The position numbers and the translations under genes were made by a program. The notes under the pieces are model-generated. The model saw only the letters and a program-made list of their open reading frames with translations, did not search any database and was not told where the DNA came from. From Candidatus Omnitrophota bacterium (lineage in GTDB: Bacteria > Omnitrophota > Gorgyraeia > Tantalellales > Tantalellaceae), in assembly GCA_043822245.1 (NCBI GenBank), contig JBDRBY010000046.1:1-61187 (forward strand): DNA of 61,187 nt, given 5' to 3'. Within the stretch, counting starts at the first letter, position 1, and every line of letters starts with the position of its first letter. This document shows, one piece after another, positions 1 to 61,187 of this stretch.

Positions 1-2
1 AC

Positions 3-485
3 TTTATTGTTGAGTTTTTAAAAATACATCCCTTTGAAGACGGCAACGGGCGTCTTTCTCGCGTGCTTACTAATTTACTCCTATTGCGATCGGGATATTT
101 ATTCGTACAGTATGTTTCGCACGAGCAATTAGTTGAAAAAAGAAAGGATGAATATTATATCGCTTTGCGTAAATCACAAGAAACATTTAAGACCGTTCGC
201 GAAACTATTTCGCCTTGGCTTAATTTTTTTACATCTCTTATAAAAGAGCAGGGTGATAAAGCGTTATTCCTTCTTGAAAAAGAAAGCATTGAAGACATAC
301 TATCACCAAAGCAAAACGAGGTTTGGCAATATCTCGCTATTGCTGAAATTAGCAGCCCAAGCGATATTGTAAAAGCTACAGGCATTGTTATGCCGACAGT
401 GCGCCAAGCGCTTGAGCGGCTGGTTGAGCTCGGCAAGATAAAAAGAACCGGACAAGGAAGGGGAACGAGGTATCGGAGGGTTTAG
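3..485 (+). CDS. Fic/DOC family protein, 5'-truncated by window edge
   Basis: Translation from nt 3 reads FIVEFLKIHPFEDGNGRLSR, matching the Fic motif HPFx(D/E)GNGR. The C-terminal part looks like a winged helix (SPSDIVKATGIVMPTVRQALERLVELGKI). Stop at 483-485. Confidence 0.85.
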   Translation, partial: FIVEFLKIHPFEDGNGRLSRVLTNLLLLRSGYLFVQYVSHEQLVEKRKDEYYIALRKSQETFKTVRETISPWLNFFTSLIKEQGDKALFLLEKESIEDILSPKQNEVWQYLAIAEISSPSDIVKATGIVMPTVRQALERLVELGKIKRTGQGRGTRYRRV

Positions 486-566
486 GCAAGAAGATAAAAG
501 ATAAAGCTGGGGCTATAATGAAAGTGTTTGACAAATACACAAGAGACAATCCGACATCATGGCAAA

Positions 567-676
567 TAATTCGGGGGACACAATACTTAATTTTGGTGCG
601 AGAAAGAATAACTAATTAAGTATTGTGTCCCCCGAATTACATAAGTATTGTGTCCCCCGAATTACACCCCGAATTA
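567..676. repeat. long palindrome (CGGGGGACA..TTAATT family) plus extra half-copies
   Basis: The 26-bp arms 567-592 (TAATTCGGGGGACACAATACTTAATT) and 614-639 are exact reverse complements. Partial extra arms lie at 642-664 and 667-676. A related palindrome is at 9420-9494. Confidence 0.85.
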
Positions 677-711
677 CACCAGCTTATTCATAACATCCGG
701 CAGATGGGATT

Positions 712-729
712 GGGGTCACCCATTATGCC
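712..729. repeat. left copy of 18-bp direct repeat GGGGTCACCCATTATGCC flanking the TA cassette
   Basis: The identical 18-mer recurs at 1438-1455. Confidence 0.8.
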
Positions 730-783
730 TGCCCTCGGATTTTTTTCATAGGGCGGCCTTTAGAAAATTCCTTACTTTCGTCC

Positions 784-812
784 TTGACGATTTCCTTGCA
801 ATATGGTACACT
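784..812 (+). promoter_or_regulatory. sigma-70-like promoter of the TA cassette
   Basis: TTGACG (784-789), 17 nt spacer, TACACT (807-812). A GGAGGTGGAG RBS follows, then ATG at 832. Confidence 0.4.
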
Positions 813-831
813 TATTGTGGAGGTGGAGAAT

Positions 832-1089
832 ATGACTATTACAATGACAGCTAAGCATCAGATAACGATACCTATAAGGATAACGACCGCTTTGGGATTA
901 AAAAAAGGATGTATGTTTGATGTAACGGTTTCGAAGAATGGGATAGAGCTTGTTCCTCTTGAAACAAAAAAGAGAGTATTTACAGAAGAGGAATATGAAA
1001 AATTAGAGACTTTGGCGTTGAGAGAAAAGGGAAAAGAGAAACGTGTGACAATGGAATTTATCAACAAGCTGAAAAAGGGAAAGGGTTAA
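832..1089 (+). CDS. AbrB/MazE (SpoVT-AbrB) family antitoxin
   Basis: MTITMTAKHQITIPIRITTALGLKKGCMFDVTVSKNGIELVPLE is a typical SpoVT-AbrB swapped-hairpin N-terminus. The RBS favours ATG 832 over the ORF-track start 784. The toxin ORF begins 4 nt downstream. Confidence 0.7.
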   Translation: MTITMTAKHQITIPIRITTALGLKKGCMFDVTVSKNGIELVPLETKKRVFTEEEYEKLETLALREKGKEKRVTMEFINKLKKGKG

Positions 1090-1092
1090 GCA

Positions 1093-1395
1093 GTGTCGTT
1101 GTATCTTTATTTTTGTCCATCGTTTAATAGAAGCCTTAAAATCTTGGGTTCTGAACAAAAGAAGGTGGTCGGGAGGATATTGGAAGCCTTGACTGTCTAT
1201 TATTCTAGCAATTGCAATTTGTTGAAAGCACAGAATATAGCCCCGCGATTTTTTTATAAACAATTAAAAAAACCGTTTTATGAAGCTGGGGGAGAACGAA
1301 ATATACGGATTGTGATAAGAAAAAATGGCGAACAATGTGTTGCCATGATAGCCGGTAATCACGATCAAATAAAACGGTTTTTAGCGAATAGTTAA
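1093..1395 (+). CDS. RelE/ParE-superfamily toxin (GTG start)
   Basis: 100 aa. The N-terminus F.RSLKILGSEQKKVVGRILEAL and the C-terminus RIVIRKNGEQCVAMIAGNHDQIKRFL follow the RelE/YafQ-like pattern (..R..f......i.l..iG.HD..Y). Tightly coupled to the antitoxin. Confidence 0.55.
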   Translation: MSLYLYFCPSFNRSLKILGSEQKKVVGRILEALTVYYSSNCNLLKAQNIAPRFFYKQLKKPFYEAGGERNIRIVIRKNGEQCVAMIAGNHDQIKRFLANS

Positions 1396-1437
1396 ACCAA
1401 CGTTGAAGTAGACATTCCTTGAGCTGATAGGCTGATA

Positions 1438-1455
1438 GGGGTCACCCATTATGCC
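1438..1455. repeat. right copy of 18-bp direct repeat GGGGTCACCCATTATGCC
   Basis: Identical to 712-729. Confidence 0.8.
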
Positions 1456-1466
1456 CCCTTTATCTT

Positions 1467-1550
1467 ATGCCTAAACTACCATTAATATCCGCGAAAAAAA
1501 ACATAAAAGCATTTGAAGGAATAGATTATCAAGTTATTCGCCAGCAAAGA
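1467..1550 (+). pseudogene. HicA-toxin N-terminal remnant
   Basis: MPKLPLISAKKNIKAFEGIDYQVIRQQR matches the HicA/YcfA N-terminus (MPKLPvvSgkeliKaLek.GfevvRQkGSH). Similarity is lost exactly where the GSH motif should follow. Confidence 0.5.
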
Positions 1551-1613
1551 ATTGTCAAGATCTCGCCAATTCTAATCATATCTAAGAATTTCTACCCAAA
1601 ACCAACTTTCTTG

Positions 1614-1622
1614 TGGTATAAT
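1614..1622 (+). promoter_or_regulatory. extended -10 element TGGTATAAT upstream of the giant ORF
   Basis: TGnTATAAT at 1614-1622, 38 nt before ATG 1660. Confidence 0.35.
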
Positions 1623-1659
1623 AAAAGTTTTGCAAATTTGTATATGGACGCCATATGTA

Positions 1660-4600
1660 ATGAAACGTACACACTTATTTAGATCATTATTAGTTAGTGC
1701 AACCAAAGTTTTTATCATTTTTGCTTTGTTTTTAAATGATGAGGCAGGGGCAATAGCTCCGTGGATGTCGTCTCAGATTCCGATGATTAAGTTGGAGATT
1801 CGCGCGGCAATGGAACGGGGCCGGATTATTGTGGCCCGCGATGATGAAGACAGGGCTTTGCTAAAACGATATAGAGCGGACGCGGTATTGTTAGAATCAT
1901 GGAAGTATCTTGTTTCGGAAGAGGTAGCGGCGGATGAAACCAGACTGATTAGGATAATTATACATGAGGATATAGAAGCCTTGATGCAGATATTGAGGGA
2001 AAGCGACAGATACAGGTATGACGCGATAAAGGATCTTTTGCTCAGTAACGGGCAGATAAAACAATATTACTACGGCCTTTGTCATAACGGGAAGGAACCG
2101 GAACATCTAACAGCGGATTTTTTGCTGAACGATATGGTAGCGAAAGCGTTAGAGATAATGTTTATGGTGCAAAATGGCTTTATCACATTGGAGGATTGTA
2201 ATTTAGATGAAGTGCAGGTTAAAGAAGCGCGGTTTTATTGGGCCATAGAGAAGGTAATAAAAGCTAATCGATATAACTATTTCAGAGAGGGGCTGTTTAT
2301 ATCGAAGGAAGACGCGCGGATAAGAAAGAAGAAAATAACGGAAGCGTTAGAGAGAGGATATAATTTTTACAAAGCGGCTTTGCCGGAGGCGTCGGTAATC
2401 CAGGCCTCGGCTCCGGATATTGTGGATCGCATAATTGAATGGCACCATTCGGGAAAAGGGCTCAAAGATGGAGATTATGTAATAACAAGGGTTAATCTCG
2501 GGAAACGTAAGTGTTTTAAAAGTAGGGGGAAAAGCGCTCGGTTTAGTTTTATTTTATCCGGACATGAAGAAGATCTTGAACAGACAACAGTCGTGTTTTT
2601 GGCGGAAGAAGATATAAATCACGGGTTAGTAGTAAACTGCCATTACCTGGAGGATTACAAATTAGCCAGGACAACGAATCCCATTGTAACTTTCAAATAT
2701 TCAACAAAAAAGAGTGGTATAGAAAAAGTTAATCTGGCGGCTCTGGATATCATTTATGTGAATTATGATTTTCCTAGATACGATTCCGGGAAAATAATAT
2801 CACTGCAAAGGCCGTATAAAACAACGATACATAATAACGGTACTATATGGGTGGGAATTCCTCCGGGGATAGAAACACATTTTCCCTGTCGTGGCAGTGA
2901 ATTTTTTGCGTCTGGAAAAATGGAAAATATTGGTAAAGAAGTGGTTGTTTTGGTTGAGGATGATAAAAACCATGGACAGGTTATCAATATTTATTTGTCC
3001 GATGAATATGTTGGAGAAGAGAATTCGATTCCAATTAAGACTTATCAATACTGGAAAGAGAGAAAACACAAGAACAGCGAGAATACAAGGGCTGTATTGG
3101 TCAGGTTGAATGTTTTAGATATTATACGGAGCAAAGAGGGGCAGGAGTTAAAAATATTTAATAGGCCGGTTAAAGCGGCGATTTTAAAACGAGATGAAAA
3201 GCGTTATGTTTGTATTATTTCGTTTATGCAGGGTACTCCGCACGAAAAAGTTGTTACATTGTCTATCCCAGGGGTATATATGAAAAGAAAAGACGCGGAT
3301 AGCATGGCTATGATATGTGTTGAAAAGGATCCGAATCATGGTCAGATAATTAATGTGTATTCCGAAAAAGATTTCAAGGAACAACCCGAAGCACGCCGAA
3401 CCCCTATAGTTACGTACAAATATTTCGATAAAGAAACCGCGCGTGAAATTCGAGGAGATAAAGCTCGCCTTTTTCGCCCCATAGATCTGATGTGTTTCGA
3501 TATAAGAAAATATTACAAAGAAAAAGGGCAGATTGAAGCAAAAGACAGGGTCGGTAAACGGATTGTGAAAAAATTGTCAGAAGATAAATTCGCTATTATC
3601 CTGCATAAAATTTTAACCAAACAAAGAACTATTGTGTTAAGCCTGCAAGATGTCGCTAAAGATGTTTTTCAATCCGTTAATTTACCCCTTATGGCGTCCA
3701 TTAAGATTGATAAGGACAAAGATTATGGCGCGTATATACATATCTCAAAAGACAATACTGTGCTGGCGAGATATTATTTTTTTCGGATACTGGAAGAATG
3801 TAAAGATGCGGATTTTGAAAGAATGGCATTTTTAGATTATGTCCTTGGAAACAACAATGTTTATGGAAATCCCGTTGTTCCGCGCGAGTTTTACTATAAG
3901 TGTAAAATCCATAAACTCGGAAATATAAAGATGAATTATCGAGGGCGAGAATACACGCTAACACGGTTGGGTGAATTAAATGGATACGAAAAAAAATTAG
4001 GGCATCCCATTGAAGAACTTGTTTTTGTGCCGGTTGCGGATGCCAAATATGGATACAGGATTTGTGTGCATAACGCCGCAGAATATAGAAAAAATATAGA
4101 CAGGGTTCCGGATGTAGTTCTGGTAAGAAATGGTTACTACAAAAAATTGATACCGATAGAGAAAATAGATATTTTTAACGCCAGAGAATTAATGAATAAG
4201 AGTTTTTATTATCAGGCAAAAAGTATTTTAACACATTTTCTCAAAACGGCTCCCAACAACGTGGAGGCGGCAAAATTTTTGAATACAGTAAATTATATGA
4301 TAAATTTCCCGGGAGGCATCCCTTTTGATAAACGGATCGCTTTTAACTTAAGTAGTTTGGGGAACGCTTTTATCGAAGAAAAAGATACAACTAAAGAGAA
4401 GAATTATTTTCACGCGTTAATGGGGAAAACACATGAAGAAACAGAAAAACTGTTTGTGGATATATTGGGATATCTGGATTTTGATGAACACGCTTTACCG
4501 TATCAAGTTTATATCAATTGTGCTGTTTTAGCTGTTTTAGCAGAATTTCCGGCCACGTTGAAAACACCTGATATGGCACTGAAAGTTTCGAAGTTTCTAT

Positions 4601-6552
4601 GTTATAACGGTGAAGGGAAGGAAGCATTATTTTCAGCAGGAAGGTCTTTTTTTGAATCGATTCCGGATGAAGTAAAATTTATCTTTAGCGGCAAGAACGC
4701 GAAGACGTACGAGTCGCGCGGCAGAAAAGATTCAGATGAAATAACGGCATATATGAGCGATATGTCTAAGTATCCTCGGCTTACCAGGTTGGGTGAGATT
4801 GCCTTAGGTGTACTAGCCCGATGTGGAGATGAAAAAGCGCGGGATATCCTTATTAACTGTAATTGGAGGCTTGTGTACTCGCTAGCAAAGAAGCGGGCAC
4901 GTTATTATGAAGGCATGGATTTAATGGATTTAATAAGTGTCGGGCATGAAGGTTTGATTAAAGGCAGTGATAAATATTTGCCGTATCTTGGAACAAGGTT
5001 TTCAACAGGGGTATATGTGTGGATACAGTCGTCCATTACCAGGTGGGCCAGGGATAATGCCCATCAGATCAAAATAAAAGACAATATGCAGGAAAAGATG
5101 CGTATTTTTAATAAAAAATGTAATGTCGCGGGTATTGATGTTCAAAAAAGGATGTCGATGCCGGAGGAGGAACTGGCGGAGTGTATTGACATGAAAGTTC
5201 GGGAAATTGAGAAAATTAGGTGTATTATCAGAATGATTAGTGATTTAACTAAGTCAGAGAAGGAAACCCCTTACGAAAATAATAACGGAGATGAAAAAGA
5301 AAAAACAGTCAGTTCAAATGATGGAGGGCATGATGTATTAGAAATGGAAAATATGATTGACAAAACAATAAACGAGATGAAGAAACGACTGGAAATGGAC
5401 GAAACCGCGCTAATGGTATTTGAACACCGAATAGCCGTGTCTTTAAAAGGGGATGGAAATCTAAAAAGTTATTCGGGAGTCGCCGCTTTATGTGATAATT
5501 TTAGTGGTAGGCAAGTTGAGCGTAAGGAAAAGGTTGTAGTTATACCCGAATTGCTGAAATTAATGAAAGAATGGAACCTTGAGTCAAAAGATTTCTTTTT
5601 AAAGAATATCACAACCGGATCTCCTGGAGCGGCGTTACGTACAATTTTTAAAAAATTTAAATTTAATAGATTTAGTAAAAAGGGCCTGTACCAATTGCGG
5701 AAGAAGATAAAAGAAGATACGTATTCTCGTTCAACAGTGGATATGGAGATAGGAGTATTAACAGCGCTCAATGTACTCATAAAACCGGAGAGAGGTGTGT
5801 ATCGGCTTAATCCTGTTTTTAAAGGGGATACTGAAGCTGAGACGGAAAGCAACATTGCCGCGGTGTATAACATAAAATTTCGCGTAGGAAAAGACAAACG
5901 AACGGATGTCCCGATGGGATGTTTTAGTATCCCTGATGATAAAATGCCGTTGGTAAAAGAATGTGTGCGGATGCAGATTGCCCATAGTTGGCATAAAAAA
6001 GCGGCAGAGGCTACTGACACTAAAAAAACATATACGATTAAATTATGGTCAGGTTACGCGGCACCCGGACAGGCAGTTACACTCGCGCGTATTGAGAAAA
6101 TGTATCGAAATTGTCCATACAGAGTTGAGTTTGTTGAATTAAAAGAACTTGTCGCGTTTGCTAAGGATAAAGAAAACGAAAAAGAGAGCACTGTAATAAT
6201 TTTGCCGTATAATGAGTTAGAGCCAAGACAACAACGTGATTTGCAAGATAACAAAACGCGCGTAATTTACACAAAATTTTCAAATAGAGATCAATTGCAG
6301 GCGGATGATATTGTACAGCTCGAGGCCATAATTGGATTGGGAACCGCGTATTTAATTGACAACGAAACCGCGTTTATGAATTTATGTAGCATACTTATGG
6401 ATAATGATAAAGACACGGACATAGTGATAAATCTTAAATCACTAAAAGAGAATCCACTGGCGTATATCGTGTGTATCAAAATAGAAAAAATCAACCTGGA
6501 AGATCTTCCCCGCCTCAACGACAGATTAAACGCGATGGTTAAGTCGTTGTAA
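1660..6552 (+). CDS. giant multidomain protein (~1,630 aa) with embedded sigma-70-like module
   Basis: The open frame runs from 1630 (TTG) with ATG at 1660 (MKRTHLFRSLLVSATKVFIIFALFL). Nt ~4740-5580 encode sigma-70 region 2/3/4-like sequence (NWRLVYSLAKKR..DLISVGHEGLIKG..RFSTGVYVWIQSSITRWARD). Five ~110-130-aa tandem modules lie at ~2600-4140. Confidence 0.8.
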   Translation: MKRTHLFRSLLVSATKVFIIFALFLNDEAGAIAPWMSSQIPMIKLEIRAAMERGRIIVARDDEDRALLKRYRADAVLLESWKYLVSEEVAADETRLIRIIIHEDIEALMQILRESDRYRYDAIKDLLLSNGQIKQYYYGLCHNGKEPEHLTADFLLNDMVAKALEIMFMVQNGFITLEDCNLDEVQVKEARFYWAIEKVIKANRYNYFREGLFISKEDARIRKKKITEALERGYNFYKAALPEASVIQASAPDIVDRIIEWHHSGKGLKDGDYVITRVNLGKRKCFKSRGKSARFSFILSGHEEDLEQTTVVFLAEEDINHGLVVNCHYLEDYKLARTTNPIVTFKYSTKKSGIEKVNLAALDIIYVNYDFPRYDSGKIISLQRPYKTTIHNNGTIWVGIPPGIETHFPCRGSEFFASGKMENIGKEVVVLVEDDKNHGQVINIYLSDEYVGEENSIPIKTYQYWKERKHKNSENTRAVLVRLNVLDIIRSKEGQELKIFNRPVKAAILKRDEKRYVCIISFMQGTPHEKVVTLSIPGVYMKRKDADSMAMICVEKDPNHGQIINVYSEKDFKEQPEARRTPIVTYKYFDKETAREIRGDKARLFRPIDLMCFDIRKYYKEKGQIEAKDRVGKRIVKKLSEDKFAIILHKILTKQRTIVLSLQDVAKDVFQSVNLPLMASIKIDKDKDYGAYIHISKDNTVLARYYFFRILEECKDADFERMAFLDYVLGNNNVYGNPVVPREFYYKCKIHKLGNIKMNYRGREYTLTRLGELNGYEKKLGHPIEELVFVPVADAKYGYRICVHNAAEYRKNIDRVPDVVLVRNGYYKKLIPIEKIDIFNARELMNKSFYYQAKSILTHFLKTAPNNVEAAKFLNTVNYMINFPGGIPFDKRIAFNLSSLGNAFIEEKDTTKEKNYFHALMGKTHEETEKLFVDILGYLDFDEHALPYQVYINCAVLAVLAEFPATLKTPDMALKVSKFLCYNGEGKEALFSAGRSFFESIPDEVKFIFSGKNAKTYESRGRKDSDEITAYMSDMSKYPRLTRLGEIALGVLARCGDEKARDILINCNWRLVYSLAKKRARYYEGMDLMDLISVGHEGLIKGSDKYLPYLGTRFSTGVYVWIQSSITRWARDNAHQIKIKDNMQEKMRIFNKKCNVAGIDVQKRMSMPEEELAECIDMKVREIEKIRCIIRMISDLTKSEKETPYENNNGDEKEKTVSSNDGGHDVLEMENMIDKTINEMKKRLEMDETALMVFEHRIAVSLKGDGNLKSYSGVAALCDNFSGRQVERKEKVVVIPELLKLMKEWNLESKDFFLKNITTGSPGAALRTIFKKFKFNRFSKKGLYQLRKKIKEDTYSRSTVDMEIGVLTALNVLIKPERGVYRLNPVFKGDTEAETESNIAAVYNIKFRVGKDKRTDVPMGCFSIPDDKMPLVKECVRMQIAHSWHKKAAEATDTKKTYTIKLWSGYAAPGQAVTLARIEKMYRNCPYRVEFVELKELVAFAKDKENEKESTVIILPYNELEPRQQRDLQDNKTRVIYTKFSNRDQLQADDIVQLEAIIGLGTAYLIDNETAFMNLCSILMDNDKDTDIVINLKSLKENPLAYIVCIKIEKINLEDLPRLNDRLNAMVKSL

Positions 6553-6640
6553 CATATTTTGGGCATTTTCAAGATTGTCATCCCTGAAATTTCGTCCATG
6601 TCATCCCGACCGAACGAAGTGAGGGGAGGGATCTTTAACG

Positions 6641-6652
6641 CCCCCCCCCCCC
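6641..6652. repeat. homopolymer C12
   Basis: 12 consecutive C, directly abutting the GTAG hairpin at 6653. Confidence 0.9.
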
Positions 6653-6680
6653 GTAGAGACGCGATTTATCGCGTCTCTAC
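6653..6680. repeat. GTAG-prefixed perfect palindrome (REP-like)
   Basis: GTAGAGACGCGA-TTTA-TCGCGTCTCTAC, a 12-bp stem. A near-identical copy is at 16904-16931. Confidence 0.8.
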
Positions 6681-6805
6681 TTGTAGAAAGTGTCCATAAT
6701 TATTGACACTATGGATAGTTTTTGTGTTGGATAGACATTGTGTTAACTGATATTATGAACGACAACCATGGTACGAGGCATTTTTGTGTGCAAATAAAAT
6801 AAGAT

Positions 6806-7243
6806 ATGAATAAATTTATGCAAGCCGCGATTGAAGAGGCGAAGAAGGGGAGGGAAGAAGGTGGTATCCCCATTGGTTCTGTTCTTGTTTATCGAGGCGA
6901 AGTTATTGGGCGGGGGCATAATCGGCGTGTGCAAAAAGGAAGTGTTATTCTTCACGGGGAAATGGACGCGTTGGAAAACGCCGGCCGAAAATCGGTGTCC
7001 GTATATCGGGAATCGGTACTTTACACTACTCTTTCCCCATGTTCAATGTGCTCAGGCGCGATTTTACTGTACAGTATTCCTCACGTGATCGTTGGAGAAA
7101 ATAAAACATTCATGGGAGAAGAAGAATTACTGCGGTCCAAAGGCGTAAAAGTTGAGGTACTCCAAGATCCAACTTGCGTTAATCTAATGAACGAGTTTAT
7201 CAACAAAAACCCTGAATTATGGAATGAAGACATCAGAGTTTAA
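6806..7243 (+). CDS. cytosine deaminase, yeast FCY1-type (CMP/dCMP zinc-deaminase fold)
   Basis: The HGE..(TLSPCSMCSGA) zinc motifs are present. Collinear with my memory of S. cerevisiae Fcy1 (GGVPIG..GRGHN.R.QKGS..LHGE...LEN.GR......LYTTLSPC.MC.GAI..Y.IP..V.GEN). Confidence 0.8.
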   Translation: MNKFMQAAIEEAKKGREEGGIPIGSVLVYRGEVIGRGHNRRVQKGSVILHGEMDALENAGRKSVSVYRESVLYTTLSPCSMCSGAILLYSIPHVIVGENKTFMGEEELLRSKGVKVEVLQDPTCVNLMNEFINKNPELWNEDIRV

Positions 7244-7346
7244 AGATTTAAAACTTTTTATTGACAAAAATATAAAGATATGAAATAATGATCCCCGAGA
7301 AGAATAGGTAGAGCAACATTGTTATTAACAAACAAAGGGGCGAGTT

Positions 7347-7844
7347 ATGAAAAGTAAAGGTATCATTGCGGGAACGTTGGCGGTAGTAATTTTTCTAACA
7401 GGTTGTGCGAGTATTGTCAGCAAAAATATGTATCCAGTTACGTTCAACAGCCATCCGGACGAAGCAACAATCATTATAAAGGACGAAACAGGGAAACAGA
7501 TATACAAGGGTCGAACACCAACCACACTTTCTTTGTCTTCAGGAGAAGCGTATTTCCATCCCAAAAAATATACTATTATGTATTCAAAAACTGGATACGA
7601 AGAACAGACCACAGAAGTTAGGGCTGGTATAGATGGTTGGTATTTTGGCAATATCATTTTTGGTGGGTTAATTGGTTTACTGATTGTAGATCCATTAACA
7701 GGCAATATGTGGAAATTGCCTCCGGAGATAATAATAACACTATCTGAACAAGTAAACACAGTTACTACAGGACAAAGTTTGAAAATCGCAACCATAGATC
7801 AGGTCCCGGAGGATTTAAAAGAACAACTGATTAAGGTCAACTAG
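7347..7844 (+). CDS. PEGA-domain-like lipoprotein
   Basis: Signal peptide with lipobox LTGC. The PEGA-like segment is VTFNSHPDEATIIIKDETGKQIYKGRTPTTLSL..YTIMYSKTGYEEQ. A hydrophobic GWYFGNIIFGGLIGLLIV segment follows. Confidence 0.55.
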   Translation: MKSKGIIAGTLAVVIFLTGCASIVSKNMYPVTFNSHPDEATIIIKDETGKQIYKGRTPTTLSLSSGEAYFHPKKYTIMYSKTGYEEQTTEVRAGIDGWYFGNIIFGGLIGLLIVDPLTGNMWKLPPEIIITLSEQVNTVTTGQSLKIATIDQVPEDLKEQLIKVN

Positions 7845-7975
7845 GGATATCTTTAGCAATGTGGGTTTGCGTTGTGAACGATAGCGTAAACACGAAGGGA
7901 GGGCTGGGAAAATAACGTCACAGGTCGGAGTTTATGTGAATGAATAGGTTTGGAATTCAAAACGGAGGCGAAAAA

Positions 7976-8776
7976 ATGAAAAGGCTATTGACAATGACGA
8001 TATGTTTGATTCTTGCAAGCGCGGGAAATGTTTTGGCTGAAGTAGAATTGCAGAAGCACACAGTGGAATTAGGAACTGAAATATCATACATCAAGTACGA
8101 AGAACCCGATGTAATGGATGAAACAGGTGCAATGTATGGAATAGTTGGGTCTTATACTTATCACGATATGTTTATGGCAAAGGCAGAGGTGAAAGGTAGT
8201 ATGGGGAAGGTAGATTATGATGGACAACTCTCAGATGGCACACCGTACACAATAAATGGTATATTGGACTACATGATAGAGGCCAGAGGGTTGATTGGAT
8301 ATGACATTTCAATGTTAGATGCAACATTTTTTACTCCTTATGTGGGTTTTGGATATAGGTACTTGAGTGATAACGCGGGAGTTGATGTATATGGGTACGA
8401 TAGAGAATCGAATTATTTCTATAGTCCAATAGGGGTGGAGATTATCACGAAATTTGAAAATGGATGGTCTATTGGAGGGTTGGTCGAATATGATCTCTTT
8501 TGGTATGGATTGCAGAAAAGCCATTATGAAGATGTCGCGGTGGGACTAAACGTTGTTAACAACGACCAAAATGACGGCTGGGGAGTTAGAGGATCGATAA
8601 AGGTAATAAAGGAATGGGAAAATGCGGGTATAGTTGTAGAACCTTTTGTGAGATATTGGAGTATTGGCGAATCGGAAGGAGCGAGTATTACCTACAGTGG
8701 GTCATACGTTGGTTCCGCGTATGAACCGGAAAACAATTCGTTAGAAATTGGCGGAAAAATCGCGGTGCTTTTTTAG
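7976..8776 (+). CDS. outer-membrane beta-barrel protein (unknown family)
   Basis: Signal peptide MKRLLTMTICLILASAGNVLA, alternating aromatic/Gly-rich beta-strand pattern and a C-terminal ...IAVLF. ATG 7976 with RBS GGAGG is preferred over ORF start 7940. Confidence 0.6.
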   Translation: MKRLLTMTICLILASAGNVLAEVELQKHTVELGTEISYIKYEEPDVMDETGAMYGIVGSYTYHDMFMAKAEVKGSMGKVDYDGQLSDGTPYTINGILDYMIEARGLIGYDISMLDATFFTPYVGFGYRYLSDNAGVDVYGYDRESNYFYSPIGVEIITKFENGWSIGGLVEYDLFWYGLQKSHYEDVAVGLNVVNNDQNDGWGVRGSIKVIKEWENAGIVVEPFVRYWSIGESEGASITYSGSYVGSAYEPENNSLEIGGKIAVLF

Positions 8777-8815
8777 TAAGTTTATTTTAAAAAGGCTACT
8801 CTAGGATAGGAGGAT

Positions 8816-9379
8816 ATGATGAAGAGAATCATTAGTTTTGTGGCAGTTTTGACTGTTTTAAGTTCCATTATGGCATCAGGATGCGCTTTCGGCACAAGAA
8901 GACCAAAACTGGAATATTCAGCCATAACTCCCGTTTGTTCACAAAAAGACGTTAGAATACGAGTAGAAAAGATTAGTGACGTAAGGCCTGATAAAGATGT
9001 TATTGGAAATGTGAGGAATGGTTTTGGGATGAAGACAGCCGATGTTGTAACTACCACGGATATTGCGGATTGGGTTACTAACGCGTTGAAATTGGAATTA
9101 AACAACGCTGGGTATAAGGTTACAGTTAAAGAGTCTGATAACGAAATATCGGGTGAAATTGTGAGAGTGTTTTGCACGGCGAATTTCAATTATGAAGGTG
9201 AGGTTATTGTCAGTATTATTTTGAAAGTGGGGAGTAAAGTTGTAATTAATAAGACTTACTCTGGTAAAGCAACTGCTCTCAATTGGGCAGCCACGTCTAA
9301 GAGCTATGGTACAACTCTTCAAAGGTCGTTGCAGCAAGTTATGAAGCAAATAGTTGGAGATGTTGAAAGAAGCTTGTAA
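8816..9379 (+). CDS. lipoprotein, YajG-like architecture
   Basis: Signal peptide with lipobox ASGC. About 165 aa mature, with overall resemblance to E. coli YajG (from memory); weak. Confidence 0.5.
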   Translation: MMKRIISFVAVLTVLSSIMASGCAFGTRRPKLEYSAITPVCSQKDVRIRVEKISDVRPDKDVIGNVRNGFGMKTADVVTTTDIADWVTNALKLELNNAGYKVTVKESDNEISGEIVRVFCTANFNYEGEVIVSIILKVGSKVVINKTYSGKATALNWAATSKSYGTTLQRSLQQVMKQIVGDVERSL

Positions 9380-9397
9380 AACGAAGCAAGGACGTGA

Positions 9398-9724
9398 TTG
9401 GTATTTTTTTTGTTTTTGGATAACTCGGGGGACAGAGTATTTAATTGCAGTGAACGCAAATATCAGCAATTAAGTATGATGTCCCCCGAGTTATTCAAAT
9501 ATTATGTTCAAACAGATATTTTGAATTGGAAAGATTATGTCACAGAATGGAACGGAAAATTGGACGAAGTTGAAATAAAAATACAGATATTCGATTTGTC
9601 AACAGGTGAAAAAGTCAATTCTGTTCTTATTGAAGGCAACGGAACTTATTTTACAATGGGCGGATACCATCCGCAACATATAATCAGTAAAGAGATCGGA
9701 ATATATGTGAAAGAGTTGGTATAG
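9398..9724 (+). CDS. small hypothetical protein (start uncertain; N-terminus runs through a palindromic repeat)
   Basis: The ORF's first ~30 codons are encoded by the 9420-9494 palindrome. The plausible real start is ATG 9476/9479 or the ORF may be non-coding. Confidence 0.3.
   Translation: MVFFLFLDNSGDRVFNCSERKYQQLSMMSPELFKYYVQTDILNWKDYVTEWNGKLDEVEIKIQIFDLSTGEKVNSVLIEGNGTYFTMGGYHPQHIISKEIGIYVKELV
9420..9494. repeat. long imperfect palindrome (CGGGGGACA..TTAATT family)
   Basis: Outer arms ATAACTCGGGGGACA (9420-9434) and TGTCCCCCGAGTTAT (9480-9494) are exact complements. Inner arms match 10/14. Same family as 567-639. Confidence 0.8.
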
Positions 9725-9731
9725 GTATTTA

Positions 9732-11330
9732 CTACGCGGCGGTGTTTAGTTGTTGGATGGTTAGTCTGTAGTATTCTTCTAAAGAACTTGTAGGGAGCGT
9801 TTGGGCTTGGGGGATGATTATGTGGCGGGTAAAGTTTGGCGCGTTTCCTAGAGATATGGCCTTACCTGTTATTCTTTTGTATTGTTTTTCGATAAAATCT
9901 ATTAAGCAGTTGTATTCGCTCATTTCGTCCGCGGATATATCAATTGGAATGTGAGATACCGCGAATACGATATTCAGCATGCCCACTATCCGCAATAACT
10001 GGCCGTCTAAATTGCCTTCAATGTTGATACTGCCTTCGCCGATCGGGATTTTTGAATCTTTTGAAACGTAACGGGATAGCGCTAATAAGGGAATGTTTTC
10101 GTTGCAGCAGGGGATTATCGTGATACGTTTAGGGTCAGGAGCTTTTGTTCGCAATAAATCGACATAGGCTTGAAGCAACGCCTCGGGTGAATTTTTTACA
10201 CGCGGTTCCAATCCGGCTTTCAGGCTGTATTCATCAAATCTTATTTTGTTGTATCTTAGTTCATAGATTTCATCTTTTTGAAAAGATGCCGGAATCAGTT
10301 TGTCCGTAAGTGTAAGAGCATTTTCAATGTCATTATCAGAAGCTGTGATAGGTTCCAAGATCACTTTTTGTTGTTCTTCCGGCGATGTTTGATACACGGT
10401 ATTTGGGTGCGTCGGGAAGTTCCAGGGGACGGCAGTTTCAGAGGAGGGCGCCGCGGGATAAAGATCATTGCCGGTAGTTGTGATTTTTTGTTTTTTGAAT
10501 CCGAAATAAAGTATTGATGAATATAGAAGACTTCCTAGAACTGTGAGTATGCAGGGAGCAACGTGCTTGGAGAAAGTGAAATACCAATTGACCGCGAAGA
10601 AAGCGGTGCTGTAAGCGAGTACCGCCAAAGTCGCGTATTTTACCCATGGTTTTATTTGTAATTTGTGAGTTTTAGCGCTTTCCTTATAAGCCATACAAAA
10701 CATAAAGATAGCGAACGGTATTTCGCAAAATGATACAAGCGCGTTTTTGGTTGAGAAACTTATTGAAATTCCGATGCTGGGTAGTCCAAATATACCGCCT
10801 AATGCTATGACCCAACATGGAAAAGCCCATCGAAGAGTTTGTACGAATTCCAGCGATTTTCCTTGAATGATTTGTCGTAAAGTTTGTTTCTTTAGCGGCT
10901 CATTATCTTTGGGCCAAAATTTTTCAACAAGACTATATGTTAGAAAAGCTAGAGAAATACTGATAAGCCCGGTAAAGGGCTGATCCGCGAGGCCGATCAT
11001 GTAAGGGGGAATGGATTTAAGCCAAATTGTGTAAGTAAACGGCCAAAACCAGCAATAAAAAAGGTTTGTTAACAAAAAGACCGCTTTGATTTTTCGCCAA
11101 TCGATTTTAAACTTTAAGTCAGAGTCAGGTTGAGTTTTTTTGTTTGATGCAAAGTTTATAAGTTGAGCGAAATATTCCCCGCCCGTCAAAAAAACGTTAT
11201 AATTCACGATGATTTTTAAATCGGTACAGCTTAGTATCTTAAAGTACGCGGATAGGTTACCAAAACCCAGTAGTTCTAATAGCAATTTTTCGGGAAGAAA
11301 AAATTGAATCAGTATGAAAAAGAGTGCCAT
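9732..11330 (-). CDS. multi-pass membrane protein with ~230-aa soluble C-terminal domain, unknown family
   Basis: 532-aa ORF with at least 8 hydrophobic segments in the N-terminal 300 aa. This is the only convincing minus-strand gene in the window. Confidence 0.6.
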   Translation of the reverse strand: MALFFILIQFFLPEKLLLELLGFGNLSAYFKILSCTDLKIIVNYNVFLTGGEYFAQLINFASNKKTQPDSDLKFKIDWRKIKAVFLLTNLFYCWFWPFTYTIWLKSIPPYMIGLADQPFTGLISISLAFLTYSLVEKFWPKDNEPLKKQTLRQIIQGKSLEFVQTLRWAFPCWVIALGGIFGLPSIGISISFSTKNALVSFCEIPFAIFMFCMAYKESAKTHKLQIKPWVKYATLAVLAYSTAFFAVNWYFTFSKHVAPCILTVLGSLLYSSILYFGFKKQKITTTGNDLYPAAPSSETAVPWNFPTHPNTVYQTSPEEQQKVILEPITASDNDIENALTLTDKLIPASFQKDEIYELRYNKIRFDEYSLKAGLEPRVKNSPEALLQAYVDLLRTKAPDPKRITIIPCCNENIPLLALSRYVSKDSKIPIGEGSINIEGNLDGQLLRIVGMLNIVFAVSHIPIDISADEMSEYNCLIDFIEKQYKRITGKAISLGNAPNFTRHIIIPQAQTLPTSSLEEYYRLTIQQLNTAA

Positions 11331-11642
11331 AACTACAATTGTTGGACAGTATAATTTTAAACCTTCCCAGACAGAAAAAGGTTTTTTGAAATGTTTTAGT
11401 AAAAAAGATTTAGTTTGAAATTTTTCTTTAAATTCACTTGTGTCGAGACGCGTTGGAACCTGAAGAGCAGTTTTTTAAGCAAGAGATGTCTGCGGGCAGG
11501 CCCATGAGATATTGTTGAGTAGTATCAGGCATACCACTTCCACGGCTATGAGTTTAAAACAAAAATTACGTTTTTTTGAGTACATCACAGGTTTCTCACA
11601 ATTTATTATACCAGAGTAATCGCGTTAGCTCAAGAAAAAGTA

Positions 11643-11683
11643 ATTTAACCAGGTTAGACTAATTGAGTTTAACCTGGTTAAAT
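11643..11683. promoter_or_regulatory. 14-bp perfect inverted repeat, operator-like
   Basis: ATTTAACCAGGTTA (11643-11656), 13 nt, TAACCTGGTTAAAT (11670-11683). Lies ~45 nt upstream of the -10 of the hydrolase-glpK operon. Confidence 0.45.
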
Positions 11684-11724
11684 CCATTCAAGAGAAAAAA
11701 TTTTAACAAAAAAAATGATGACAG

Positions 11725-11733
11725 TGTTATAAT
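11725..11733 (+). promoter_or_regulatory. extended -10 (TGTTATAAT) 5 nt upstream of ATG 11739
   Basis: TATAAT at 11728-11733 is preceded by TGT. No RBS fits before the ATG, so the mRNA may be leaderless. Confidence 0.4.
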
Positions 11734-11738
11734 GCGGT

Positions 11739-12557
11739 ATGCTTCCGGTTGTGACGGATAAAAAAACGGGTGTTGTTTATAGGCGGTGGCAGGCGCCGGT
11801 GCCGGGGGCTGTTTTGCTGTTGATTCACGGGCTGGGGGCGCATAGCGCCAGGTGGGAGTTTTTGGCGGATTTTTTTCTGGCGCGAAATATTTCTTCCTAC
11901 GCGGTAGAGCTTAGTGGGTTTGGAGAAACCCAAGGTTTACGCGGGCACGTGGATTCGTTTGATGTTTATTACGATGATATCCGCCGGTTATTAAGAATTA
12001 TCCAGGAAGAAAATCCGGGGACGAAGGTTTTTCTTCTCGGCGAGAGTATGGGGGCGTTGATTGCTTTTATGCTCGCGGCGCTGGAGCCGGATTTATTTAA
12101 CGGGCTTATATGTGTTTCTCCCGCTTTTTTGAATAGAATGAAGTTTTCCCTCCTGAGTTATACCGCGATTTTTTTGTCTTTACTCTACAATCCTAAAAAA
12201 CAATTTAATATGCCGTTTAATCCTGAAATGTGCACGAGTGACGAAGCGTATCAGAAACAAATGGATTCCGATTCTCGGGAACATCGGCTGGCGACATCAA
12301 AACTTTTGTTTAACATAGCTCTTGCCCAGGCAAGGGCGGGAATAGTAAAAAATAAAATCAAAACCGCTGTTTTGTTTTTGCTCGCGGGTAATGATAAATT
12401 AGTAGATTCGCGCGTGAGTGAAAATATCTTTAACGTCTTAAAAATTAAAGATAAGGCCATGTTTCGATATCCGAATATGCTGCACGCTCTTTCGATAGAA
12501 TCGGGAAAAGAAAAAGTGTTTGAGGATATTCTTTCTTGGATTTTTAAAAGGGGATGA
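11739..12557 (+). CDS. alpha/beta hydrolase (lysophospholipase / monoacylglycerol lipase-like)
   Basis: HGLGAHS oxyanion region, nucleophile elbow GESMGA and a C-terminal ..MLHAL.. His region. Overlaps the glpK start. Confidence 0.8.
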   Translation: MLPVVTDKKTGVVYRRWQAPVPGAVLLLIHGLGAHSARWEFLADFFLARNISSYAVELSGFGETQGLRGHVDSFDVYYDDIRRLLRIIQEENPGTKVFLLGESMGALIAFMLAALEPDLFNGLICVSPAFLNRMKFSLLSYTAIFLSLLYNPKKQFNMPFNPEMCTSDEAYQKQMDSDSREHRLATSKLLFNIALAQARAGIVKNKIKTAVLFLLAGNDKLVDSRVSENIFNVLKIKDKAMFRYPNMLHALSIESGKEKVFEDILSWIFKRG

Positions 12558-14041
12558 TAATGAAATATATTTTGTCCTTAGACCAGGGGACAACCGGAAG
12601 CCGGGCTGTAATCTATGACAAAAATGGAAAAAGAATCGCGAGCGCGTATCAGGAATTTCCGCAATATTTTCCCCGTCCGGGGTGGGTAGAACACAACCCG
12701 GAAGAGATTTGGAAAAGTGTTGAGAGTTCAATTCAAAAAGTCCTTAAAAAAGTTCCCAAAGATTCTATTTCCGCGATAGGGATTACAAATCAGCGCGAGA
12801 CAACTCTTATGTGGGACGCGGAAACAAACAAGCCTGTTTACAATGCGATTGTGTGGCAGTGCAGGAGAACGGCCGCGCGGTGCAATCAAATAAAGCGCGA
12901 AAAAAGTGAATTTGAATTTTTTAGAAAAAGAACAGGGCTTCCGGTTGACGCGTATTTTTCCGCGACAAAGATTGAATGGATATTGAAAAATGTGAAGGGA
13001 GTTTTAGCCAAAGCAAAAAACGGCAAAATCCGGTTTGGCACGACTGATTCATGGATTTTGTGGAAATTGACTAGCGGGTCAGCCCATGCAACTGATTACA
13101 CAAACGCCTCGCGTACGATGCTCTTTAACATTGAAAAATTGCGGTGGGATGAAGATATTCTTAAAAAATTTGGTATTCCGGCACAAATACTTCCCGAGGT
13201 AAAGAAGTCCTCAGATTTCTTCGGCGAAACAGTAAAGATTGGCAGGCTTCAGGCGGGTATTCCCATATCCGGCATTGCCGGAGACCAGCAGGCGGCGCTT
13301 TTCGGCCAGACGTGTTTTCAGCCGGGTGAGATGAAAAATACTTATGGAACTGGTTGTTTTGTTTTGCTGAATACCGGCGCGAAACGTTTTGTTTCAAAAC
13401 ACGGCCTTATTACAACTCTGGCATGCGGCCCGTCCGGCGAGCCGGTATACGCGCTTGAAGGCGCGGTGTTTATAGCCGGCGCGGCGATTCAATGGCTGAG
13501 GGACGGGTTAAAGATACTTACTGGCGCGGCTCAATCCGAAAAAATGGCAAAATCGGCCGCGGATAACGCGGGTGTGTACTTCGTGCCGGCGTTTGTCGGG
13601 CTGGGGGCGCCGTATTGGGATCCGGACGCGCGCGGAAGCATTGTTGGTATTACCCGCGGGGTGAATTCAAACCATATTGCCAGAGCCGTGCTTGAAGCGA
13701 TGTGTTATCAGACAAAAGATGTGATTGAGGCTATGCGGAAAGATTCGGCTCTTGCGATACGCGGTTTAAAAATTGACGGAGGCGCGGCCGCGAATAATTT
13801 TATGTGTCAGTTTCAGGCGGATATCCTGGGAGTTAAAGTTGTTAGGCCGGAAATTGTTGAAACTACGTCTTTAGGCGCGGCGTATCTCGCGGGCCTCGCG
13901 GTAGGTTATTGGCAAAACACGGATGAAATTAAAAAGTTATGGAAAGAGGATAAAATCTTTGTTCCAAAAATGCGAAAAAAAACCGCGTTAAAACTTTACG
14001 CGGAATGGGGCGAAGCGGTCAAACGGACGCTTTCTCGTTGA
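12554..14041 (+). CDS. glpK: glycerol kinase
   Basis: LSLDQGTTGSRAVIYD, GITNQRETT..WD, FGTTDSWILWKLT and GDQQAALFGQ are classic FGGY/GlpK motifs. 495 aa. Confidence 0.95.
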   Translation: MIMKYILSLDQGTTGSRAVIYDKNGKRIASAYQEFPQYFPRPGWVEHNPEEIWKSVESSIQKVLKKVPKDSISAIGITNQRETTLMWDAETNKPVYNAIVWQCRRTAARCNQIKREKSEFEFFRKRTGLPVDAYFSATKIEWILKNVKGVLAKAKNGKIRFGTTDSWILWKLTSGSAHATDYTNASRTMLFNIEKLRWDEDILKKFGIPAQILPEVKKSSDFFGETVKIGRLQAGIPISGIAGDQQAALFGQTCFQPGEMKNTYGTGCFVLLNTGAKRFVSKHGLITTLACGPSGEPVYALEGAVFIAGAAIQWLRDGLKILTGAAQSEKMAKSAADNAGVYFVPAFVGLGAPYWDPDARGSIVGITRGVNSNHIARAVLEAMCYQTKDVIEAMRKDSALAIRGLKIDGGAAANNFMCQFQADILGVKVVRPEIVETTSLGAAYLAGLAVGYWQNTDEIKKLWKEDKIFVPKMRKKTALKLYAEWGEAVKRTLSR

Positions 14042-14055
14042 ACAAACATCAAATT

Positions 14056-14089
14056 TCTCCCTTTGACAAAGGGAGATTAAGAGGGATTT
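14056..14089 (+). repeat. solo variant cap of the FEKG-type element family
   Basis: TCTCCCTTT-GAC-AAAGGGAGA hairpin followed by TTAAGAGGGATTT. Same variant as 33487-33524. Confidence 0.7.
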
Positions 14090-14095
14090 GCGTTT

Positions 14096-15547
14096 ATGAG
14101 TATGTATGATGTAACGATTATTGGCGCGGGGGTTGTGGGGACTTCAATCGCGCGGGAACTTTCCCGGTATAGACTGAAAGTCGCGCTTCTTGAAAAAGAA
14201 GAAGAGCTCGCTTTTGGAGTTTCAAAATCGAATAGCGGTATTATCCATCCGGGCACTCAAAATCCTCCGAATTCATTAAAAGGAAAACTGTGCGTTCAGG
14301 GAAACCTGCTTACGCGAAAACTAGCTAAAGAACTTGGCGTGGATTTCAAAGAAGTGGGGGAGTTGATAGTGGCGTTCTCGGACGAAGAAATTCCCGCCCT
14401 GCTTGAGTTAAAAGAAAGGGCGGAGGCGTTAAAGGTTCCGCGCCTCAGGATTGTTAACGCCGAATGGCTTAGAAAGAATGAGCCGAATCTCTCAAGTGAA
14501 GCCCGCGCGGTGCTTTACGCGCCAAGTGCCGGCATTATCAGCCCGTACCGGTTAGTATACGACCTTTGTGAAAATGCCGTAAAAAATGGGGTAAAGCTTT
14601 TTACGTCAGCACGTGTTGAAAATATCGCGGTGCCCCTAGTCTCAGCTTCCAAAAAACCGTATTTTGAAATTTTCACTTCAAAGGGTATATTTAAAACGCG
14701 GTATATCATTAACGCCGCGGGGCTTTTCGCGGACGAAATTTCGAGTATGGTTGGCGTGGGAGATTTTCAAATAAAGCCGCGCAAGGGTGAAGAATTTCTT
14801 TTAGATAAAAAAAGAGAAAATTTAACCAGGCATCTTATTTTCCCTTTGCCTTCAAAAAATTCAAAAGGTATTTTAGTTATTAAAACCGCTGACGGAAATC
14901 CGATGATTGGCCCGACCGCGGAAGAGGTAAAAGACAAATATGATTTGACGACCACGGATGAAGGTTTTCGCGAAGTGATTGCCGGGGCGCGGAAAATGAT
15001 ACCTTTGATAAACGCAAGCGATGTTATCGCTTATTTTGCGGGCCTGCGACCGGCGGCTGGTGAGGATTTTATTATTCGTCATGAAGATAAGGTGCCGGGG
15101 TTTGTAAATGTCGCGGGAATTCAGTCGCCGGGGTTAACGGCCGCGCCGGCCATAGCGTTGTTGGTCAAGAAAATATTAAAAAACAACGGCTTGAAAATGA
15201 AAAGAAAATTAAATTTTCATAAATACCGCAAAAAAACAGTTCACTTATTCTCGGCGGGGTTGTCAAAAACAAAGAAACTTGTTAAAGAAAATCCTGAATA
15301 CGGAGATATTGTCTGCAGATGCGAAATGGTTTCCGCAAAAGAGGTAAACGCCGCGATTGAACGGGGAGCGAGCACGCTCGACGGGATAAAGTTTAGGACC
15401 CGAGCCCAGGCAGGTAGGTGCCACGGCGGGTTTTGTACCACGCGGCTTATGAAAATTTTGGCTGAAAAAAAGAACCGCGCGGCCGTGGATATAACAAAAA
15501 GAGGCCGTGGGTCGGAAATTATTAAACAGGATAGGGCGAATGGTTGA
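14096..15547 (+). CDS. FAD-dependent glycerol-3-phosphate dehydrogenase/oxidase-type subunit with C-terminal BFD-like [2Fe-2S] domain
   Basis: The N-terminus DVTIIGAGVVGTSIAREL is a FAD dinucleotide fold. The C-terminal CRCEMVS..GRCHGGFC is a BFD-like cluster. Context is glpK plus oxidoreductase plus DUF1667, a known three-gene set in anaerobes. Confidence 0.8.
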   Translation: MSMYDVTIIGAGVVGTSIARELSRYRLKVALLEKEEELAFGVSKSNSGIIHPGTQNPPNSLKGKLCVQGNLLTRKLAKELGVDFKEVGELIVAFSDEEIPALLELKERAEALKVPRLRIVNAEWLRKNEPNLSSEARAVLYAPSAGIISPYRLVYDLCENAVKNGVKLFTSARVENIAVPLVSASKKPYFEIFTSKGIFKTRYIINAAGLFADEISSMVGVGDFQIKPRKGEEFLLDKKRENLTRHLIFPLPSKNSKGILVIKTADGNPMIGPTAEEVKDKYDLTTTDEGFREVIAGARKMIPLINASDVIAYFAGLRPAAGEDFIIRHEDKVPGFVNVAGIQSPGLTAAPAIALLVKKILKNNGLKMKRKLNFHKYRKKTVHLFSAGLSKTKKLVKENPEYGDIVCRCEMVSAKEVNAAIERGASTLDGIKFRTRAQAGRCHGGFCTTRLMKILAEKKNRAAVDITKRGRGSEIIKQDRANG

Positions 15548-16517
15548 ACGGGATTTAGTTATAGTAGGCGGCGGAAGCGCGGGAATGGCCGCGGCGATTT
15601 CCGCGCGTGAAAATGGTGTAAAAGATATTTTACTTTTGGAAAGGGATCAATATTTAGGCGGGTTATTGAATCAGTGTATACATACCGGCTTTGGTGTTGA
15701 TTATTTTAAAGAGGTTTTAACCGGGCCTGAATACGCGGATCGTTTTATAAAAAAACTTAAGGGTATAGAGCGGATAGAAATTAGTTTAAAGTCAATGGTG
15801 GCGCGGCTCACAAAGGATAAAGTGCTGACTTTTTTTAAACCCGGCAAAGTGATTGAATTAAAAGCAAAAGCGATAATTATGGCAACAGGGTGCCGGGAAA
15901 AAACCCGTGAGATGATACATATTGCGGGAACAAGGCCTGCCGGCGTGTATTCCGCGGGGCTGGCGCAAAAAATGATCAATATCGAAGGTTTTTTGCCGGG
16001 GAATGAAGTAGTAATTGCCGGCTCCGGAGATATCGGCCTGATTATGGCGCGGCGTTTTACTTTTGAGGGCGCCGAGGTGAAAGCGATTATTGAAATTCAA
16101 AAACAAACAAAAGGGCTCGCGCGAAACCTGATTCAGTGTGTGGAGGATTTTGACATACCGGTTTATTACAGTTACAAAATACTCAAGATTTATGGGAAAG
16201 GCAGGGTTGAAGGGGTTAGCGTGGTAAAGGTGGATGATGATTTTAACGAAGTGCCGAGTTCGATGTTTGAAATTAAGTGTGACACTGTTTTAATTTCCGT
16301 GGGGCTTGTCCCTGAAAATGAACTCATAGAAATGGCGGGAGTCGTGCTTGATGAAAAAACAAATACGCCCGTCTCGGATGATTTGAACAAGACATCAATC
16401 CATGGCCTTTTTGTATGCGGGAACGCTTTTAAGGTGTATGATCTTGTTGATTCGGTTTCAAAGGATAGCACCATCGCCGGCCGCCTCGCGGCGGAATACC
16501 TCAGGAGCATTACATGA
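15540..16517 (+). CDS. NAD(P)/FAD-dependent pyridine nucleotide-disulfide oxidoreductase
   Basis: Two dinucleotide folds, DLVIVGGGSAGMAAA and VVIAGSGDIGL. ATG 15540 overlaps the upstream stop (ATGGTTGA) and is preferred over GTG 15507. Confidence 0.8.
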   Translation: MVERDLVIVGGGSAGMAAAISARENGVKDILLLERDQYLGGLLNQCIHTGFGVDYFKEVLTGPEYADRFIKKLKGIERIEISLKSMVARLTKDKVLTFFKPGKVIELKAKAIIMATGCREKTREMIHIAGTRPAGVYSAGLAQKMINIEGFLPGNEVVIAGSGDIGLIMARRFTFEGAEVKAIIEIQKQTKGLARNLIQCVEDFDIPVYYSYKILKIYGKGRVEGVSVVKVDDDFNEVPSSMFEIKCDTVLISVGLVPENELIEMAGVVLDEKTNTPVSDDLNKTSIHGLFVCGNAFKVYDLVDSVSKDSTIAGRLAAEYLRSIT

Positions 16518-16882
16518 CGAAAACAATAATCTGTACTGAATGTCCCGAGGGATGTATCTTAGCTATAAACTCAGAAAACTATAAAGTAACAAAAGTCTCA
16601 GGGCATAAATGCCCTAAAGGTAAAAAATATGCCTCGGCAGAAATTGAAAATCCTGTTAGAATATTAACCTCAACGGTATTAACACAAGCTCTTTCCATAA
16701 AAATGGTACCGGTTAGAACAGATAAACCTATTCCGAAATTTATGATTTCAGAAGCGATGAAAGCTATAAAGGACATCAGGCTTGTTAACCCGGTTCAAAC
16801 GGGAGATGTGATTGCCGAAAACTTTTTAAGCCTTAATGTGAATTTAATCGCGAGTAGAGACGCCCCAGTGGAACGTCCATAG
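16514..16882 (+). CDS. DUF1667 domain protein
   Basis: IICTECPEGC......GHKCPKG..YA Cys pattern, ~120 aa. The start overlaps the upstream stop (ATGA). Confidence 0.75.
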   Translation: MTKTIICTECPEGCILAINSENYKVTKVSGHKCPKGKKYASAEIENPVRILTSTVLTQALSIKMVPVRTDKPIPKFMISEAMKAIKDIRLVNPVQTGDVIAENFLSLNVNLIASRDAPVERP

Positions 16883-16903
16883 AGACGTTTCCACAGTAAC
16901 CCT

Positions 16904-16931
16904 GTAGAGGCGCGATTTATCGCGTCTCCAC
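16904..16931. repeat. GTAG-prefixed palindrome (REP-like), paralogue of 6653-6680
   Basis: GTAGAGGCGCGATTTATCGCGTCTCCAC. A second hairpin GTGGAACGTC..GACGTTTCCAC at 16868-16894 contains the DUF1667 stop codon. Confidence 0.8.
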
Positions 16932-16951
16932 AACAAACAAAAGGAACCAAA

Positions 16952-17218
16952 ATGAAAGAAGACGTCCGAAGAAAATTTCATGATGTTTTGTGTTGTTTGC
17001 ATAAAATAACCATTCAGGCAGGTTCAAACGTAGAGAAGGCGAAAATAAAACGTGTTGAAGATATGAATGAAAATGAAATGAAAGAATTCCTTTTGCAGGC
17101 GTTAAAAACGCTAGCTTCTCTTGAAAAAACCGCTCTTGAAACTGGGATGGTTGTGGAAGACCTTAAAAAAAACGTTTATAAGAATCTTAAAATCGACAAT
17201 TCAGAGCCTCTTAAGTGA
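16952..17218 (+). CDS. hypothetical protein (88 aa)
   Basis: ATG with upstream AAAGGAA. Helical, charged sequence. The stop overlaps the next ORF. No family recognised. Confidence 0.4.
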   Translation: MKEDVRRKFHDVLCCLHKITIQAGSNVEKAKIKRVEDMNENEMKEFLLQALKTLASLEKTALETGMVVEDLKKNVYKNLKIDNSEPLK

Positions 17219-17235
17219 CGGGAAGGGAATACGGA

Positions 17236-18060
17236 ATGGAATATAAAATGATGATTGTTGACGATGAAGAGATTGTGTCGTCAACTCTTAGCACTGTTTT
17301 CTTAAACCAGGGGTATAAAACAGTTATAGCCAATTCGGGCGAAGCCGCGAAAGAGATAATAGACAAAGAACCGTTGGATTTATTGTTGCTCGATATCGAG
17401 ATGCCGAAGGTATCAGGGCTTGAAGTGTTGAAATATGCCAAGGACAAGTGCCCAGAGGTTAAAATTATTGTTCTTACTGGGTACAGTGAATACAAAGATA
17501 AGGTTTTGGCCCTTGGCTGTGACGTGTTTATCTCGAAACCGGTTGCTATGAATACTTTGACATTAAAAGTGGCGGGACTCTTAAGCAAAAAAGGCTACGA
17601 AGAAAGAAAAGAACATTCGTTAGGCATGAAATTATATGATGCGCCGAAAGGCAAACCGCTCGCGGATATTTTGCTGATTGAGCCGATTGAAGAAATAGCC
17701 TGCCGGATTTCAGCCTTTCTGGAAGATCCTTCAAAATGCGGCGGATATTATCAGACGTACACAGTCGATACCAAAGAAAAAGCTTTGACAATACAATACC
17801 TGTTATACAGCGCTCTTGTCCTTATAGACTTGCAATCAACGCAAGGTTCTTTAGAACTCATACGCAGTTTACAAAAAACCAAATACCCGCCAAAAGAATT
17901 TGTTTTCTATTTTAAACCTGAAATTCCCTCCGCCAGAAATGAAGCGGAAGCCATGGACGCCAAATATTGGGAGGGAAACCCATTTGATGAAAAAAGCCTT
18001 ACCGAGCTTTCCCAGATCATAAAAACAATTTCCGTTAAATACGGACTAATCAAAAAATAG
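17236..18060 (+). CDS. response regulator: receiver domain plus ~150-aa unknown C-terminal domain
   Basis: MMIVDDEE..., LDLLLLDIEMPKVSGLEVL, IIVLTGY and FISKP are CheY-like REC motifs. ATG 17236 after GGGAAGGGAA is preferred over GTG 17215. Confidence 0.8.
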   Translation: MEYKMMIVDDEEIVSSTLSTVFLNQGYKTVIANSGEAAKEIIDKEPLDLLLLDIEMPKVSGLEVLKYAKDKCPEVKIIVLTGYSEYKDKVLALGCDVFISKPVAMNTLTLKVAGLLSKKGYEERKEHSLGMKLYDAPKGKPLADILLIEPIEEIACRISAFLEDPSKCGGYYQTYTVDTKEKALTIQYLLYSALVLIDLQSTQGSLELIRSLQKTKYPPKEFVFYFKPEIPSARNEAEAMDAKYWEGNPFDEKSLTELSQIIKTISVKYGLIKK

Positions 18061-18085
18061 CCGTGTATTGAAAATCAAAATAAAT

Positions 18086-18114
18086 TTGACAAAATCACAA
18101 AACAATGCGATACT
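18086..18114 (+). promoter_or_regulatory. sigma-70-like promoter P1
   Basis: TTGACA (18086-18091), 17 nt, GATACT (18109-18114). Confidence 0.35.
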
Positions 18115-18139
18115 ACTCGAAATTACAAAAACAGGCAAT

Positions 18140-18168
18140 TTGACATAAAAAAACAACTTTACAAATAT
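18140..18168 (+). promoter_or_regulatory. sigma-70-like promoter P2
   Basis: TTGACA (18140-18145), 17 nt, AAATAT (18163-18168). Reads toward the repeat array at 18252. Confidence 0.3.
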
Positions 18169-18251
18169 GAAGAGAGTGTGATATTGTCAAGGTTGGAATT
18201 CGATAGTGTCAAAAATAACATGAAAGAATTATGAAAGAAAGAGTGAAGTAG

Positions 18252-18460
18252 TTTCCCTTCTCTTTTTTGAAAAAAGGGCAGATCTTTTCCACCCTTTTGA
18301 AAAAGCGTCAGAACTTTTCTTCTTTGAAAAAGCGTCAGAACTTTTCGTCTTTGAAAAAGCGTCAGAACTTTCCTTCTTTGAAAAAGCGTCAGAACTTTTC
18401 TTCTTTGAAAAAGCGTCAGAACTTTCCCCCCTTTGAAAAAGGGGGCCAGGGGGATTTAAT
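18252..18460 (+). repeat. FEKG-type element: 27-bp tandem array plus (+) cap
   Basis: About 5 copies of TTTGAAAAAGCGTCAGAACTTTTCTTC plus 2 degenerate units. Ends in CCCCCCTTTGAAAAAGGGGGCCAGGGGGATTTAAT. Confidence 0.9.
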
Positions 18461-18534
18461 ACAAGATGAACTGTAAAATGAATCTGAAATCAAATGCATA
18501 TCGATTGTGGAGAGAAATGACAAAATCCCCCTAA
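18461..18534 (+). pseudogene. DUF559 5' remnant fused to a (-) cap
   Basis: The mini-ORF 18466-18534 reads MNCKMNLKSNAYRLWREMTKSP*. Compare the intact DUF559 N-terminus MLNYKPNLKSKAQQLRKEMTDS: 12 of 20 aligned residues match with a one-codon gap. It has the same ACA[AC]GATG junction after the (+) cap and the same TCCCCCTAA stop inside the (-) cap. Confidence 0.6.
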
Positions 18535-18553
18535 CCCCCTTTTCCAAAGGGGG
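18523..18553 (-). repeat. (-) cap of FEKG-type element
   Basis: AAAATCCCCCTAACCCCCTTTTCCAAAGGGGG is the reverse complement of the (+) cap consensus. Confidence 0.85.
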
Positions 18554-18666
18554 AATTTTAAGGGGGAGGGAAGTTAATATTAGATAACTGCTTTAGATGC
18601 AAAGGATTAAGAAAAATTTGGATACAAACTTTTGACAATACCTTGGAAAGGAGTGGGAGGTAAAGA

Positions 18667-19659
18667 ATGAAACGGTACAAATACGCCGCGTTATCGGCGA
18701 TAATAGATAAATTTGACAAAAAAAAGATAATGGTAATTGGGGATTTGCTTCTTGACCAATTTTTGTGGGGAGAAGTTTCTAGAATATCCCCGGAAGCGCC
18801 CGTTCCGGTAGTTTGGGTTAAAAAAGAAGGCTTTATGCCAGGCGGCGCCTGTAACGTGGCTAATAATCTAGCGAAATTAGGCGCGAAAGTTTTACTTGTC
18901 GGCATTGTGGGAAAAGACGAAAACGCGGAAATATTGAAAGATAAGCTGAAAGAACAGGGGATTTGCACTCAGGGAATTATTTCCGATAAAACCAGGACTA
19001 CCATTCTTAAAACGCGCGTTATCGCGCATCATCAGCAGGTTGTTCGTATCGATAGAGAAGAGATAGGCCATATTTCAGGCAAGCTTTTGTTTCAAGTGCA
19101 GGATTACCTGAGAGAGAATATTAAAAATTGTGATGGAATAATTATCGAAGATTATGGGAAAGGAGTCATTACGCCGTCTCTTCTTAAAATGGCGGTTCCT
19201 TTGGCGAAAAGGCATAACAAGGTTATAGCGGTAGACCCAAAAGAAAATCATTTTTCATATTACAAAGGTGTTAGTGTGGTAACTCCAAACCATCACGAGG
19301 CGGGAGTGGCGGTGGGGCTTCTCATTGACAATGATGCGGCACTGAAAGAGGCCGGTAGGAGGCTGTTAAAAAAGCTTAAAGCCGATGTTGTGTTAATAAC
19401 GCTTGGAGAAAATGGAATGATGGTGTTTGAAAGAGGGAAAACCCCGCGGCAGATTCCTACACTGGCACAGGAAGTGTTTGATGTTTCAGGCGCGGGAGAT
19501 ACTGTTATAGCTGTTTACACGTTATCCGCGATAAGCGGCGCGCCGCCGATTACTGCCGCGCATATAGCTAATTGCGCCGCGGGTATAGTTGTAGGTAAAA
19601 TTGGTGTGGCAGTTGTAGAAAAAAAAGAATTGCTAGATAAAATAAAAAGTAGCATATAG
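18667..19659 (+). CDS. rfaE: D-glycero-beta-D-manno-heptose-7-phosphate kinase (RfaE domain I type, PfkB family)
   Basis: VIGDLLLDQFLWGEVSRISPEAPVPVV and DVSGAGDTV are PfkB/RfaE-I motifs. At 330 aa it is the kinase domain only. Confidence 0.85.
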   Translation: MKRYKYAALSAIIDKFDKKKIMVIGDLLLDQFLWGEVSRISPEAPVPVVWVKKEGFMPGGACNVANNLAKLGAKVLLVGIVGKDENAEILKDKLKEQGICTQGIISDKTRTTILKTRVIAHHQQVVRIDREEIGHISGKLLFQVQDYLRENIKNCDGIIIEDYGKGVITPSLLKMAVPLAKRHNKVIAVDPKENHFSYYKGVSVVTPNHHEAGVAVGLLIDNDAALKEAGRRLLKKLKADVVLITLGENGMMVFERGKTPRQIPTLAQEVFDVSGAGDTVIAVYTLSAISGAPPITAAHIANCAAGIVVGKIGVAVVEKKELLDKIKSSI

Positions 19660-19674
19660 TATCCAAACGCTAAT

Positions 19675-20433
19675 ATGAAGATAATAGCAGTTATTCCGGC
19701 AAGATGGCATTCGACCAGGTTTGAAGGAAAAGTTTTGGCGGACATAAATGGTAAGCCAATGGTCCAGCACGTTTGGGAAAGAGTTAAACGCGCGCGCGCG
19801 ATTGATGAGGTTATTGTCGCGGTGGATACGGAGAAAGTTTTTAAAGCCGTGGAAAAATTCGGCGGTAAAGCGGTTTTTACTTCACAGGGGCATCCTTCAG
19901 GCACGGACAGGATTTCTGAAATCGCCAATTCGATTGACGCGGATATTTTTGTTAATGTTCAGTCGGATGAACCGCTTGTGCGTCCCTCAATGATTGACGC
20001 GCTGGCTCAGGTGTATGAGCGGGAGGGAGATATAAAGATGGCCACGCTCATTAAGAGGATTCATGAAAAAAGGGAGATATCAGATCCTAATGTTGTTAAA
20101 GTAGTTATTGATAGAAGGGCTTTCGCGTTATATTTTTCAAGGAGCCCGATACCGTTTATTCGGGATGAGACCCCCGGAGAGGATATGAGCGCCAGGTATT
20201 TTAAGCACATCGGGCTATATTCGTATACAAGGGATTTTTTGCTCACATATGCTAATCTTTCTAAGTCAATTTTGGAGAATGAAGAAAAATTAGAACAATT
20301 ACGGGTTTTGGAGCATGGCTATAAAATAAAAACAATAGAGACGCGGTATGAGACCGCGGGAGTTGACACCGCGGAGGATCTGGAGAGGGTCAGGAATATG
20401 TTGAGGAGAGAGGACATCAAAAACTATGAATAG
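19675..20433 (+). CDS. kdsB: 3-deoxy-manno-octulosonate cytidylyltransferase
   Basis: MKIIAVIPARWHSTRFEGKVLADINGKPMVQHV..., VNVQSDEP; 252 aa. Confidence 0.9.
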   Translation: MKIIAVIPARWHSTRFEGKVLADINGKPMVQHVWERVKRARAIDEVIVAVDTEKVFKAVEKFGGKAVFTSQGHPSGTDRISEIANSIDADIFVNVQSDEPLVRPSMIDALAQVYEREGDIKMATLIKRIHEKREISDPNVVKVVIDRRAFALYFSRSPIPFIRDETPGEDMSARYFKHIGLYSYTRDFLLTYANLSKSILENEEKLEQLRVLEHGYKIKTIETRYETAGVDTAEDLERVRNMLRREDIKNYE

Positions 20434-21253
20434 TAAAATTGTGAAAGTAAAAGATATTGTGTTTGGGAAAGAGAAACCTCTTGTTTTGATCGCGGGGCCG
20501 TGTGTTATTGAGTCCAGGGAAAGCGCGTTTTATCACGCGCGGAGAATAAAAGAAATAACTAAAAAGTTTGCCGTGCCGTTTATTTTTAAATCGAGTTATG
20601 ACAAAGCGAACAGGAGTTCCGTGAATTCTTTTAGAGGCCCGGGAATAGAAGAGGGTCTGGAAATTTTGCAAGCTATTCGTGAAGATTTAAAAATTCCGAT
20701 TCTCAGCGATGTACATTGCACCAAAGAACTCACCCGCGCGGCGAAAGTTTTGGATGTGATACAAATACCGGCGTTTTTATGCAGGCAGACTGATTTGATT
20801 GTCGAGGCGGCTTCTTTTGGAAAGCCGATTAATGTTAAAAAAGGGCAATTTATGGCCCCGCGAGAGATGAAGAATGTGATAGCTAAGATTGAATCTACAG
20901 GCAATAAAAATATCCTCTTAACGGAGAGGGGGACTACTTTTGGGTACAACACGCTTGTGAATGATTTTCGGGCAATCGTCATAATGGCTGAGACGGGGTA
21001 TCCGGTTATATATGATGCCACCCATTCCGTGCAGATGCCGGCAGGCAGGGGCTCGTCAAGCGGCGGAGATTCAAAGTACGTGCTTCCTCTTTCAAAAGCC
21101 GCTGTGGCAGTGGGTTGTGACGCGCTTTTTGTTGAAGTTCACGCCCATCCGGATAAAGCCATGAGTGATGGCCCGAATATGCTAAAACTGGAAGATCTTG
21201 AAAATTATTTATCTCAGATAAAACAAATAGAGAAGGCGGCAAGAAAAAGATGA
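20426..21253 (+). CDS. kdsA: 3-deoxy-8-phosphooctulonate (KDO8P) synthase
   Basis: LIAGPCVIES, FKSSYDKANRSS, IPAFLCRQTDL and ATHSVQMP motifs; 275 aa. Confidence 0.95.
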   Translation: MNSKIVKVKDIVFGKEKPLVLIAGPCVIESRESAFYHARRIKEITKKFAVPFIFKSSYDKANRSSVNSFRGPGIEEGLEILQAIREDLKIPILSDVHCTKELTRAAKVLDVIQIPAFLCRQTDLIVEAASFGKPINVKKGQFMAPREMKNVIAKIESTGNKNILLTERGTTFGYNTLVNDFRAIVIMAETGYPVIYDATHSVQMPAGRGSSSGGDSKYVLPLSKAAVAVGCDALFVEVHAHPDKAMSDGPNMLKLEDLENYLSQIKQIEKAARKR

Positions 21254-22209
21254 CTATTTCCAGCGCGAAAAAAGTACTAATCAATGAGAGCAAGGCAATA
21301 GCTAAACTTGTGGAAAAATTAGACGTTCAGTTTGAAAGGGTTGTCGATCTTTTAGCCAAGAATAAAGGGCGTGTCATAATTACTGGAATGGGAAAACCTG
21401 GATTTATAGCTCAAAAGGTTTCCGCTACTATGTCTTCAACCGGTACGCCCTCACTTTATCTTCATCCGGCCGAGGCGCTTCACGGAGACCTCGGACGAGT
21501 TACTAAAGATGATGTTATTATAGCGTTTTCCAATAGCGGTGAAACCGAAGAAATAATAAGGCTGATTCCTATAATAAAGAAGATAGGCGTTAAGCTGATT
21601 GCCGTTACAGGCAAAAAGAAATCAACCTTGGCCGCGAACAGCGATTTTGTTATTGACAGTTCTGTTGATTCTGAAGCTTGTCCCATGGGGTTAGCCCCGA
21701 CTACATCAACTACCGCGATGTTGGCTTTAGGCGACGCCCTCGCGATCGCCCTTCTTGAAAGAAAAAATTTTCAGCCGAAAGATTTCGCGTTGTTTCATCC
21801 CGGAGGCGCGCTAGGTAAACGCCTTCTTCTAAAAGTACAGGACATAATGAGAATAAAGCTGAACACGCCTATCGTGAAAGAAAATACCAGGATAAAGGAT
21901 GTTCTTCTAATAATCACAAAAATGCGCGCCGGCTCGGCAAGTGTTGTAGATTCTAAAGGTGTATTAACAGGCATATTTACGGACGGGGATTTAAGAAGGC
22001 ATTTTGAAAAAGGGCGGGACCTTTTAAGTTGTAAAGTCGGAGATGTTATGACAAAGGCCCCCGTGACAATCACGCAGGATCGTTTAGCCGCGGAAGCTTT
22101 TGAAATTTTACGCGCGAAAAAAATCGATGAAATCCCGGTTGTTGACAAAAAAGGCCATCCAATTGGGATTCTGGATGTGCAGGATATCTTAAAAGCGGGA
22201 TTGGTGTGA
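21250..22209 (+). CDS. kdsD: arabinose-5-phosphate isomerase (SIS plus 2 CBS)
   Basis: GRVIITGMGKPGFIAQKVSATMSSTGTP..LHPAEALHGDLG, then a CBS pair. Confidence 0.9.
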   Translation: MTISSAKKVLINESKAIAKLVEKLDVQFERVVDLLAKNKGRVIITGMGKPGFIAQKVSATMSSTGTPSLYLHPAEALHGDLGRVTKDDVIIAFSNSGETEEIIRLIPIIKKIGVKLIAVTGKKKSTLAANSDFVIDSSVDSEACPMGLAPTTSTTAMLALGDALAIALLERKNFQPKDFALFHPGGALGKRLLLKVQDIMRIKLNTPIVKENTRIKDVLLIITKMRAGSASVVDSKGVLTGIFTDGDLRRHFEKGRDLLSCKVGDVMTKAPVTITQDRLAAEAFEILRAKKIDEIPVVDKKGHPIGILDVQDILKAGLV

Positions 22210-22220
22210 GGAATGAAAAA

Positions 22221-22243
22221 TTTAAAATGCAAAATGTAAAATT
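22221..22243. repeat. AT-rich 23-mer TTTAAAATGCAAAATGTAAAATT
   Basis: An identical 23-mer lies at 36393-36415. Confidence 0.85.
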
Positions 22244-22279
22244 ATAAAAGTAAAATTGTAATTTAAAAGGGAGAATTTT

Positions 22280-22816
22280 ATGGGGCAATATTCTTTGGAT
22301 GTTATTGAAAGGGCGAAGAAGATAAAGCTTTTGGCGTTAGACGTGGATGGCGTGCTTACAGACGGCAGAATCATATACGGCTCATATGGGGATGAATTAA
22401 AGAATTTTGATGTTAACGACGGGTTGGGAATACTTCTCGTTAAACGAGCGAGACTTAAATGTATAATCTTGACTGCTAAGGGTGCCAAGGTGGTTACCAA
22501 AAGAGCGAAAGAGTTGGGGATAGACAAGGTGTATCAGAATTTTCATTATAAAATTGAGGCCTTAAAAAAGATTCGAGCGAAGTTTAGAGTAAAAGAAGAA
22601 GAAATTTGTTTTGTAGGCGATGATCTTATAGATATTCCCATCTTAAAAAGGTCAGGCCTCGCGGTATCTCCGCCTAACGCCGTGGATGATGTTAAAAAAT
22701 TCGCTCATTTTATTACAAAAAAATCAGGCGGACGCGGAGCGGTAAGAGAAGTATGCGACCTTCTTTTAAAAGCGCAGGAAAAATGGGACAAAGCGACAGC
22801 GCGGTACTTTGAGTAA
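22280..22816 (+). CDS. kdsC: KDO-8-phosphate phosphatase (HAD-IIIA, YrbI family)
   Basis: LLALDVDGVLTDG.I, DG.G and VGDDLIDIP; 178 aa. Confidence 0.85.
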   Translation: MGQYSLDVIERAKKIKLLALDVDGVLTDGRIIYGSYGDELKNFDVNDGLGILLVKRARLKCIILTAKGAKVVTKRAKELGIDKVYQNFHYKIEALKKIRAKFRVKEEEICFVGDDLIDIPILKRSGLAVSPPNAVDDVKKFAHFITKKSGGRGAVREVCDLLLKAQEKWDKATARYFE

Positions 22817-22819
22817 AAC

Positions 22820-23182
22820 ATGTACACAATAAAAGTTATATCACAATTTAGCGGGGCGCATAATCTTAGAGGGTATAAGGGTAAATGTGAAGGTCTGCAT
22901 GGCCATAACTGGCAGGTAGAAGTGACGGCGGCGTCTGAAGTTCTTAATGAGATGGCAATGGTGATGGATTTTAAAGATCTCAAAGAGATTCTTAACGGTG
23001 TTATCTCTGTTTTTGATCATAAGCATTTGAATGAAATCGAATATTTTAAAAAAATTAATCCAACTTCGGAAAGTATAGCGAAGTACATTCATAACGAAAT
23101 AGTTAAGAAAATTCCTGAAGTAAAGATTCAACAAGTGACGGTATGGGAAACGGAATCGTCGTCGGCGGAATATAGTGAATAG
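22820..23182 (+). CDS. queD: 6-carboxy-5,6,7,8-tetrahydropterin synthase
   Basis: FSGAHNLRGYKGKCEGLHGHNW.VEV....MVMDF..LK; 120 aa. Confidence 0.9.
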   Translation: MYTIKVISQFSGAHNLRGYKGKCEGLHGHNWQVEVTAASEVLNEMAMVMDFKDLKEILNGVISVFDHKHLNEIEYFKKINPTSESIAKYIHNEIVKKIPEVKIQQVTVWETESSSAEYSE

Positions 23183-23231
23183 CATTTAGTGAATAGTGGG
23201 TAGTGAATAGGGGGGGGGGGGGATAGTGAAG
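23173..23231. repeat. 14-bp-phased TAGTGAATAG repeats interrupted by a G13 homopolymer
   Basis: TAGTGAATAG at 23173, 23187 and 23201. G13 at 23210-23222. TAGTGAAG at 23224 contains the queC GTG start. The first copy contains the queD stop. Confidence 0.85.
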
Positions 23232-23882
23232 AGTAGGGCGGTGGTGTTACTTTCGGGGGGGATGGATTCGGCGGTTACGCTTTATATGGCAAAACAGAGA
23301 TATGAATGTAACGCGCTTATATTTAATTACGGGCAAAAAGCGAAAAAAGAGACAGAGTGCGCTCAAAAGATAGCTGTAACGTCAGGATGCGAATATTGTT
23401 TGATGAATATTTCTCTACCGTGGAAAGGCAGTTCCCTTTTGGATGATAAAAAAGATATACCGTCCGGAAAGATAAGCGCGCCCGGAAAAATTCCGGATAC
23501 ATATGTTCCCGCGAGAAATATTATTTTTTTAAGCTTTGGTGTTTCTTTCGCGGAAGCAATCGGCGCGCGATCGGTATTTATCGGCGCGCACGAGATGGAT
23601 TTTTCCAATTATCCTGATTGCCGCGAAGAATTTTTTGAAAGTTTTCAGGAAACAATTCGTCGTGGCACAAAAACCGGCACGGAACGCGCGGGCATAAAAA
23701 TTGAAACGCCTATTCTTTTTAAAACGAAAAAAGAAATAGTAGAAATTGGCTGGAAACTTGGTGTTCCATTTGACCTTACATGGTCATGTTATCGAGGGGG
23801 AGAGGCCCCTTGCGGCAAGTGCGAGTCATGCTTGTTTCGGACAAAAGCATTTAGCGATGCTGGGGTAACTTTAGAAAATTGA
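23226..23882 (+). CDS. queC: 7-cyano-7-deazaguanine synthase (GTG start)
   Basis: VVLLSGGMDSAV PP-loop and C-terminal CYRG...CGKCESC zinc motif; 218 aa. Confidence 0.9.
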   Translation: MKSRAVVLLSGGMDSAVTLYMAKQRYECNALIFNYGQKAKKETECAQKIAVTSGCEYCLMNISLPWKGSSLLDDKKDIPSGKISAPGKIPDTYVPARNIIFLSFGVSFAEAIGARSVFIGAHEMDFSNYPDCREEFFESFQETIRRGTKTGTERAGIKIETPILFKTKKEIVEIGWKLGVPFDLTWSCYRGGEAPCGKCESCLFRTKAFSDAGVTLEN

Positions 23883-23937
23883 AGGTGAAGGTAAAGGGTT
23901 ACGCTCGGTATATAATTTCTAACTTTAAATTTTTTAT

Positions 23938-24627
23938 ATGAACGCGAAAATATCAGAACTATTTTTATCGTATCAGGGTGAGGGGCCGTTTACGGGAAGC
24001 CGCCAGCTGTTTGTCCGTTTTTACGGATGCAATCTTAATTGCGTTTATTGTGATACTTTTTTGAGCAGTTATAAGTCTTTTTCTAAAGATAATCTGTTAG
24101 GTAAAATCCTGGATTTTGGGGATGACTATAATGAGCTGAGCCTTACGGGCGGAGAGCCTTTATTGTACGCGGATTTTTTAAAAGAATTTTTGCCGCTCTT
24201 TAAAAAACATCGCTCCAATGCTGTTTATTTAGAAACAAATGGCGTGTTGTCGGAAGAGCTTAAGAAGATTTTTGACTATGTTGACATAGTCGCTATGGAT
24301 ATTAAACTTCCGTCTTCTACTGGGAAAACTGAAGATTTATGGAAAGAGCATACTGATTTTATTAAGTACGCCTCGGACCGAGAGCTTATAATAAAGGCGG
24401 TTATTACCGACTCAACAACGATTGATGACATAAAGACAATGAGTGGTATATTGAAAGGCATAGATAAAGAATATACGGTTGTCTTACAGCCGGTCACGCC
24501 TGTTAATGATCTAGTTAAGGCGCCAGACGAAGAGATGCTCTCTTATTTTAAGGGATATGTTGTTCAGACAACCGGTAAAAACGCCGCGATATTGGGTCAA
24601 ACGCACAAGTGTTTGGGTATAAGATAA
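23938..24627 (+). CDS. queE: 7-carboxy-7-deazaguanine synthase (radical SAM)
   Basis: ELFLSYQGEGPFTG..QLFVRFYGCNLNCVYCDT; 229 aa. Confidence 0.85.
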   Translation: MNAKISELFLSYQGEGPFTGSRQLFVRFYGCNLNCVYCDTFLSSYKSFSKDNLLGKILDFGDDYNELSLTGGEPLLYADFLKEFLPLFKKHRSNAVYLETNGVLSEELKKIFDYVDIVAMDIKLPSSTGKTEDLWKEHTDFIKYASDRELIIKAVITDSTTIDDIKTMSGILKGIDKEYTVVLQPVTPVNDLVKAPDEEMLSYFKGYVVQTTGKNAAILGQTHKCLGIR

Positions 24628-24656
24628 TAGAAATGAAAAACGCAAAATTCAAAACC

Positions 24657-24680
24657 GTATGGCAAAGGCACGCCTTTGCC
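24657..24680. repeat. REP-like hairpin GTATGGCAAAGG-CACG-CCTTTGCC
   Basis: GGCAAAGGCACGCCTTTGCCGATA is identical to 56404-56427. Confidence 0.8.
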
Positions 24681-24697
24681 GATATTTAAGGGGATAA

Positions 24698-25090
24698 ATG
24701 AAAAAGAATTATGAAGGGCTTCAGGAAAATGTCAGGAAGTTAAAATTTCCTAAAATAGATGTTTGGGAGAATAAGTATCAGGACAGAAGGTATGTGGTGA
24801 AGTTTGATACGTCTGAGTTTACGTGCATATGCCCTAAGACGGGCCTTCCGGATTTCGCGCGTATTTTTATAGAATATTCTCCCCGCGAATGGTGCATTGA
24901 ATTAAAATCGTTCAAAGAGTATATAGTTTCTTACAGAGACCGCGGAATGTTTCACGAGCATGTTGTTAACCGAATGATTCAGGATCTCGCGGAAGCCTGC
25001 CTGCCTTTTTGGATAAACATAAGGGGGGTTTTTAACACGCGCGGTGGGATTACGACGACTGTGGAGGCGGGGATAGGGGATAGGGGATAG
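24698..25090 (+). CDS. queF: NADPH-dependent 7-cyano-7-deazaguanine reductase (YkvM type)
   Basis: EFTCICPKTGLPDFA and EHVVNRM (QueF motif region); 130 aa. Confidence 0.9.
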   Translation: MKKNYEGLQENVRKLKFPKIDVWENKYQDRRYVVKFDTSEFTCICPKTGLPDFARIFIEYSPREWCIELKSFKEYIVSYRDRGMFHEHVVNRMIQDLAEACLPFWINIRGVFNTRGGITTTVEAGIGDRG

Positions 25091-25096
25091 GGAATA
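25069..25096. repeat. 4 x 7-bp tandem GGGGATA
   Basis: GGGGATA GGGGATA GGGGATA GGGAATA spans the queF stop (25088-25090) and ends 2 nt before GTG 25099. Confidence 0.85.
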
Positions 25097-25098
25097 GG

Positions 25099-25986
25099 GT
25101 GAAGATAAAAACTCGGAGATATTACATATATTACGCGTCAAAAATTTTGTTCTTTGCGATAAGTTTAATTCCGCGTAAAATAAGCCTTGTTATCGCGGAT
25201 TTCTTAGGCAGAAAAGCTTTCTCGTTGCTTCCAAAATATCGAGATATAACAATATCGAATTTGAATGAGGCGTTTGGCGGTGATCATGAAAAAAATTTAC
25301 GCATGGCAAGGGATGTTTTTCGCGGCCTCGCGAAAAGCGGCGCTGATTGGATAAAATTAATGTCTCTTGGCAAAAAAGGCGCTCTTCGGCTTGTAAGCGA
25401 ATGTCAGGGGCTGGAATATCTGGATAAGACTTTAGGAAACGAGAGAGGCGCGATTCTTCTTGCTTCTCATTTTGGCAATTGGGAACTTTTGTCCGCGTAT
25501 CTTTCAACAAGAGGATACAAAGGCGCAATAATAGTAAGAAGGCTGTACTTTTATAAGTATGACAATTTTATAGTAAGGCTGAGGCGGAAGTTCGGTGTGC
25601 AGGTTGTATATCGAGATGAATCACCGAAAAAATTATTAAAAGTGCTTAAAAAAGGCGAAATGTTGGGGATTTTGGCGGATCAGGATGTTGACAGTACAAG
25701 CGGTGTATTTGTGAATTTTTTTGGGAAGAGCGCGTACACGCCCACGGCGCCGGTAAAATTCGCTATGGCCGCGAGAGTAGATATAGTACCGGCTTTCATG
25801 ATACGTAAGCCGGATGATTCTTATAAGTTGGTAGTAGAAAAACCGATTACCCTGTTACCGGAGAAAGATAAGGCAGAGAGTGTGCGAAAGTATACTCAGC
25901 TTTGGACAGATATTCTTGAGAAATATGTGAGGCAATATCCTGAGCAATGGGTATGGTTGCATAGAAGGTGGAAGACTGAGAAATAA
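25099..25986 (+). CDS. lipid A (Kdo2-lipid IVA) late acyltransferase, LpxL/HtrB family (GTG start)
   Basis: N-terminal TM segment. LLASHFGNWELLS is the HtrB-family H(x4)E-type motif region, plus ILADQD. 295 aa in LPS gene context. Confidence 0.75.
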   Translation: MKIKTRRYYIYYASKILFFAISLIPRKISLVIADFLGRKAFSLLPKYRDITISNLNEAFGGDHEKNLRMARDVFRGLAKSGADWIKLMSLGKKGALRLVSECQGLEYLDKTLGNERGAILLASHFGNWELLSAYLSTRGYKGAIIVRRLYFYKYDNFIVRLRRKFGVQVVYRDESPKKLLKVLKKGEMLGILADQDVDSTSGVFVNFFGKSAYTPTAPVKFAMAARVDIVPAFMIRKPDDSYKLVVEKPITLLPEKDKAESVRKYTQLWTDILEKYVRQYPEQWVWLHRRWKTEK

Positions 25987-25988
25987 TT

Positions 25989-26870
25989 ATGACTAAAAAG
26001 ATTGTTTGGCTTATAACATGTGTGGCTCTTGTGGCGGGTTTATGGCTTTGGAAGCCGTGGCAGGCTAAGAGCGCGGGAGTGGATGAGTCCCTTTCTTCTT
26101 CGAATGCGGAGCGAAGTGAGGAGTTTGAGCAAGAGGTTTTATCTTTCGTTATAGACGGGCGAAGCGCGAACGGCGTGAATGAGTGGCATTTAGAAGGTGA
26201 GTCCGCCGAGATTGTGGATGAAATCATATATCTGAACCATTTAAAAGCGGTAGTTTATGGAGAAGATAATTCTGCTAATTTGTTCTCAGATTACGGAGTC
26301 TACCATAAACAAACCGGTGAGGTGGAACTTGTCGGCAATGTAAAAGTTATTTCTAAGGATGGGGCCGTTCTTTTGACGGATAAAGCCGTATGGTCGCAGA
26401 TAACCAAAGAAGTTTCCACGGATGAGATTGTCCGTATAACGCATGAAAAAATGGTAGCTGTAGGCAGGGGAGGCATGGCGAATTCTGAAGAAAAGAAGGC
26501 GATGCTTACAAAAGATGTTAAGGTGACGATCGAACCGGATACAACTGTGACCTGTGATGGGCCTTTGGCGGTTGATTACGAAAAAAGTAAAGCTGTGTTT
26601 TACGATAATGTCAGAGTAGAGGATGCCGATGGTGTGCTTTTTTCAGACAAACTTACAGTAGAATTTGATAAAGACGCGGGGAAAGTCGTCAGGGTTATAG
26701 CCGAAGGTAATGTGAGAATAAAAAAAGGCAAAAGTTACACACTTAGCGAAAAGGCGGTATATACTGACAGTACCAAGCATGCCCGGCTTTTAGGAAACCC
26801 GAGAGTGATTATCGACCCTATGGAATTGTCGAAATTCGAGGATTTTGGAGCCATAAAAGGAAAAAGCTAA
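25989..26870 (+). CDS. LptC-like plus LptA/OstA-like fused LPS transport protein
   Basis: N-terminal anchor IVWLITCVALVAGLWLW. An LptC-like half follows (..LFSDYGVYHKQTGEVELVGNVKVISKDGAVLLTDKAVW), then an OstA-like half (AVFYDNVRVEDADGVLFSDKLTVEF...AEGNVRIKKG..LSEKAVYTDSTKHARLLGNPRV). lptB follows directly. Confidence 0.6.
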   Translation: MTKKIVWLITCVALVAGLWLWKPWQAKSAGVDESLSSSNAERSEEFEQEVLSFVIDGRSANGVNEWHLEGESAEIVDEIIYLNHLKAVVYGEDNSANLFSDYGVYHKQTGEVELVGNVKVISKDGAVLLTDKAVWSQITKEVSTDEIVRITHEKMVAVGRGGMANSEEKKAMLTKDVKVTIEPDTTVTCDGPLAVDYEKSKAVFYDNVRVEDADGVLFSDKLTVEFDKDAGKVVRVIAEGNVRIKKGKSYTLSEKAVYTDSTKHARLLGNPRVIIDPMELSKFEDFGAIKGKS

Positions 26871-26912
26871 CCAGACTCGCTCCAACGAGCGACGAAAAGT
26901 GAGCGACGAAAA

Positions 26913-27635
26913 ATGCATTTACTGGAAACTCGAGAATTGGAGAAAGAATATAGCGGCAGAAGTGTCGTAAGAGGCGTTAGCATCAATGTGCAAAGAAGTG
27001 AAATTGTAGGACTTTTAGGCCCAAATGGCGCGGGCAAAACAACCACATTTTATATGGTCACAGGTATTATAAAGCCTGACAGAGGGCATGTTATCTTTGA
27101 TAAAAAAGACATAACTGATCTGCCAATATATCAGAGGGCTCGTTCAGGGATAGGTTATCTTTCCCAGGAACCATCTATTTTTAGAAAACTTACCGTTGAA
27201 GAAAATATTATGGCCATTATGGAAACCCTTGGGTTCCCTCGTCAAGAAAGGGCCCGCCAGCTGGATAATTTGCTCAATCAGCTAAAAATAGCGCATTTAC
27301 GTAAAAATAAGGCTTATACTCTATCGGGCGGGGAGAGAAGGAGGCTTGAGATAACCAGGACATTGGTTACAAATCCTATGTTCATATTGTTAGATGAACC
27401 GTTTAGTGGTATAGATCCGATCGCGGTGTATGATTGTCAGGAAGTAATCAGAGAGTTAAAAAGCATGGGATTGGGTATTCTTCTTACGGATCACAATGTG
27501 CGCGAAACACTCACAATAACAGATAGAGCGTACATTATGTACGAAGGCCAGATTCTTATCTCCGGCACAAAAGAAGAATTAATAAACGACCCCCAAGCCA
27601 GGGAGATATATTTAGGAGAGACGTTTAGCATTTGA
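26913..27635 (+). CDS. lptB: LPS export ABC transporter ATP-binding protein
   Basis: [12 protein letters not shown] Walker [12 protein letters not shown] signature and [12 protein letters not shown] Walker B; 240 aa. Confidence 0.95.
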
Positions 27636-27693
27636 AATCAACCTGCCAAAAACATCATATTTTCTATTAAAATCAAATAATTATACCAATCAC

Positions 27694-27728
27694 AAAAAAT
27701 CCCCCTACCCCCTTTTTCAAAGTGGGGG
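27694..27728 (-). repeat. solo (-) cap of FEKG-type element
   Basis: AAAAAATCCCCCTACCCCCTTTTTCAAAGTGGGGG. Confidence 0.8.
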
Positions 27729-27937
27729 AAAATTGGTGGCATTTAATTTTTAGAGTTGGTATTAAGTGCTTGAATTGACAAGGGGATAATGATATGATTA
27801 CGACAATAGGAGAGAATTTTGGTGGTGTTTTTGGTGGTCAATCCCTGTAAAATTCAAACAAGATTGCTTCCCGACGCGCTCCGCTCGCGGCCGTTTTTGA
27901 CACGAAATATTTAGATATTGAAAAACTGGATGTATGA

Positions 27938-27946
27938 TGATATATT
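27938..27946 (+). promoter_or_regulatory. extended -10 TGATATATT upstream of hpf
   Basis: TGnTAnnnT lies 23 nt before ATG 27969. The same geometry occurs at 18630, 30666 and 33727. Confidence 0.3.
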
Positions 27947-27968
27947 GTAGCTTTTCAAAAGGGGGAAT

Positions 27969-28301
27969 ATGGAAATAATTATTACTAGCAGGAATATGGA
28001 TCTGAGCAATACTCTAAAAAGGTATGTGCGCAAAAGGTTAAGCAAAGTAAAACGTCTCTACAAACGTATTTACAGGTGTGAAGTTATTTTGGAAGAAGAA
28101 AAAATTAGAAAAAACGTGGAAGTAGTTATCCATCTTAAAAGAAATAGAATAGTCGCGAAGGAAAGTTCTTTAGACGTTTTTACGTCAATTGACGAGACTG
28201 TTGATAAAGTGAAAACACAACTAAGAAGGTTAAATGACAGAGTTTTGTCTGTTAGAAAACAGAGGAAAGAAGTCAGAAGGCAAAAAACAGTGGACTTTTA
28301 A
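27969..28301 (+). CDS. hpf: ribosome hibernation promoting factor (short HPF/RaiA)
   Basis: MEIIITSRNMDLSNTLKRYVRKRLSKV......V.LEEEK follows the sigma-54 modulation protein family pattern; 110 aa. Confidence 0.85.
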   Translation: MEIIITSRNMDLSNTLKRYVRKRLSKVKRLYKRIYRCEVILEEEKIRKNVEVVIHLKRNRIVAKESSLDVFTSIDETVDKVKTQLRRLNDRVLSVRKQRKEVRRQKTVDF

Positions 28302-28308
28302 AATAACT

Positions 28309-29577
28309 ATGAAAAGTAAGATAAAAAAATTAAAGGGGACGCTTCGGCAGTTTGATATAGATGTGCCGCGCGCGGTTGTGGATGACGTGTTAAATAAAAT
28401 CCTGGAGGATTTTAGGCGGGAAGCTAAAATACCGGGTTTTCGGCAGGGCAAAGCGCCTGTGGGCCTTGTGCGCAAAAGATACCAAAAAGAAGCGGAAGAT
28501 GAATTAAAACAGGATCTAATCCCTAAGGCGTACCAGGAGGCGTTGGAAGAGAGTGAAGTAAATCCGGTAAGTTATCCTGAAATATCGGATGTAATTTTTG
28601 CCGCGGACGGAAGCCTTTCCTTCAAAGCGGTGTTTGATGTTTATCCGGCAGTCGGACTTAAAAAATATAAGGCTTTAAAGGTTACTACGCGAAAGGTTAA
28701 GGTTACGGAAGAAGAAATAAAGGAATCGCTTACGCGCGTCCAAAATATATGTGCGGAACATATTGATGTAGCGAGGCCTCTTGAAAAAGGAGATTTTGCC
28801 GTATGTGATGTTGAAACCTTTGTTGATGGTAAAAATGTCGCGAAAAAACGCGAAAATATGTGGATTGAGGTTAGCAAAGAAGCGTCTATGCTTGGTATGG
28901 GAGAATATCTTCAAGGTTTAAAAATAAGCGACAAAAAAGATGTGGAAACGGTTTTGCCGGAAGGGTATCCGGACAAGAAATACGCGGGGAAGAAAGCTGT
29001 GTTCAAAGTTGAGGTTAAACAGACCAAAGAAAAGAGGATGCCTGAACTGGGTGAGGAATTAGCTTCTAAGCTTAAAAAAAACAGCATAGATGAAGTTCGG
29101 GAAGAATTGAAATCAAGCCTGTTGGAGAGAAAAGAAAGCGATGCTAAAGCCGAAATGAAAAATCAAATCATGGAACAATTATTAAAAAGCCATCCTTTTG
29201 ATTCTCCGGGATCTATGGTTGCCAGGCAGTATAAAGTTCTTGTCCAAAAAACCGAAAATGAATCGCGGGAAAAAGGCGTGGATAAAGAAACAATAGGATC
29301 AAATCAAAAAGAATTGGAACAAAAACTGCTTAAAGAAGCTGAAAACAAAGTTCGATTGTATTTTATACTTGACGAAATAGCTAAGAAAGAGAAGATTGAT
29401 GTGACCGAAGAGGAGACAGATAAATGGCTGGAAAATCTCGCGGATTCTTTCAAAAACCCTTTTGAGGAAGTGAAAAAATATTATGAGAAACACAATCTTA
29501 TTGAAGGGTTGAGAGAACAGCTGAGGGAAGAAAAGACGCTGGATTTTCTTCTCCAAGAAGCGAAAATAGCGGATTAA
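28309..29577 (+). CDS. tig: trigger factor
   Basis: The N-terminus [14 protein letters not shown] is the TF signature. Followed by clpP. ATG 28309 is preferred because ORF start 28234 overlaps hpf. Confidence 0.9.
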
Positions 29578-29612
29578 TTACAGGAGCGATAACCGAACCC
29601 AGGGGGGGGATA

Positions 29613-30194
29613 ATGAACATAGTACCGATGGTCATCGAAAAAGAGGGCAGGCTCGAGAGGGCGTATGATATTTATTCGCGGTTATTAAAGGACAGGATAA
29701 TTTTCATTGGTTCGCCTATAGATGATAATGTGGCGAACATAGTAGTCGCGCAGCTTTTATATCTTCAAACAGAGGACTCTGACAAAGACATCAACATTTA
29801 TATCAACAGCCCCGGTGGAAATGTTACGAGCGGTTTATCCATTTATGATACTATGCAATTTGTTAAGCCGGATGTGAATACTTATTGTATGGGCCAGGCC
29901 GCCAGTATGGGCGCGGTGCTGTTGGCCGCTGGTACAAAAGGTAAAAGGTACGCCCTGCCTTATTCCAGGATCATGATGCATCAGCCATGGGGTGGGACTC
30001 AAGGTACCGCTACTGATATTCATATCCAGGCTCAGGAGATACTGAGAATTAAAGATATGCTGGAAGGTATTCTTGTGAAACATACAGGACAAACGCTAAA
30101 ACGCGTACAAGCGGATACGGATAGAGACTATTTTATGAGCGCGAAAGAAGCGAAGGATTATGGAATAGTAGACCAGGTAGTTACCAGCGCATAA
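29613..30194 (+). CDS. clpP: ATP-dependent Clp protease proteolytic subunit
   Basis: [25 protein letters not shown] (Ser), MMHQP (His) and a downstream Asp. 193 aa. A G8 tract 29602-29609 serves as the RBS region. Confidence 0.95.
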
Positions 30195-30240
30195 CACGCA
30201 GTGATATACGCTAAGGTAGTATCAAAGGAAGCAAAAAAAA

Positions 30241-30443
30241 GGATACAAAATTGTTTCCCCCCTTTGAAAAAGGGGGAAAAAGGTAAGTTTCTTTATCGTT
30301 TCCACTTTGTGAAAAAGGGGGAAAAAGGTAAGTTTCTTTATCGTTTCCACTTTGTGAAAAAGGGCGCAAAATTGTTTACTTCTTTTGAAAAAGGATACAA
30401 AATTGTTTCCCCCCTTTGAAAAAGGGGGATAGGGGGATTTAAC
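30241..30443 (+). repeat. FEKG-type element: mixed 31/45-bp units plus (+) cap
   Basis: GGATACAAAATTGTTTCCCCCCTTTGAAAAA units at both ends. Two 45-bp units (period 30271 to 30316). Ends in GGGGGATAGGGGGATTTAAC. Confidence 0.9.
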
Positions 30444-30482
30444 GCGCGAGCCGTCACGAAGAAAAAACAGCCAACATCGAAA

Positions 30483-30569
30483 GAGGGCTACGGAGTGGAC
30501 ATAGAAGCAAATTTTGCGGATATAAGTTCAGAAATGAAAATGATTTGTAAGGTGGTGGAGAGAAAATAA
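30483..30569 (+). pseudogene. DUF559 3' remnant between (+) and (-) caps
   Basis: 30519-30566 matches the 3' end of the intact DUF559 gene at about 35 of 48 nt by eye. Translation ADISSEMKMICKVVERK* compares with RDTDSVMEVIYKVVEGKIKSP*. It is joined to the (-) cap in the same way. Confidence 0.6.
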
Positions 30570-30650
30570 ATCCCCCTAGCCCCCTTTTTCAAAGGGGGGA
30601 AAAGATAAGCCTTTTTTCAAAAGGGGGAGAAAGATAAGCTTTTTCAAGGG
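30568..30650 (-). repeat. (-) cap plus 2 array units
   Basis: AAATCCCCCTAGCCCCCTTTTTCAAAGGGGGG AAAAGATAAGCCTTTTTTCAAAAGGGGGAG AAAGATAAGCTTTTTCAAGGG. Confidence 0.85.
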
Positions 30651-30702
30651 ACATTTAACGAAAACTTTTGATAGTATCACGCTAATCAGAGGAGGGACAT
30701 TG

Positions 30703-31833
30703 ATGAAGAAATACAGGCTGTTGTCACCAGGGCCCACGCCGGTTCCTGAGAAGATTTTGTTAAAGATGGCGGATACAATAATGCATCATAGAACGCCTCA
30801 GTTTCAGGTTGTTTTAAAAAATGTGCATGAAAAGCTAAAAAAGGTTTTTCAGACTGTAAATCCGGTGTTTATTTTAGCGTCAAGCGGAACCGGCGCGATG
30901 GAAAGTTCTGTAATAAATTTCTTATCCAGGGGAGATAAGGCTATTGTGGTTAGGGGCGGAAAGTTTGGAGAACGATTTAGCGAAATTTGTGGAATGTATG
31001 GTGTAACAGCCATAGATTATGACGTCACCTGGGGCGAAGCCGCGGATCCCGGAGTTATAGAAAAACTCTTAAAAGAGTCTCCAGAGGTAAAAGCTGTATA
31101 TGCCACTTTGTGTGAGACATCAACAGGTGTGGTAAACGACATCAAGGAAATAGCTAAAAAGGTTTCTTTAACCGACGCGATACTTGTGGTGGACGCTATA
31201 AGCGGTTTAACCGCGGATGAATTAAGGCCCGACGAATGGGCGGTTGACGTGGTGGTTTCAGGTTCGCAAAAAGGGCTTATGCTTCCGCCGGGGATCGCGT
31301 TTTTAAGCCTTAGTCCAAAGGCGGAGAAACTTATGCAGTCGTCAGATTTGCCTAAATATTATTTTGATTTAAAGGCCGCCAAAAAAGCGCATGAAAAAAA
31401 TGATACGCCGTGGACTCCGGCTGTTTCTTTGATTATGGGGCTGGACAGCGCGTTGGATATGATACTGGAGGAAGGATTAGATAATGTGCTGAAAAGGCAC
31501 GCGTGTTTGGCAAACGCGGTACGGGAAGCGGTAAAGAGTATTGGGCTTGAAATTTTTGCCCAAAGGCCGTCAAACGCGGTGACATCGGTAAAAGTGCCGG
31601 CGGGAGTTGACGGCTCAGCGCTGGTAAAAAAGATGAGAGATGAACAAGGGATAACCATAGCCGGCGGGCAGGGAATTCTTAAGGGAAAAATTTTTAGGAT
31701 AGCGCATCTTGGTTATATGGACGGATATGATGAGATTTCCGCTGTCGCCGGAGTAGAAATGGTTCTTAAACAGCTTGGTTATAAAGTTGAGTTAGGCAAA
31801 GGTGTTGGGAAGTTGCAGGAAATGTTAGGGTAG
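30703..31833 (+). CDS. class V aminotransferase (serine-pyruvate/alanine-glyoxylate family; possibly phosphoserine aminotransferase role)
   Basis: LLSPGPTPVP and SGSQKGLMLPPG (PLP lysine). Adjacent to serA. RBS GGAGGG lies 6 nt before ATG 30703. Confidence 0.85.
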   Translation: MKKYRLLSPGPTPVPEKILLKMADTIMHHRTPQFQVVLKNVHEKLKKVFQTVNPVFILASSGTGAMESSVINFLSRGDKAIVVRGGKFGERFSEICGMYGVTAIDYDVTWGEAADPGVIEKLLKESPEVKAVYATLCETSTGVVNDIKEIAKKVSLTDAILVVDAISGLTADELRPDEWAVDVVVSGSQKGLMLPPGIAFLSLSPKAEKLMQSSDLPKYYFDLKAAKKAHEKNDTPWTPAVSLIMGLDSALDMILEEGLDNVLKRHACLANAVREAVKSIGLEIFAQRPSNAVTSVKVPAGVDGSALVKKMRDEQGITIAGGQGILKGKIFRIAHLGYMDGYDEISAVAGVEMVLKQLGYKVELGKGVGKLQEMLG

Positions 31834-31860
31834 AAATTTTTAAAGAGAGGAGTAAAACTT

Positions 31861-33450
31861 ATGGCGATAAAAATATTAGTGAGTGATCCTTTATCCAAGG
31901 AAGGGATCGTGATATTAAAAGAGGCGAACTTCGAAGTTGACGAAGTTTTTAAGCTTAGTGAGGAAGATTTGGTTAAAAAGATAAAAGGGTATGATGCCCT
32001 CGTTATAAGAAGCGGCACTACTGTGACAAAAAAAATAATAGAAGCTTCGGACACTTTGAAAATTATTGGTAGAGCGGGAGTGGGCCTGGATAATGTCGAC
32101 GTCGAGTCTGCGTCTAAAAAGGGTATTATTGTAATGAATGCCCCTAGCGGAAATACTATATCGACCGCGGAACATGCTTTCAGTCTTATGCTTTCTCTTT
32201 CAAGAAATATTCCACAGGCAAACCAGTCCGTGAAACAAGGTAAGTGGGAAAGAAAAAAATTTATGGGAGTGGAATTGTACGGGAAAACCTTGGGAATTAT
32301 CGGGCTTGGCCGGATTGGCACGGAATTCGCTAAGAGAGCTCTTAGTTTTGGCATGAAAATAATAGCGTTTGATCCGTTTCTTTCGGAAGAACGCGCTGAA
32401 TCTCTTAGCGTGGAGCCTGTGAATTTGGATGATCTTTTCAAAAGGTCCGATTTTATTACGATACACACGCCGCTTACAGATGATACCAGGCATCTTATTG
32501 ATGAGGATGCCTTTAAAAAAATGAAAAATGGAGTTCGTATCATAAACGCCGCTAGAGGGGGCATTATCGATGAGAGTGCTTTGGCGAAGTATATAGCTTC
32601 CGGCAAAGTAAGCGGAGCCGCGCTTGATGTGTACGAAACTTCGGAAACACCGCCGAAAGACAGCCCCGTCGTGGGCATGGATAACGTTGTAACTACACCT
32701 CATTTAGGCGCGTCTACGGAAGAAGCGCAGATAAACGTGGCTATAGATGTCGCCAAAGCTGTAAGAGACGCGCTTTTGGGAAAAGGATTTCGTAACGCGG
32801 CTAATGTGCCTGCCATGGAAGAAGAAGCACTGAGGAGAGTGAGGCCGTACATCAACTTGGCGGAACGCTTAGGTTCGATACAGACTCAGCTTATTAGTGA
32901 GCCTATCAAGAGCATTACAGTGACCTACATAGGCGAGGTAGCGGACGCGGATGTGTCGATAGTTACATCCGCGTTGATGAAAGGCATATTCAATCCAATC
33001 CTGGAAGAGGAAGTCAATTACGTAAACTCTCTTCTGGTAGCTAAAGAGAGAGGGGTTGAGGTTGTTGAAAAAAAGACTTCTAAAATAACGGATTTCGCGA
33101 ATCTGATTAGTGTTGAATTTGATACCGGTAAAAAGAAACATTTTATTATGGGCACGCTTTTCGCCAATAAAGAGCCGCGAATTGTCAAAATGGATAAGTT
33201 TTATGTGGAGGCCATTCCTGACGGGTATATGCTTGTTGTGTCTAACAGGGACGTACCCGGAGTTGTGGGTAAGTTGGGAACGCTTTTGGGGGAACAAGGC
33301 ATCAATATCGCGGAAATGAGTTTTGGCAGAGATAAAAGCACGAAGGAGGCGATTAGTTTGCTAAATGTGGATAGTGAAGTTCCAAAAGACGTTATTGAAA
33401 AACTTAAAAAAGAAGATGACATATATGATGTGAAACAGGTTAAGGTGTGA
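31861..33450 (+). CDS. serA: D-3-phosphoglycerate dehydrogenase (with ASB and ACT domains)
   Basis: GIIGLGRIGTEFA NAD fold, the catalytic R..E..H region (NAARGG, TPHLGAST) and a C-terminal ACT domain (VSNRDVPGVVGKLGTLLGEQGINIA); 529 aa. Confidence 0.95.
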   Translation: MAIKILVSDPLSKEGIVILKEANFEVDEVFKLSEEDLVKKIKGYDALVIRSGTTVTKKIIEASDTLKIIGRAGVGLDNVDVESASKKGIIVMNAPSGNTISTAEHAFSLMLSLSRNIPQANQSVKQGKWERKKFMGVELYGKTLGIIGLGRIGTEFAKRALSFGMKIIAFDPFLSEERAESLSVEPVNLDDLFKRSDFITIHTPLTDDTRHLIDEDAFKKMKNGVRIINAARGGIIDESALAKYIASGKVSGAALDVYETSETPPKDSPVVGMDNVVTTPHLGASTEEAQINVAIDVAKAVRDALLGKGFRNAANVPAMEEEALRRVRPYINLAERLGSIQTQLISEPIKSITVTYIGEVADADVSIVTSALMKGIFNPILEEEVNYVNSLLVAKERGVEVVEKKTSKITDFANLISVEFDTGKKKHFIMGTLFANKEPRIVKMDKFYVEAIPDGYMLVVSNRDVPGVVGKLGTLLGEQGINIAEMSFGRDKSTKEAISLLNVDSEVPKDVIEKLKKEDDIYDVKQVKV

Positions 33451-33486
33451 TTTAGTGTGTAACGGTGGATCGGAACAAGCATCAAT

Positions 33487-33524
33487 TTCTCCCTTTGAAA
33501 AAGGGAGTTTAAGAGGGATTTAAC
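33487..33524 (+). repeat. variant (+) cap
   Basis: TTCTCCCTTTGAAAAAGGGAGTTTAAGAGGGATTTAAC. A (-) cap follows 12 nt later. Confidence 0.8.
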
Positions 33525-33536
33525 GGGTATTTAAAC

Positions 33537-33706
33537 AAAAATCCCCCTAACCCCCTTTTTCAAAGGGGGGAGCAACGAAGCCCTTTTTCAAAGGGGGGAG
33601 CAACGAAGCCCTTTTTCAAAGGGGGGAGCAACGAAGCCCTTTTTCAAAGGGGGGAGCAACGAAGTCCTTTTTCAAAGGGGGGAGCAACGAAGTCCTTTTT
33701 TTCAGG
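33537..33706 (-). repeat. (-) cap plus 28-bp tandem array
   Basis: AAAAATCCCCCTAACCCC, then 5 copies of CTTTTTCAAAGGGGGGAGCAACGAAG[CT]C plus a degenerate unit. Confidence 0.9.
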
Positions 33707-33761
33707 TGGATATGTTTGGTGGAAAATTTTGACAATACTCAGAGATACAAAAGGAGCTTAG

Positions 33762-35015
33762 ATGGCAAGAGCGAAACAAAATATAATCAGGTTTATCGAT
33801 GTAACTAATCGTGACGGAGTTCAGACCTCACGTTTAGGCTTGGCGAAATTACAAAAAACTTTGGTAAACATCTACCTGAACAAGATGGGGGTATTTCAGT
33901 CTGAATTTGGGTTTCCGTTTACGAGGCACGAACTCAACTACCTTAACGCGAATTTAGAACTGGCAAGAGAAAAGGTTATTTATCCCATGAGGCTTTCCGG
34001 ATGGATACGGGCGATTGAGGCTGATGTGAAGAAAACGGTTAGAGATACCAAAGTGGAGTATCTTAACATGTCAATCTCCACGTCCGATCAAATGATAAAG
34101 CATAAATTTTCCGGCAAAATGGGGAAAAATGATATCATTGAGTCTGTCACGCGCGCGGTAAAACTCGCGCGCGAAGAGGGCATAAAGGCTATCGGAGTCA
34201 ACGCGGAGGATGCCTCCAGGACAGATATGGATTATCTTATTGAGTTCAGCCAGGCGGCTAAAAATGCCGGAGCGGATCGTGTGCGGTATTGTGATACTTT
34301 AGGATATGATGATCCTTTCACGATATACGACAGGATTTGCGCTCTTGCCGAAGCTGTAAATCTTCCGATAGAGCTTCATTGCCATAATGATTTAGGTATG
34401 GTTGTGGCGGTAAGTGTGGCCGGGGCGAAGGCCGCGATTGACAGCGGCGTTGATGCCTACATTAACACAACCGTTAATGGCATGGGAGAAAGAGCGGGTA
34501 ACGCTGATTTGGTAAGTTGTATCCTGGCGCTAAAATATTCGAGCGGTTTTTTTAACAATCCGAAATATAAACTAGATCCGAATATTAACCTTAAAATGGC
34601 TTGGAAAATTGCTAAGTACGCCTCTTACGCTTTTGGCGTGCCGATTCCCGTTAATCAGGTGGGTGTGGGCGCGAACGCGTTCGCGCATGAATCCGGGATC
34701 CATGCTGACGGCGCGCTAAAGAACAGAAGAAATTATGAGCTTTACGATTTTGAAGAACTTGGCCGCGGTGAACCGGAAATTATTGATACTGGAAGGAATA
34801 TAACAGCGGGCGAATACAGCGGGATAAAAGGGTTTAGGAATGTGTACAATAAATTAGAGATTAAGTTTAAAGACGATGAAGAGGCCACGAAAATATTGGA
34901 GCTTGTGCGGTATGCTAATGTTCACACGCAAAAACCGCTGGTTCGAGATGAACTGCGTTTTATCGCGAAGTATCCCGATATCGCTCAAAAAATATTTACG
35001 ATGACACCGGAGTGA
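33762..35015 (+). CDS. HMGL-like (pyruvate carboxyltransferase) enzyme, isopropylmalate/homocitrate/citramalate synthase family
   Basis: DVTNRDGVQT..., HCHNDLGM and TVNGMGERAGNADL are family motifs. 417 aa; specificity not assignable by eye. Confidence 0.75.
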   Translation: MARAKQNIIRFIDVTNRDGVQTSRLGLAKLQKTLVNIYLNKMGVFQSEFGFPFTRHELNYLNANLELAREKVIYPMRLSGWIRAIEADVKKTVRDTKVEYLNMSISTSDQMIKHKFSGKMGKNDIIESVTRAVKLAREEGIKAIGVNAEDASRTDMDYLIEFSQAAKNAGADRVRYCDTLGYDDPFTIYDRICALAEAVNLPIELHCHNDLGMVVAVSVAGAKAAIDSGVDAYINTTVNGMGERAGNADLVSCILALKYSSGFFNNPKYKLDPNINLKMAWKIAKYASYAFGVPIPVNQVGVGANAFAHESGIHADGALKNRRNYELYDFEELGRGEPEIIDTGRNITAGEYSGIKGFRNVYNKLEIKFKDDEEATKILELVRYANVHTQKPLVRDELRFIAKYPDIAQKIFTMTPE

Positions 35016-35068
35016 GAGACTGAAGTGGGGAAACAGATGACAGAAAACTTGAGACATCTGACCTCTGA

Positions 35069-36511
<1,443 letters not shown>

Positions 36512-36546
36512 TATGGTTTTAATTTTACGTTTAAAAGGAGGAAGTA

Positions 36547-37188
36547 ATGAAGACAAAAGGATTATTTTTAGCAGTAATAGCAATTGTTGCGGTCAGCTTT
36601 TTGACATCAGGCTGTGCCGTAAATTTTTACAAACAAAATCCGCGCAGTAAAAAGAAAATAGAGGCGCTGGAAGCCAAGGTTATGGATTTAGAAACTGAAC
36701 GTGAAACAGAACGCATAAAATTTGAGGAAGTCCAGCGCATATTAGCTAAGAAATTTCAGGAAGAGATTACTGAAAAACAGATGTCACTAAAAATGAATGA
36801 GGGACAGCTGGTCATTATTGTGTCCGATGATATCTTGTTTGATTCGGGTAAATCACGGGTAAAAGAAAGCGCTCGCGCGGTTCTTGACAAAGTGGCAGAG
36901 GTTATAAACAAAGAAGTTCCGGGTAAAAACATAGGCATTAGCGGGCATACTGACAATCTGCCTATAAAACATTCAAATTGGACATCCAACTGGGAACTCT
37001 CTACCTCTCGAGCCACGAATGTGCTGCATTACCTTATAGAGAGAAGCATTCCTCCGGAAAGATTATCCGCGACAGGATACGGAGAGCATCGTCCTATTGT
37101 TTCTAATGAGGATAGTGAAGGCCGCTCTCAAAACAGAAGAGTTGAGATTGCGATTCTTCCGGAATTTACAGAAAAAAGACCGAATTAG
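36547..37188 (+). CDS. OmpA/MotB-family peptidoglycan-binding lipoprotein
   Basis: Lipobox LTSGC, a coiled-coil linker and an OmpA-like C-terminus (FDSGKSRV....L..V, GHTDN.P, NWELSTSRA, GYGE..P, NRRVEI). Confidence 0.8.
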   Translation: MKTKGLFLAVIAIVAVSFLTSGCAVNFYKQNPRSKKKIEALEAKVMDLETERETERIKFEEVQRILAKKFQEEITEKQMSLKMNEGQLVIIVSDDILFDSGKSRVKESARAVLDKVAEVINKEVPGKNIGISGHTDNLPIKHSNWTSNWELSTSRATNVLHYLIERSIPPERLSATGYGEHRPIVSNEDSEGRSQNRRVEIAILPEFTEKRPN

Positions 37189-37203
37189 TTCGAATTCTAA
37201 ACC

Positions 37204-37902
37204 ATGGATTCTTTACCCCAGCATATCGCGATAATAATGGATGGGAATGGCAGATGGGCGAAAAAAAGGAATTTGCCGCGTATCATGGGGCATCGTGCCG
37301 GGTTGAGGGCTGTGCAAACCGTAATTGAAGTAGCCGCGCGCCGTGGTATAAAAGCTCTCACGCTGTATACTTTTTCCACAGAAAATTGGAAACGTCCTAG
37401 GATGGAGATTGACGCTTTGATGAGCCTTTTAGAAAAGGCGATAAAAGAAAATTTAAAAAAACTGTTAGAAAATAATGTACGGTTTAACGTTATCGGGATT
37501 CGAGATAATCTTTCGCCGGTGCTGAGAGATTTAATCAAAGGCGCGGAAGAAAAAACTTCTTCAAATTCCGGCATGATTTTGACTTTAGCTTTGAGTTATG
37601 GATCCCGGCAGGAAATAGTTAACGCGATAAAAAAACTGTATCTTAAAGTTGAAGAAGGAACTTTGGATATATCTAATTTAAAAGAGGAAGATTTCGAGGA
37701 ATTTCTTTATACAAAAAACCTGCCGCGGTTGGATTTGATTATTCGTACTTCGGGAGAGATGCGGCTGAGTAATTTTTTATTATGGCAAGCGGCTTATTCT
37801 GAGATTTATGTCACAGATACTTTATGGCCCGATTTTGAGGAAAAAGAGATGGAGAAAGCTTTAGCGGAATACGAAAAACGGAACAGGAGATTTGGTGAAT
37901 AA
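37204..37902 (+). CDS. uppS: isoprenyl transferase (undecaprenyl diphosphate synthase)
   Basis: HIAIIMDGNGRWA, FSTENWKRP and RTSGEMRLSNFLLWQ; 232 aa. Confidence 0.95.
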   Translation: MDSLPQHIAIIMDGNGRWAKKRNLPRIMGHRAGLRAVQTVIEVAARRGIKALTLYTFSTENWKRPRMEIDALMSLLEKAIKENLKKLLENNVRFNVIGIRDNLSPVLRDLIKGAEEKTSSNSGMILTLALSYGSRQEIVNAIKKLYLKVEEGTLDISNLKEEDFEEFLYTKNLPRLDLIIRTSGEMRLSNFLLWQAAYSEIYVTDTLWPDFEEKEMEKALAEYEKRNRRFGE

Positions 37903-38713
37903 ATTTGCCTGGAGAACGATTGTCACTTTGATTTTAGTATCTATTGTTGGGGTGGTGATATACGTTTTCCCAAATTGGATATTTTCTTTGGTAATTGTTT
38001 TGTTTATTGCTTTTGGTCAGCTTGATTTTTTTCGTTTAGTTGAGAGCAGAAAAATATTTGTGTACAAATATTTTGGAATTATCGCGGGCTGCGGTATTCC
38101 GATTGTTATTTTTATCGGGGATAAACTCCCCAGCCTTAAAAATCTCGATCCGCTTTTGATAGTCGCGGCATGCCTCGTAACATTTGTTCTTCAATTTACC
38201 AGGCGAGATAACGCGAAGGACCATCTTACAGGGACCGCGCTTACCTTGTTTTCACTTTTTTATATTGCCTGGTTTTTTTCCTTTTTCGTAAAAATAAAGC
38301 TTTTAGATAACGGATCTAATTTGACGGCTTTTCTCATTCTTATTACCAAATCCGCCGATATCGGCGCTTATGTGATAGGCAGTTGTATCGGTAGGACAGA
38401 GCTCATTCCAAGGATAAGCCCAAAGAAAACAAAAGAAGGAACCATTGGCGGTATTGTTGTAAGCGCGGTTATCGCTCTTACATTAGGAAGGATTCTTACG
38501 AATTTTTCTTTTGTGCACCTTTTTATTTTAGGAGTTGTTTTAGCGGTGCTTGGCCAAGTGGGAGATTTAGCGGAAAGCCTTATTAAAAGAGACTGTGGAG
38601 CGAAAGATGCCGGTTCTTACTTACCCGGCATCGGCGGCGCGCTGGACATTATGGACAGCCTGCTTTTTACCGCGCCCGTGTTTTATTTTTACGTAAAAAT
38701 TATGCAAAGCTAA
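37892..38713 (+). CDS. cdsA: phosphatidate cytidylyltransferase (TTG/GTG start)
   Basis: Multi-TM protein with SPKKTKEGTIGG and C-terminal SLIKRDCGAKDAGSYLPGIGGALDIMDS. Classic uppS-cdsA-dxr-rseP context. Confidence 0.9.
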   Translation: MVNKFAWRTIVTLILVSIVGVVIYVFPNWIFSLVIVLFIAFGQLDFFRLVESRKIFVYKYFGIIAGCGIPIVIFIGDKLPSLKNLDPLLIVAACLVTFVLQFTRRDNAKDHLTGTALTLFSLFYIAWFFSFFVKIKLLDNGSNLTAFLILITKSADIGAYVIGSCIGRTELIPRISPKKTKEGTIGGIVVSAVIALTLGRILTNFSFVHLFILGVVLAVLGQVGDLAESLIKRDCGAKDAGSYLPGIGGALDIMDSLLFTAPVFYFYVKIMQS

Positions 38714-38717
38714 TTTT

Positions 38718-38793
38718 GGAATAGAAATTCCCTTTCTTCTGAAAAAGGAATAGGAAATTCCCCCCTTTGAAAAAGGGGGCTAGGGGGATTTAA
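38718..38793 (+). repeat. FEKG-type element: 2 units plus (+) cap
   Basis: GGAATAGAAATTCCCTTTCTTCTGAAAAA GGAATAGGAAATTCCCCCCTTTGAAAAAGGGGGCTAGGGGGATTTAA. Confidence 0.9.
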
Positions 38794-38870
38794 TCCGCGC
38801 CCTAATCAATGATAATAACCCAAAGTGGCTGGATTTGGTCAAGGCGAGATACAGTTTATCGCGGACAATT

Positions 38871-40013
38871 ATGAAAAATATTACCATATTAGGATCAACA
38901 GGATCGGTTGGAAGGAATGTTCTAGATGTAATAAGGAGTTATCCGGGGATGTTTAGAGTAAAAGCCCTCTCCAGCAATGAAAATATTTCATCCCTTCTTG
39001 AACAGGCGGAAGAATTCAAACCGGCTTCCGTGGTAATAGCCAGAGAAGAGTTTTACTCTGAATTTAAAAAAAAATGCCCCTTTGGTGTTAAAATTTTTTC
39101 AGGGCCGGAATTTCTTGAAGAAGCGGCGCGAGAAAAAGACACGGATATTATTTTCATGGCTATTTCAGGCACTCACGCGTTAAAACCGCTTATGGCCGCG
39201 CTTTCGGCCGGAAAAACTGTCGCTCTCGCGAGTAAAGAACCGGTAGTTAGTGCCGGTGAGATAATACAAGCCGCGCTGAAGAAATATGGATCACGTATCC
39301 TGCCGGTGGATTCGGAACACAGCGCCGCCGCGCAATGCCTATCCGGTAAATCTAAAGATTACGTGAAGACTTTGTATATAACAGGTAGCGGCGGGCCTTT
39401 AAGAGAACGTCCTTTGGAAGAATTTGATTCTCTTTCGATTAATGAGGTTTTGAACCATCCTGTATGGAAGATGGGCCGGAAAATAACAGTTGATTCCGCG
39501 ACTCTTATGAACAAAGGGTTAGAAGTGATAGAGGCGCGGTGGCTTTTTGATATTCCTTCTGATAAAATAAAAATTGTTATACACCCGGAATCCGTTGTGC
39601 ATTCTATGGTGGAATTTATTGACGGAACCATAAACGCGGGCTTATCTTGTCCGGATATGCGGTTTCCAATACTAAAAGCGCTTTTTTTTCCAGAGATGGT
39701 AGAAAACTCTTTTCCAAGAGTAGATTTTAATATCGTGAACAAATTGTCGTTTTTCGAGGCGGATACTGAAAAATTTCCCGCCATTAATATAGCTCTTAGC
39801 GCTCTTGAATCTGGAGGGACATACCCGGCGGTTTTAAACAGTTCTAACGAAGCGGCAGTAAAATGTTTTTTGGAAGGAAAGGCTAAATTTACGGATATTA
39901 TGAAACTTATAACAAAGGTTATGGAAAAACACCAAAGTGTGAATAACCCGTCTTTAGAGCAGATACTTTCCGCTGAAGAATGGGCAGAGAAGGAGGTGTC
40001 GCGATTTTGTTAA
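38871..40013 (+). CDS. dxr: 1-deoxy-D-xylulose-5-phosphate reductoisomerase
   Basis: ILGSTGSVG, PVDSEHSA, NKGLEVIEA and HPESVVHSMVEF. ATG 38871 is preferred over ORF start 38835. Confidence 0.95.
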   Translation: MKNITILGSTGSVGRNVLDVIRSYPGMFRVKALSSNENISSLLEQAEEFKPASVVIAREEFYSEFKKKCPFGVKIFSGPEFLEEAAREKDTDIIFMAISGTHALKPLMAALSAGKTVALASKEPVVSAGEIIQAALKKYGSRILPVDSEHSAAAQCLSGKSKDYVKTLYITGSGGPLRERPLEEFDSLSINEVLNHPVWKMGRKITVDSATLMNKGLEVIEARWLFDIPSDKIKIVIHPESVVHSMVEFIDGTINAGLSCPDMRFPILKALFFPEMVENSFPRVDFNIVNKLSFFEADTEKFPAINIALSALESGGTYPAVLNSSNEAAVKCFLEGKAKFTDIMKLITKVMEKHQSVNNPSLEQILSAEEWAEKEVSRFC

Positions 40014-41065
40014 CAGGAATTATAGTTTTTATTGTTTTTGGAATACTGATCATCGTACACGAGGCAGGTCATCTAATAGCCGCGAAGAAAGCGGGTATCA
40101 GAGTCGAGGCTTTTTCTCTGGGCATGGGCAAAAGGCTTTTTGGCATTGCAATCGGAGGCACAGATTACAGAGTGTCGCTTATTCCGTTCGGTGGTTTTTG
40201 CCAGATGGCGGGGGAAGACCCTCATCAGGCTAAAGGCGCGAAAGATGAATTTGGTTCAAAACCTGTTGGAGCGCGGTTTTGGGTAGTAGCGGCCGGATCC
40301 ATAACGAATTACATATTCGCTTTTTTGCTTTTCAGCATTGTTTTTATGATAGGCTCGCCTGTTGTTTCAAACGAAGTTGGCCAGCTTTTGAAAGGTTATC
40401 CGGCAGAGAAAGCGGGAATAAAAACAGGGGACAAGATTTTAAGCGTTAACGGCAAAAAAGTTGAATATTGGGATGACATTGTGTCGGAAATAGCGAAAGG
40501 TTCCTTGGCTTTAAAGCCGCTTGAGATGGAAATATTGAGGAGTAAAGAAACGATGATTGTAGAAGTTACTCCTGAAGTATCAACTGTGACTAATATCTTT
40601 AACCAGAAGATATCCCGGCCTGTAGTAGGAATAGCGCCCGAAAATAAAATTTTAGCAGTTTCTTACAACCCTGTTAAAGCGTTATTTTATGGCGGGAAAA
40701 AACTGATAGCGCTTACCGCTGTGACGTATAAAAGCATATGGCTTCTTTTGACCGGAGGTATGCCCCTTAAAACATCAGTATCAGGGCCCATCGGTATCGC
40801 GTGCCTTATAGGGCAGGCCGCGAATATGGGACTTGTGTATCTTATTTTAGTGATGGCGCATATCAGCATGGCCTTGGCCGTATTTAATCTTTTGCCGTTT
40901 CCCGTTCTTGATGGCGGGCACATCTTTTTTTTAATTATCGAAAAATTACGCGGCAAGCCTTTAAGCGTAAAGACGCAGGAGATAATCGCGCAAGCCGCGC
41001 TTGTCGGCCTTATCAGCCTGGCGTTGTTTGTCAGCTGGCAAGACATATTGAGAATTATCCGATAA
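39980..41065 (+). CDS. rseP: RIP metalloprotease RseP (site-2 protease); start may be TTG 40007
   Basis: HEAGH zinc motif, a PDZ domain (GDKILSVNGK) and C-terminal NLLPFPVLDGGH. RBS AGGAGG at 39991-39996 favours a start near 40004-40007. Confidence 0.9.
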   Translation: MGREGGVAILLTGIIVFIVFGILIIVHEAGHLIAAKKAGIRVEAFSLGMGKRLFGIAIGGTDYRVSLIPFGGFCQMAGEDPHQAKGAKDEFGSKPVGARFWVVAAGSITNYIFAFLLFSIVFMIGSPVVSNEVGQLLKGYPAEKAGIKTGDKILSVNGKKVEYWDDIVSEIAKGSLALKPLEMEILRSKETMIVEVTPEVSTVTNIFNQKISRPVVGIAPENKILAVSYNPVKALFYGGKKLIALTAVTYKSIWLLLTGGMPLKTSVSGPIGIACLIGQAANMGLVYLILVMAHISMALAVFNLLPFPVLDGGHIFFLIIEKLRGKPLSVKTQEIIAQAALVGLISLALFVSWQDILRIIR

Positions 41066-41068
41066 AAA

Positions 41069-42112
41069 ATGAAACGTAGAAACACACGAACAATTACGGT
41101 AGGCAAATTAAAAATCGGGTCAAAACATCCTGTGAGCATCCAGTCTATGCTGAAGACGGATATTTCCGATATTTGTTCCGCGATTGCCGAAGCGCGCGCG
41201 TTGGAAGAGGCCGGATGCGAACTTATACGCGTGGCAGTTAAAGAAAAAAAAATACTTGAAACTTTGCCCGTTCTTAAGCAAAACATAAATATTCCTATCT
41301 GCGCGGATATACATTTCGATTATAAACTTGCCGTTGAAGCGATAGAGCGGGGCGCGGACAAGATAAGAATAAACCCGGGCAATATTAAAAAACCGAAAGA
41401 AATTCGCGCGATAATTGATTGCGCGAAAGAAAATAAAATACCGATAAGGATAGGGATAAACTCAGGGTCCACCGGCAGTACCAAGAGCAGTGGTATGGTA
41501 AAGTCGCTCCTGGAATATCTAGCCCATTTTGAACGCGAAAATTTTCATAACATCATTATCTCTATCAAATCTTCCGACGTAAAAACAACTGTTGACGCGT
41601 ATAGAAAAATGGCGTTAAGATGCGATTATCCCTTTCATCTCGGCCTTACCTCTACCGGGCCGGTTTCTCGAGGAAAAGTGAAATCGAGCATATGTATAGG
41701 TGCTCTTTTGTTGGACGGGATAGGCGATACTATAAGGGTTTCTTTAACCGCGGGATCAAAAGAAGAGGTAGCTTCGGCCAAGGATATACTCAGCGCGTTG
41801 GATATTAGAAACTTCGGCCCTAAGATAATATCCTGCCCCACATGTGGCAGATGCCAAGTTAATTTAGTTTCAATTGTCAATGAATTATCGGATATCCTCC
41901 AACGATCAACGGCCAACGGCCAACGGCCAACGACTATAGCAGTTATGGGATGCGAAGTTAACGGCCCCGGTGAGGCGAAACACGCGGATATAGGGATAGC
42001 CTTTGGCAAAGGCAAAGGCGCGATATTCCGCGAAGGTAAGATAATAAAGACAGTAAAAGCAATCGACGCGGTAAAAGAAATAATGTCGGAAATTAAAAAT
42101 TTTTCATTTTAG
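41069..42112 (+). CDS. ispG: 4-hydroxy-3-methylbut-2-en-1-yl diphosphate synthase
   Basis: VSIQSM, RINPGN and the C-terminal CPTCGRC....MGCEVNGPGE cluster motif; 347 aa. Confidence 0.95.
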   Translation: MKRRNTRTITVGKLKIGSKHPVSIQSMLKTDISDICSAIAEARALEEAGCELIRVAVKEKKILETLPVLKQNINIPICADIHFDYKLAVEAIERGADKIRINPGNIKKPKEIRAIIDCAKENKIPIRIGINSGSTGSTKSSGMVKSLLEYLAHFERENFHNIIISIKSSDVKTTVDAYRKMALRCDYPFHLGLTSTGPVSRGKVKSSICIGALLLDGIGDTIRVSLTAGSKEEVASAKDILSALDIRNFGPKIISCPTCGRCQVNLVSIVNELSDILQRSTANGQRPTTIAVMGCEVNGPGEAKHADIGIAFGKGKGAIFREGKIIKTVKAIDAVKEIMSEIKNFSF

Positions 42113-42147
42113 CTTTACATTTTTAATTATTAACACAGGAGATTAAC

Positions 42148-43413
42148 ATGAGATGGTCTAACACATTTATACCAACATTAAAAGAAGACCCGCAGGACGC
42201 TGAAGCCATAAGCCACAAACTCATGGTGAGGGCGGGCCTTATCAGGCGCCTTAGCGCTGGAGCGTACACGTACCTTCCTTTAGGGTACAAAATTCTTAAA
42301 AAAGTGGAGAATATAATCCGTGAAGAAATGAACGCCTCCGGCGCCAGCGAGCTTTTAATGCCGGCATTACAGCCCATGGAATTATGGAAAAAGACAGGAA
42401 GAGATGCTGATATGGGCGAGGTGATGATCCGTTACAAGGACAGGCATGGGAAAACTACAGTTTTGGGCCCGACGCATGAAGAAGTTATTACTGATCTCGT
42501 TTCCAGGGAAGTCAGGTCGTACAAAGATCTTCCCGTCATCTTATATCAGATACAGACAAAATTCCGGGATGAAATTCGCCCCCGGTTCGGCGTGGTAAGA
42601 AGCTGTGAATTTATAATGAAAGACGCTTACAGTTTTGATGTTACCCCTGGCGCGATGGAAGAAAATTACAAGAAAATGTACGGCGCGTATTGCCGGATTT
42701 TTGAAAGGTGCGCTTTGCCCTACTTAGCGGTAGAAGCGGACCCTGGCCTTATGGGCGGCACAGTGTCGCATGAATTTATGGTGCCTTCAAATATCGGGGA
42801 AGATAAGGTTTTTAAATGTTCAGGATGCGATTACGCGGCAAGTATGGAAATAGCCGAAAAAGGGGTTACTTCGGGCGGGTTATGCCCAAAATGTAAGAAA
42901 GCAAAAGGAGAAATTATAAATGCCATAGAAATCGGCCACACATTTAAGCTTGGGACAAAGTATTCTAAACCTTTAAACGCATCATTTTTAGACGAAAAAG
43001 GTAAAGAAAATTTTATTGTAATGGGCTGTTATGGTATTGGGGTTAACAGGATTCTTGCCGCTTTTATAGAAACAAGCCATGATGCTGATGGCATTATCTG
43101 GCCGGAATCTATCAGCCCCTACGAGATAGTAGTGATTCCCTTAAGGAGCGATAATAAGGCTGTACAGGCGGAAGCGGAACGCGTGTATGGTGAATTGAAG
43201 GAACATGGATTTGATGTCCTCATAGACGACCGGGATAAATCAGCCGGAATAAAATTCAAAGACGCCGATTTAATAGGTTTCCCCACACAGGTAATAATAG
43301 GTGAAAAAAGTTTTAAACAAAATAAGGTCGAAGTCAAACAGCGAAAAACCGGAAAAACAACCTTGATTGACAGGGAAACCGTAGGGACAGGCCTAAGGCC
43401 TGTCCGTTTCTAA
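42148..43413 (+). CDS. proS: proline--tRNA ligase, bacterial type lacking the INS editing domain
   Basis: Bacterial-type N-terminus (TLKE.P.DAE..SH.LM.RAG.IR....G.Y..LP), motif 2 (FRDE.RPRFG..R..EF.MKDAYSF) and motif 3 (GCYGIGV.R). Only 421 aa. A ~40-aa CxxC..CxxC segment replaces the ~180-aa INS. Confidence 0.9.
   Translation: MRWSNTFIPTLKEDPQDAEAISHKLMVRAGLIRRLSAGAYTYLPLGYKILKKVENIIREEMNASGASELLMPALQPMELWKKTGRDADMGEVMIRYKDRHGKTTVLGPTHEEVITDLVSREVRSYKDLPVILYQIQTKFRDEIRPRFGVVRSCEFIMKDAYSFDVTPGAMEENYKKMYGAYCRIFERCALPYLAVEADPGLMGGTVSHEFMVPSNIGEDKVFKCSGCDYAASMEIAEKGVTSGGLCPKCKKAKGEIINAIEIGHTFKLGTKYSKPLNASFLDEKGKENFIVMGCYGIGVNRILAAFIETSHDADGIIWPESISPYEIVVIPLRSDNKAVQAEAERVYGELKEHGFDVLIDDRDKSAGIKFKDADLIGFPTQVIIGEKSFKQNKVEVKQRKTGKTTLIDRETVGTGLRPVRF
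43381..43405. repeat. GTAG-prefixed hairpin inside the proS 3' end
   Basis: GTAGGGACAGGCC-TAA-GGCCTGTCC encodes the last residues (VGTGLRPVRF*) of the ORF. Confidence 0.75.
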
Positions 43414-43495
43414 TAACAACTTCGTTGTCGAGACGAGATACCCTTTGACAGGCTCAGGACAAGCTGTTTTGTCTCTGTTGTTTTTTAATTTTTTC

Positions 43496-43524
43496 TTGAC
43501 AAGAATGAAGCGAGGCGGTAAAAT
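43496..43524 (+). promoter_or_regulatory. near-consensus sigma-70 promoter of the rimP-nusA-infB operon
   Basis: TTGACA (43496-43501), 17 nt, TAAAAT (43519-43524). Confidence 0.55.
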
Positions 43525-43554
43525 TATGGCTAATGATAAGTGTCAAAAACCTAA

Positions 43555-43580
43555 GTGGGCCGTATGCCCGCTTTTTTTTT
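43555..43580 (+). terminator. short hairpin plus T9 in the rimP leader (attenuator-like)
   Basis: GTGGGC-CGTAT-GCCCGC (6 bp including one G-U) followed by T9 at 43572-43580. About 30 nt downstream of the predicted TSS and 47 nt before the rimP ATG. Confidence 0.4.
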
Positions 43581-43626
43581 CTATCTTGTTGATCTAAACT
43601 GGCTAGATTAACATTGGATTAACATT

Positions 43627-44088
43627 ATGAATAGTAGAATTCCTGAACAATTAGAAGAGTTCATTCGGCAAGAGGCGGAGAGGCTGGGGTGTGTGCTGGT
43701 GGAGGTAATTGCCAAAGGTTCCAGGCAGGGGCCTCTTTTGGAGGTTATTATGGATAAACAAGGTGGTATTACTCTTGGTGAGTGCGGGACTTTTAATAAA
43801 AAAGTTATGGCTTGGATAGCGGAAAACAAGATGTTTGTCCGCGGGTGCACTCTCGATGTTTCTTCTCCCGGGCTTGACCGGGAAATCAAAACAGACAGCG
43901 CTTTTTTATGGGCGCGGGGGAAACAGGTTAGAGTGACCTTGCGGGAAGGCCTGGATGGTAAATATGTGTTTTCAGGCAGGCTTGTAGAAAAAAACGATAA
44001 CGGCGAGATTGTTTTAGAAGAAACAGCCGGTGGAGAAACAGTGAACATTGATAACAAAAATGTCGCAAAAATAAAACTAAACATGTAG
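43627..44088 (+). CDS. rimP: ribosome maturation factor RimP
   Basis: 153 aa. LEVSSPGLDR-type motif (LDVSSPGLDREIK). Immediately upstream of nusA. Confidence 0.9.
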   Translation: MNSRIPEQLEEFIRQEAERLGCVLVEVIAKGSRQGPLLEVIMDKQGGITLGECGTFNKKVMAWIAENKMFVRGCTLDVSSPGLDREIKTDSAFLWARGKQVRVTLREGLDGKYVFSGRLVEKNDNGEIVLEETAGGETVNIDNKNVAKIKLNM

Positions 44089-44110
44089 AGACAGGCCTAC
44101 GGCCTTGTTC
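44085..44110. repeat. GTAG-prefixed REP-like element whose TAG is the rimP stop codon
   Basis: GTAGAGACAGGCCTACGGCCTTGTTC; TAG at 44086-44088. Confidence 0.7.
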
Positions 44111-44127
44111 GTTAAGGAGAGAATATT

Positions 44128-45366
44128 ATGAATGGTGAACTACTAATAGCTATAGAAAGGCTTGAGAGAGAAAAAGGCATAAAAAAAGATATCCTTTTTG
44201 AGGCCATTGAAAGCGCTCTAATAAGCGCGGCACGAAAGGTTATAGATGACCCTGAAATCATGAAAGAGGATATTGATGTTACCATAAATAAAGATACCGG
44301 TGAAATTGAGGTTTTTAGTGAAGGTGAAAAAATTAATAATGAAAGATTCGGCAGAATCGCCGCGCAAACTGCCAAACAGGTTATTATACAAAAGATCAGA
44401 GAAGCGGAAAGAGACGTGATTTATGAAAAGTATCTTAAAGAAGTGGGCACTATCATAAGTGGGTCAGTGCATCGTTTTGAGAAAGGAAATGTCATAGTTG
44501 AGTTGGATGACGCTGAAGCTGTCTTACAGAGATCCGGGCAGGTTCAGAGAGAGAGGTTCCGGCAGGGTGAACTGGTAAGGGCGTATGTTCTTAAAGTTAA
44601 CAAAAATTCCGGAGGCCCGGAGATAGTATTGTCCCGCACGGACACGGGTTTTATAAAAAAACTATTTGAGTTAGAAGTTCCTGAAATATCTCAAGGAATT
44701 GTTGAAATCAAAGCGATAGCCAGAGAACCCGGGGAAAGGACAAAGATTGCTGTTCTTTCTAAAGACGATAAGGTTGATGCCGTGGGCGCGTGTGTCGGTA
44801 TGCGCGGGTCAAGAGTGAGAGATATTGTAAAAGAACTGCATGGAGAGAGGATAGATATCGTTCCGTGGAATAGTGATATACGCGAATACGTGCCTTCCGC
44901 CGTAAACCCTGCTGAGATTTCTAAAATGGTTATAGACAGGGACAAAAAGAGTATAATTTTGACAGTTCCGAAAGATCAACTTTCACTTTTAATTGGGAAA
45001 AAAGGCAGGAATATCAGATTGGCCTCTAAGCTTGTGGGTTGGGAATTGGTTGCTGATGCCGAGAGAGAAGAGCAGTCGCCGATAGAAGTCGCCGGCGCTC
45101 AGTCTTTAGATGTATTGTCTCTCGGTAAAAAAACAAGAGAAACTTTGGAAGAAGCGGGGTATGATACTCTGAGAAAACTGAAAGAAGCGGGTGTTGAAAA
45201 GCTAGTAGAATTAAGCGGCATAGGGGATAAAACCGCTGAAAAAATAATTACTGCCAGCGAAGATCTTCTATCAGCGGAATCCCAGGTAGAAAAAAGAGAC
45301 AAGTTAGATGAAAAAATCTCTGAGTTGCAGGAAAAAGAAGAAAAAAACCCGGAGGAGCAAACCTAA
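44128..45366 (+). CDS. nusA: transcription termination/antitermination factor NusA
   Basis: N-terminal domain, S1 (GTIISGSVHRFEKGNVIVEL), two KH domains (GACVGMRGSRV; LIGKKGRNIRLA) and a C-terminal HhH tail; 412 aa. Confidence 0.95.
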   Translation: MNGELLIAIERLEREKGIKKDILFEAIESALISAARKVIDDPEIMKEDIDVTINKDTGEIEVFSEGEKINNERFGRIAAQTAKQVIIQKIREAERDVIYEKYLKEVGTIISGSVHRFEKGNVIVELDDAEAVLQRSGQVQRERFRQGELVRAYVLKVNKNSGGPEIVLSRTDTGFIKKLFELEVPEISQGIVEIKAIAREPGERTKIAVLSKDDKVDAVGACVGMRGSRVRDIVKELHGERIDIVPWNSDIREYVPSAVNPAEISKMVIDRDKKSIILTVPKDQLSLLIGKKGRNIRLASKLVGWELVADAEREEQSPIEVAGAQSLDVLSLGKKTRETLEEAGYDTLRKLKEAGVEKLVELSGIGDKTAEKIITASEDLLSAESQVEKRDKLDEKISELQEKEEKNPEEQT

Positions 45367-45422
45367 TCTTCCGTAACGAGCGCCGAGCGACGAAAGACAA
45401 GCGACGAACAAAGAGGTGTTTA

Positions 45423-47774
45423 ATGGCAGTAAAGATTTGTGATTTAGCTAAAGAATTGGGTGTTAAAAATGAAGATATTTTGGACCAGCTCAGAAGGCTC
45501 TACGTGGAAGCCGAGGATGAGACAAGCGAGATAGACAATAAGATAGCGGGTTTGGTTCGTATTAAATTGGGCGGGGTGAAAGCTGTTATTAAACCGTCTA
45601 AGCCGAAGAAGGAAAAACCCAAAAAAGCCGTGGCAACAAAGCCTGTTAAAGAGTCGCCTTCGGATAAATCTTCTCAGGAATTTTCAGAAAAACCGGAAAA
45701 GAAAATTCTTGAGAAAGAAGAAATTTTTGAGAAAAAATCCGAGAATCAGAAGCCTAAAGATACGGTGGATGATTTAAAGGAATCTGCAAGCGGGAATTCT
45801 AAAAAGAAGGATAAAACAGTAAAAGAAACCGTGGAGTTTGATTTAACCGGTGAGAAGCCCTCGAAATTCAAGGTATCGAAGAAGCGCCATAAATCCCCTA
45901 AATTCAGGGCTGCTATAGAAATTGTGGAAAGAGCCCCTGGTGATAAAACCAAAAAGTCAGAGGCTGGTTCGTTTATGCCGGAAGTTAAAATTGCTTCCGA
46001 TAGGAAGACCAGGCCGAAAATAGCGGTACAATTTCCCATATCCGTGAGAGGCTTAGCTCCTCGTATTAATTCAAAACCCAATTTAATTATCAAATATTTA
46101 ATGAGTAGCGGTGTTGTTGCCAATATAAATCAGGATTTAGGCGAAGAGATTGTTCGTAAGATTATGGAATACTTTGGATATGAATTGGAAATCCCGAAAA
46201 CTATTGAATCCATGGAAAAAGAATTAGTATCGGACCTTTATGATACTGATAGGGCAGATCTTGTGCCACGGGCGCCGGTTGTTACTTTCATGGGCCATGT
46301 TGATCATGGCAAAACTTCTCTTCTCGATTACATAAGAAAGACCATGGTTACTAAAGGCGAAAAGGGCGGGATTACTCAGCATATTGGAGCGTATAAAGTT
46401 GAAACTGCCAGCGGAGCGGTAACATTTTTAGACACGCCGGGGCACGCGGCGTTTACCGCTATGCGCGCGAGAGGCGCTCATGCTACGGATGTGGTTGTGC
46501 TTGTTGTCGCGGCAGATGACGGTGTTATGCCTCAAACAAAAGAAGCTATAGATCACGCGCGGGCCGCGAAAGTTCCGATTGTTGTCGCGATTAACAAATG
46601 CGACCTTCCCGGAGCCAATCCTGATAAGGTTAAGGCGGACTTGCAAAAAGAAAAAATTGTCGCTGAATCATGGGGCGGAGATGCCATTATGGTAGAAGTT
46701 TCCGCGCGCACGGGTGAAGGAGTGAATCGGCTTGTTGAGATGCTTATGCTGGAATCTGAAATGCTTGAACTTAAAGCGAATCCAAAATTACGGGCCAGAG
46801 GTGTGGTTATAGAAGGAAAGAAAACGCCGGGCCAGGGTGTAGTAGCTACTCTGTTAGTGCAAAACGGGACTTTGCGCCCCGGTGATATAGTTCTCTGCGG
46901 GTCTTATTATGGAAAGCTAAAGGCTATGATGAATGATAAAGGCGCCAGGATAAATGAAGCTAGCCCCGCAACCCCGGTTGAGATTCTAGGCCTCTCTGGA
47001 GTTCCTGAAGCCGGTGAAGAATTCTTTGTCGTAAAAGATGAAAAAAAAGCGAAGACATTGTCCTTATTGAAATACCAGCAGAATAACCGCAAAAACACCG
47101 AGGGCAACCAGCATGTTACGCTTGAGGATCTGTACAGCCGCATCAAGGAAGGAAGCATAAAGGAGCTTCGAATAATACTAAAGGCTGATGTTCAGGGATC
47201 TGTTGAGGCGCTTAAGCATTCTTTGGAAGAACTCGCTACAAGCGAGGTGAAAGTAAAAATAATTCATGACGCGGTTGGAGACATTAACGAATCTGACGTG
47301 ATGCTCGCGATAGTTTCTAACGCTTTGATAATAGGGTTTCACGTTAAAATCAATAATCAAGCTGAAGAGATGTCAAAATCAGAAAAACTTGACGTTCATA
47401 TTTATGACATCATATATGAGGCTATCGCGGATGTAAAAGCCGGCATGGAAGGTTTGCTTGAGCCCGTGGAGCGGGAGATTTTTCACGGCAGGGCGCAAAT
47501 TAAAGAGATTTTTTCCGCTAAAAACACTAAGATAGCCGGATGCGCCGTTATTAAGGGAACTGTTTATCGGAGGGACAGAGTAAGGGTGAAAAGAGGCCAG
47601 GAAACAGTTTTTGAGGGAGAGATTGACGCTCTTAAAAGGTTTAAAGATGATGTTAAAGAAGTAAGAGAAACGTTTGAGTGCGGCATTTCGATAAAAGGGT
47701 TTAATGACGTAAGAAAAAATGATGTGCTAGAGACTTTTGCTATTGAAAAAATTGCTAGAAGATTGGAAAAATAA
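45423..47774 (+). CDS. infB: translation initiation factor IF-2
   Basis: VVTFMGHVDHGKTSLLD, DTPGH and NKCD GTPase motifs with a conserved C-terminal domain; 783 aa. Confidence 0.95.
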   Translation: MAVKICDLAKELGVKNEDILDQLRRLYVEAEDETSEIDNKIAGLVRIKLGGVKAVIKPSKPKKEKPKKAVATKPVKESPSDKSSQEFSEKPEKKILEKEEIFEKKSENQKPKDTVDDLKESASGNSKKKDKTVKETVEFDLTGEKPSKFKVSKKRHKSPKFRAAIEIVERAPGDKTKKSEAGSFMPEVKIASDRKTRPKIAVQFPISVRGLAPRINSKPNLIIKYLMSSGVVANINQDLGEEIVRKIMEYFGYELEIPKTIESMEKELVSDLYDTDRADLVPRAPVVTFMGHVDHGKTSLLDYIRKTMVTKGEKGGITQHIGAYKVETASGAVTFLDTPGHAAFTAMRARGAHATDVVVLVVAADDGVMPQTKEAIDHARAAKVPIVVAINKCDLPGANPDKVKADLQKEKIVAESWGGDAIMVEVSARTGEGVNRLVEMLMLESEMLELKANPKLRARGVVIEGKKTPGQGVVATLLVQNGTLRPGDIVLCGSYYGKLKAMMNDKGARINEASPATPVEILGLSGVPEAGEEFFVVKDEKKAKTLSLLKYQQNNRKNTEGNQHVTLEDLYSRIKEGSIKELRIILKADVQGSVEALKHSLEELATSEVKVKIIHDAVGDINESDVMLAIVSNALIIGFHVKINNQAEEMSKSEKLDVHIYDIIYEAIADVKAGMEGLLEPVEREIFHGRAQIKEIFSAKNTKIAGCAVIKGTVYRRDRVRVKRGQETVFEGEIDALKRFKDDVKEVRETFECGISIKGFNDVRKNDVLETFAIEKIARRLEK

Positions 47775-47776
47775 AA

Positions 47777-48763
47777 ATGAAAAAAACTATTCTCAGCGGC
47801 ATGAGGCCTACAGGTATGCTTCATCTTGGGCATCTTGTGGGAGCTTTAAATAATTGGGCAGAATTGCAGGAGAAATACAACTGTTTTTTTATGGTGGCTG
47901 ACTGGCATGCCTTGATGAGTGAATATGAGGGGCCTTCAAGCGTAAAAGAAAATAGTATTGAAATCATTAAGGATTGGCTTTCATGCGGCATAGACCCCGA
48001 AAAAAGCACAATTTTTATACAAAGCATGGTGCCGGAACATTTAGAGCTGGCGATGGTATTCGGTCTTTTGACACCTCTCGCGTGGCTTGAAAGGTGCGCT
48101 ACTTACAAGGAACAGCTCAGGGAGATTAAAGGCCGCCTTCTCGCGACTTATGGTTTTTTAGGTTATCCGGTTCTTCAGAGCGCGGATATCGCTCTTTATA
48201 AAGCGGATGTAGTCCCTATTGGAGTTGACCAGCTACCGCATTTGGAACTGGCAAGAGAGATTATCCGCAGGTTTCATTCTTTGTACGGGAAGAAGATATT
48301 TAATGAACCGGAACCCATGTTGACCAAGGTTTCTAAGCTGGTTGGCTTGGATAACCGCAAGATGTCCAAAAGTTATGGAAATTTTATTTCTTTGTCTGAT
48401 TCACCTGAAGTCGTGAAGAAAAAGGTTTATAGTATGTACACTGACCCGAATAGGACAAGCGCGGATATTCCGGGTAAAGTGGAAGGCAACCCTGTGTTTA
48501 TCTATCACGACATATTCAATCCTGACAAAGATGAAATAGACGACTTGAAAAAAAGATACCGTTCCGGTAAAGTAGGGGATGTTGAGGTGAAGAAAAAACT
48601 GAGCGTGGCTTTAAATAATTTTCTTGAACCCATACGCCGAAAGAGAGCGGGCTTGTCGGATGAATATGTGCGGGGCATTATAGCGGACGGAGCTCGAGGG
48701 GCGTCTAAGGCGGCCAAGAGTACAATGATTAAAGTTAAGGAGTGTTTGAAGCAGGCATTTTAG
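47777..48763 (+). CDS. trpS: tryptophan--tRNA ligase
   Basis: SGMRPTGMLHLGHLVG (HIGH region) and KMSKS present (RKMSKSYGN); 328 aa. Confidence 0.95.
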   Translation: MKKTILSGMRPTGMLHLGHLVGALNNWAELQEKYNCFFMVADWHALMSEYEGPSSVKENSIEIIKDWLSCGIDPEKSTIFIQSMVPEHLELAMVFGLLTPLAWLERCATYKEQLREIKGRLLATYGFLGYPVLQSADIALYKADVVPIGVDQLPHLELAREIIRRFHSLYGKKIFNEPEPMLTKVSKLVGLDNRKMSKSYGNFISLSDSPEVVKKKVYSMYTDPNRTSADIPGKVEGNPVFIYHDIFNPDKDEIDDLKKRYRSGKVGDVEVKKKLSVALNNFLEPIRRKRAGLSDEYVRGIIADGARGASKAAKSTMIKVKECLKQAF

Positions 48764-48772
48764 ATAAATACC

Positions 48773-49549
48773 ATGTCCTACAAAGTAAAACTTAACATTT
48801 TTGAGGGGCCGTTAGATCTTCTGCTGTTTCTTATCAAAAAAGAAAAAATTGATATTTATGATATTCCTATCGCTTCGGTTACTGATCAGTATTTGGAATA
48901 TATGAATTTGATAAAACTCCTGGATTTGGATATTGCCGGTGAATTTCTTGTAATGGCCGCGACTTTGATACATATAAAAAGCAAAATGCTTCTGCCTCAG
49001 GACGAAGTTGTTGAGGAAGAAGAAGAGCGGGATCCCAGGGAAGAGCTTATCGAGAGGCTCCTCGAATATAAGAAATATAAGGACGCGGCTGAAAAATTAA
49101 AGGATTTGAAGGAAAGAAATAAAGATATATTTTTCAGGCAGGTTCCCCCTGATAAAACTTCGATAATAGCCGAAGACGGAACAGAGTATTTTCAGGCGAG
49201 TTTGTTTGAACTCATTACCGCTTTCAAAGGGGTACTTAAGAAAGTTCAAAAAAAATCTGTTCATAGAGTCACGAAAAATAGATTTACTGTTGAGGATAAG
49301 ATTCACGCGGTGTATCATATTTTCGCGAAGCAGGAAAAAATTTATTTTTTATCGTTATTTCAGCAAGCTGAAGATAAAGATGAGGCAATAGTTATATTCC
49401 TGGCGGTATTAGAGCTCATAAAAAGGAGAGAAGTGCTTATCGCCCAAAAAGGCCTTTTTGAAGAAATTGAAATTATTAGAAATCCGGAATTGGTCCATAG
49501 TCTGGCGTATAGCGTTAGCGAGGAAAGGAACCCCGTTTCCCCCCTTTGA
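48773..49549 (+). CDS. scpA: segregation and condensation protein A
   Basis: FEGPLDLLLFLIKKEKIDIYDIPIA..TDQYL is the ScpA signature N-terminus. The last ~9 codons and stop lie in the repeat array. Confidence 0.9.
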   Translation: MSYKVKLNIFEGPLDLLLFLIKKEKIDIYDIPIASVTDQYLEYMNLIKLLDLDIAGEFLVMAATLIHIKSKMLLPQDEVVEEEEERDPREELIERLLEYKKYKDAAEKLKDLKERNKDIFFRQVPPDKTSIIAEDGTEYFQASLFELITAFKGVLKKVQKKSVHRVTKNRFTVEDKIHAVYHIFAKQEKIYFLSLFQQAEDKDEAIVIFLAVLELIKRREVLIAQKGLFEEIEIIRNPELVHSLAYSVSEERNPVSPL

Positions 49550-49693
49550 AAAAGGAAAGGACCCTGTTCCCCCCTTTGAAAAAGGAAAGGACCCTGTTCC
49601 CCCCTTTGAAAAAGGAAAGGACCCTGTTCCCCCCTTTGAAAAAGGAAAGGACCCTGTTCCCCCCTTTGAAAAAGGGGGCTAGGGGGATTTAAT
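49522..49693 (+). repeat. FEKG-type element: 30-bp tandem array (5 units) plus (+) cap
   Basis: GGAAAGGACCCTGTTCCCCCCTTTGAAAAA x4 plus one variant. Ends in GGGGGCTAGGGGGATTTAAT. Confidence 0.9.
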
Positions 49694-49781
49694 CCAAGCA
49701 TCCCCCATCGCTTCGCGAATCAAAGTGCCGGGGGCGGCAAAGCAGTTTTATTAATAGTCAAAATATTAACACGGTGCCCAT

Positions 49782-50330
49782 ATGCAAAACGTAGACAAAA
49801 TAAAAAACATAATTGAAGCTCTTCTTATTATCTCAGAGGACGGATTAAGCGCCGAAGATTTTAAAAAAGCGGTGCCTGATTCCGATATCAGCGACATTGA
49901 GGAAGGGATTCATCTTTTAAAAAATGAGTACGCCCTTCCCGCGCGGGCGTTTAATCTCGCGGAAATAGCCGGAAAGTATCGAATAGTGACTAAACCGGAA
50001 TATATGCCGTGGATAGATAACCTGTATCAAAAAGAAAAAGACAGATTAACCCTACCTGCTTTAGAAACCCTGGCTATTATCGCTTATAATCAGTCTATCA
50101 CACGTGCTGAGATTGAAAATGTCAGGGGAGTTAATTCAGGGGGGGTGATTAAGACGATTTTAGAAAAAGAACTTATCGAGATAAAAGGCAGAAGAGACAT
50201 AGCGGGACGGCCTCTTATGTATGGAGTTACTGAAAAATTTTTGAAAATATTCGGACTAAATTCCCTAAGTGACCTGCCGTCATTGAAGGATTTTAAAGAG
50301 GACGAATTGGAATTTGTAGCGGGGGGTTAA
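49782..50330 (+). CDS. scpB: segregation and condensation protein B
   Basis: IIEALL.ISE..L, LETLAIIAY.QSITRAEIE.VRGV and GRP..YGVT..FL..FGL; 182 aa. Confidence 0.9.
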   Translation: MQNVDKIKNIIEALLIISEDGLSAEDFKKAVPDSDISDIEEGIHLLKNEYALPARAFNLAEIAGKYRIVTKPEYMPWIDNLYQKEKDRLTLPALETLAIIAYNQSITRAEIENVRGVNSGGVIKTILEKELIEIKGRRDIAGRPLMYGVTEKFLKIFGLNSLSDLPSLKDFKEDELEFVAGG

Positions 50331-50344
50331 TGGTTTACGCGTTC

Positions 50345-50443
50345 AAAAATCCCCCTAGCCCCCTTTTTCAAAGGGGGGACAAAATTGAAAGAGGAAAGGA
50401 ACCCGTTCCCCCCTTTGGAAAAAGGGGGCTAGGGGGATTTAAT
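50345..50443. repeat. complete FEKG-type element: (-) cap, one unit, (+) cap
   Basis: AAAAATCCCCCTAGCCCCCTTTTTCAAAGGGGGG ... GGAAAGGAACCCGTTCCCCCCTTTGGAAAAAGGGGGCTAGGGGGATTTAAT, with ~32-bp terminal inverted repeats. Confidence 0.9.
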
Positions 50444-50492
50444 AAAGACAGCCAAAGTTCCCCCACAACCGCGGTTTAAACAGGAGCTAAGA

Positions 50493-51566
50493 ATGGATTC
50501 AAAAAAAATAACCAATTTCAGAAAAGAAATCAATAAACTGGATTCTCTTATAACTGACTTGATTAATAAAAGGGGCAAGGTTAGCCTTAACATTGGTGAA
50601 CTCAAAAAAAGTAAAAACCAGCCGGTTTACAGACCTGAGAGGGAAAGCCAGGTTTACAACCAGGTTACTAGAAAAAATCAGGGGCCTTTAACCGATGAAT
50701 CCATAAGGGCGGTATACCGTGAAATTATGTCAGCATGCCTTTCTTTGGAACACCCCCTAACGATCGCGTTTTTAGGCCCTGAACTTACTTTCACACAGCA
50801 GGCCGCTTTAAAAAAATTCGGTTCAAGTGTAAACTATCTTGCCTGCGATAATATTCCTGAAGTTTTTAGCGAAGTAGAAAAGGAAAATGCCGAGTATGGA
50901 GTAGTGCCTATAGAAAATTCTACCGAAGGTGCGGTTAACCACACTATGGATGTGTTTGTCGATTCTCCGCTTATGATTTGTTCTGAAATTTATTATCCAA
51001 TCAAGCACAGCCTGCTGAGCAAAAACAAAACTCTAAAATCCATTAAAAAGGTTTATTCCAATCCGCATGTTTTTGGGCAGTGCCGCTGGTGGCTTGAAAA
51101 GAATTTACCTTTCGCGGAGCTTTGTGACGTTGCCTCAACCGTTAAGGCGGCCGAGATAGTGTCCAAGATTTCAGATTCAGCCTGTATAGCGAGTGAACTC
51201 GCGGCAAAAAAATATCTGCTCAAGGTTTTGGCCAGGTCAATAGAAGATTCGCCTATCAATGAAACCCGGTTTCTTGTTGTGGGAAAACAAATGAGTAAAA
51301 TTTCAGGCAGGGACAAGACTTCTATACTTTTTTCAGTGAAGGACAAACCTGGAATCCTGCATGATGTACTGAGCCCTTTTAAAAAAGGTGGCATTAACCT
51401 GACAAAAATCGAATCCAGGCCGCTAAAAAAGAAAGCCTGGAAATATTACTTTTTTATCGATATGGAAGGGCACTATGAAACGCCCAAAATTAAAAAAGCG
51501 TTAAGTCAATTAGAAAAGAAATGTTATTTCCTAAAAATTTTGGGATCATATCCTAACGGAAGATAG
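50493..51566 (+). CDS. pheA: bifunctional chorismate mutase / prephenate dehydratase (P-protein)
   Basis: N-terminal CM (LRKEINKLDSLI..LINKR), PDT (IAFLGPELTFTQQAA; VPIENSTEGAV; TRFLVV) and ACT (TSILFSVKDKPGILHDVL). Confidence 0.9.
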   Translation: MDSKKITNFRKEINKLDSLITDLINKRGKVSLNIGELKKSKNQPVYRPERESQVYNQVTRKNQGPLTDESIRAVYREIMSACLSLEHPLTIAFLGPELTFTQQAALKKFGSSVNYLACDNIPEVFSEVEKENAEYGVVPIENSTEGAVNHTMDVFVDSPLMICSEIYYPIKHSLLSKNKTLKSIKKVYSNPHVFGQCRWWLEKNLPFAELCDVASTVKAAEIVSKISDSACIASELAAKKYLLKVLARSIEDSPINETRFLVVGKQMSKISGRDKTSILFSVKDKPGILHDVLSPFKKGGINLTKIESRPLKKKAWKYYFFIDMEGHYETPKIKKALSQLEKKCYFLKILGSYPNGR

Positions 51567-51575
51567 AAGTTAGAA

Positions 51576-51630
51576 GAAAAAGGAAGGAACCCATTCCCCC
51601 CTTTGAAAAAGGGGGCTAGGGGGATTTAAT
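51576..51630 (+). repeat. FEKG-type element: one unit plus (+) cap
   Basis: GAAAAAGGAAGGAACCCATTCCCCCCTTTGAAAAAGGGGGCTAGGGGGATTTAAT. An unrelated 9-bp-stem hairpin GACACATTT..AAATGTGTC follows at 51631-51661. Confidence 0.9.
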
Positions 51631-51763
51631 GACACATTTAAGGTATTACCTCAAATGTGTCAGAATGAAAAATTAAAAAACACAATTAAAAATCTAAAAA
51701 TTGATTTTTAATTTTAAATTGTAACTTTACATTTTTCATTTTTAATTGTACATTTACAAAACC

Positions 51764-52852
51764 ATGTGCAAAAAACATCTAAACAACATAAAACCGTACA
51801 AGCAGGGTAAACCCATTGAAGAAGTAAAACGCGAACTTGGGCTTAAAAAGGTTATAAAACTCGCTTCAAATGAAAGCCCCCGCCCTCCTTCAAAAAAAAC
51901 AATAGAGGCGATTAAGAAGCAGGCCGCGTCAGTAAACCGATACCCGGATGGGGGGTGTTTTTATCTCAGAGAGGCTTTGAGCAAGAAACTCTCTATTCCT
52001 GGAGACAATATTGTTTTTGGAAACGGGTCTGATGAGATTATTATCTTAGCGCTTCAAGCCTTCGTTAAGCCCGGTGACGAAGTTATTACGGCAAATCCCA
52101 CGTTTCTTGTTTACGGCATAGCCTCTATGGTAAAAGGCGCGCGGGTCCGCGAAGTTCCCCTGAAAAATTACAAATACGATCTTGAAGCCATGCTTAAGGC
52201 TGTTACCCGAAGGACCAGGGTTGTATTTATTGCCAATCCCGATAATCCCACAGGGACATATGTGACAAAAAAAGAATTGGATTTGTTTTTAAAAAATGTT
52301 CCGCGGGATATACTCGTTTTTATTGATGAAGCATATTATGAATTCGCGAGGGGCGGCGATTATCCTGAAACTTTGAGCCTGATTAAAACAGGAAACCGTA
52401 ACATTATAATCGCGAGGACTTTTTCTAAAGCCTACGGCCTTGCCGGATTAAGAATCGGCTACGGCCTCGCGGGGAAAGATATAGCTGATATCCTAAACAA
52501 GGTGAGAGAACCGTTTAATGTGAATTCTCTCGCGCAGACAGCGGCAATCGCGGCTCTGAGTGACGATTCTTACATGGAAGAGACGATAAAATTTATCAAG
52601 GAAGAAAAGGAAAAATATTGCGGTGTATTTAAATCATTAAACGTGGGATATCTTCCAAGTAAAGCTAATTTCATTCTTATAAACACAAAAAGGGATTCAA
52701 AAGAAATTTTTAACCGTCTCCTCGCGAAAGGAATTATCGTGCGGGAAATGTCGGAGTGGGGGCTCGATGGATTTATAAGAGTAACCATAGGCCTCCCGGA
52801 TGAGAATAAAGCGTTTTTTAAGGCGTTTAGAGAGATTGTTGCCAAAGTGTGA
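51764..52852 (+). CDS. hisC: histidinol-phosphate / aromatic aminotransferase (class II)
   Basis: LASNESP, GNGSDE, PDNPTG and FSKAYGLAGLRIGY (PLP lysine). ATG 51764 is preferred over TTG 51746. Confidence 0.85.
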   Translation: MCKKHLNNIKPYKQGKPIEEVKRELGLKKVIKLASNESPRPPSKKTIEAIKKQAASVNRYPDGGCFYLREALSKKLSIPGDNIVFGNGSDEIIILALQAFVKPGDEVITANPTFLVYGIASMVKGARVREVPLKNYKYDLEAMLKAVTRRTRVVFIANPDNPTGTYVTKKELDLFLKNVPRDILVFIDEAYYEFARGGDYPETLSLIKTGNRNIIIARTFSKAYGLAGLRIGYGLAGKDIADILNKVREPFNVNSLAQTAAIAALSDDSYMEETIKFIKEEKEKYCGVFKSLNVGYLPSKANFILINTKRDSKEIFNRLLAKGIIVREMSEWGLDGFIRVTIGLPDENKAFFKAFREIVAKV

Positions 52853-52854
52853 GG

Positions 52855-53130
52855 AAAAAATCCCCCTAACCCCCTTTTTCAAAGGGGGGACAGAATTGAA
52901 AAAGGAGTGGAAACATTTCCCTTCCACTCTTTGAAAAAGGAGTGGAAACATTTCACTTTTACCATTTGAAAAAGGAGTGTAAACATTTTCCTTCCACTCT
53001 TTGAAAAAGGAGTGTAAACATTTTCCTTCCACTCTTTGAAAAAGGAGTGTAAACATTTTCCTTCCACTCTTTGAAAAAGGAGTGTAAACATTTCCCCCCT
53101 TTGAAAAAGGGGGGCGAGGGGGGATTTAAC
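52855..53130. repeat. complete FEKG-type element, 35-bp units x6
   Basis: (-) cap, ACAGAATTGAAAAA, GGAGTG[GT]AAACATTT..CCACTCTTTGAAAAA units, then (+) cap CCCCCCTTTGAAAAAGGGGGGCGAGGGGGGATTTAAC. Confidence 0.9.
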
Positions 53131-53135
53131 ACACG

Positions 53136-53504
53136 ATGTTAAATTACAAACCAAACTTAAAATCAAAGGCTCAGCAATTACGAAAAGAAATGACCGACAG
53201 TGAAAGAAAACTATGGTCAAGATTGAGAGGAAAGCAAATTTTAGATGTTCAATTTTACCGGCAGAAGCCCATTGGAAATTATGTCGTGGATTTTTACGCG
53301 TCCAAAGTGAAAATAGTGGTTGAAGTGGATGGATCTGGGCACATGGAGGAAGGGCAGGCGCTAAAGGATGCACCACGAGATGAATATTTAAAACGTCAGG
53401 GATTAGATGTGTTACGTTTTGATAATTTGCAGGTTTTGCGGGATACGGATTCGGTAATGGAAGTGATTTATAAGGTGGTGGAAGGGAAGATTAAATCCCC
53501 CTAA
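53136..53504 (+). CDS. DUF559 (Vsr-like / PD-(D/E)XK-type) endonuclease domain protein
   Basis: LRKEMTDSERKLWSRLRGKQILDVQFYRQKPIGNYVVDFYASKVKIVVEVDGSGH....D..RDEYLKRQGLDVLRFDN matches the DUF559 pattern (LR.nmT.aE..LW..LR....kFrRQ.piG.YivDFyc...klviElDG..H). 122 aa. Confidence 0.9.
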   Translation: MLNYKPNLKSKAQQLRKEMTDSERKLWSRLRGKQILDVQFYRQKPIGNYVVDFYASKVKIVVEVDGSGHMEEGQALKDAPRDEYLKRQGLDVLRFDNLQVLRDTDSVMEVIYKVVEGKIKSP

Positions 53505-53660
53505 CCCCCTTTTTCAAAGGGGGGACAGAATTGAAAAAGGAGTGGAAACATTTCACTTTTACCATTTGAAAAAGGAGTGTAAACATTTTCCTTCCACTCT
53601 TTGAAAAAGGAGTGTAAACATTTCCCCCCTTTGAAAAAGGGGGGCGAGGGGGGATTTAAC
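53491..53660. repeat. complete FEKG-type element, 35-bp units x3 (paralogue of 52855-53130)
   Basis: Same caps, same linker and same unit types as the left copy. Its first 14 nt encode the last 4 codons and stop of DUF559. Confidence 0.9.
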
Positions 53661-53697
53661 TCCCCCCTCCCTAAAAAAAAACAACACAGGAGAAATT

Positions 53698-54714
53698 ATG
53701 ATTATCGTTCTGAAATCTTCCGCTACTAAAAAACAGATAAGCCACATTATAGAAAAGATAGAAAAACTGGGGCTTAAGCCATGGTTGTCCTGTGGCGTGG
53801 AACGTTCAATTATCGGCGTAATTGGAGAAGAACAGGTTGTAAGGACTCTGCCGCTTGAGGGATTCCCAGGGGTAGAAAAGGTTATGACAATTCTTAAGCC
53901 GTACAAACTGGCGTCTCTTGATTATAAAAGCACTCCCAGTGAAATAAAAATAGCAGATGGCGTGACTATTGGCGGCAAAAAAATAGTTGTCATGGCCGGC
54001 CCGTGTTCTGTTGAGAACAGAGCGATGCTGATGGAAACGGCCGAAGAAGTAAAAAAATCCGGAGCTGTATTTTTAAGAGGCGGCGCGTTTAAGCCAAGAA
54101 CAAGCCCGTATAGTTTTCAAGGTCTGGGGGAGGAAGGCCTGAAATATTTGAGGGAAGCCGGAAAAAAAACAGGCCTTCTTGTTGTGACGGAACTAATGGA
54201 TATTCGTATGCTTGGAATGATGGTTAAATACGCGGACATCATACAGGTAGGCGCGCGTAATATGCAAAATTTTGATCTTTTAAAAGAACTCGGCAAGATA
54301 AGAAAACCCGTGCTTTTAAAAAGAGGAATAGCCAACACTATAAATGAATTTCTTATGAGCGCTGAATACATTCTCGCGGGCGGGAACGACAACGTGATTT
54401 TGTGTGAACGTGGCATCCGGACCTTTGAAACTTTTACCAGATTCACGCTTGATTTAAACGCTGTCGCCGCCATAAAAAGTTTAAGCCATCTTCCTATTAT
54501 CGTTGATCCGTCTCATGGGACAGGCAGGTGGAATTTAGTGCTTCCGGCGGCCTTAGCCGCGGTTGCTTCCGGTGCCGACGGGCTTATGATAGAGGTCCAT
54601 CCTAATCCGGAAGAAGCGTTTTCCGACGGGGATCAATCGTTGCTCCCGGCTAAGTTCGCGAAACTGATGGAAGGCGTAAAAACCGTCGCGAAAGCAGTTG
54701 GGAGGACAGTTTAA
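53698..54714 (+). CDS. aroF: 3-deoxy-7-phosphoheptulonate (DAHP) synthase, type I-beta with N-terminal regulatory domain
   Basis: MIIVLK...I..I..KI...G (ferredoxin-like N-domain), then [41 protein letters not shown] and DPSHG motifs. 338 aa. Confidence 0.9.
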
Positions 54715-54850
54715 TAATCCCCCTAACCCCCTTTTTCAAAGGGGGGAAAGAACTGAGATAAAGAGGAAAGGGCGAGAAGTTTCCCCACTTTGAAAAAGGA
54801 AATGGACCCGTTTCCACCCTTTGAAAAAGGGTGGCTAGGGGGGATTTAAT
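54715..54850. repeat. complete FEKG-type element: (-) cap, 2-3 units, (+) cap
   Basis: TAATAATCCCCCTAACCCCCTTTTTCAAAGGGGGG ... GGAAATGGACCCGTTTCCACCCTTTGAAAAAGGGTGGCTAGGGGGGATTTAAT. Confidence 0.9.
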
Positions 54851-54884
54851 TCAACCAATAGGAATTAAACTTAGAGGACAAGAT

Positions 54885-55736
54885 ATGAAAAAAATAGTTG
54901 TTATTGGCATGGGGCTTATTGGAGGGTCCATTGGCAAGGCTGTTATAAAAAGATCTCCGGTCAGAGAAGTGATTGGGGTTTGCCGCAGCCAGTCTTCATT
55001 GGAGAGGGCTGTTAAAGAAAAAGCCTTGACTAAAGGATATGTAAACGATTACGAAAAAGCTTTCCGTGGCGCGGAACTTATTGTTATCGCGGTTCCTTTT
55101 CACAAGATACAAAATATATTAGAAGAGATATCCGGAATAATCACGGACAAAACGACCGTTGTTACAGATGTGGGCAGCGCGAAAAAAACCATAGTTAAAT
55201 ATGCCGCTCGTTTCAAAAATCAGTTTTCTTTTGTGGGCGCTCATCCGCTCGCGGGTTCGGAAAAAACAGGCGTGGAAAATTCCGACGCGGATCTTTTTCA
55301 AGGTGCGTCGTGCGTGTTAACGCGCGCTTCGGCGACAGTAGAAAAAGACCTTAAGGAAGTCCGTGTTTTTTGGGAGAGTATTGGGGCAAAGGTAAGCATT
55401 GAAACACCGGATAAGCATGACGAGATAGTGGCTTTTACAAGCCACCTGCCTCACGCGGTCGCTTACGCTTTAACCGGAACAGGCGTCAAAAAGAAAGAAT
55501 GGGTTAAATACATCTCAAGCGGGTTTAGAGATACAACACGCGTGGCGTCTTCAGATCCGGCGCTATGGAGCAATATCTTTTTGAACAATAAAGGCCATTT
55601 ATTAAAAGCTGTCAATGAATTTAAAAAAATACTTTCCGGCATAGAAAAAGATATACTTTCTGAAAAAAAAGACGCTCTTGAAAATAGGTTTAAGACGTAT
55701 AAGGAGAAGAGGGATGACATCTTTCAAAAACGCTAA
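54885..55736 (+). CDS. tyrA: prephenate dehydrogenase
   Basis: KIVVIGMGLIGGSIG NAD fold plus GAHPLAGSEKTG and SHLPH. ATG 54885 is preferred because ORF start 54831 lies inside the repeat cap. Confidence 0.85.
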   Translation: MKKIVVIGMGLIGGSIGKAVIKRSPVREVIGVCRSQSSLERAVKEKALTKGYVNDYEKAFRGAELIVIAVPFHKIQNILEEISGIITDKTTVVTDVGSAKKTIVKYAARFKNQFSFVGAHPLAGSEKTGVENSDADLFQGASCVLTRASATVEKDLKEVRVFWESIGAKVSIETPDKHDEIVAFTSHLPHAVAYALTGTGVKKKEWVKYISSGFRDTTRVASSDPALWSNIFLNNKGHLLKAVNEFKKILSGIEKDILSEKKDALENRFKTYKEKRDDIFQKR

Positions 55737-56403
55737 AACCATAGCGATTGACGGGCCCGCCGGAAGCGGTAAAAGCACGGTAAGTAAACTTACCGCGGAA
55801 AGATTGGGGTATATGTACGTGGATACGGGCGCTATGTACAGAGCGTTAACCTTGAAAGTGATGAAAAAAAATATCAGTTTCGATAATAAAGAAGAAATCA
55901 TAAAACTTTCAGCGAATCTTGATTTAAAATTTTTAGTATCCGAAGAAAAAACAAAGACTAATCGCGTTGTATTAGACGGATTTGACATCACAGCGGAAAT
56001 TAGAAAAATGGAAGTTACTGGCAATGTCAAGTATGTCGCGAAAATCCCCGCTGTTAGAGAAAACATGGTTAATTTTCAAAGGCGGCTGATAGAAGAGATG
56101 AATCACGGTGCGGTTATGGAAGGCAGGGATATAGGTACCGTGGTACTTCCGGGGGCAAAATACAAGTTTTATCTTGACGCTTCTTTTGACGAACGAGTCG
56201 AACGCCGGCTGGCGGAACTAAAAGCGAAAGGCGAGGTTATCACGCGTGATGAGGTGGCAAATGACCTTAAACAGCGGGACCATACTGACAAGACGCGAGA
56301 AACAGGCCCCCTGCGCAAAGCCGCTGACGCGCTATACCTCGACACAACAAATCTTTCCGTCGAAGAGGTTATTACGAAAATTATTACTTGTATAAACCCG
56401 TAG
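55714..56403 (+). CDS. cmk: (d)CMP kinase
   Basis: IAIDGPAGSGKSTVSK P-loop, DTGAMYRA and GRDIGTVV. ATG 55714 is preferred over ORF start 55678. Confidence 0.9.
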   Translation: MTSFKNAKTIAIDGPAGSGKSTVSKLTAERLGYMYVDTGAMYRALTLKVMKKNISFDNKEEIIKLSANLDLKFLVSEEKTKTNRVVLDGFDITAEIRKMEVTGNVKYVAKIPAVRENMVNFQRRLIEEMNHGAVMEGRDIGTVVLPGAKYKFYLDASFDERVERRLAELKAKGEVITRDEVANDLKQRDHTDKTRETGPLRKAADALYLDTTNLSVEEVITKIITCINP

Positions 56404-56423
56404 GGCAAAGGCACGCCTTTGCC
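56400..56423. repeat. GTAG-prefixed hairpin whose TAG is the cmk stop codon
   Basis: GTAGGGCAAAGG-CACG-CCTTTGCC; TAG at 56401-56403. Paralogue of 24657-24680. Confidence 0.8.
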
Positions 56424-56440
56424 GATACACCCCAAAACAA

Positions 56441-57049
56441 ATGTTTTACAGAATCTCACGATTTATATTTAAAGTGTTTCTTTATATTTTTTTTAAGATC
56501 CGTTTTTTCGGCAAAGAGAATATTCCGGACAGACCGTATATTGTTGCGGCAAATCATGCTAGTTTAATAGATCCTCCTTTAGTTGGGGTAGCTTGTGAGA
56601 AAGACGACGTAGATTTCATGGCTAAAGAGGAACTTTTTAACGCTCCTATTTTAGGGCTTTGGACTCGTTCAGTAGGCTGTATTAAAGTGAGGCGCGGGGC
56701 AAACAGTGTCAAAAGTTTAAAAGAAGCGCTAAGGCGTGTAAATAATGGCAGGGTTGTTAGTGTTTTTCCCGAAGGAACCAGATCTAGTGACGGAAGCCTA
56801 CAGTCGGCAAAAAGAGGTATTGGCTTTTTGATTGCTCGGGCAAATGTTCCGGTTGTTCCAATTTATATCCAAAATTCAGCGCAAGCTATGCCGAAGAGTG
56901 GAGGGATTAAACCAGGGGTGACTATTAATATTTTTATCGGTAAACCAATTTTGCCGGATGATTTCAAAAGCAGTGAAGATTCATCAAAAAGAGATTACGA
57001 AAAAGTATCCAACATTGTTATGGAGCACATTTCCGCGTTAGTGAAATAA
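56441..57049 (+). CDS. plsC: 1-acyl-sn-glycerol-3-phosphate acyltransferase
   Basis: NHASLIDP (H(x4)D block) and FPEGTRS block; 202 aa. Confidence 0.85.
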   Translation: MFYRISRFIFKVFLYIFFKIRFFGKENIPDRPYIVAANHASLIDPPLVGVACEKDDVDFMAKEELFNAPILGLWTRSVGCIKVRRGANSVKSLKEALRRVNNGRVVSVFPEGTRSSDGSLQSAKRGIGFLIARANVPVVPIYIQNSAQAMPKSGGIKPGVTINIFIGKPILPDDFKSSEDSSKRDYEKVSNIVMEHISALVK

Positions 57050-57194
57050 TCCCCAGCAATATAGACATATGTCTTGACATAAGGGATAACAAGGGAACAG
57101 CACCCTTTAAAAGCAAAACGAAGGGGTACCACTTGTGGAAAAAATCTCCCCCGGTCCCTTTTTGTTAAAGAGGGAAAAATTAATTGAAAAATTC

Positions 57195-57217
57195 GTAGGG
57201 GCACCCTTGTGGTTGCC
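57195..57217. repeat. GTAG-prefixed hairpin GTAGGGGCACCCTTGTGGTTGCC
   Basis: GGCACC-CTTGT-GGTTGCC imperfect stem after GTAG. Confidence 0.6.
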
Positions 57218-57255
57218 TTTTTTAAAGGGGAGCGTGCGAGGCAATTAAATAACGA

Positions 57256-57284
57256 TTGCATATTTTTGTTAAAAAGAGTAAAAT
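57256..57284 (+). promoter_or_regulatory. sigma-70-like promoter of rpsA
   Basis: TTGCAT (57256-57261), 17 nt, TAAAAT (57279-57284). Confidence 0.4.
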
Positions 57285-57362
57285 ACAGATTTAAGTGGTG
57301 ATTTAAAATCAGAACGAGAGGTGCCCCTGTGTCGGGGGAACCATTAGGAGGGTGATTCGTTA

Positions 57363-58964
57363 ATGGAATTCGAAAAAAGGACAGACAAACTAAGTGTGGA
57401 GCTCGCGGAGCTTTACGAGAAAAGTATAGTAGACATCAAAGAGGGACAACTTTTAAAAGGTCGGATAGTTCAGATGACTGAGAAGGAGATTTTGGTAGAC
57501 ATCGGATATAAATCTGAAGGCGTTATCTACAAGTCGGAGCTTACCAACGCGGACAAGTTAAAGATTGGTTCGGAGATCGATGTTATGCTTGAAGCCAAAG
57601 AGAACGATGTGGGAATGGTCGTACTTTCTCATGATAAGGCAAAGAAGTTCAGAGGCTGGCAGAGTATCATGACGAACAATAAAGAAGGCGATATTGTTGA
57701 AGGCAAGGTAATGAAGAAAGTAAGAGGCGGGTTTATGGTGGATGTGGGGATGGAAGCCTTTTTGCCTGCTAGCCTATCCATGATGCAGGATTTCGGCGGA
57801 GGCGATAATATCGTGGGCCGGACTATGGAATTTAAGATAGTAAAGATCAATATCGCGCGTAAAAACATAGTGCTTTCAAGAAAAGAGATTGTTGAAGAAA
57901 AACGGCGCGATGAAAAGCGCACGATAATGGAAAGCCTGAACAGGGGAGATATTGTTAAAGGTATTGTGCGCAACATAACTGATTTTGGAGCCTTTGTTGA
58001 TATCGGCGGAGGAATAACGGGGCTTCTCCATATTACTGATATGAGCTGGGCCAGAGTTAATCATCCGAGTGAGGTTGTGAAAATTGACGATGAAATAGAG
58101 GTCAAGGTTTTGGATTTTGATAAAAAAACGGTCCGGGTTTCTTTAGGCTTGAAACAAAGTGGACCCAATCCGTGGGAGAGCATAGCCGAGAAGTATACAG
58201 AAGGTGCCATAGTTTCCGGCAAGGTTTCAAACGTTATGCCGTATGGGATATTTGTTGAGCTGGAGAAGGGGATAGAAGGTCTGATTCATATTTCCGAATT
58301 TTCCTGGTCCAAAAGATTTAATCATCCCAATGAGAAATTCAAAGTAGGAGATAAAGTCGAAGCTGTTGTTTTAAAAGTTGATAAAGACAAGCAGAAACTT
58401 TCTTTAGGGATAAAACAGTTGGATAAAGATCCATGGGAAGGGGTAGAAGAGCGTTATAAAGTCGGCGAATATCTGAAGGGAAAAATTAGCACTGTAACGG
58501 ATTACGGCGCGTTTGTAGAGTTGGAAAAGGGGATTGAGGCGCTCATTCATGTTTCAGATTTGTCGTGGACAAAAAGAATTACTCATCCTAAGGAACTTTT
58601 GAAAAAAGGCAGTGAAATAGAAGGCGTAGTTTTAAACGTTGATGAACAAAATAGACGGATAGCTCTCGGTGTAAAACAATTGACTCAAGATCCGTGGGAT
58701 GAGATAGTAAAGAAATACAATCCCGGCACGGTCTGTGAAGGCAAAGTTGTTAATATTACCAACTTTGGTATATTCGTAGAGCTTGAAAAAGATTTGGAAG
58801 GGCTCCTGCATGTTTCAGAAACCAGTCTTGCTGTTTCCCAGAAGATGGAAGATCTATACAAGGTTGGCGATGCCGTTAAAGTAAAGGTTATCCACATAGA
58901 CGGGATCCAAAAAAAGATTGCGCTCAGTACTAAATTAGAAGAAGAGGGGTCTGTGGATAAATGA
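57363..58964 (+). CDS. rpsA: 30S ribosomal protein S1 (six S1 domains)
   Basis: Repeated G.iv.G.V......GafV.l..g.eGl.H.Se.s motifs occur six times. Classic cmk-rpsA neighbourhood. 533 aa. Confidence 0.95.
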   Translation: MEFEKRTDKLSVELAELYEKSIVDIKEGQLLKGRIVQMTEKEILVDIGYKSEGVIYKSELTNADKLKIGSEIDVMLEAKENDVGMVVLSHDKAKKFRGWQSIMTNNKEGDIVEGKVMKKVRGGFMVDVGMEAFLPASLSMMQDFGGGDNIVGRTMEFKIVKINIARKNIVLSRKEIVEEKRRDEKRTIMESLNRGDIVKGIVRNITDFGAFVDIGGGITGLLHITDMSWARVNHPSEVVKIDDEIEVKVLDFDKKTVRVSLGLKQSGPNPWESIAEKYTEGAIVSGKVSNVMPYGIFVELEKGIEGLIHISEFSWSKRFNHPNEKFKVGDKVEAVVLKVDKDKQKLSLGIKQLDKDPWEGVEERYKVGEYLKGKISTVTDYGAFVELEKGIEALIHVSDLSWTKRITHPKELLKKGSEIEGVVLNVDEQNRRIALGVKQLTQDPWDEIVKKYNPGTVCEGKVVNITNFGIFVELEKDLEGLLHVSETSLAVSQKMEDLYKVGDAVKVKVIHIDGIQKKIALSTKLEEEGSVDK

Positions 58965-59308
58965 GATTACCGCGGGCGTTAATGGTGGCCTGGATATTTT
59001 TAACGTTTGCTGTTGATTCGCACGCGTTGTTAGTAAGCCAGACCGCTAAAGCTGAGAGTGAAAAAAAACAAAGCTTTGGAGCAAATTCTTCAGATGTGTG
59101 TTCGGAGTCGGTTGAGCTTAAATTGCTGGATGAATATTTAAACAGGAAAATTAAAAATATTCTTGCCGCGATTGAAGGCCTTTCAGAACGGTTTTCCGAT
59201 ATAGAACAAAAACTTGCCGATCTCAATTTATCGATTAATAAAATAATGGAAAAAATAGATGGTGTCATAAACAAACCTCATCAAGAAGTTAAAATGGAGT
59301 TTAGGTAA
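58961..59308 (+). CDS. hypothetical secreted coiled-coil protein
   Basis: Signal-peptide-like MRLPRALMVAWIFLTFAVDSHA. The start overlaps the rpsA stop (ATGA). No family recognised. Confidence 0.45.
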   Translation: MRLPRALMVAWIFLTFAVDSHALLVSQTAKAESEKKQSFGANSSDVCSESVELKLLDEYLNRKIKNILAAIEGLSERFSDIEQKLADLNLSINKIMEKIDGVINKPHQEVKMEFR

Positions 59309-59397
59309 GTTTGTTGGGATTACTTCGTCACCGTTTTACTCGCAATGACATGAAACGGGCCTTGGTCTGTTTCTTAAGCTAAGCCTGATTCTAAATC

Positions 59398-60594
59398 ATG
59401 TATTCATTATCAGAACAAATCACAAAAATAAAAAGAGGGACGGAGGAAATAATAAATCTTCCGGAATTAGAAAAGAAGATTTCTTTAAAACGTCCTCTTA
59501 TCGTAAAGGCGGGGTTTGACCCTTCCGCGCCGGATATACATTTAGGCCATACTGTTCTCCTGCGCAAGATGCGGCATTTTCAAGAATTGGGGCATGACGT
59601 TTATTTTCTTATAGGAGATTTTACCGGCCGCATAGGAGACCCCTCGGGGCGTTCAAAAACGCGTAAGACACTTTCTCAAGATGAAGTTAGAGAAAATGCC
59701 GCCACGTACAAAAAACAAATATTTAAAATACTCGCGAAGGATAAAACAAAAATAGTTTTTAATTCAAAATGGTGTTCAAAACTTGGGACCGAAGGTATAT
59801 CTGATCTTTTATCCCGGTACACTGTGGCGCGGATGCTTGAGAGAAATGATTTTCAGAATAGATACAAAAAAAATGAACCGATAAGCATGATTGAGTTTTT
59901 GTACCCGCTTTTGCAGGGATACGATTCGGTTGTTATGAAAGCGGATGTTGAATTGGGGGGCACGGATCAAAAGTTTAATTTGCTTGTCGGAAGAGACCTT
60001 CAGAGAAGTTACGGCATTGATGAACAAGTGGTGATTACTCTGCCTATCCTTGAAGGGCTTGCCGGCGTGGATAAAATGTCAAAGTCTCTCAATAATTATG
60101 TGGGCATAAACGACGCTCCGGATGAGATGTTTGGAAAAATTATGTCCATCTCGGATAGTTTAATGTGGCGCTATTATGAGCTTCTTACAGATGAAGACTA
60201 TCTCAAAATAAAAGCCAGTGTTGAAAGCGGCGGGATGCATCCTAAAAAAGTTAAATCTGATTTGGCGAAAACAATTGTCGCGGAATACCATGACAGAGAT
60301 GCCGCGGCGGAGGCTTGCAAAAATTTTGAAACAGTATTCACAAAAAGGAAAGAGCCGGAAGAGATGCCGGAATATTTTTTTACCGTGCCCGAGATTAACC
60401 CAATTGACGCTATGGTGAAGACAGGATGCGCCGGTTCAAAAAGCGAGGCGCGGCGGTTGATAGAACAGGGCGCGGTATTTTTTGACGGCAAAAAAATTGA
60501 AGACATAAACATGAAACTTGATTTGGATAAAGCTGGAAAAATATTAAAAGTCGGCAAGCGCAGATTTCGAAAAATATTTCAAAAAAAAGCTTGA
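59398..60594 (+). CDS. tyrS: tyrosine--tRNA ligase (with C-terminal S4 domain)
   Basis: GFDPSAPDIHLGH (HIGH), KMSKS present (DKMSKSLNN) and C-terminal S4 (SKSEARRLIEQGAV..DG); 398 aa. Confidence 0.95.
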   Translation: MYSLSEQITKIKRGTEEIINLPELEKKISLKRPLIVKAGFDPSAPDIHLGHTVLLRKMRHFQELGHDVYFLIGDFTGRIGDPSGRSKTRKTLSQDEVRENAATYKKQIFKILAKDKTKIVFNSKWCSKLGTEGISDLLSRYTVARMLERNDFQNRYKKNEPISMIEFLYPLLQGYDSVVMKADVELGGTDQKFNLLVGRDLQRSYGIDEQVVITLPILEGLAGVDKMSKSLNNYVGINDAPDEMFGKIMSISDSLMWRYYELLTDEDYLKIKASVESGGMHPKKVKSDLAKTIVAEYHDRDAAAEACKNFETVFTKRKEPEEMPEYFFTVPEINPIDAMVKTGCAGSKSEARRLIEQGAVFFDGKKIEDINMKLDLDKAGKILKVGKRRFRKIFQKKA

Positions 60595-60618
60595 CAAGAT
60601 TATATAATCAAGTACAAT
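60591..60618 (+). promoter_or_regulatory. rRNA operon promoter
   Basis: TTGACA (60591-60596, overlapping the tyrS stop), 16 nt, TACAAT (60613-60618), with an upstream A-tract (UP-like). Confidence 0.5.
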
Positions 60619-60636
60619 ACCACTTGCGCCTGGATA

Positions 60637-60671
60637 AAAACTCTCCTGCGTTGTAATTGCAGGAGAGTTTT
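60637..60671 (+). promoter_or_regulatory. 13-bp-stem hairpin in the rRNA leader (boxB-like or tyrS terminator)
   Basis: AAAACTCTCCTGC-GTTGTAATT-GCAGGAGAGTTTT followed by GTTT. Confidence 0.4.
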
Positions 60672-60682
60672 GTTTAGGCAAA

Positions 60683-60694
60683 GTTCTTTGAAAA
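60683..60694 (+). promoter_or_regulatory. boxA-like antitermination motif
   Basis: GTTCTTTGAAAA versus E. coli boxA GCTCTTTAACAA (from memory). Lies downstream of the hairpin and 36 nt before the 16S. Confidence 0.3.
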
Positions 60695-60729
60695 TCAAAT
60701 AGTCAAAAGCACATGGGTCTTTGAAGATT

Positions 60730-61187
60730 AAACTGGAGAGTTTGATCCTGGCTCAGAACGAACGCTGGCGGCGTGGATTAGGCATGCAAGTCGAACGATC
60801 CCTTTCTTTGAGGGGGATAGTGGCAAACGGGTGAGTAACGCGTGAGTAATTTACCTTTGGGTTTGGAACAACCTGTCGAAAGGCAGGCTAATACCGGATA
60901 AGACCACAATTCCTAAGGAATTGCGGTTAAAGGTGGGGATCCTGAAAATGGACCTATCGCCCATTGATGAGCTCGCGTCCTATCAGCTTGTTGGTGAGGT
61001 AAAAGCTTACCAAGGCGATGACGGGTAGCTGGTCTGAGAGGATGGTCAGCCACACTGGGACTGAGACACTGCCCAGACTCCTACGGGAGGCTGCAGTCGA
61101 GAATCTTTTGCAATGCCCGAAAGGGTGACAATGCGACGCCGCGTGAGCGATGAAGGCCTTCGGGTTGTAAAGCTCTGTCAGCTCGGA
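60730..61187 (+). rRNA. rrs: 16S ribosomal RNA, 5' ~460 nt (truncated by window edge)
   Basis: AGAGTTTGATCCTGGCTCAG (27F site) at 60737-60756, ...GGCGGCGTGGATTAGGCATGCAAGTCGAACG, and ACTCCTACGGGAGGCTGCAGTCGAGAATCTTTTGCAATG (the 341-360 region). Confidence 0.97.

What the first reader, a model, noticed from the sequence alone, without database searches (positions are those of the whole stretch)
30420..30600. Decayed 3' fragment of a DUF559 gene between a (+) cap and a (-) cap (clpP | aminotransferase gap)
The 124-nt spacer between caps (30444-30567) ends with GATATAAGTTCAGAAATGAAAATGATTTGTAAGGTGGTGGAGAGAAAA. The intact gene has GATACGGATTCGGTAATGGAAGTGATTTATAAGGTGGTGGAAGGGAAG, about 35 of 48 nt identical by eye. 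The translations are DISSEMKMICKVVERK* and DTDSVMEVIYKVVEGKIKSP*. A 1-nt deletion creates a premature stop just before the cap. Weaker similarity continues upstream (CAAATTTTGCGG vs CAGGTTTTGCGGG). This is a third independent locus with the cap(+)-DUF559-cap(-) architecture.
Basis: seen in the sequence. Interest (0 to 1): 0.72.

Follow-up and report, generated by a model that had tools for sequence, protein, structure and literature searches.

The report
Dead copy of cap-flanked DUF559 element
This stretch is the broken leftover of a small nuclease gene (DUF559) still held between two intact inverted hairpin "caps", and following it up shows that cap–DUF559–cap units look like a widespread, apparently undescribed kind of small mobile DNA in bacteria.

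Summary
Bases 30511-30566 are homologous to the last ~58 nt of the intact DUF559 gene at 53136-53504. A gapped comparison gives 44/55 identities. The local score is 47 against 18.8±2.5 in shuffles (0 of 2000 reach it). The remnant abuts the (-) cap exactly as the intact gene does. It is frameshifted and lacks the catalytic core, and the remaining 69 nt of the spacer match nothing.

The two caps form a 36-nt inverted repeat that is 97% complementary, far better preserved than the interior.

Three related Omnitrophota contigs have only 13-21 nt between clpP and the aminotransferase gene. The whole 505-nt repeat cluster is therefore an insertion. It carries 14-nt outer inverted repeats and a perfect 7-bp direct repeat.

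Cap–DUF559–cap units recur across phyla. They occur at 89-94% identity in contigs with unrelated flanks. 63% of 67 DUF559 genes have lineage-specific caps of the same design.

Best reading: an internally deleted, non-autonomous relic of a selfish element encoding a Vsr-like nuclease. How the element moves is inferred, not shown. I found no description of it in the searchable literature.

The parts
30208..30214 (+). ACGCTAA, left copy of a perfect 7-bp direct repeat that abuts the outer inverted repeat (resembles a target-site duplication)
   Evidence: D7
30215..30228 (+). Outer inverted-repeat arm GGTAGTATCAAAGG. The same motif (TTTTGAYARTAYC or its complement) borders the cap clusters at 18.2/18.6 kb and 33.7 kb and occurs next to cap clusters in other Omnitrophota loci.
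   Evidence: 11/14 complementary to 30665-30678 by direct reading
30236..30405 (+). Tandem array of about 5 hairpin units (periods 45 and 31 nt) sharing the core TTTGAAAAAGG. It lies outside the cap pair and runs into the R-cap hairpin.
   Evidence: D1
30406..30441 (+). (+) cap, here called R: hairpin CCCCCCTTTGAAAAAGGGGG, linker ATA, then GGGGGATTTA. It is the left arm of the 36-nt terminal inverted repeat.
   Evidence: I1
30442..30510 (+). It may be filler or sequence decayed beyond recognition.
30511..30566 (+). Remnant of the DUF559 3' end: 44/55 identities to 53433-53490, with indels that break the frame. The in-frame part translates as ...DISSEMKMICKVVERK.
30567..30602 (-). (-) cap, here called L: TAAATCCCCC, linker TAG, then the hairpin CCCCCTTTTTCAAAGGGGGG. 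It is the right arm of the inverted repeat. Its first three bases (30567-30569) are the premature in-frame TAA.
   Evidence: I1
30603..30664 (-). Two further degenerate hairpin units in (-) orientation (period 28-29 nt) and a degenerate cap-tail-like AGGGACATTTAACG
   Evidence: D2, D3
30665..30678 (+). Outer inverted-repeat arm CTTTTGATAGTATC
30679..30685 (+). ACGCTAA, right copy of the 7-bp direct repeat
   Evidence: D7
53091..53529 (+). Reference element: R cap (53091-53129), intact DUF559 gene (53136-53504, 122 aa, all family-invariant residues present) and L cap (53491-53529). The cap linker TAA is the gene's stop codon. Nearly identical cap-array-cap modules flank it at 52856-53129 and 53491-53659.
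18421..18556 (+). Sister relic: R cap, a 5' fragment of DUF559 (ATG at 18466; MNCKMNLKSNAYRLWREMT fused to KSP*; 46/64 nt identical to the gene start), then L cap
33488..33573 (+). Sister relic: a degenerate R cap, then L cap about 13 nt further on (cap coordinates), with no gene remnant. A 5-unit (-) array follows.

Best explanation
The feature is a dead, internally deleted copy of a small selfish element. The intact form of that element is [hairpin + G-block cap] - DUF559 gene - [inverted cap].

The gene encodes a ~120-aa nuclease of the PD-(D/E)XK superfamily with a Vsr-like fold. The relic keeps both caps, the presumed cis-acting ends, almost perfectly. Of the gene it keeps only about 55 nt of the 3' end, at 80% identity and frameshifted, plus 69 nt of unrecognisable DNA. 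It therefore cannot make protein.

The relic lies inside a 464-nt composite of hairpin arrays with outer inverted repeats and a 7-bp direct repeat. That composite was inserted into a clpP-aminotransferase junction that is otherwise only 13-21 nt long.

Inferred mechanism, not shown:
- The DUF559 nuclease, here supplied by the intact copy at 53136-53504, recognises and nicks or cuts the cap palindromes.
- Host recombination or gap repair then copies or rearranges DNA between caps.
- Interrupted repair leaves copies that keep both ends and lose the middle, as happens for internally deleted P and Ac/Ds elements.
- Slipped repair at the hairpins would generate the flanking tandem arrays.
For: Shown:
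- Significant, collinear nucleotide homology to the 3' end of the intact gene.
- A 36-nt inverted repeat, 97% complementary, around the relic, against 80% identity in its interior.
- The intact copy has every family-invariant residue (D52, E63, D65, H69, D78, R81, R94).
- Its model is confident (pLDDT 87). The best structural matches are DUF559 structure 3HRL and the Vsr-like homing endonuclease I-Bth0305I.
- Empty sites: three related Omnitrophota contigs keep tig-clpP-aminotransferase-PGDH synteny, with gaps of 13-21 nt and no caps. A second junction is 12 nt in relatives and 311 nt here.
- Outer inverted repeats plus a perfect 7-bp flanking direct repeat.
- The same cap architecture flanks DUF559 homologues in other Omnitrophota, a gammaproteobacterial MAG (Thalassocella), Algoriphagus and others. 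It is seen in 42 of 67 non-redundant metagenomic genes, with lineage-specific cap sequences.
- Cap-DUF559-cap blocks of ~505-540 nt at 89-94% identity sit in contigs whose flanks are unrelated at DNA and protein level.
- R-to-L cap spacings cluster at 23-32 nt and at 367-378 nt, with relics in between.
- Extra 3'-end fragments recur beside DUF559 genes, including E. coli ycjD.
Against: - No biochemical link between DUF559 and the caps exists. The association is positional only.
- DUF559 is not a known transposase and alone cannot explain a 7-bp direct repeat. The outer inverted repeats could belong to an unrelated transposon.
- Only 6-7 of 120 cap-bearing genome loci contain a DUF559 gene within 8 kb, so caps mostly exist without a neighbouring gene.
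- The clean direct repeat is seen only at this cluster. The 18-kb and 33-kb clusters have none.
- 25 of 67 DUF559 genes show no significant flanking inverted repeat.
- Decay in place cannot be told apart from arrival as an already deleted copy using one contig.
- The protein profile does not recognise the relic.
Confidence: 0.7

Rival explanations
1. The 464-nt block is a miniature inverted-repeat element (MITE) of an ordinary DDE-type transposon, using the outer repeats GGTAGTATCAAAGG / CTTTTGATAGTATC and a 7-bp duplication. The caps and the DUF559 scrap would be passengers that play no part in movement.
For: - Outer inverted repeats with a perfect abutting 7-bp direct repeat.
- The outer motif recurs at the 18-kb and 33-kb clusters and in other Omnitrophota loci.
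- A PD-(D/E)XK nuclease alone has no known strand-transfer activity (established knowledge).
Against: - No transposase was noticed in the window. Only a subset of its ORFs was scanned.
- The intact DUF559 locus and most cap sites lack the outer motif.
- In other lineages the shared mobile block ends at the caps, not at other repeats.
- Caps flank DUF559 across phyla where the Omnitrophota outer motif is absent.
Confidence: 0.2
2. The caps and arrays are host-useful REP-like structural or regulatory elements, for example for mRNA stability, operon punctuation or protein binding. DUF559 would be a vertically kept, domesticated gene that maintains them, as RAYT maintains REPINs. The relic would be an ordinary deletion product with no selfish dynamics.
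For: - Caps are strongly intergenic: 113 of 131 lie outside ORFs, against 77% of bases inside ORFs.
- They sit at operon junctions of housekeeping genes.
- They are far better conserved than the relic interior.
- Doublets resembling REPINs exist.
- The same site is occupied in related genomes L001 and L004.
Against: - Close relatives lack the elements entirely at the same junctions.
- There is no terminator-like signal on the coding strand.
- Near-identical units occur in unrelated flanks.
- The same cap type occurs in many phyla. That fits horizontal spread better than lineage-specific domestication.
Confidence: 0.15
3. The similarity to DUF559 is chance or compositional, and the spacer is just random DNA between two repeats.
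For: The protein-profile search is not significant (E = 0.18). 69 of the 124 spacer bases match nothing.
Against: - 0 of 2000 shuffles reach the observed score.
- The best 48-mer match in 122 kb of sequence (both strands) is exactly the collinear, cap-adjacent site.
- A sister relic keeps the 5' end in the equivalent position.
Confidence: 0.01
4. The stretch is a functional small gene or structured RNA: a 49-codon open frame, or a long hairpin RNA in the clpP operon transcript.
For: The frame from 30420 is open through to the TAA at 30567. The strand folds strongly.
Against: - There is no start codon or ribosome-binding site for the long frame. The only ATG-initiated peptide is 11 aa.
- The frame upstream of the indels is not the ancestral one.
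- No Rfam family matches.
- The fold is simply the pairing of the two caps.
- The element is absent in relatives.
Confidence: 0.03

Closest known systems
REP / REPIN elements and their RAYT transposases (PMC3116915, PMC3337134)
   Same: - Short GC-rich hairpin repeats dispersed in intergenic DNA.
- They occur as inverted doublets. Here that is hairpin-R, 23-32 nt, L-hairpin, about 90 nt in all.
- The associated gene is itself flanked by the repeats in inverted orientation.
- There are many more repeats than genes.
   Different: - The gene is a Vsr-like PD-(D/E)XK nuclease, not an HUH tyrosine transposase.
- The same cap sequence occurs in many phyla, whereas REPs are lineage-specific.
- The gene here decays into fragments and its units appear in unrelated flanks. 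That looks less domesticated than RAYTs.
- Long locus-specific tandem arrays accompany the caps.
EDxHD / Vsr-like homing endonucleases, prototype I-Bth0305I (PMC3239194; PDB 3R3P)
   Same: - Same nuclease fold: profile E = 2e-3 and Foldseek E about 1e-4, TM 0.78.
- A selfish gene whose product would cut a (pseudo)palindromic site and rely on host repair.
- A life cycle that ends in degenerate copies.
   Different: - I-Bth0305I is a multidomain enzyme inside a group I intron in phage recA.
- DUF559 here is a single small domain, free-standing in intergenic DNA between inverted hairpin caps.
- No intron or intein is involved, and the target is unknown.
Internally deleted non-autonomous derivatives of terminal-inverted-repeat elements (MITEs; P and Ac/Ds deletion derivatives), from general knowledge
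   Same: Both termini are retained and the interior is lost. Different relics keep different internal pieces. Unrecognisable 'filler' lies between the breakpoints.
   Different: The parent encodes no known transposase. The relic is not (yet) seen as an amplified family with identical breakpoints.
E. coli ycjD (DUF559) and the dispersed GC-rich palindrome next to it, possibly the catalogued 'BoxC' repeat (PMC2267715 lists BoxC as 56 bp, ~22-32 copies; identity not verified)
   Same: - ycjD ends in a GC hairpin.
- It is followed by a decayed duplicate of its own 3' end, present in 3363 of 5426 genomes.
- Then comes a composite palindrome, tcccctc-GCC-cctct-GGGG-agaggg-TTA-gggtgagggga. It has the same design of outer block, 3-nt linker, inner hairpin. 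It occurs at a median of 18 places per genome in all 5426 genomes.
   Different: The block sequences differ. No R cap lies upstream of ycjD. There is a single gene copy. No link between YcjD and these repeats has been reported in the papers I could search.

Membership tests
DUF559 / PF04480 gene (applied to the relic itself) | Significant match of the translation to the family profile | tested here: not met
   hmmsearch against a profile of 120 close homologues gives E = 0.18. NCBIfam gives no hit.
DUF559 / PF04480 gene (applied to the relic itself) | Homology to a verified family member | tested here: met
   Nucleotide alignment to the 3' end of the gene at 53136-53504, which is PF04480 at E = 5.9e-36: score 47, 0 of 2000 shuffles as good; 35/48 and 44/55 identities.
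DUF559 / PF04480 gene (applied to the relic itself) | Catalytic core (D...E-x-D-G-x-x-H...D) present and reading frame intact | tested here: not met
   Only the region equivalent to residues ~100-118 survives, and it is frameshifted. The core is present in the intact copy.
Vsr-like PD-(D/E)XK nuclease fold (applied to the intact reference gene) | Fold and conserved acidic/His residues | tested here: met
   AlphaFold model pLDDT 87.4. Foldseek: 3HRL E = 1.4e-6, 3R3P E = 8.8e-5, Vsr 1VSR only E = 0.17. Sequence profile: 3hrl 9e-32, 3r3p 2e-3.
MITE / non-autonomous terminal-inverted-repeat element | Terminal inverted repeats | tested here: met
   36-nt arms, 97% complementary. Outer 14-nt arms are 11/14 complementary (direct reading).
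MITE / non-autonomous terminal-inverted-repeat element | Target-site duplication | tested here: inconclusive
   A perfect 7-bp ACGCTAA abuts the outer repeats of this cluster. None was found for the cap pair itself or for the 18-kb and 33-kb clusters.
MITE / non-autonomous terminal-inverted-repeat element | Multiple copies with the same internal sequence, and a parent encoding a transposase | tested here: not met
   The three relics in the window have different interiors. The parent gene is a small nuclease, not a known transposase. A genome-wide copy count is not possible from one contig.
REP/REPIN-RAYT system | Associated gene is an HUH (Y1) RAYT transposase | tested here: not met
   The gene is PF04480, a Vsr-like fold.
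REP/REPIN-RAYT system | Hairpin repeats flank the gene in inverted orientation and are dispersed as intergenic singlets and doublets | tested here: met
   flanking; doublets; intergenic.
Homing endonuclease gene | Enzyme cleaves the unoccupied target, and the gene is copied in by repair | not testable with these tools
   Only indirect evidence: empty orthologous junctions and identical units in unrelated flanks.
Homing endonuclease gene | Residence in an intron or intein, or in a conserved gene target | tested here: not met
   All copies are intergenic between caps.
Intrinsic terminator | GC hairpin followed by a T tract on the transcribed strand | tested here: not met
   No + strand site in 30100-30800. 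The single hit is on the - strand, and the count is not above shuffles.
Any curated RNA family (Rfam 15) | Match at the gathering score | tested here: not met
   The only hit in the window is 16S rRNA. The local permissive search returned only sub-threshold noise.

The most novel reading that the evidence does not exclude
DUF559 proteins, a very large 'unknown function' family that includes E. coli YcjD, may be the nucleases of a pan-bacterial class of palindromic intergenic repeats. The repeat design is hairpin, 3-nt linker, repeated G-block. This would be a second REP/RAYT-like partnership built on a Vsr-like nuclease instead of an HUH transposase. The gene would sit between two caps and spread or rearrange by nuclease-triggered repair, leaving solo caps, ~90-nt doublets, tandem arrays and gene fragments such as this one. 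On this reading, E. coli's long-unexplained GC-rich palindromes next to ycjD would be the same phenomenon.
Probability: 0.35. Interest if true: 0.85.

Novelty: new variant of a known kind. Interest (0 to 1): 0.62.

Why it matters
Taken alone, the relic is an ordinary piece of genomic debris. Its value is as a marker.

- With its sister relics and the intact copy, it shows that DUF559 genes live and die between conserved inverted hairpin caps.
- The comparative data show the same arrangement from Omnitrophota to Bacteroidota and Gammaproteobacteria.
- This gives a testable function for a very large family of uncharacterised small nucleases.
- It offers an origin for a class of intergenic palindromes, possibly including BoxC-like repeats of E. 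coli.
- It also offers a source of the repeat-rich junctions that fragment metagenome assemblies. Most close homologues sit on contigs shorter than 2 kb.
- It suggests a route to mobility based on a Vsr-like nuclease plus host repair, with no conventional transposase.

Tried and rejected
- **Rfam.** A gathering-threshold scan of the window and a permissive scan of 30150-30750 found nothing relevant.
- **Protein-level detection of the relic.** It failed against a DUF559 profile and against NCBIfam.
- **Extending homology into the 5' 69 nt.** DNA z = -0.2. Weak tblastn hits to the N-terminal and GYxVD regions are matched by 61% of shuffles. blastn against all held DNA gave nothing.
- **Matching the relic to other DUF559 lineages.** No signal, so it derives from this genome's own lineage.
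- **Terminator or promoter explanation.** Counts are not above shuffles.
- **Exact-protein look-up of ClpP.** Not on record.
- **Direct repeats at the 18-kb and 33-kb clusters.** Only imperfect or offset repeats were found.
- **The cap linker as a Vsr-type CTWGG mismatch site.** I considered this. The linker is biased to TTA/CTA (73 of 131). That is better explained by its complement, TAA/TAG, serving as the DUF559 stop codon in the L cap. I found no support for a mismatch role.
- **Defence-system reading.** PADLOC gave only weak domain-level hits.
- **Literature.** Searches for DUF559, ycjD, Vsr-like plus palindrome, and the cap sequence strings found no description of this architecture.
- **BoxC.** Its identity with the E. 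coli palindrome could not be verified.

Full report
**Setting.** The window is a 61-kb contig with 41.6% G+C, and nearly all genes lie on the + strand. The closest relatives of its DUF559 protein and of its aminotransferase are from Candidatus Omnitrophota MAGs.

Many intergenic gaps hold a repeat I call a cap. In + orientation (R) it reads CCCCCCTTTGAAAAAGGGGG-NTA-GGGGGATTTAA. In - orientation (L) it is the reverse complement. I count 10 good R caps, one degenerate R cap and 8 L caps. Next to the caps lie tandem arrays of hairpin units. These share the loop TTTGAAAAA, but unit sequence and period (27-45 nt) differ from locus to locus.

**Checking the observation.**
- They match at exactly 35/48 positions. 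The next best match in the whole window is 30/48.
- A local alignment of the 124-nt spacer to the interior of the intact gene scores 47. Shuffles give 18.8±2.5 (maximum 31), and 0 of 2000 reach 47.
- Anchored at the cap, 44 of 55 aligned bases are identical, with 3 gap positions.
- The reference gene is a true DUF559 gene (PF04480, E = 5.9e-36).
- The relic's reading frame is broken by indels. In my alignment a net 2-nt loss before the cap brings TAA at 30567-30569 into frame.
- The other 69 nt of the spacer show no homology at DNA or protein level.
- The family profile does not detect the relic (E = 0.18), and the 3' ends of other DUF559 lineages do not match it.

The remnant is therefore short, old (about 20% diverged) and derived from this genome's own gene lineage.

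**Anatomy around the relic.** The two caps form a 36-nt inverted repeat, 97% complementary. As a single strand the unit folds at -44.7 kcal/mol, z = -7.8. The caps are far better preserved than what lies between them.

Outside the caps are hairpin arrays. Outside those are 14-nt imperfect inverted repeats, GGTAGTATCAAAGG (30215-30228) and CTTTTGATAGTATC (30665-30678). A perfect 7-bp direct repeat, ACGCTAA, immediately flanks them. The outer motif also borders the cap clusters at 18.2/18.6 kb and 33.7 kb (6 hits against 1.0 expected). It lies next to cap clusters in two other Omnitrophota loci as well.

**Empty sites.** Three related contigs (aminotransferase 79-85% identical) keep the order tig-clpP-aminotransferase-PGDH. 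They have only 13-21 nt between clpP and the aminotransferase gene and no caps anywhere in about 6 kb. Here the gap is 505 nt. The next junction (PGDH | HMGL-like gene) is 12 nt in relatives and 311 nt here, again filled with caps. The repeat clusters are therefore lineage-specific insertions into tight operon junctions.

**The cap-DUF559-cap unit.** In the window, R-X-L occurs four times:
- X is the intact gene at 53.1 kb.
- X is a 5' fragment at 18.46 kb.
- X is this 3' fragment at 30.5 kb.
- X is about 13 nt with no gene remnant at 33.5 kb.

In the intact copy the R cap ends 6 nt before the ATG, and the L-cap linker TAA is the stop codon.

The same flanks surround homologues elsewhere:
- other Omnitrophota, at 70-74% amino-acid identity;
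- a gammaproteobacterial MAG labelled Thalassocella, Algoriphagus aquimarinus and others;
- 42 of 67 non-redundant full-length homologues from metagenomes. In these, upstream and downstream flanks share a significant inverted repeat of the same design: C-block, loop, G-block, 3-5-nt linker, repeated G-block. The block sequences are lineage-specific.

Blocks of about 505-540 nt consisting of cap-gene-cap are 89-94% identical between contigs whose flanks are unrelated at DNA and protein level (L182/L197/L179 and L180/L186). This is the strongest evidence that the unit is a discrete, movable piece of DNA.

**The caps alone.** By my own arithmetic, about 70 chance hits would be expected under uniform base composition. 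Chance is excluded, however, because 110 of 131 matches also carry the upstream hairpin arm that the pattern did not require.

Further properties of these caps:
- 113 of 131 lie outside ORFs of at least 120 aa, whereas 77% of bases lie inside such ORFs.
- Only 6-7 loci have a DUF559 gene. In five of them (L011, L014, L069, L075, L100) it abuts the cap.
- R-to-L spacings cluster at 23-32 nt (about 90-nt doublets, similar within a genome) and at 367-378 nt (intact genes). Relics fall in between. L-to-R spacings are broad.
- Some sites are single 42-nt perfect palindromes.

**The protein.** All family-invariant residues are present in the window's intact copy. The model is confident (pLDDT 87.4). 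Its best structural matches are DUF559 structure 3HRL and the catalytic domain of the Vsr-like homing endonuclease I-Bth0305I. Vsr itself and TnsA match only weakly.

**Interpretation.** What is shown:
- The relic is homologous to the DUF559 3' end.
- It sits between intact inverted caps.
- The cluster that holds it is an insertion.
- Cap-DUF559-cap is a recurrent discrete unit found in unrelated contexts.

What is inferred:
- The nuclease acts on the caps.
- Spread or rearrangement occurs through host repair.
- Interrupted repair produces end-retaining deletion derivatives and extra 3' fragments. Such fragments are also seen next to E. coli ycjD and in L197, L179/L182 and L019.

The 7-bp direct repeat and outer repeats raise a real alternative. 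A conventional transposon may have carried this composite, with the DUF559 relic as a passenger.

**Literature.** Only 25 papers in the searchable library mention DUF559. None describes flanking caps or mobility. Searches for ycjD, for Vsr-like plus palindrome, and for the sequence strings found nothing either. YcjD is known only as a predicted Vsr-related nuclease (PMC1189080). The closest described systems are REP/REPIN-RAYT (PMC3116915, PMC3337134) and EDxHD homing endonucleases (PMC3239194).

**Verdict.** The relic itself is ordinary, but the element family it belongs to appears undescribed and is widely distributed. I rate it a new variant of a known kind, with moderately high interest.

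Noticed in passing
L007-L126 (genome-contig hits): The cap core, together with its hairpin arm that the pattern did not require, occurs in species genomes of many phyla. These include Omnitrophota, Patescibacteria, Myxococcota, Nitrospirota, Nitrospinota, Bacteroidota, Gammaproteobacteria, Chloroflexota and Planctomycetota. It is mostly intergenic and mostly has no DUF559 gene nearby. Some sites are single 42-nt perfect palindromes, AAATCCCCCTAACCCCCTTT-GC-AAAGGGGGTTAGGGGGATTT.
   Followed up: partly
L127 (E. coli K-12 NC_000913.3 1351170-1351830): ycjD (DUF559) ends in a GC hairpin. It is followed by a decayed duplicate of its own 3' end, present in 3363 of 5426 E. coli genomes. Then comes a composite palindrome of cap-like design that occurs at a median of 18 places per genome in all 5426 genomes. 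This may be the 'BoxC' repeat, but I could not verify that.
   Followed up: partly
window 52856-53129 and 53491-53659: The intact DUF559 gene is flanked on both sides by the same L cap - 35-nt-unit array - R cap module. The two copies are identical apart from the number of array units (5.7 vs 2.7). This points to a very recent duplication or to homogenisation.
   Followed up: partly
L006 (669-nt ENA contig) vs window 53107-53659: L006 has an identical DUF559 gene and downstream module, with one extra array unit. Beyond the R cap it continues into sequence that is absent from the window. It could be a second genomic copy, a strain variant or an assembly join.
   Followed up: partly
window 18202-18228; L003 1362-1388: A ~27-nt stretch, G(A/G)TAGTGTCAAAAATAA(C/T)ATGAAAGAA, is nearly identical in this window and in another Omnitrophota MAG. 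In both it lies at the outer edge of a hairpin array that leads to an R cap.
   Followed up: partly
window 33451-33761: A second insertion relative to related contigs: the gap is 311 nt here and 12 nt in L210/L211. It holds a degenerate R cap, then an L cap about 13 nt further on, and five perfect 28-nt units.
   Followed up: yes
window 49521-54849: Five consecutive junctions of a housekeeping cluster all carry caps or arrays. The genes are scpA, scpB, pheA-like, an aminotransferase, DAHP synthase and prephenate dehydrogenase.
   Followed up: partly
L019 5250-5909 (Nitrospirales chromosome OY820905): Three tandem copies (period ~275 nt) of an internal DUF559 fragment (profile positions 38-70) lie near a full-length DUF559 gene.
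   Followed up: no
L197 2978-3030: Right after an intact cap-DUF559-cap unit comes a decayed second copy of the gene's 3' end plus L cap. This is the same pattern as in E. coli and in this window.
   Followed up: no
all class-A caps; DUF559 stops: The 3-nt cap linker is strongly biased to TTA/CTA (73 of 131), the complements of TAA/TAG. In many genes the stop codon lies in the L-cap linker, in the hairpin loop or in the outer TAAA. Many database DUF559 proteins end in ...KSP or NPP, or read on into PPF.KGG.
   Followed up: partly
window 60730-61187: The 5' end of a bacterial 16S rRNA gene runs off the end of the contig (Rfam RF00177, 398 bits).
   Followed up: no
window 22212-22269, 36384-36414, 51704-51758: AT-rich short tandem repeats of the AATGTAA / AATTTTAAATTGTAA type occur in intergenic DNA. 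They are unrelated to the caps.
   Followed up: no
window 51630-51663: An almost perfect hairpin, TGACACATTTAAGG...CCTCAAATGTGTCA, lies directly after the R cap at 51619.
   Followed up: no
window 617-680: An exact 25-nt tandem duplication, TAAGTATTGTGTCCCCCGAATTACA, with an overlapping 12-nt repeat.
   Followed up: no

What the first reader, a model, noticed from the sequence alone, without database searches (positions are those of the whole stretch)
52855..53660. Intact DUF559 nuclease gene packaged exactly between inverted repeat caps, flanked by duplicated elements (REPtron-like, different nuclease family)
The 122-aa DUF559 ORF (53136-53504) starts 5 nt after a (+) cap (...GGGGGGATTTAAC, ending 53130). 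Its last four codons and TAA stop lie inside the inverted (-) cap (TTAAATCCCCCTAA, from 53491). The two flanking elements are direct paralogues. They have the same caps, the same ACAGAATTGAAAAA linker and the same 35-bp unit GGAGTG[GT]AAACATTT..CCACTCTTTGAAAAA. I see that unit nowhere else in the window, and the copies differ only in unit number (6 vs 3). A small nuclease gene bracketed by inverted hairpin repeats, with relatives scattered through intergenic DNA, matches the geometry of REPtrons (a RAYT tyrosine transposase flanked by inverted REPs). Here the protein is instead a Vsr/PD-(D/E)XK-like DUF559. I know of no described link between DUF559 and an intergenic repeat family. The hypothesis is that DUF559 binds or nicks the cap hairpin and drives spread or maintenance of the elements.
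Basis: partly seen in the sequence, partly recalled or inferred. Interest (0 to 1): 0.88.

Follow-up and report, generated by a model that had tools for sequence, protein, structure and literature searches.

The report
Nuclease gene capped by hairpin repeats
A tiny gene for a DNA-cutting enzyme of unknown role (DUF559) sits between two mirror-image hairpin repeats, and the same gene-plus-repeat package turns up in many bacterial phyla, so it looks like a very small, undescribed selfish DNA element that also seeds repeats between genes.

Summary
The 122-aa ORF 53136-53504 is a DUF559/Vsr-like nuclease (Pfam E 6e-36). It lies between an upstream cap (hairpin C6TTT-GAA-AAAG6, short linker, G6ATTT) and the inverted cap, which holds its last codons and stop. 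Whole cap doublets flank it as direct repeats.

The link between gene and caps holds well beyond this locus:
- The window holds two more cap pairs that enclose decayed DUF559 relics.
- Of 82 relatives (52-74% identical) from about ten phyla, 80 have a correctly oriented cap next to the gene and 52 have both. Shuffled DNA and 80 control loci have none.
- Caps stay about 84% identical where synonymous sites are saturated.
- A second DUF559 clade carries its own cap sequence in the same layout.
- Syntenic relatives have only 15-100 nt between hisC and aroF, so the block is an insertion.
- One MAG has five copies at unrelated sites, each with 5-bp target duplications in a hairpin loop.
- dN/dS is 0.05-0.25 between genomes but about 1 among within-genome copies.

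Best reading: a roughly 460-bp selfish cassette whose nuclease acts on its own caps. It resembles a homing endonuclease and has REPtron-like geometry, but it is not a REPtron. The enzymology is untested. I found no prior description.

The parts
52858..53130 (+). Left cap doublet ('E'). It consists of the (-)cap 52858-52889, the linker ACAGAATTGAAAAA 52890-52903, about six 35-nt units from 52904 to 53093, and the (+)cap 53094-53127 followed by AAC.
53094..53130 (+). (+)cap directly upstream of the gene. It has a 9-bp-stem hairpin CCCCCCTTT-GAA-AAAGGGGGG, the linker CGA, and GGGGGGATTTAAC. Its G-run lies 8-14 nt before the ATG and may serve as the ribosome-binding site.
   Evidence: DNA hairpin -9.6 kcal/mol. 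The same motif sits upstream of 64 of 82 relatives.
53136..53504 (+). DUF559 (Vsr-like PD-(D/E)XK) nuclease gene, 122 aa. The last four codons and the stop lie inside the (-)cap.
53491..53524 (+). (-)cap, the inverted copy of the (+)cap: TTAAATCCCCC-TAA-CCCCCTTTTTCAAAGGGGGG. It supplies the codons K-S-P and the stop.
   Evidence: The same motif sits at or over the stop codon of 68 of 82 relatives.
53493..53660 (+). Right cap doublet ('E'), a direct paralogue of the left one. It has the same linker (53525-53538) and the same 35-nt unit in about three copies, then the (+)cap 53624-53657 followed by AAC.
   Evidence: the shorter spacer is 94% identical to the left one
53646..53669 (+). Hairpin GAGGGGGG-ATTTAACT-CCCCCCTC at the outer end of the right doublet. 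It may be an unsplit version of the G6ATTT / AAATC6 pair that brackets the gene. This is inference.
   Evidence: I24, I25
18427..18553 (+). Cap pair enclosing a DUF559 relic. The first ~20 codons (MNCKMNLKSNAYRLWREMT) are fused directly to KSP-stop in the (-)cap. A tandem array of 27-nt units lies upstream at 18296-18441.
   Evidence: tblastn E 2e-5 to 4e-4; blastn with caps excluded, E 1e-4
30410..30598 (+). Cap pair enclosing a DUF559 relic with large internal deletions. The 3' end (..MKMICKVVERK-stop) is retained. Arrays lie on both sides at 30265-30426 and 30585-30644.
   Evidence: 30512-30559 is 80% identical to gene nt 299-347, E 1e-5
33489..33570 (+). Degenerate (+)cap and intact (-)cap facing each other with a 17-nt spacer between GATTT and AAATC and no gene. 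This is a gene-less form. It is followed by a 28-nt array at 33553-33700.
   Evidence: Equivalent gene-less pairs occur in L019, L024, L028, L045, L056 and L064.
50347..50440 (+). Stand-alone cap doublet between scpB and pheA. As single-stranded DNA it folds into one long hairpin.
   Evidence: -37.5 kcal/mol, z -7.3
54716..54847 (+). Stand-alone cap doublet between aroF and tyrA. Its (-)cap starts 2 nt after the aroF stop.
49521..49690 (+). Array of five 30-nt units ending in a solitary (+)cap.
38718..38791 (+). Two 28-nt units and a solitary (+)cap.
51585..51627 (+). Solitary (+)cap between pheA and hisC.
27697..27728 (+). Solitary, slightly degenerate (-)cap.

Best explanation
The unit (+)cap - DUF559 gene - (-)cap, about 430-470 bp, is a compact selfish DNA cassette.

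**What I infer.** The Vsr-like nuclease recognises its own caps. Each cap is a G/C-rich interrupted palindrome plus a G6ATTT motif, which is the kind of site a dimeric PD-(D/E)XK enzyme reads. Cutting at or next to caps elsewhere starts host repair or recombination that copies the gene between caps, as a free-standing homing-endonuclease gene would be copied. In this model the split G6ATTT...AAATC6 pair around the gene is the disrupted target.

**What the cassette leaves behind.** Gene-less derivatives stay in intergenic DNA. These are internally deleted cap pairs, outward-facing cap doublets ('E', which look like REPINs), solitary caps, and tandem arrays made by slippage at the hairpin. In the window the cassette has landed in the short hisC|aroF spacer and is flanked by two copies of one doublet. 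That arrangement arose either by duplication of a pre-existing doublet or by insertion at the junction of two doublets.

**Shown:** the architecture, its conservation, the insertion, multiple copies, decay, and selection on both protein and caps.

**Inferred:** that the protein binds or cuts caps, and how copying occurs.
For: - **Specific, conserved association.** Among 82 independent loci found by protein similarity only (Omnitrophota, Desulfobacterota, Gamma- and Betaproteobacteria, Nitrospirota, NC10, Chloroflexota, Gemmatimonadota, WOR-3 and one archaeal MAG), 52 have both caps, 28 have one and 2 have none by the scan. There are 0 caps in 406 kb of shuffled sequence. The cap ends a median 15.5 nt before the ATG, and the (-)cap starts at or before the stop.
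- **Negative control.** 80 loci (about 370 kb) fetched by AroF similarity hold 0 caps. The flanks of DUF559 loci hold 0.16 per kb.
- **Caps are constrained DNA.** They are 84% identical between loci, while synonymous sites of the adjacent gene are saturated (pS 0.4-0.9).
- **Protein clade and cap co-vary.** Clade B (42% identical) has CCTTCCCCCC-TTGC-GGGGGAAGG + TTAGGAT + GGGGGG upstream and the inverse downstream. This shows as the tails TPHLNPPPQGGRR and the N-extensions GGRLGWG in dozens of proteins.
- **Mobility.**
  - Syntenic hisC-aroF relatives have 15-100 nt where the window has 845 nt.
  - One MAG has five copies with unrelated flanks.
  - Six loci show 5-bp direct repeats, differing between sites, in the loop of a CCCTCCCCC/GGGGGAGGG hairpin.
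  - Most homologues sit on contigs of about 0.5-1.5 kb, as repeats do.
- **Life cycle typical of selfish genes.** dN/dS is 0.05-0.25 between genomes and 0.6-2.4 among near-identical within-genome copies. Relics and gene-less cap pairs occur in the window and in six other loci.
- **The enzyme is plausible.**
  - The model has pLDDT 88.7.
  - The best structural matches are 3hrl (DUF559) and then the catalytic domain of the homing endonuclease I-Bth0305I (E 1.5e-4, TM 0.77).
  - D52, E63, D65, H69, R81, D82 and R94 are invariant in 31 sequences.
  - A DUF559 protein causes DNA damage in vivo in Caulobacter (PMC12907096).
- **No other mobility gene lies inside the cassette**.
Against: - No biochemical or genetic test was possible. 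Recognition of caps by the protein is inferred from co-conservation alone.
- A 120-aa hydrolytic nuclease cannot itself join DNA strands.
- The 5-bp target duplications flank an extra 20-nt TIR (GGGCATAAGCGCTAACTTAA) outside the caps. That fits a DDE-type transposase acting in trans at least as well.
- No target duplication is visible directly outside the caps.
- No unoccupied site from a close sister genome was obtained. The nearest syntenic relatives are only 64-70% identical in AroF.
- Most cap-bearing spacers in the window (6 or 7 of 10) hold no DUF559 trace.
- The window's copy carries Gly at a nearly invariant Gln next to the catalytic His, so it may be inactive.
- In Deinococcus proteolyticus the hairpin and the G-run are arranged the other way round relative to the gene.
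- The cassette is almost absent from phage and plasmid collections, so the route between phyla is unknown.
Confidence: 0.55

Rival explanations
1. The cassette is a passenger. The cap-bounded unit, or a larger TIR-bounded unit that contains it, is moved in trans by a conventional transposase or recombinase encoded elsewhere, as MITEs are. DUF559 is cargo. It could be a solitary restriction-like or defence nuclease, or an addiction function that makes the element hard to lose.
For: - A 20-nt outer TIR with 5-bp target duplications occurs in six loci.
- Other lineage-specific outer inverted repeats surround the cassette in L008, L013, L029, L043, L068 and L082.
- Hydrolytic PD-(D/E)XK nucleases are not known to carry out strand transfer (established knowledge). 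TnsA needs TnsB; it appears as a weak structural match.
- Restriction-modification genes flanked by inverted repeats and by long direct repeats, with no transposase, have been described (PMC2853133).
Against: - The outer TIRs differ between lineages or are absent, as in the window. The caps are the part conserved across about ten phyla, at fixed distance from the start and stop codons.
- Caps co-vary with the protein clade, which is not expected for arbitrary cargo.
- No transposase was seen within 1.5-3 kb in the five loci that have gene calls.
Confidence: 0.22
2. The system is a domesticated host function. Either DUF559 is a Vsr-type mismatch nickase working with a cytosine methyltransferase, or it is a RAYT-like housekeeping enzyme that manages host REP-like hairpins. 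In both cases the caps are chiefly expression, terminator or mRNA-stability signals.
For: - The fold is related to Vsr.
- A Caulobacter DUF559-domain protein behaves as a Vsr-like enzyme linked to the methyltransferase ScmA (PMC12907096).
- In the window, cap doublets start 2-17 nt after the stop codons of same-strand operon genes, as REP/BIME elements do.
- There is strong long-term purifying selection.
Against: - No methyltransferase lies next to the gene in the window or in five annotated loci.
- The cassette is multi-copy, sits at unrelated sites, and decays.
- Selection is relaxed among within-genome copies.
- The same caps and 52-74% identical proteins are spread patchily over about ten phyla, unlike vertically inherited housekeeping genes.
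- No promoter-like site and only one terminator-like site (on the minus strand, within the chance expectation of 1.7) were found in 52700-53800.
- Syntenic relatives do without the block.
Confidence: 0.12
3. The cassette is a phase-variable invertible switch. The inverted caps are substrates for inversion of the gene segment, turning DUF559 expression on and off.
For: - CDSs annotated 'DUF559 domain-containing protein' (odds ratio 14.3) and 'endonuclease domain-containing protein' (9.6) are enriched among predicted programmed-inversion targets (PMC9881135).
- Inverted arms of 21-35 nt flank a 365-nt segment.
Against: - No recombinase lies nearby.
- The start and stop are built into the caps, so the cassette is symmetric under inversion and inversion would change nothing locally.
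- That enrichment is equally expected from the cap architecture described here.
- Inversion does not explain relics, doublets, insertions or cross-phylum sharing.
Confidence: 0.04
4. The adjacency is a coincidence. Cap doublets populate nearly every spacer of this operon, so any small gene there would be flanked by them.
For: - In the window, scpB, hisC and aroF are also preceded by a (+)cap and followed by a (-)cap.
Against: - 80 of 82 relatives in other genomes, in unrelated contexts, show the same flanking at fixed short distances.
- Relics lie inside other cap pairs.
- 80 control loci have no caps.
Confidence: 0.02

Closest known systems
REP / REPIN sequences with their RAYT (TnpA-REP) gene; 'REPtron' (Bertels & Rainey 2011, PMC3116915; PMC5581495; PMC8266576)
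   Same: - A family of short G/C-rich palindromic intergenic repeats exists.
- Inverted doublets of the repeat fold into long hairpins.
- A small nuclease gene is flanked by the repeats in inverted orientation.
- The repeat sequence co-varies with the protein clade.
- Repeats far outnumber genes.
   Different: - The protein is a Vsr-like PD-(D/E)XK hydrolase (DUF559), not a HUH/Y1 enzyme.
- The caps abut the start codon and contain the stop codon.
- The gene is multi-copy and decays in place. RAYTs are typically single-copy and vertically inherited.
- One cap sequence is shared across about ten phyla, whereas REPs are lineage-specific.
Free-standing and intron-borne homing endonuclease genes, especially the Vsr-like I-Bth0305I family (PDB 3r3p)
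   Same: - The catalytic fold is the same (Foldseek E 1.5e-4, TM 0.77).
- The gene is a small selfish nuclease gene with no strand-transfer enzyme.
- A split palindrome surrounds the gene, as expected for a disrupted target.
- Selection shows a cycle of invasion and decay.
- The distribution is patchy and consistent with horizontal transfer.
   Different: - The gene is not in an intron, an intein or a conserved host gene. The presumed target is itself a dispersed repeat.
- The gene carries about 33-nt terminal inverted repeats.
- No homing has been shown.
- The EDxHD motif of that family was not examined.
Insertion sequences and their MITE derivatives
   Same: - Terminal inverted repeats are present.
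- Internally deleted gene-less derivatives exist (cap pairs 7-200 nt apart).
- There are several copies per genome.
- 5-bp target duplications occur around an outer TIR layer in some lineages.
   Different: - There is no DDE, HUH, serine or tyrosine transposase.
- At about 460 bp it is smaller than any known autonomous IS (from memory, the smallest are about 700 bp).
- No target duplication lies directly outside the caps.
Mobile forms of restriction-modification genes: insertion with long target duplication, and R-M genes flanked by inverted repeats (Furuta, Abe & Kobayashi 2010, PMC2853133)
   Same: [quoted passage not shown]
- In other cases they are flanked by long (46-420 bp) direct repeats of the target. 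The window's gene lies between two copies of a 170-270-bp doublet, and 7 of 8 such loci share locus-specific spacers.
   Different: - There is no methyltransferase partner.
- The repeats are members of a dispersed, conserved family rather than unique target sequence.
Integron gene cassettes (ORF + attC)
   Same: - A compact, apparently promoterless ORF is bounded by imperfect palindromes.
- In the window, the ATTTAAC at the end of the (+)cap happens to fit the RYYYAAC core of attC. I recall that consensus from memory.
   Different: - The 'AAC' is not conserved in other loci.
- The neighbouring genes are a conserved aromatic amino-acid operon that exists without caps in relatives.
- The elements are scattered rather than in an array.
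- No integrase is nearby in the loci that have gene calls.
Small dispersed repeats / nested MITE-like elements of cyanobacteria (Elhai et al. 2008, recalled from memory, not read here)
   Same: - Very short palindromic elements are nested inside one another's hairpins.
- The mechanism is unknown.
   Different: - As far as I recall, no associated protein was proposed there. Here a specific nuclease gene sits at the centre.

Membership tests
DUF559 (PF04480), Vsr-like branch of the PD-(D/E)XK nucleases | Profile match above the curated threshold over the whole domain | tested here: met
   E 5.9e-36, 123.1 bits against a cut-off of 20.6; residues 8-115 match profile positions 3-108 of 109
DUF559 (PF04480), Vsr-like branch of the PD-(D/E)XK nucleases | Restriction-endonuclease-like alpha/beta fold closest to solved DUF559 and Vsr-type structures | tested here: met
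   AlphaFold model with pLDDT 88.7. Foldseek matches: 3hrl E 2e-6 (TMt 0.87), 3r3p E 1.5e-4, 1vsr and 1cw0 weaker. HMM against PDB: 3hrl E 5e-26.
DUF559 (PF04480), Vsr-like branch of the PD-(D/E)XK nucleases | Conserved acidic and His residues (hhDF ... EhDGxxH ... RD) | tested here: met
   D52, E63, D65, H69, R81, D82 and R94 are invariant in 31 sequences and present in the window's protein. Q68, conserved in at least 90%, is Gly in the window.
DUF559 (PF04480), Vsr-like branch of the PD-(D/E)XK nucleases | Nuclease activity | not testable with these tools
   The only indirect evidence is that a Caulobacter DUF559-domain protein triggers the SOS response (PMC12907096).
REPtron (REP/REPIN + RAYT) | Gene encodes a HUH/Y1 REP-associated tyrosine transposase | tested here: not met
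   The Pfam scan finds only DUF559 and weaker related nuclease families. The fold is Vsr-like.
REPtron (REP/REPIN + RAYT) | Gene flanked by the repeats in inverted orientation | tested here: met
REPtron (REP/REPIN + RAYT) | Repeats dispersed in intergenic DNA in many more copies than the gene, often as inverted doublets | tested here: met
   In 61 kb there are 15-23 caps in 10 spacers against 1 gene and 2 relics. Doublets fold as long hairpins. A whole-genome count was not possible.
REPtron (REP/REPIN + RAYT) | Single-copy, vertically inherited gene with lineage-specific repeats | tested here: not met
   One MAG has five copies, there are relics, and the same caps occur in about ten phyla.
Homing endonuclease gene | Nuclease of a fold used by known homing endonucleases | tested here: met
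   The I-Bth0305I catalytic domain is the second-best structural match.
Homing endonuclease gene | Gene interrupts its own recognition site, and the intact site exists in gene-less alleles | tested here: inconclusive
   The gene splits a G6ATTT / AAATC6 palindrome. Gene-less cap pairs exist with 7-44 nt between the caps, but several contain gene relics and so may be deletions rather than virgin targets. No allelic empty site was found.
Homing endonuclease gene | Cleavage of the target and copying by repair | not testable with these tools
   -
Insertion sequence / MITE | Terminal inverted repeats | tested here: met
   The arms are about 33 nt and 76-100% complementary.
Insertion sequence / MITE | Short target-site duplication at the ends | tested here: inconclusive
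   None is visible outside the caps in the window or in most loci. A 5-bp duplication occurs outside an additional 20-nt TIR in L027, L036, L039, L042, L046 and L084.
Insertion sequence / MITE | Encodes a transposase of a known class (autonomous members) | tested here: not met
   DUF559 is the only ORF in the cassette.
Integron gene cassette | attC with conserved R/L core sites, array next to intI | tested here: not met
   The core-like ATTTAAC is not conserved across loci. The elements are scattered in a conserved operon. The window was not scanned for intI.

The most novel reading that the evidence does not exclude
Small stand-alone DUF559 proteins, part of a family of more than 40,000 clusters at 50% identity, may be the enzymes of a previously unrecognised class of minimal mobile elements. 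Each such element would be a roughly 460-bp nuclease gene whose start and stop are built into cognate hairpin terminal repeats.

In this reading the nuclease cuts its own palindromic caps, and host repair spreads the gene within genomes and across phyla. Its debris would be a major source of REP-like intergenic hairpins, doublets and tandem arrays in many uncultured and cultured bacteria. That would make it the smallest autonomous-like mobile element known in prokaryotes and a second, independent origin of a REP/RAYT-type relationship.
Probability: 0.4. Interest if true: 0.88.

Novelty: new variant of a known kind. Interest (0 to 1): 0.8.

Why it matters
- **A testable function for DUF559.** DUF559 is one of the large 'unknown function' families: 41,205 clusters at 50% identity match this clade's profile. 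It is usually annotated only as 'endonuclease domain-containing' or, misleadingly, as 'very-short-patch-repair endonuclease'. If these genes are the engines, or at least the constant companions, of a hairpin-repeat family, the family gains a testable function and a defined DNA substrate.
- **A candidate source for REP-like repeats.** Many genomes have REP-like intergenic repeats but no RAYT. This cassette is a candidate origin for them.
- **Annotation and assembly.** The cassette explains recurrent ORF tails such as KSPLTPFFKGG, NPPSPLFQRG and TPHLNPPPQGGRR. It also explains why these genes sit on tiny contigs.
- **A small sequence-specific nuclease.** A ~120-aa enzyme with a ~30-bp cognate site could be of practical interest.
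- **Experiments are feasible.** Cultured hosts carrying the same clade appear among the loci: Methylomicrobium sp. wino1, Thiobacillus denitrificans RG, Nitrosomonas supralitoralis and Geomonas propionica.

Tried and rejected
- **Rfam scan of the window.** No known RNA family covers the caps; the only match is the start of a 16S rRNA at 60730.
- **Promoter and terminator scan of 52700-53800.** No sigma-70-like site was found, and only one terminator-like site on the minus strand, within chance. 'Caps are ordinary expression signals' is therefore not supported.
- **Exact-sequence look-ups.** The window's DUF559 returned only a 669-nt contig. The window's AroF is not on record. No strain-level presence/absence comparison was possible.
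- **Metagenome scan with AroF.** The closest syntenic relatives are only 64-70% identical. They show a short ancestral spacer but not a precise empty site.
- **Phage, plasmid and viral collections.**
  - Plasmid and phage records hold only relatives of 45% identity or less.
  - 2.9 million viral contigs hold one 52%-identical relative.
  - No vector was identified.
- **Integron-cassette reading.** Rejected: the core motif is not conserved, the host operon is conserved without caps, and there is no array.
- **Target duplication directly outside the caps or around the gene.** None is consistent. TTAA-like matches cannot be told apart from the inverted repeat itself.
- **Concerted evolution of the two caps of one element.** They are only marginally more alike (86%) than caps of different elements (84%), so this is uninformative.
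- **Literature.** No paper links DUF559 to a repeat family. The nearest is a table in PMC9881135 listing DUF559 CDSs as enriched among predicted inversion targets.
- **Motif AAWTTTTGACAATAC downstream of two elements.** 4 hits against 1 expected. This is not significant, and the sites are probably host promoters.
Full report
**1.

The ORF 53136-53504 (+) encodes 122 aa and matches Pfam DUF559 (PF04480) at E 5.9e-36, covering positions 3-108 of the 109-position profile.

- Upstream lies CCCCCCTTTGAAAAAGGGGGG-CGA-GGGGGGATTTAAC (53094-53130), which ends 5 nt before the ATG.
- Downstream, TTAAATCCCCC-TAA-CCCCCTTTTTCAAAGGGGGG (53491-53524) is its inverted copy. It contains the last four codons (I-K-S-P) and the stop.
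- Outside each of these 'caps' the sequence continues as a whole element: (-)cap, the linker ACAGAATTGAAAAA, 35-nt units and a (+)cap. The left element spans 52858-53130 and the right one 53493-53660. TRF counts 5.7 units on the left and 2.7 on the right.
- The 35-nt unit occurs nowhere else in the window.
- The cap core has 23 matches in the window against none in 100 shuffles.

**2.

Caps occur in ten intergenic spacers, and none lies inside a long ORF. They come in four arrangements.

- *Caps facing each other, like those around the gene.*
  - The pair at 18427-18553 encloses MNCKMNLKSNAYRLWREMT fused to KSP-stop.
  - The pair at 30410-30598 encloses ..MKMICKVVERK-stop.
  - With the caps removed from the queries, these interiors still match DUF559 genes. 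18475-18524 matches L005 at 76% over 50 nt (E 1e-4). 30512-30559 matches the window's own gene at 80% over 49 nt (E 1e-5). Both are decayed copies of the same cassette.
  - A third pair at 33489-33570 has a 17-nt spacer between its GATTT and AAATC motifs.
- *Outward-facing doublets, (-)cap..spacer..(+)cap, which I call E.* These are at 50347-50440, 54716-54847 and the two that flank the gene. As single-stranded DNA such a doublet folds into one long hairpin (-37.5 kcal/mol, z -7.3), like a REPIN.
- *Solitary caps.* These are at 27697, 38761, 49660 and 51597.
- *Tandem arrays next to caps.* Their units of 27-45 nt differ from locus to locus, but each contains part of the cap hairpin.

In the gene row scpB-pheA-hisC-DUF559-aroF-tyrA, doublets start 2-17 nt after stop codons. 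Judged from the window alone, the flanking of DUF559 would therefore not be specific. Specificity has to come from elsewhere.

**3. The protein**

- A profile of 31 relatives finds PDB 3hrl, a Neisseria gonorrhoeae DUF559 of unknown function, at E 5e-26.
- An AlphaFold model (pLDDT 88.7) is closest to 3hrl (E 2e-6). Next comes the catalytic domain of the homing endonuclease I-Bth0305I (3r3p, E 1.5e-4, TM 0.77). Weaker matches include PvuRts1I/AbaSI, the R2 element endonuclease, TnsA and E. coli Vsr.
- D52, E63, D65, H69, R81, D82 and R94 are invariant. The window's copy has Gly at the nearly invariant Gln68, next to His69.
- Between genomes dN/dS is 0.05-0.25. Among four near-identical copies inside one MAG it is 0.6-2.4, though on few substitutions. 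Selection therefore acts on the protein over the long term but hardly on individual resident copies. This pattern is expected for a selfish element.
- The profile matches 41,205 clusters at 50% identity. Of these, 262 score below 1e-30, which is the close clade.

**4. The gene-cap link is general**

A scan of one genome per species, using protein patterns only, gave 80 loci at 52-74% identity. They come from Omnitrophota, Desulfobacterota, Gamma- and Betaproteobacteria, Nitrospirota, NC10, Chloroflexota, Gemmatimonadota, WOR-3 and a Methanosarcinales MAG. Two more loci came from exact look-ups.

- Read by eye, almost all show C5-6TTT-N2-5-AAAG5-6, 2-6 nt, G5-6ATTT upstream of the ATG and the inverse over the stop.
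- A tolerant pattern scan finds both caps in 52 of 82 loci, one in 28 and none in 2. By eye, those last two still carry degenerate pieces.
- The same scan finds nothing in 406 kb of shuffled sequence.
- The upstream cap ends a median 15.5 nt before the ATG. The downstream cap starts at or before the stop.
- Spacing between facing caps has a sharp peak at 342-480 nt (about 55 loci). It also has a tail of relics (65-199 nt) and gene-less pairs (7-44 nt).
- As a control, 80 metagenomic loci (about 370 kb) chosen by AroF similarity contain no cap at all. The flanks of DUF559 loci, more than 300 nt from the gene, hold 0.16 per kb.
- Caps are 84% identical between loci, although synonymous sites of the adjacent gene are saturated. 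The caps are therefore constrained DNA, not scars.
- Many database proteins carry translated caps. C-terminal tails include KSPQPPFSKGE and NPPSPLFQRG. N-terminal extensions include MKKGGRGIY.
- Most homologues lie on contigs of about 0.5-1.5 kb, as repeated DNA does.

**5. Cap sequence follows protein clade**

A second DUF559 gene in L059 is 42% identical. It represents a large clade (7,985 hits) whose members end in TPHLNPPPQGGRR and sometimes begin with ..GGRLGWG.

At the DNA level this clade has CCTTCCCCCC-TTGC-GGGGGAAGG + TTAGGAT + GGGGGG directly before the ATG. The inverse, CCCCCCA-CCTTAAT-CCTCCCCC-GCAA-GGGGGGAGG, follows the gene. The layout is the same (hairpin, linker, then a G-run next to the gene) but the sequence is different.

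Two more distant DUF559 genes also have repeats:
- The gene on Deinococcus proteolyticus pDEIPR03 sits between 56-nt arms that are 95% complementary. There the hairpin is next to the gene and the G-run is distal.
- Neisseria gonorrhoeae NGO0050, the 3hrl protein, lies between 81-nt direct repeats.

**6. Evidence for insertion and mobility**

- Relatives that keep hisC next to aroF (L085, L088, L090, L091, L092) have 15-100 nt between the genes, often with a simple hairpin and no caps. The window has 845 nt there.
- One MAG (MFD10007.bin.3.145) has five copies with unrelated flanks.
- In those copies and in L027, the cassette is wrapped in a further 20-nt inverted repeat, GGGCATAAGCGCTAACTTAA. 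That repeat is flanked by 5-nt direct repeats that differ from site to site (TTGAC, TCGAC, TCCGC, CAAAG, TGGAT). Each lies in the loop of a CCCTCCCCC/GGGGGAGGG hairpin. These are target-site duplications in hairpin loops.
- Other lineages show other outer inverted repeats. The cassette therefore tends to lie at the centre of nested palindromes.
- In 7 of 8 loci where doublets flank the gene on both sides, the two doublets share locus-specific spacers. Examples are 146 nt at 75% identity in L052, about 300 nt at 77% in L041, and the 35-nt units here.
- The gene is thus flanked by long direct repeats. Either a pre-existing doublet was duplicated on insertion, or the gene entered the junction of two tandem doublets. 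Such a junction is exactly a pair of facing caps.

**7. Most likely mechanism**

*Shown:*
- a conserved, compact unit made of caps plus a nuclease gene
- its insertion into short spacers
- multiple copies
- in-place decay to gene-less derivatives
- constraint on both the caps and the protein
- co-variation between cap and protein clade

*Inferred:*
- The nuclease recognises the caps. Each hairpin is an interrupted G/C palindrome of the kind read by dimeric PD-(D/E)XK enzymes. The G6ATTT...AAATC6 pair around the gene looks like a recognition palindrome split by the gene, as with homing-endonuclease genes.
- Breaks or nicks at caps elsewhere are repaired from an occupied copy, using caps or doublets as homology.
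- Slippage at the hairpins gives the arrays.

I put 0.55 on this explanation. I put about 0.85 on the weaker statement that the cassette is a mobile unit, whatever moves it.

**8. Rival explanations**

- *Passenger mobilised in trans (0.22).* The outer TIR with its 5-bp duplications, and the inability of a hydrolytic nuclease to join strands, favour this. The fixed, cross-phylum, clade-specific caps argue that the protein is not arbitrary cargo.
- *Domesticated Vsr-like or REP-managing function (0.12).* A Caulobacter DUF559-domain protein does behave as a Vsr-like enzyme (PMC12907096). Here, however, there is no methyltransferase neighbour. The copies are multiple and decaying, and syntenic relatives lack the block.
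- *Invertible switch (0.04).* DUF559 CDSs are enriched among predicted inversion targets (PMC9881135). The cap architecture explains that enrichment by itself.
- *Coincidence (0.02).* Excluded.

**9. Comparison with known systems**

- *REP/REPIN-RAYT.* The geometry is the same: palindromic repeats, inverted doublets, a flanked nuclease gene, and repeat-protein co-variation. Membership fails on the defining enzyme (HUH/Y1) and on single-copy vertical inheritance.
- *Homing endonuclease genes.* In behaviour and fold this is the nearest match. But the cassette carries terminal inverted repeats, sits in intergenic repeats rather than in a conserved gene or intron, and no intact allelic target has been seen.
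- *IS/MITE.* It has inverted repeats and deletion derivatives like a MITE system, but no transposase.
- *Restriction-modification genes.* These have been reported flanked by inverted repeats, or inserted with long target duplications, without any transposase (PMC2853133). This is the closest precedent for a nuclease gene that moves 'by itself'.
- *Integron cassettes.* Considered and rejected.
- *Literature.* Seven searches found no paper that connects DUF559 with a repeat family.

**10. Limits**

- Nothing here tests binding or cleavage.
- No whole-genome census and no strain-level empty site could be obtained.
- Several of the 82 loci are near-duplicates: L012/L016, L022/L023, L051/L053 and the five copies from one MAG. 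Independent cases number roughly 70.
- The window's own copy may be inactive because of Q68G.
- The host is probably an Omnitrophota bacterium, judged only from the best DUF559 hits. That is weak evidence, because the element moves horizontally.

Noticed in passing
window 49521-54847: In the same-strand gene row scpB-pheA-hisC-(DUF559)-aroF-tyrA, nearly every spacer holds a cap doublet or a cap in one orientation. The (-)cap starts 2-17 nt after the upstream stop codon. Relatives with the same gene order have short spacers, sometimes with a plain hairpin, and no caps.
   Followed up: partly
window 18296-18441, 30265-30426, 30585-30644, 33553-33700, 49521-49675: Tandem arrays of 27-45-nt units (about 2 to 5.4 copies, 77-99% matches) lie directly beside caps. 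Each array has its own unit sequence, but every unit contains part of the cap hairpin (TTTGAAAAAGG or CCTTTTTCAAAGG).
   Followed up: partly
L027, L036, L039, L042, L046, L084 (about 2431-2935 in each): The cassette is enclosed by a 20-nt TIR, GGGCATAAGCGCTAACTTAA. Site-specific 5-bp direct repeats flank that TIR in the loop of a CCCTCCCCC/GGGGGAGGG hairpin. This is clear target-site duplication at five unrelated sites of one MAG and in an NC10 MAG.
   Followed up: partly
L059 480-962; L165, L166, L168-L170 around 1440-1960: A second DUF559 clade, mostly in Chloroflexota and Dehalococcoidia, has its own cap: CCTTCCCCCCTTGCGGGGGAAGG-TTAGGAT-GGGGGG. This produces the recurrent protein tail TPHLNPPPQGGRR.
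   Followed up: partly
L173 1095-1567 (Deinococcus proteolyticus pDEIPR03): An annotated 'endonuclease domain-containing protein' lies between 56-nt arms that are 95% complementary. The hairpin is next to the gene and the C6/G6 runs are distal, which is the opposite order to the window.
   Followed up: no
L171 1025-2000 (Neisseria gonorrhoeae chromosome filed as a plasmid): The DUF559 gene solved as PDB 3hrl (NGO0050) is unannotated in this record. It lies between copies of an 81-nt direct repeat; there are three copies, spaced 614 and 281 nt apart.
   Followed up: no
L056 2188-2344; L045 3031-3063: Gene-less cap pairs of about 95 nt have 15-25 nt between G5ATTT and AAATC5. In L056 there are two tandem copies, and the spacer may retain a trace of the gene's 3' end. 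They look like MITE-type derivatives.
   Followed up: no
L017 2171-3141: A 241-nt inverted repeat (81% complementary) surrounds the cassette. It includes extra copies of caps and of the gene's 3' end.
   Followed up: no
protein P0241: A 377-aa predicted protein has three DUF559 stretches. It may be read-through across tandem cassettes, because caps can lack in-frame stops.
   Followed up: no
window 53337-53339 (codon 68): The window's DUF559 has Gly where at least 90% of relatives have Gln, next to the invariant His69. The copy may already be impaired.
   Followed up: no
window 60730-61187: The 5' 445 nt of a bacterial 16S rRNA gene runs off the end of the window (Rfam RF00177, 398 bits). It could identify the host.
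   Followed up: no
window 617-680: An exact 25-nt tandem duplication, TAAGTATTGTGTCCCCCGAATTACA, unrelated to the caps.
   Followed up: no
L004 3420-3520: Downstream of the (-)cap, before a DHH/CBS/PolyA-polymerase gene, is a stretch (..GGTTCCCTGCCAGGAAAGCGGGAATCCACTG..) that looks to me like a cobalamin riboswitch. It was not scanned.
   Followed up: no
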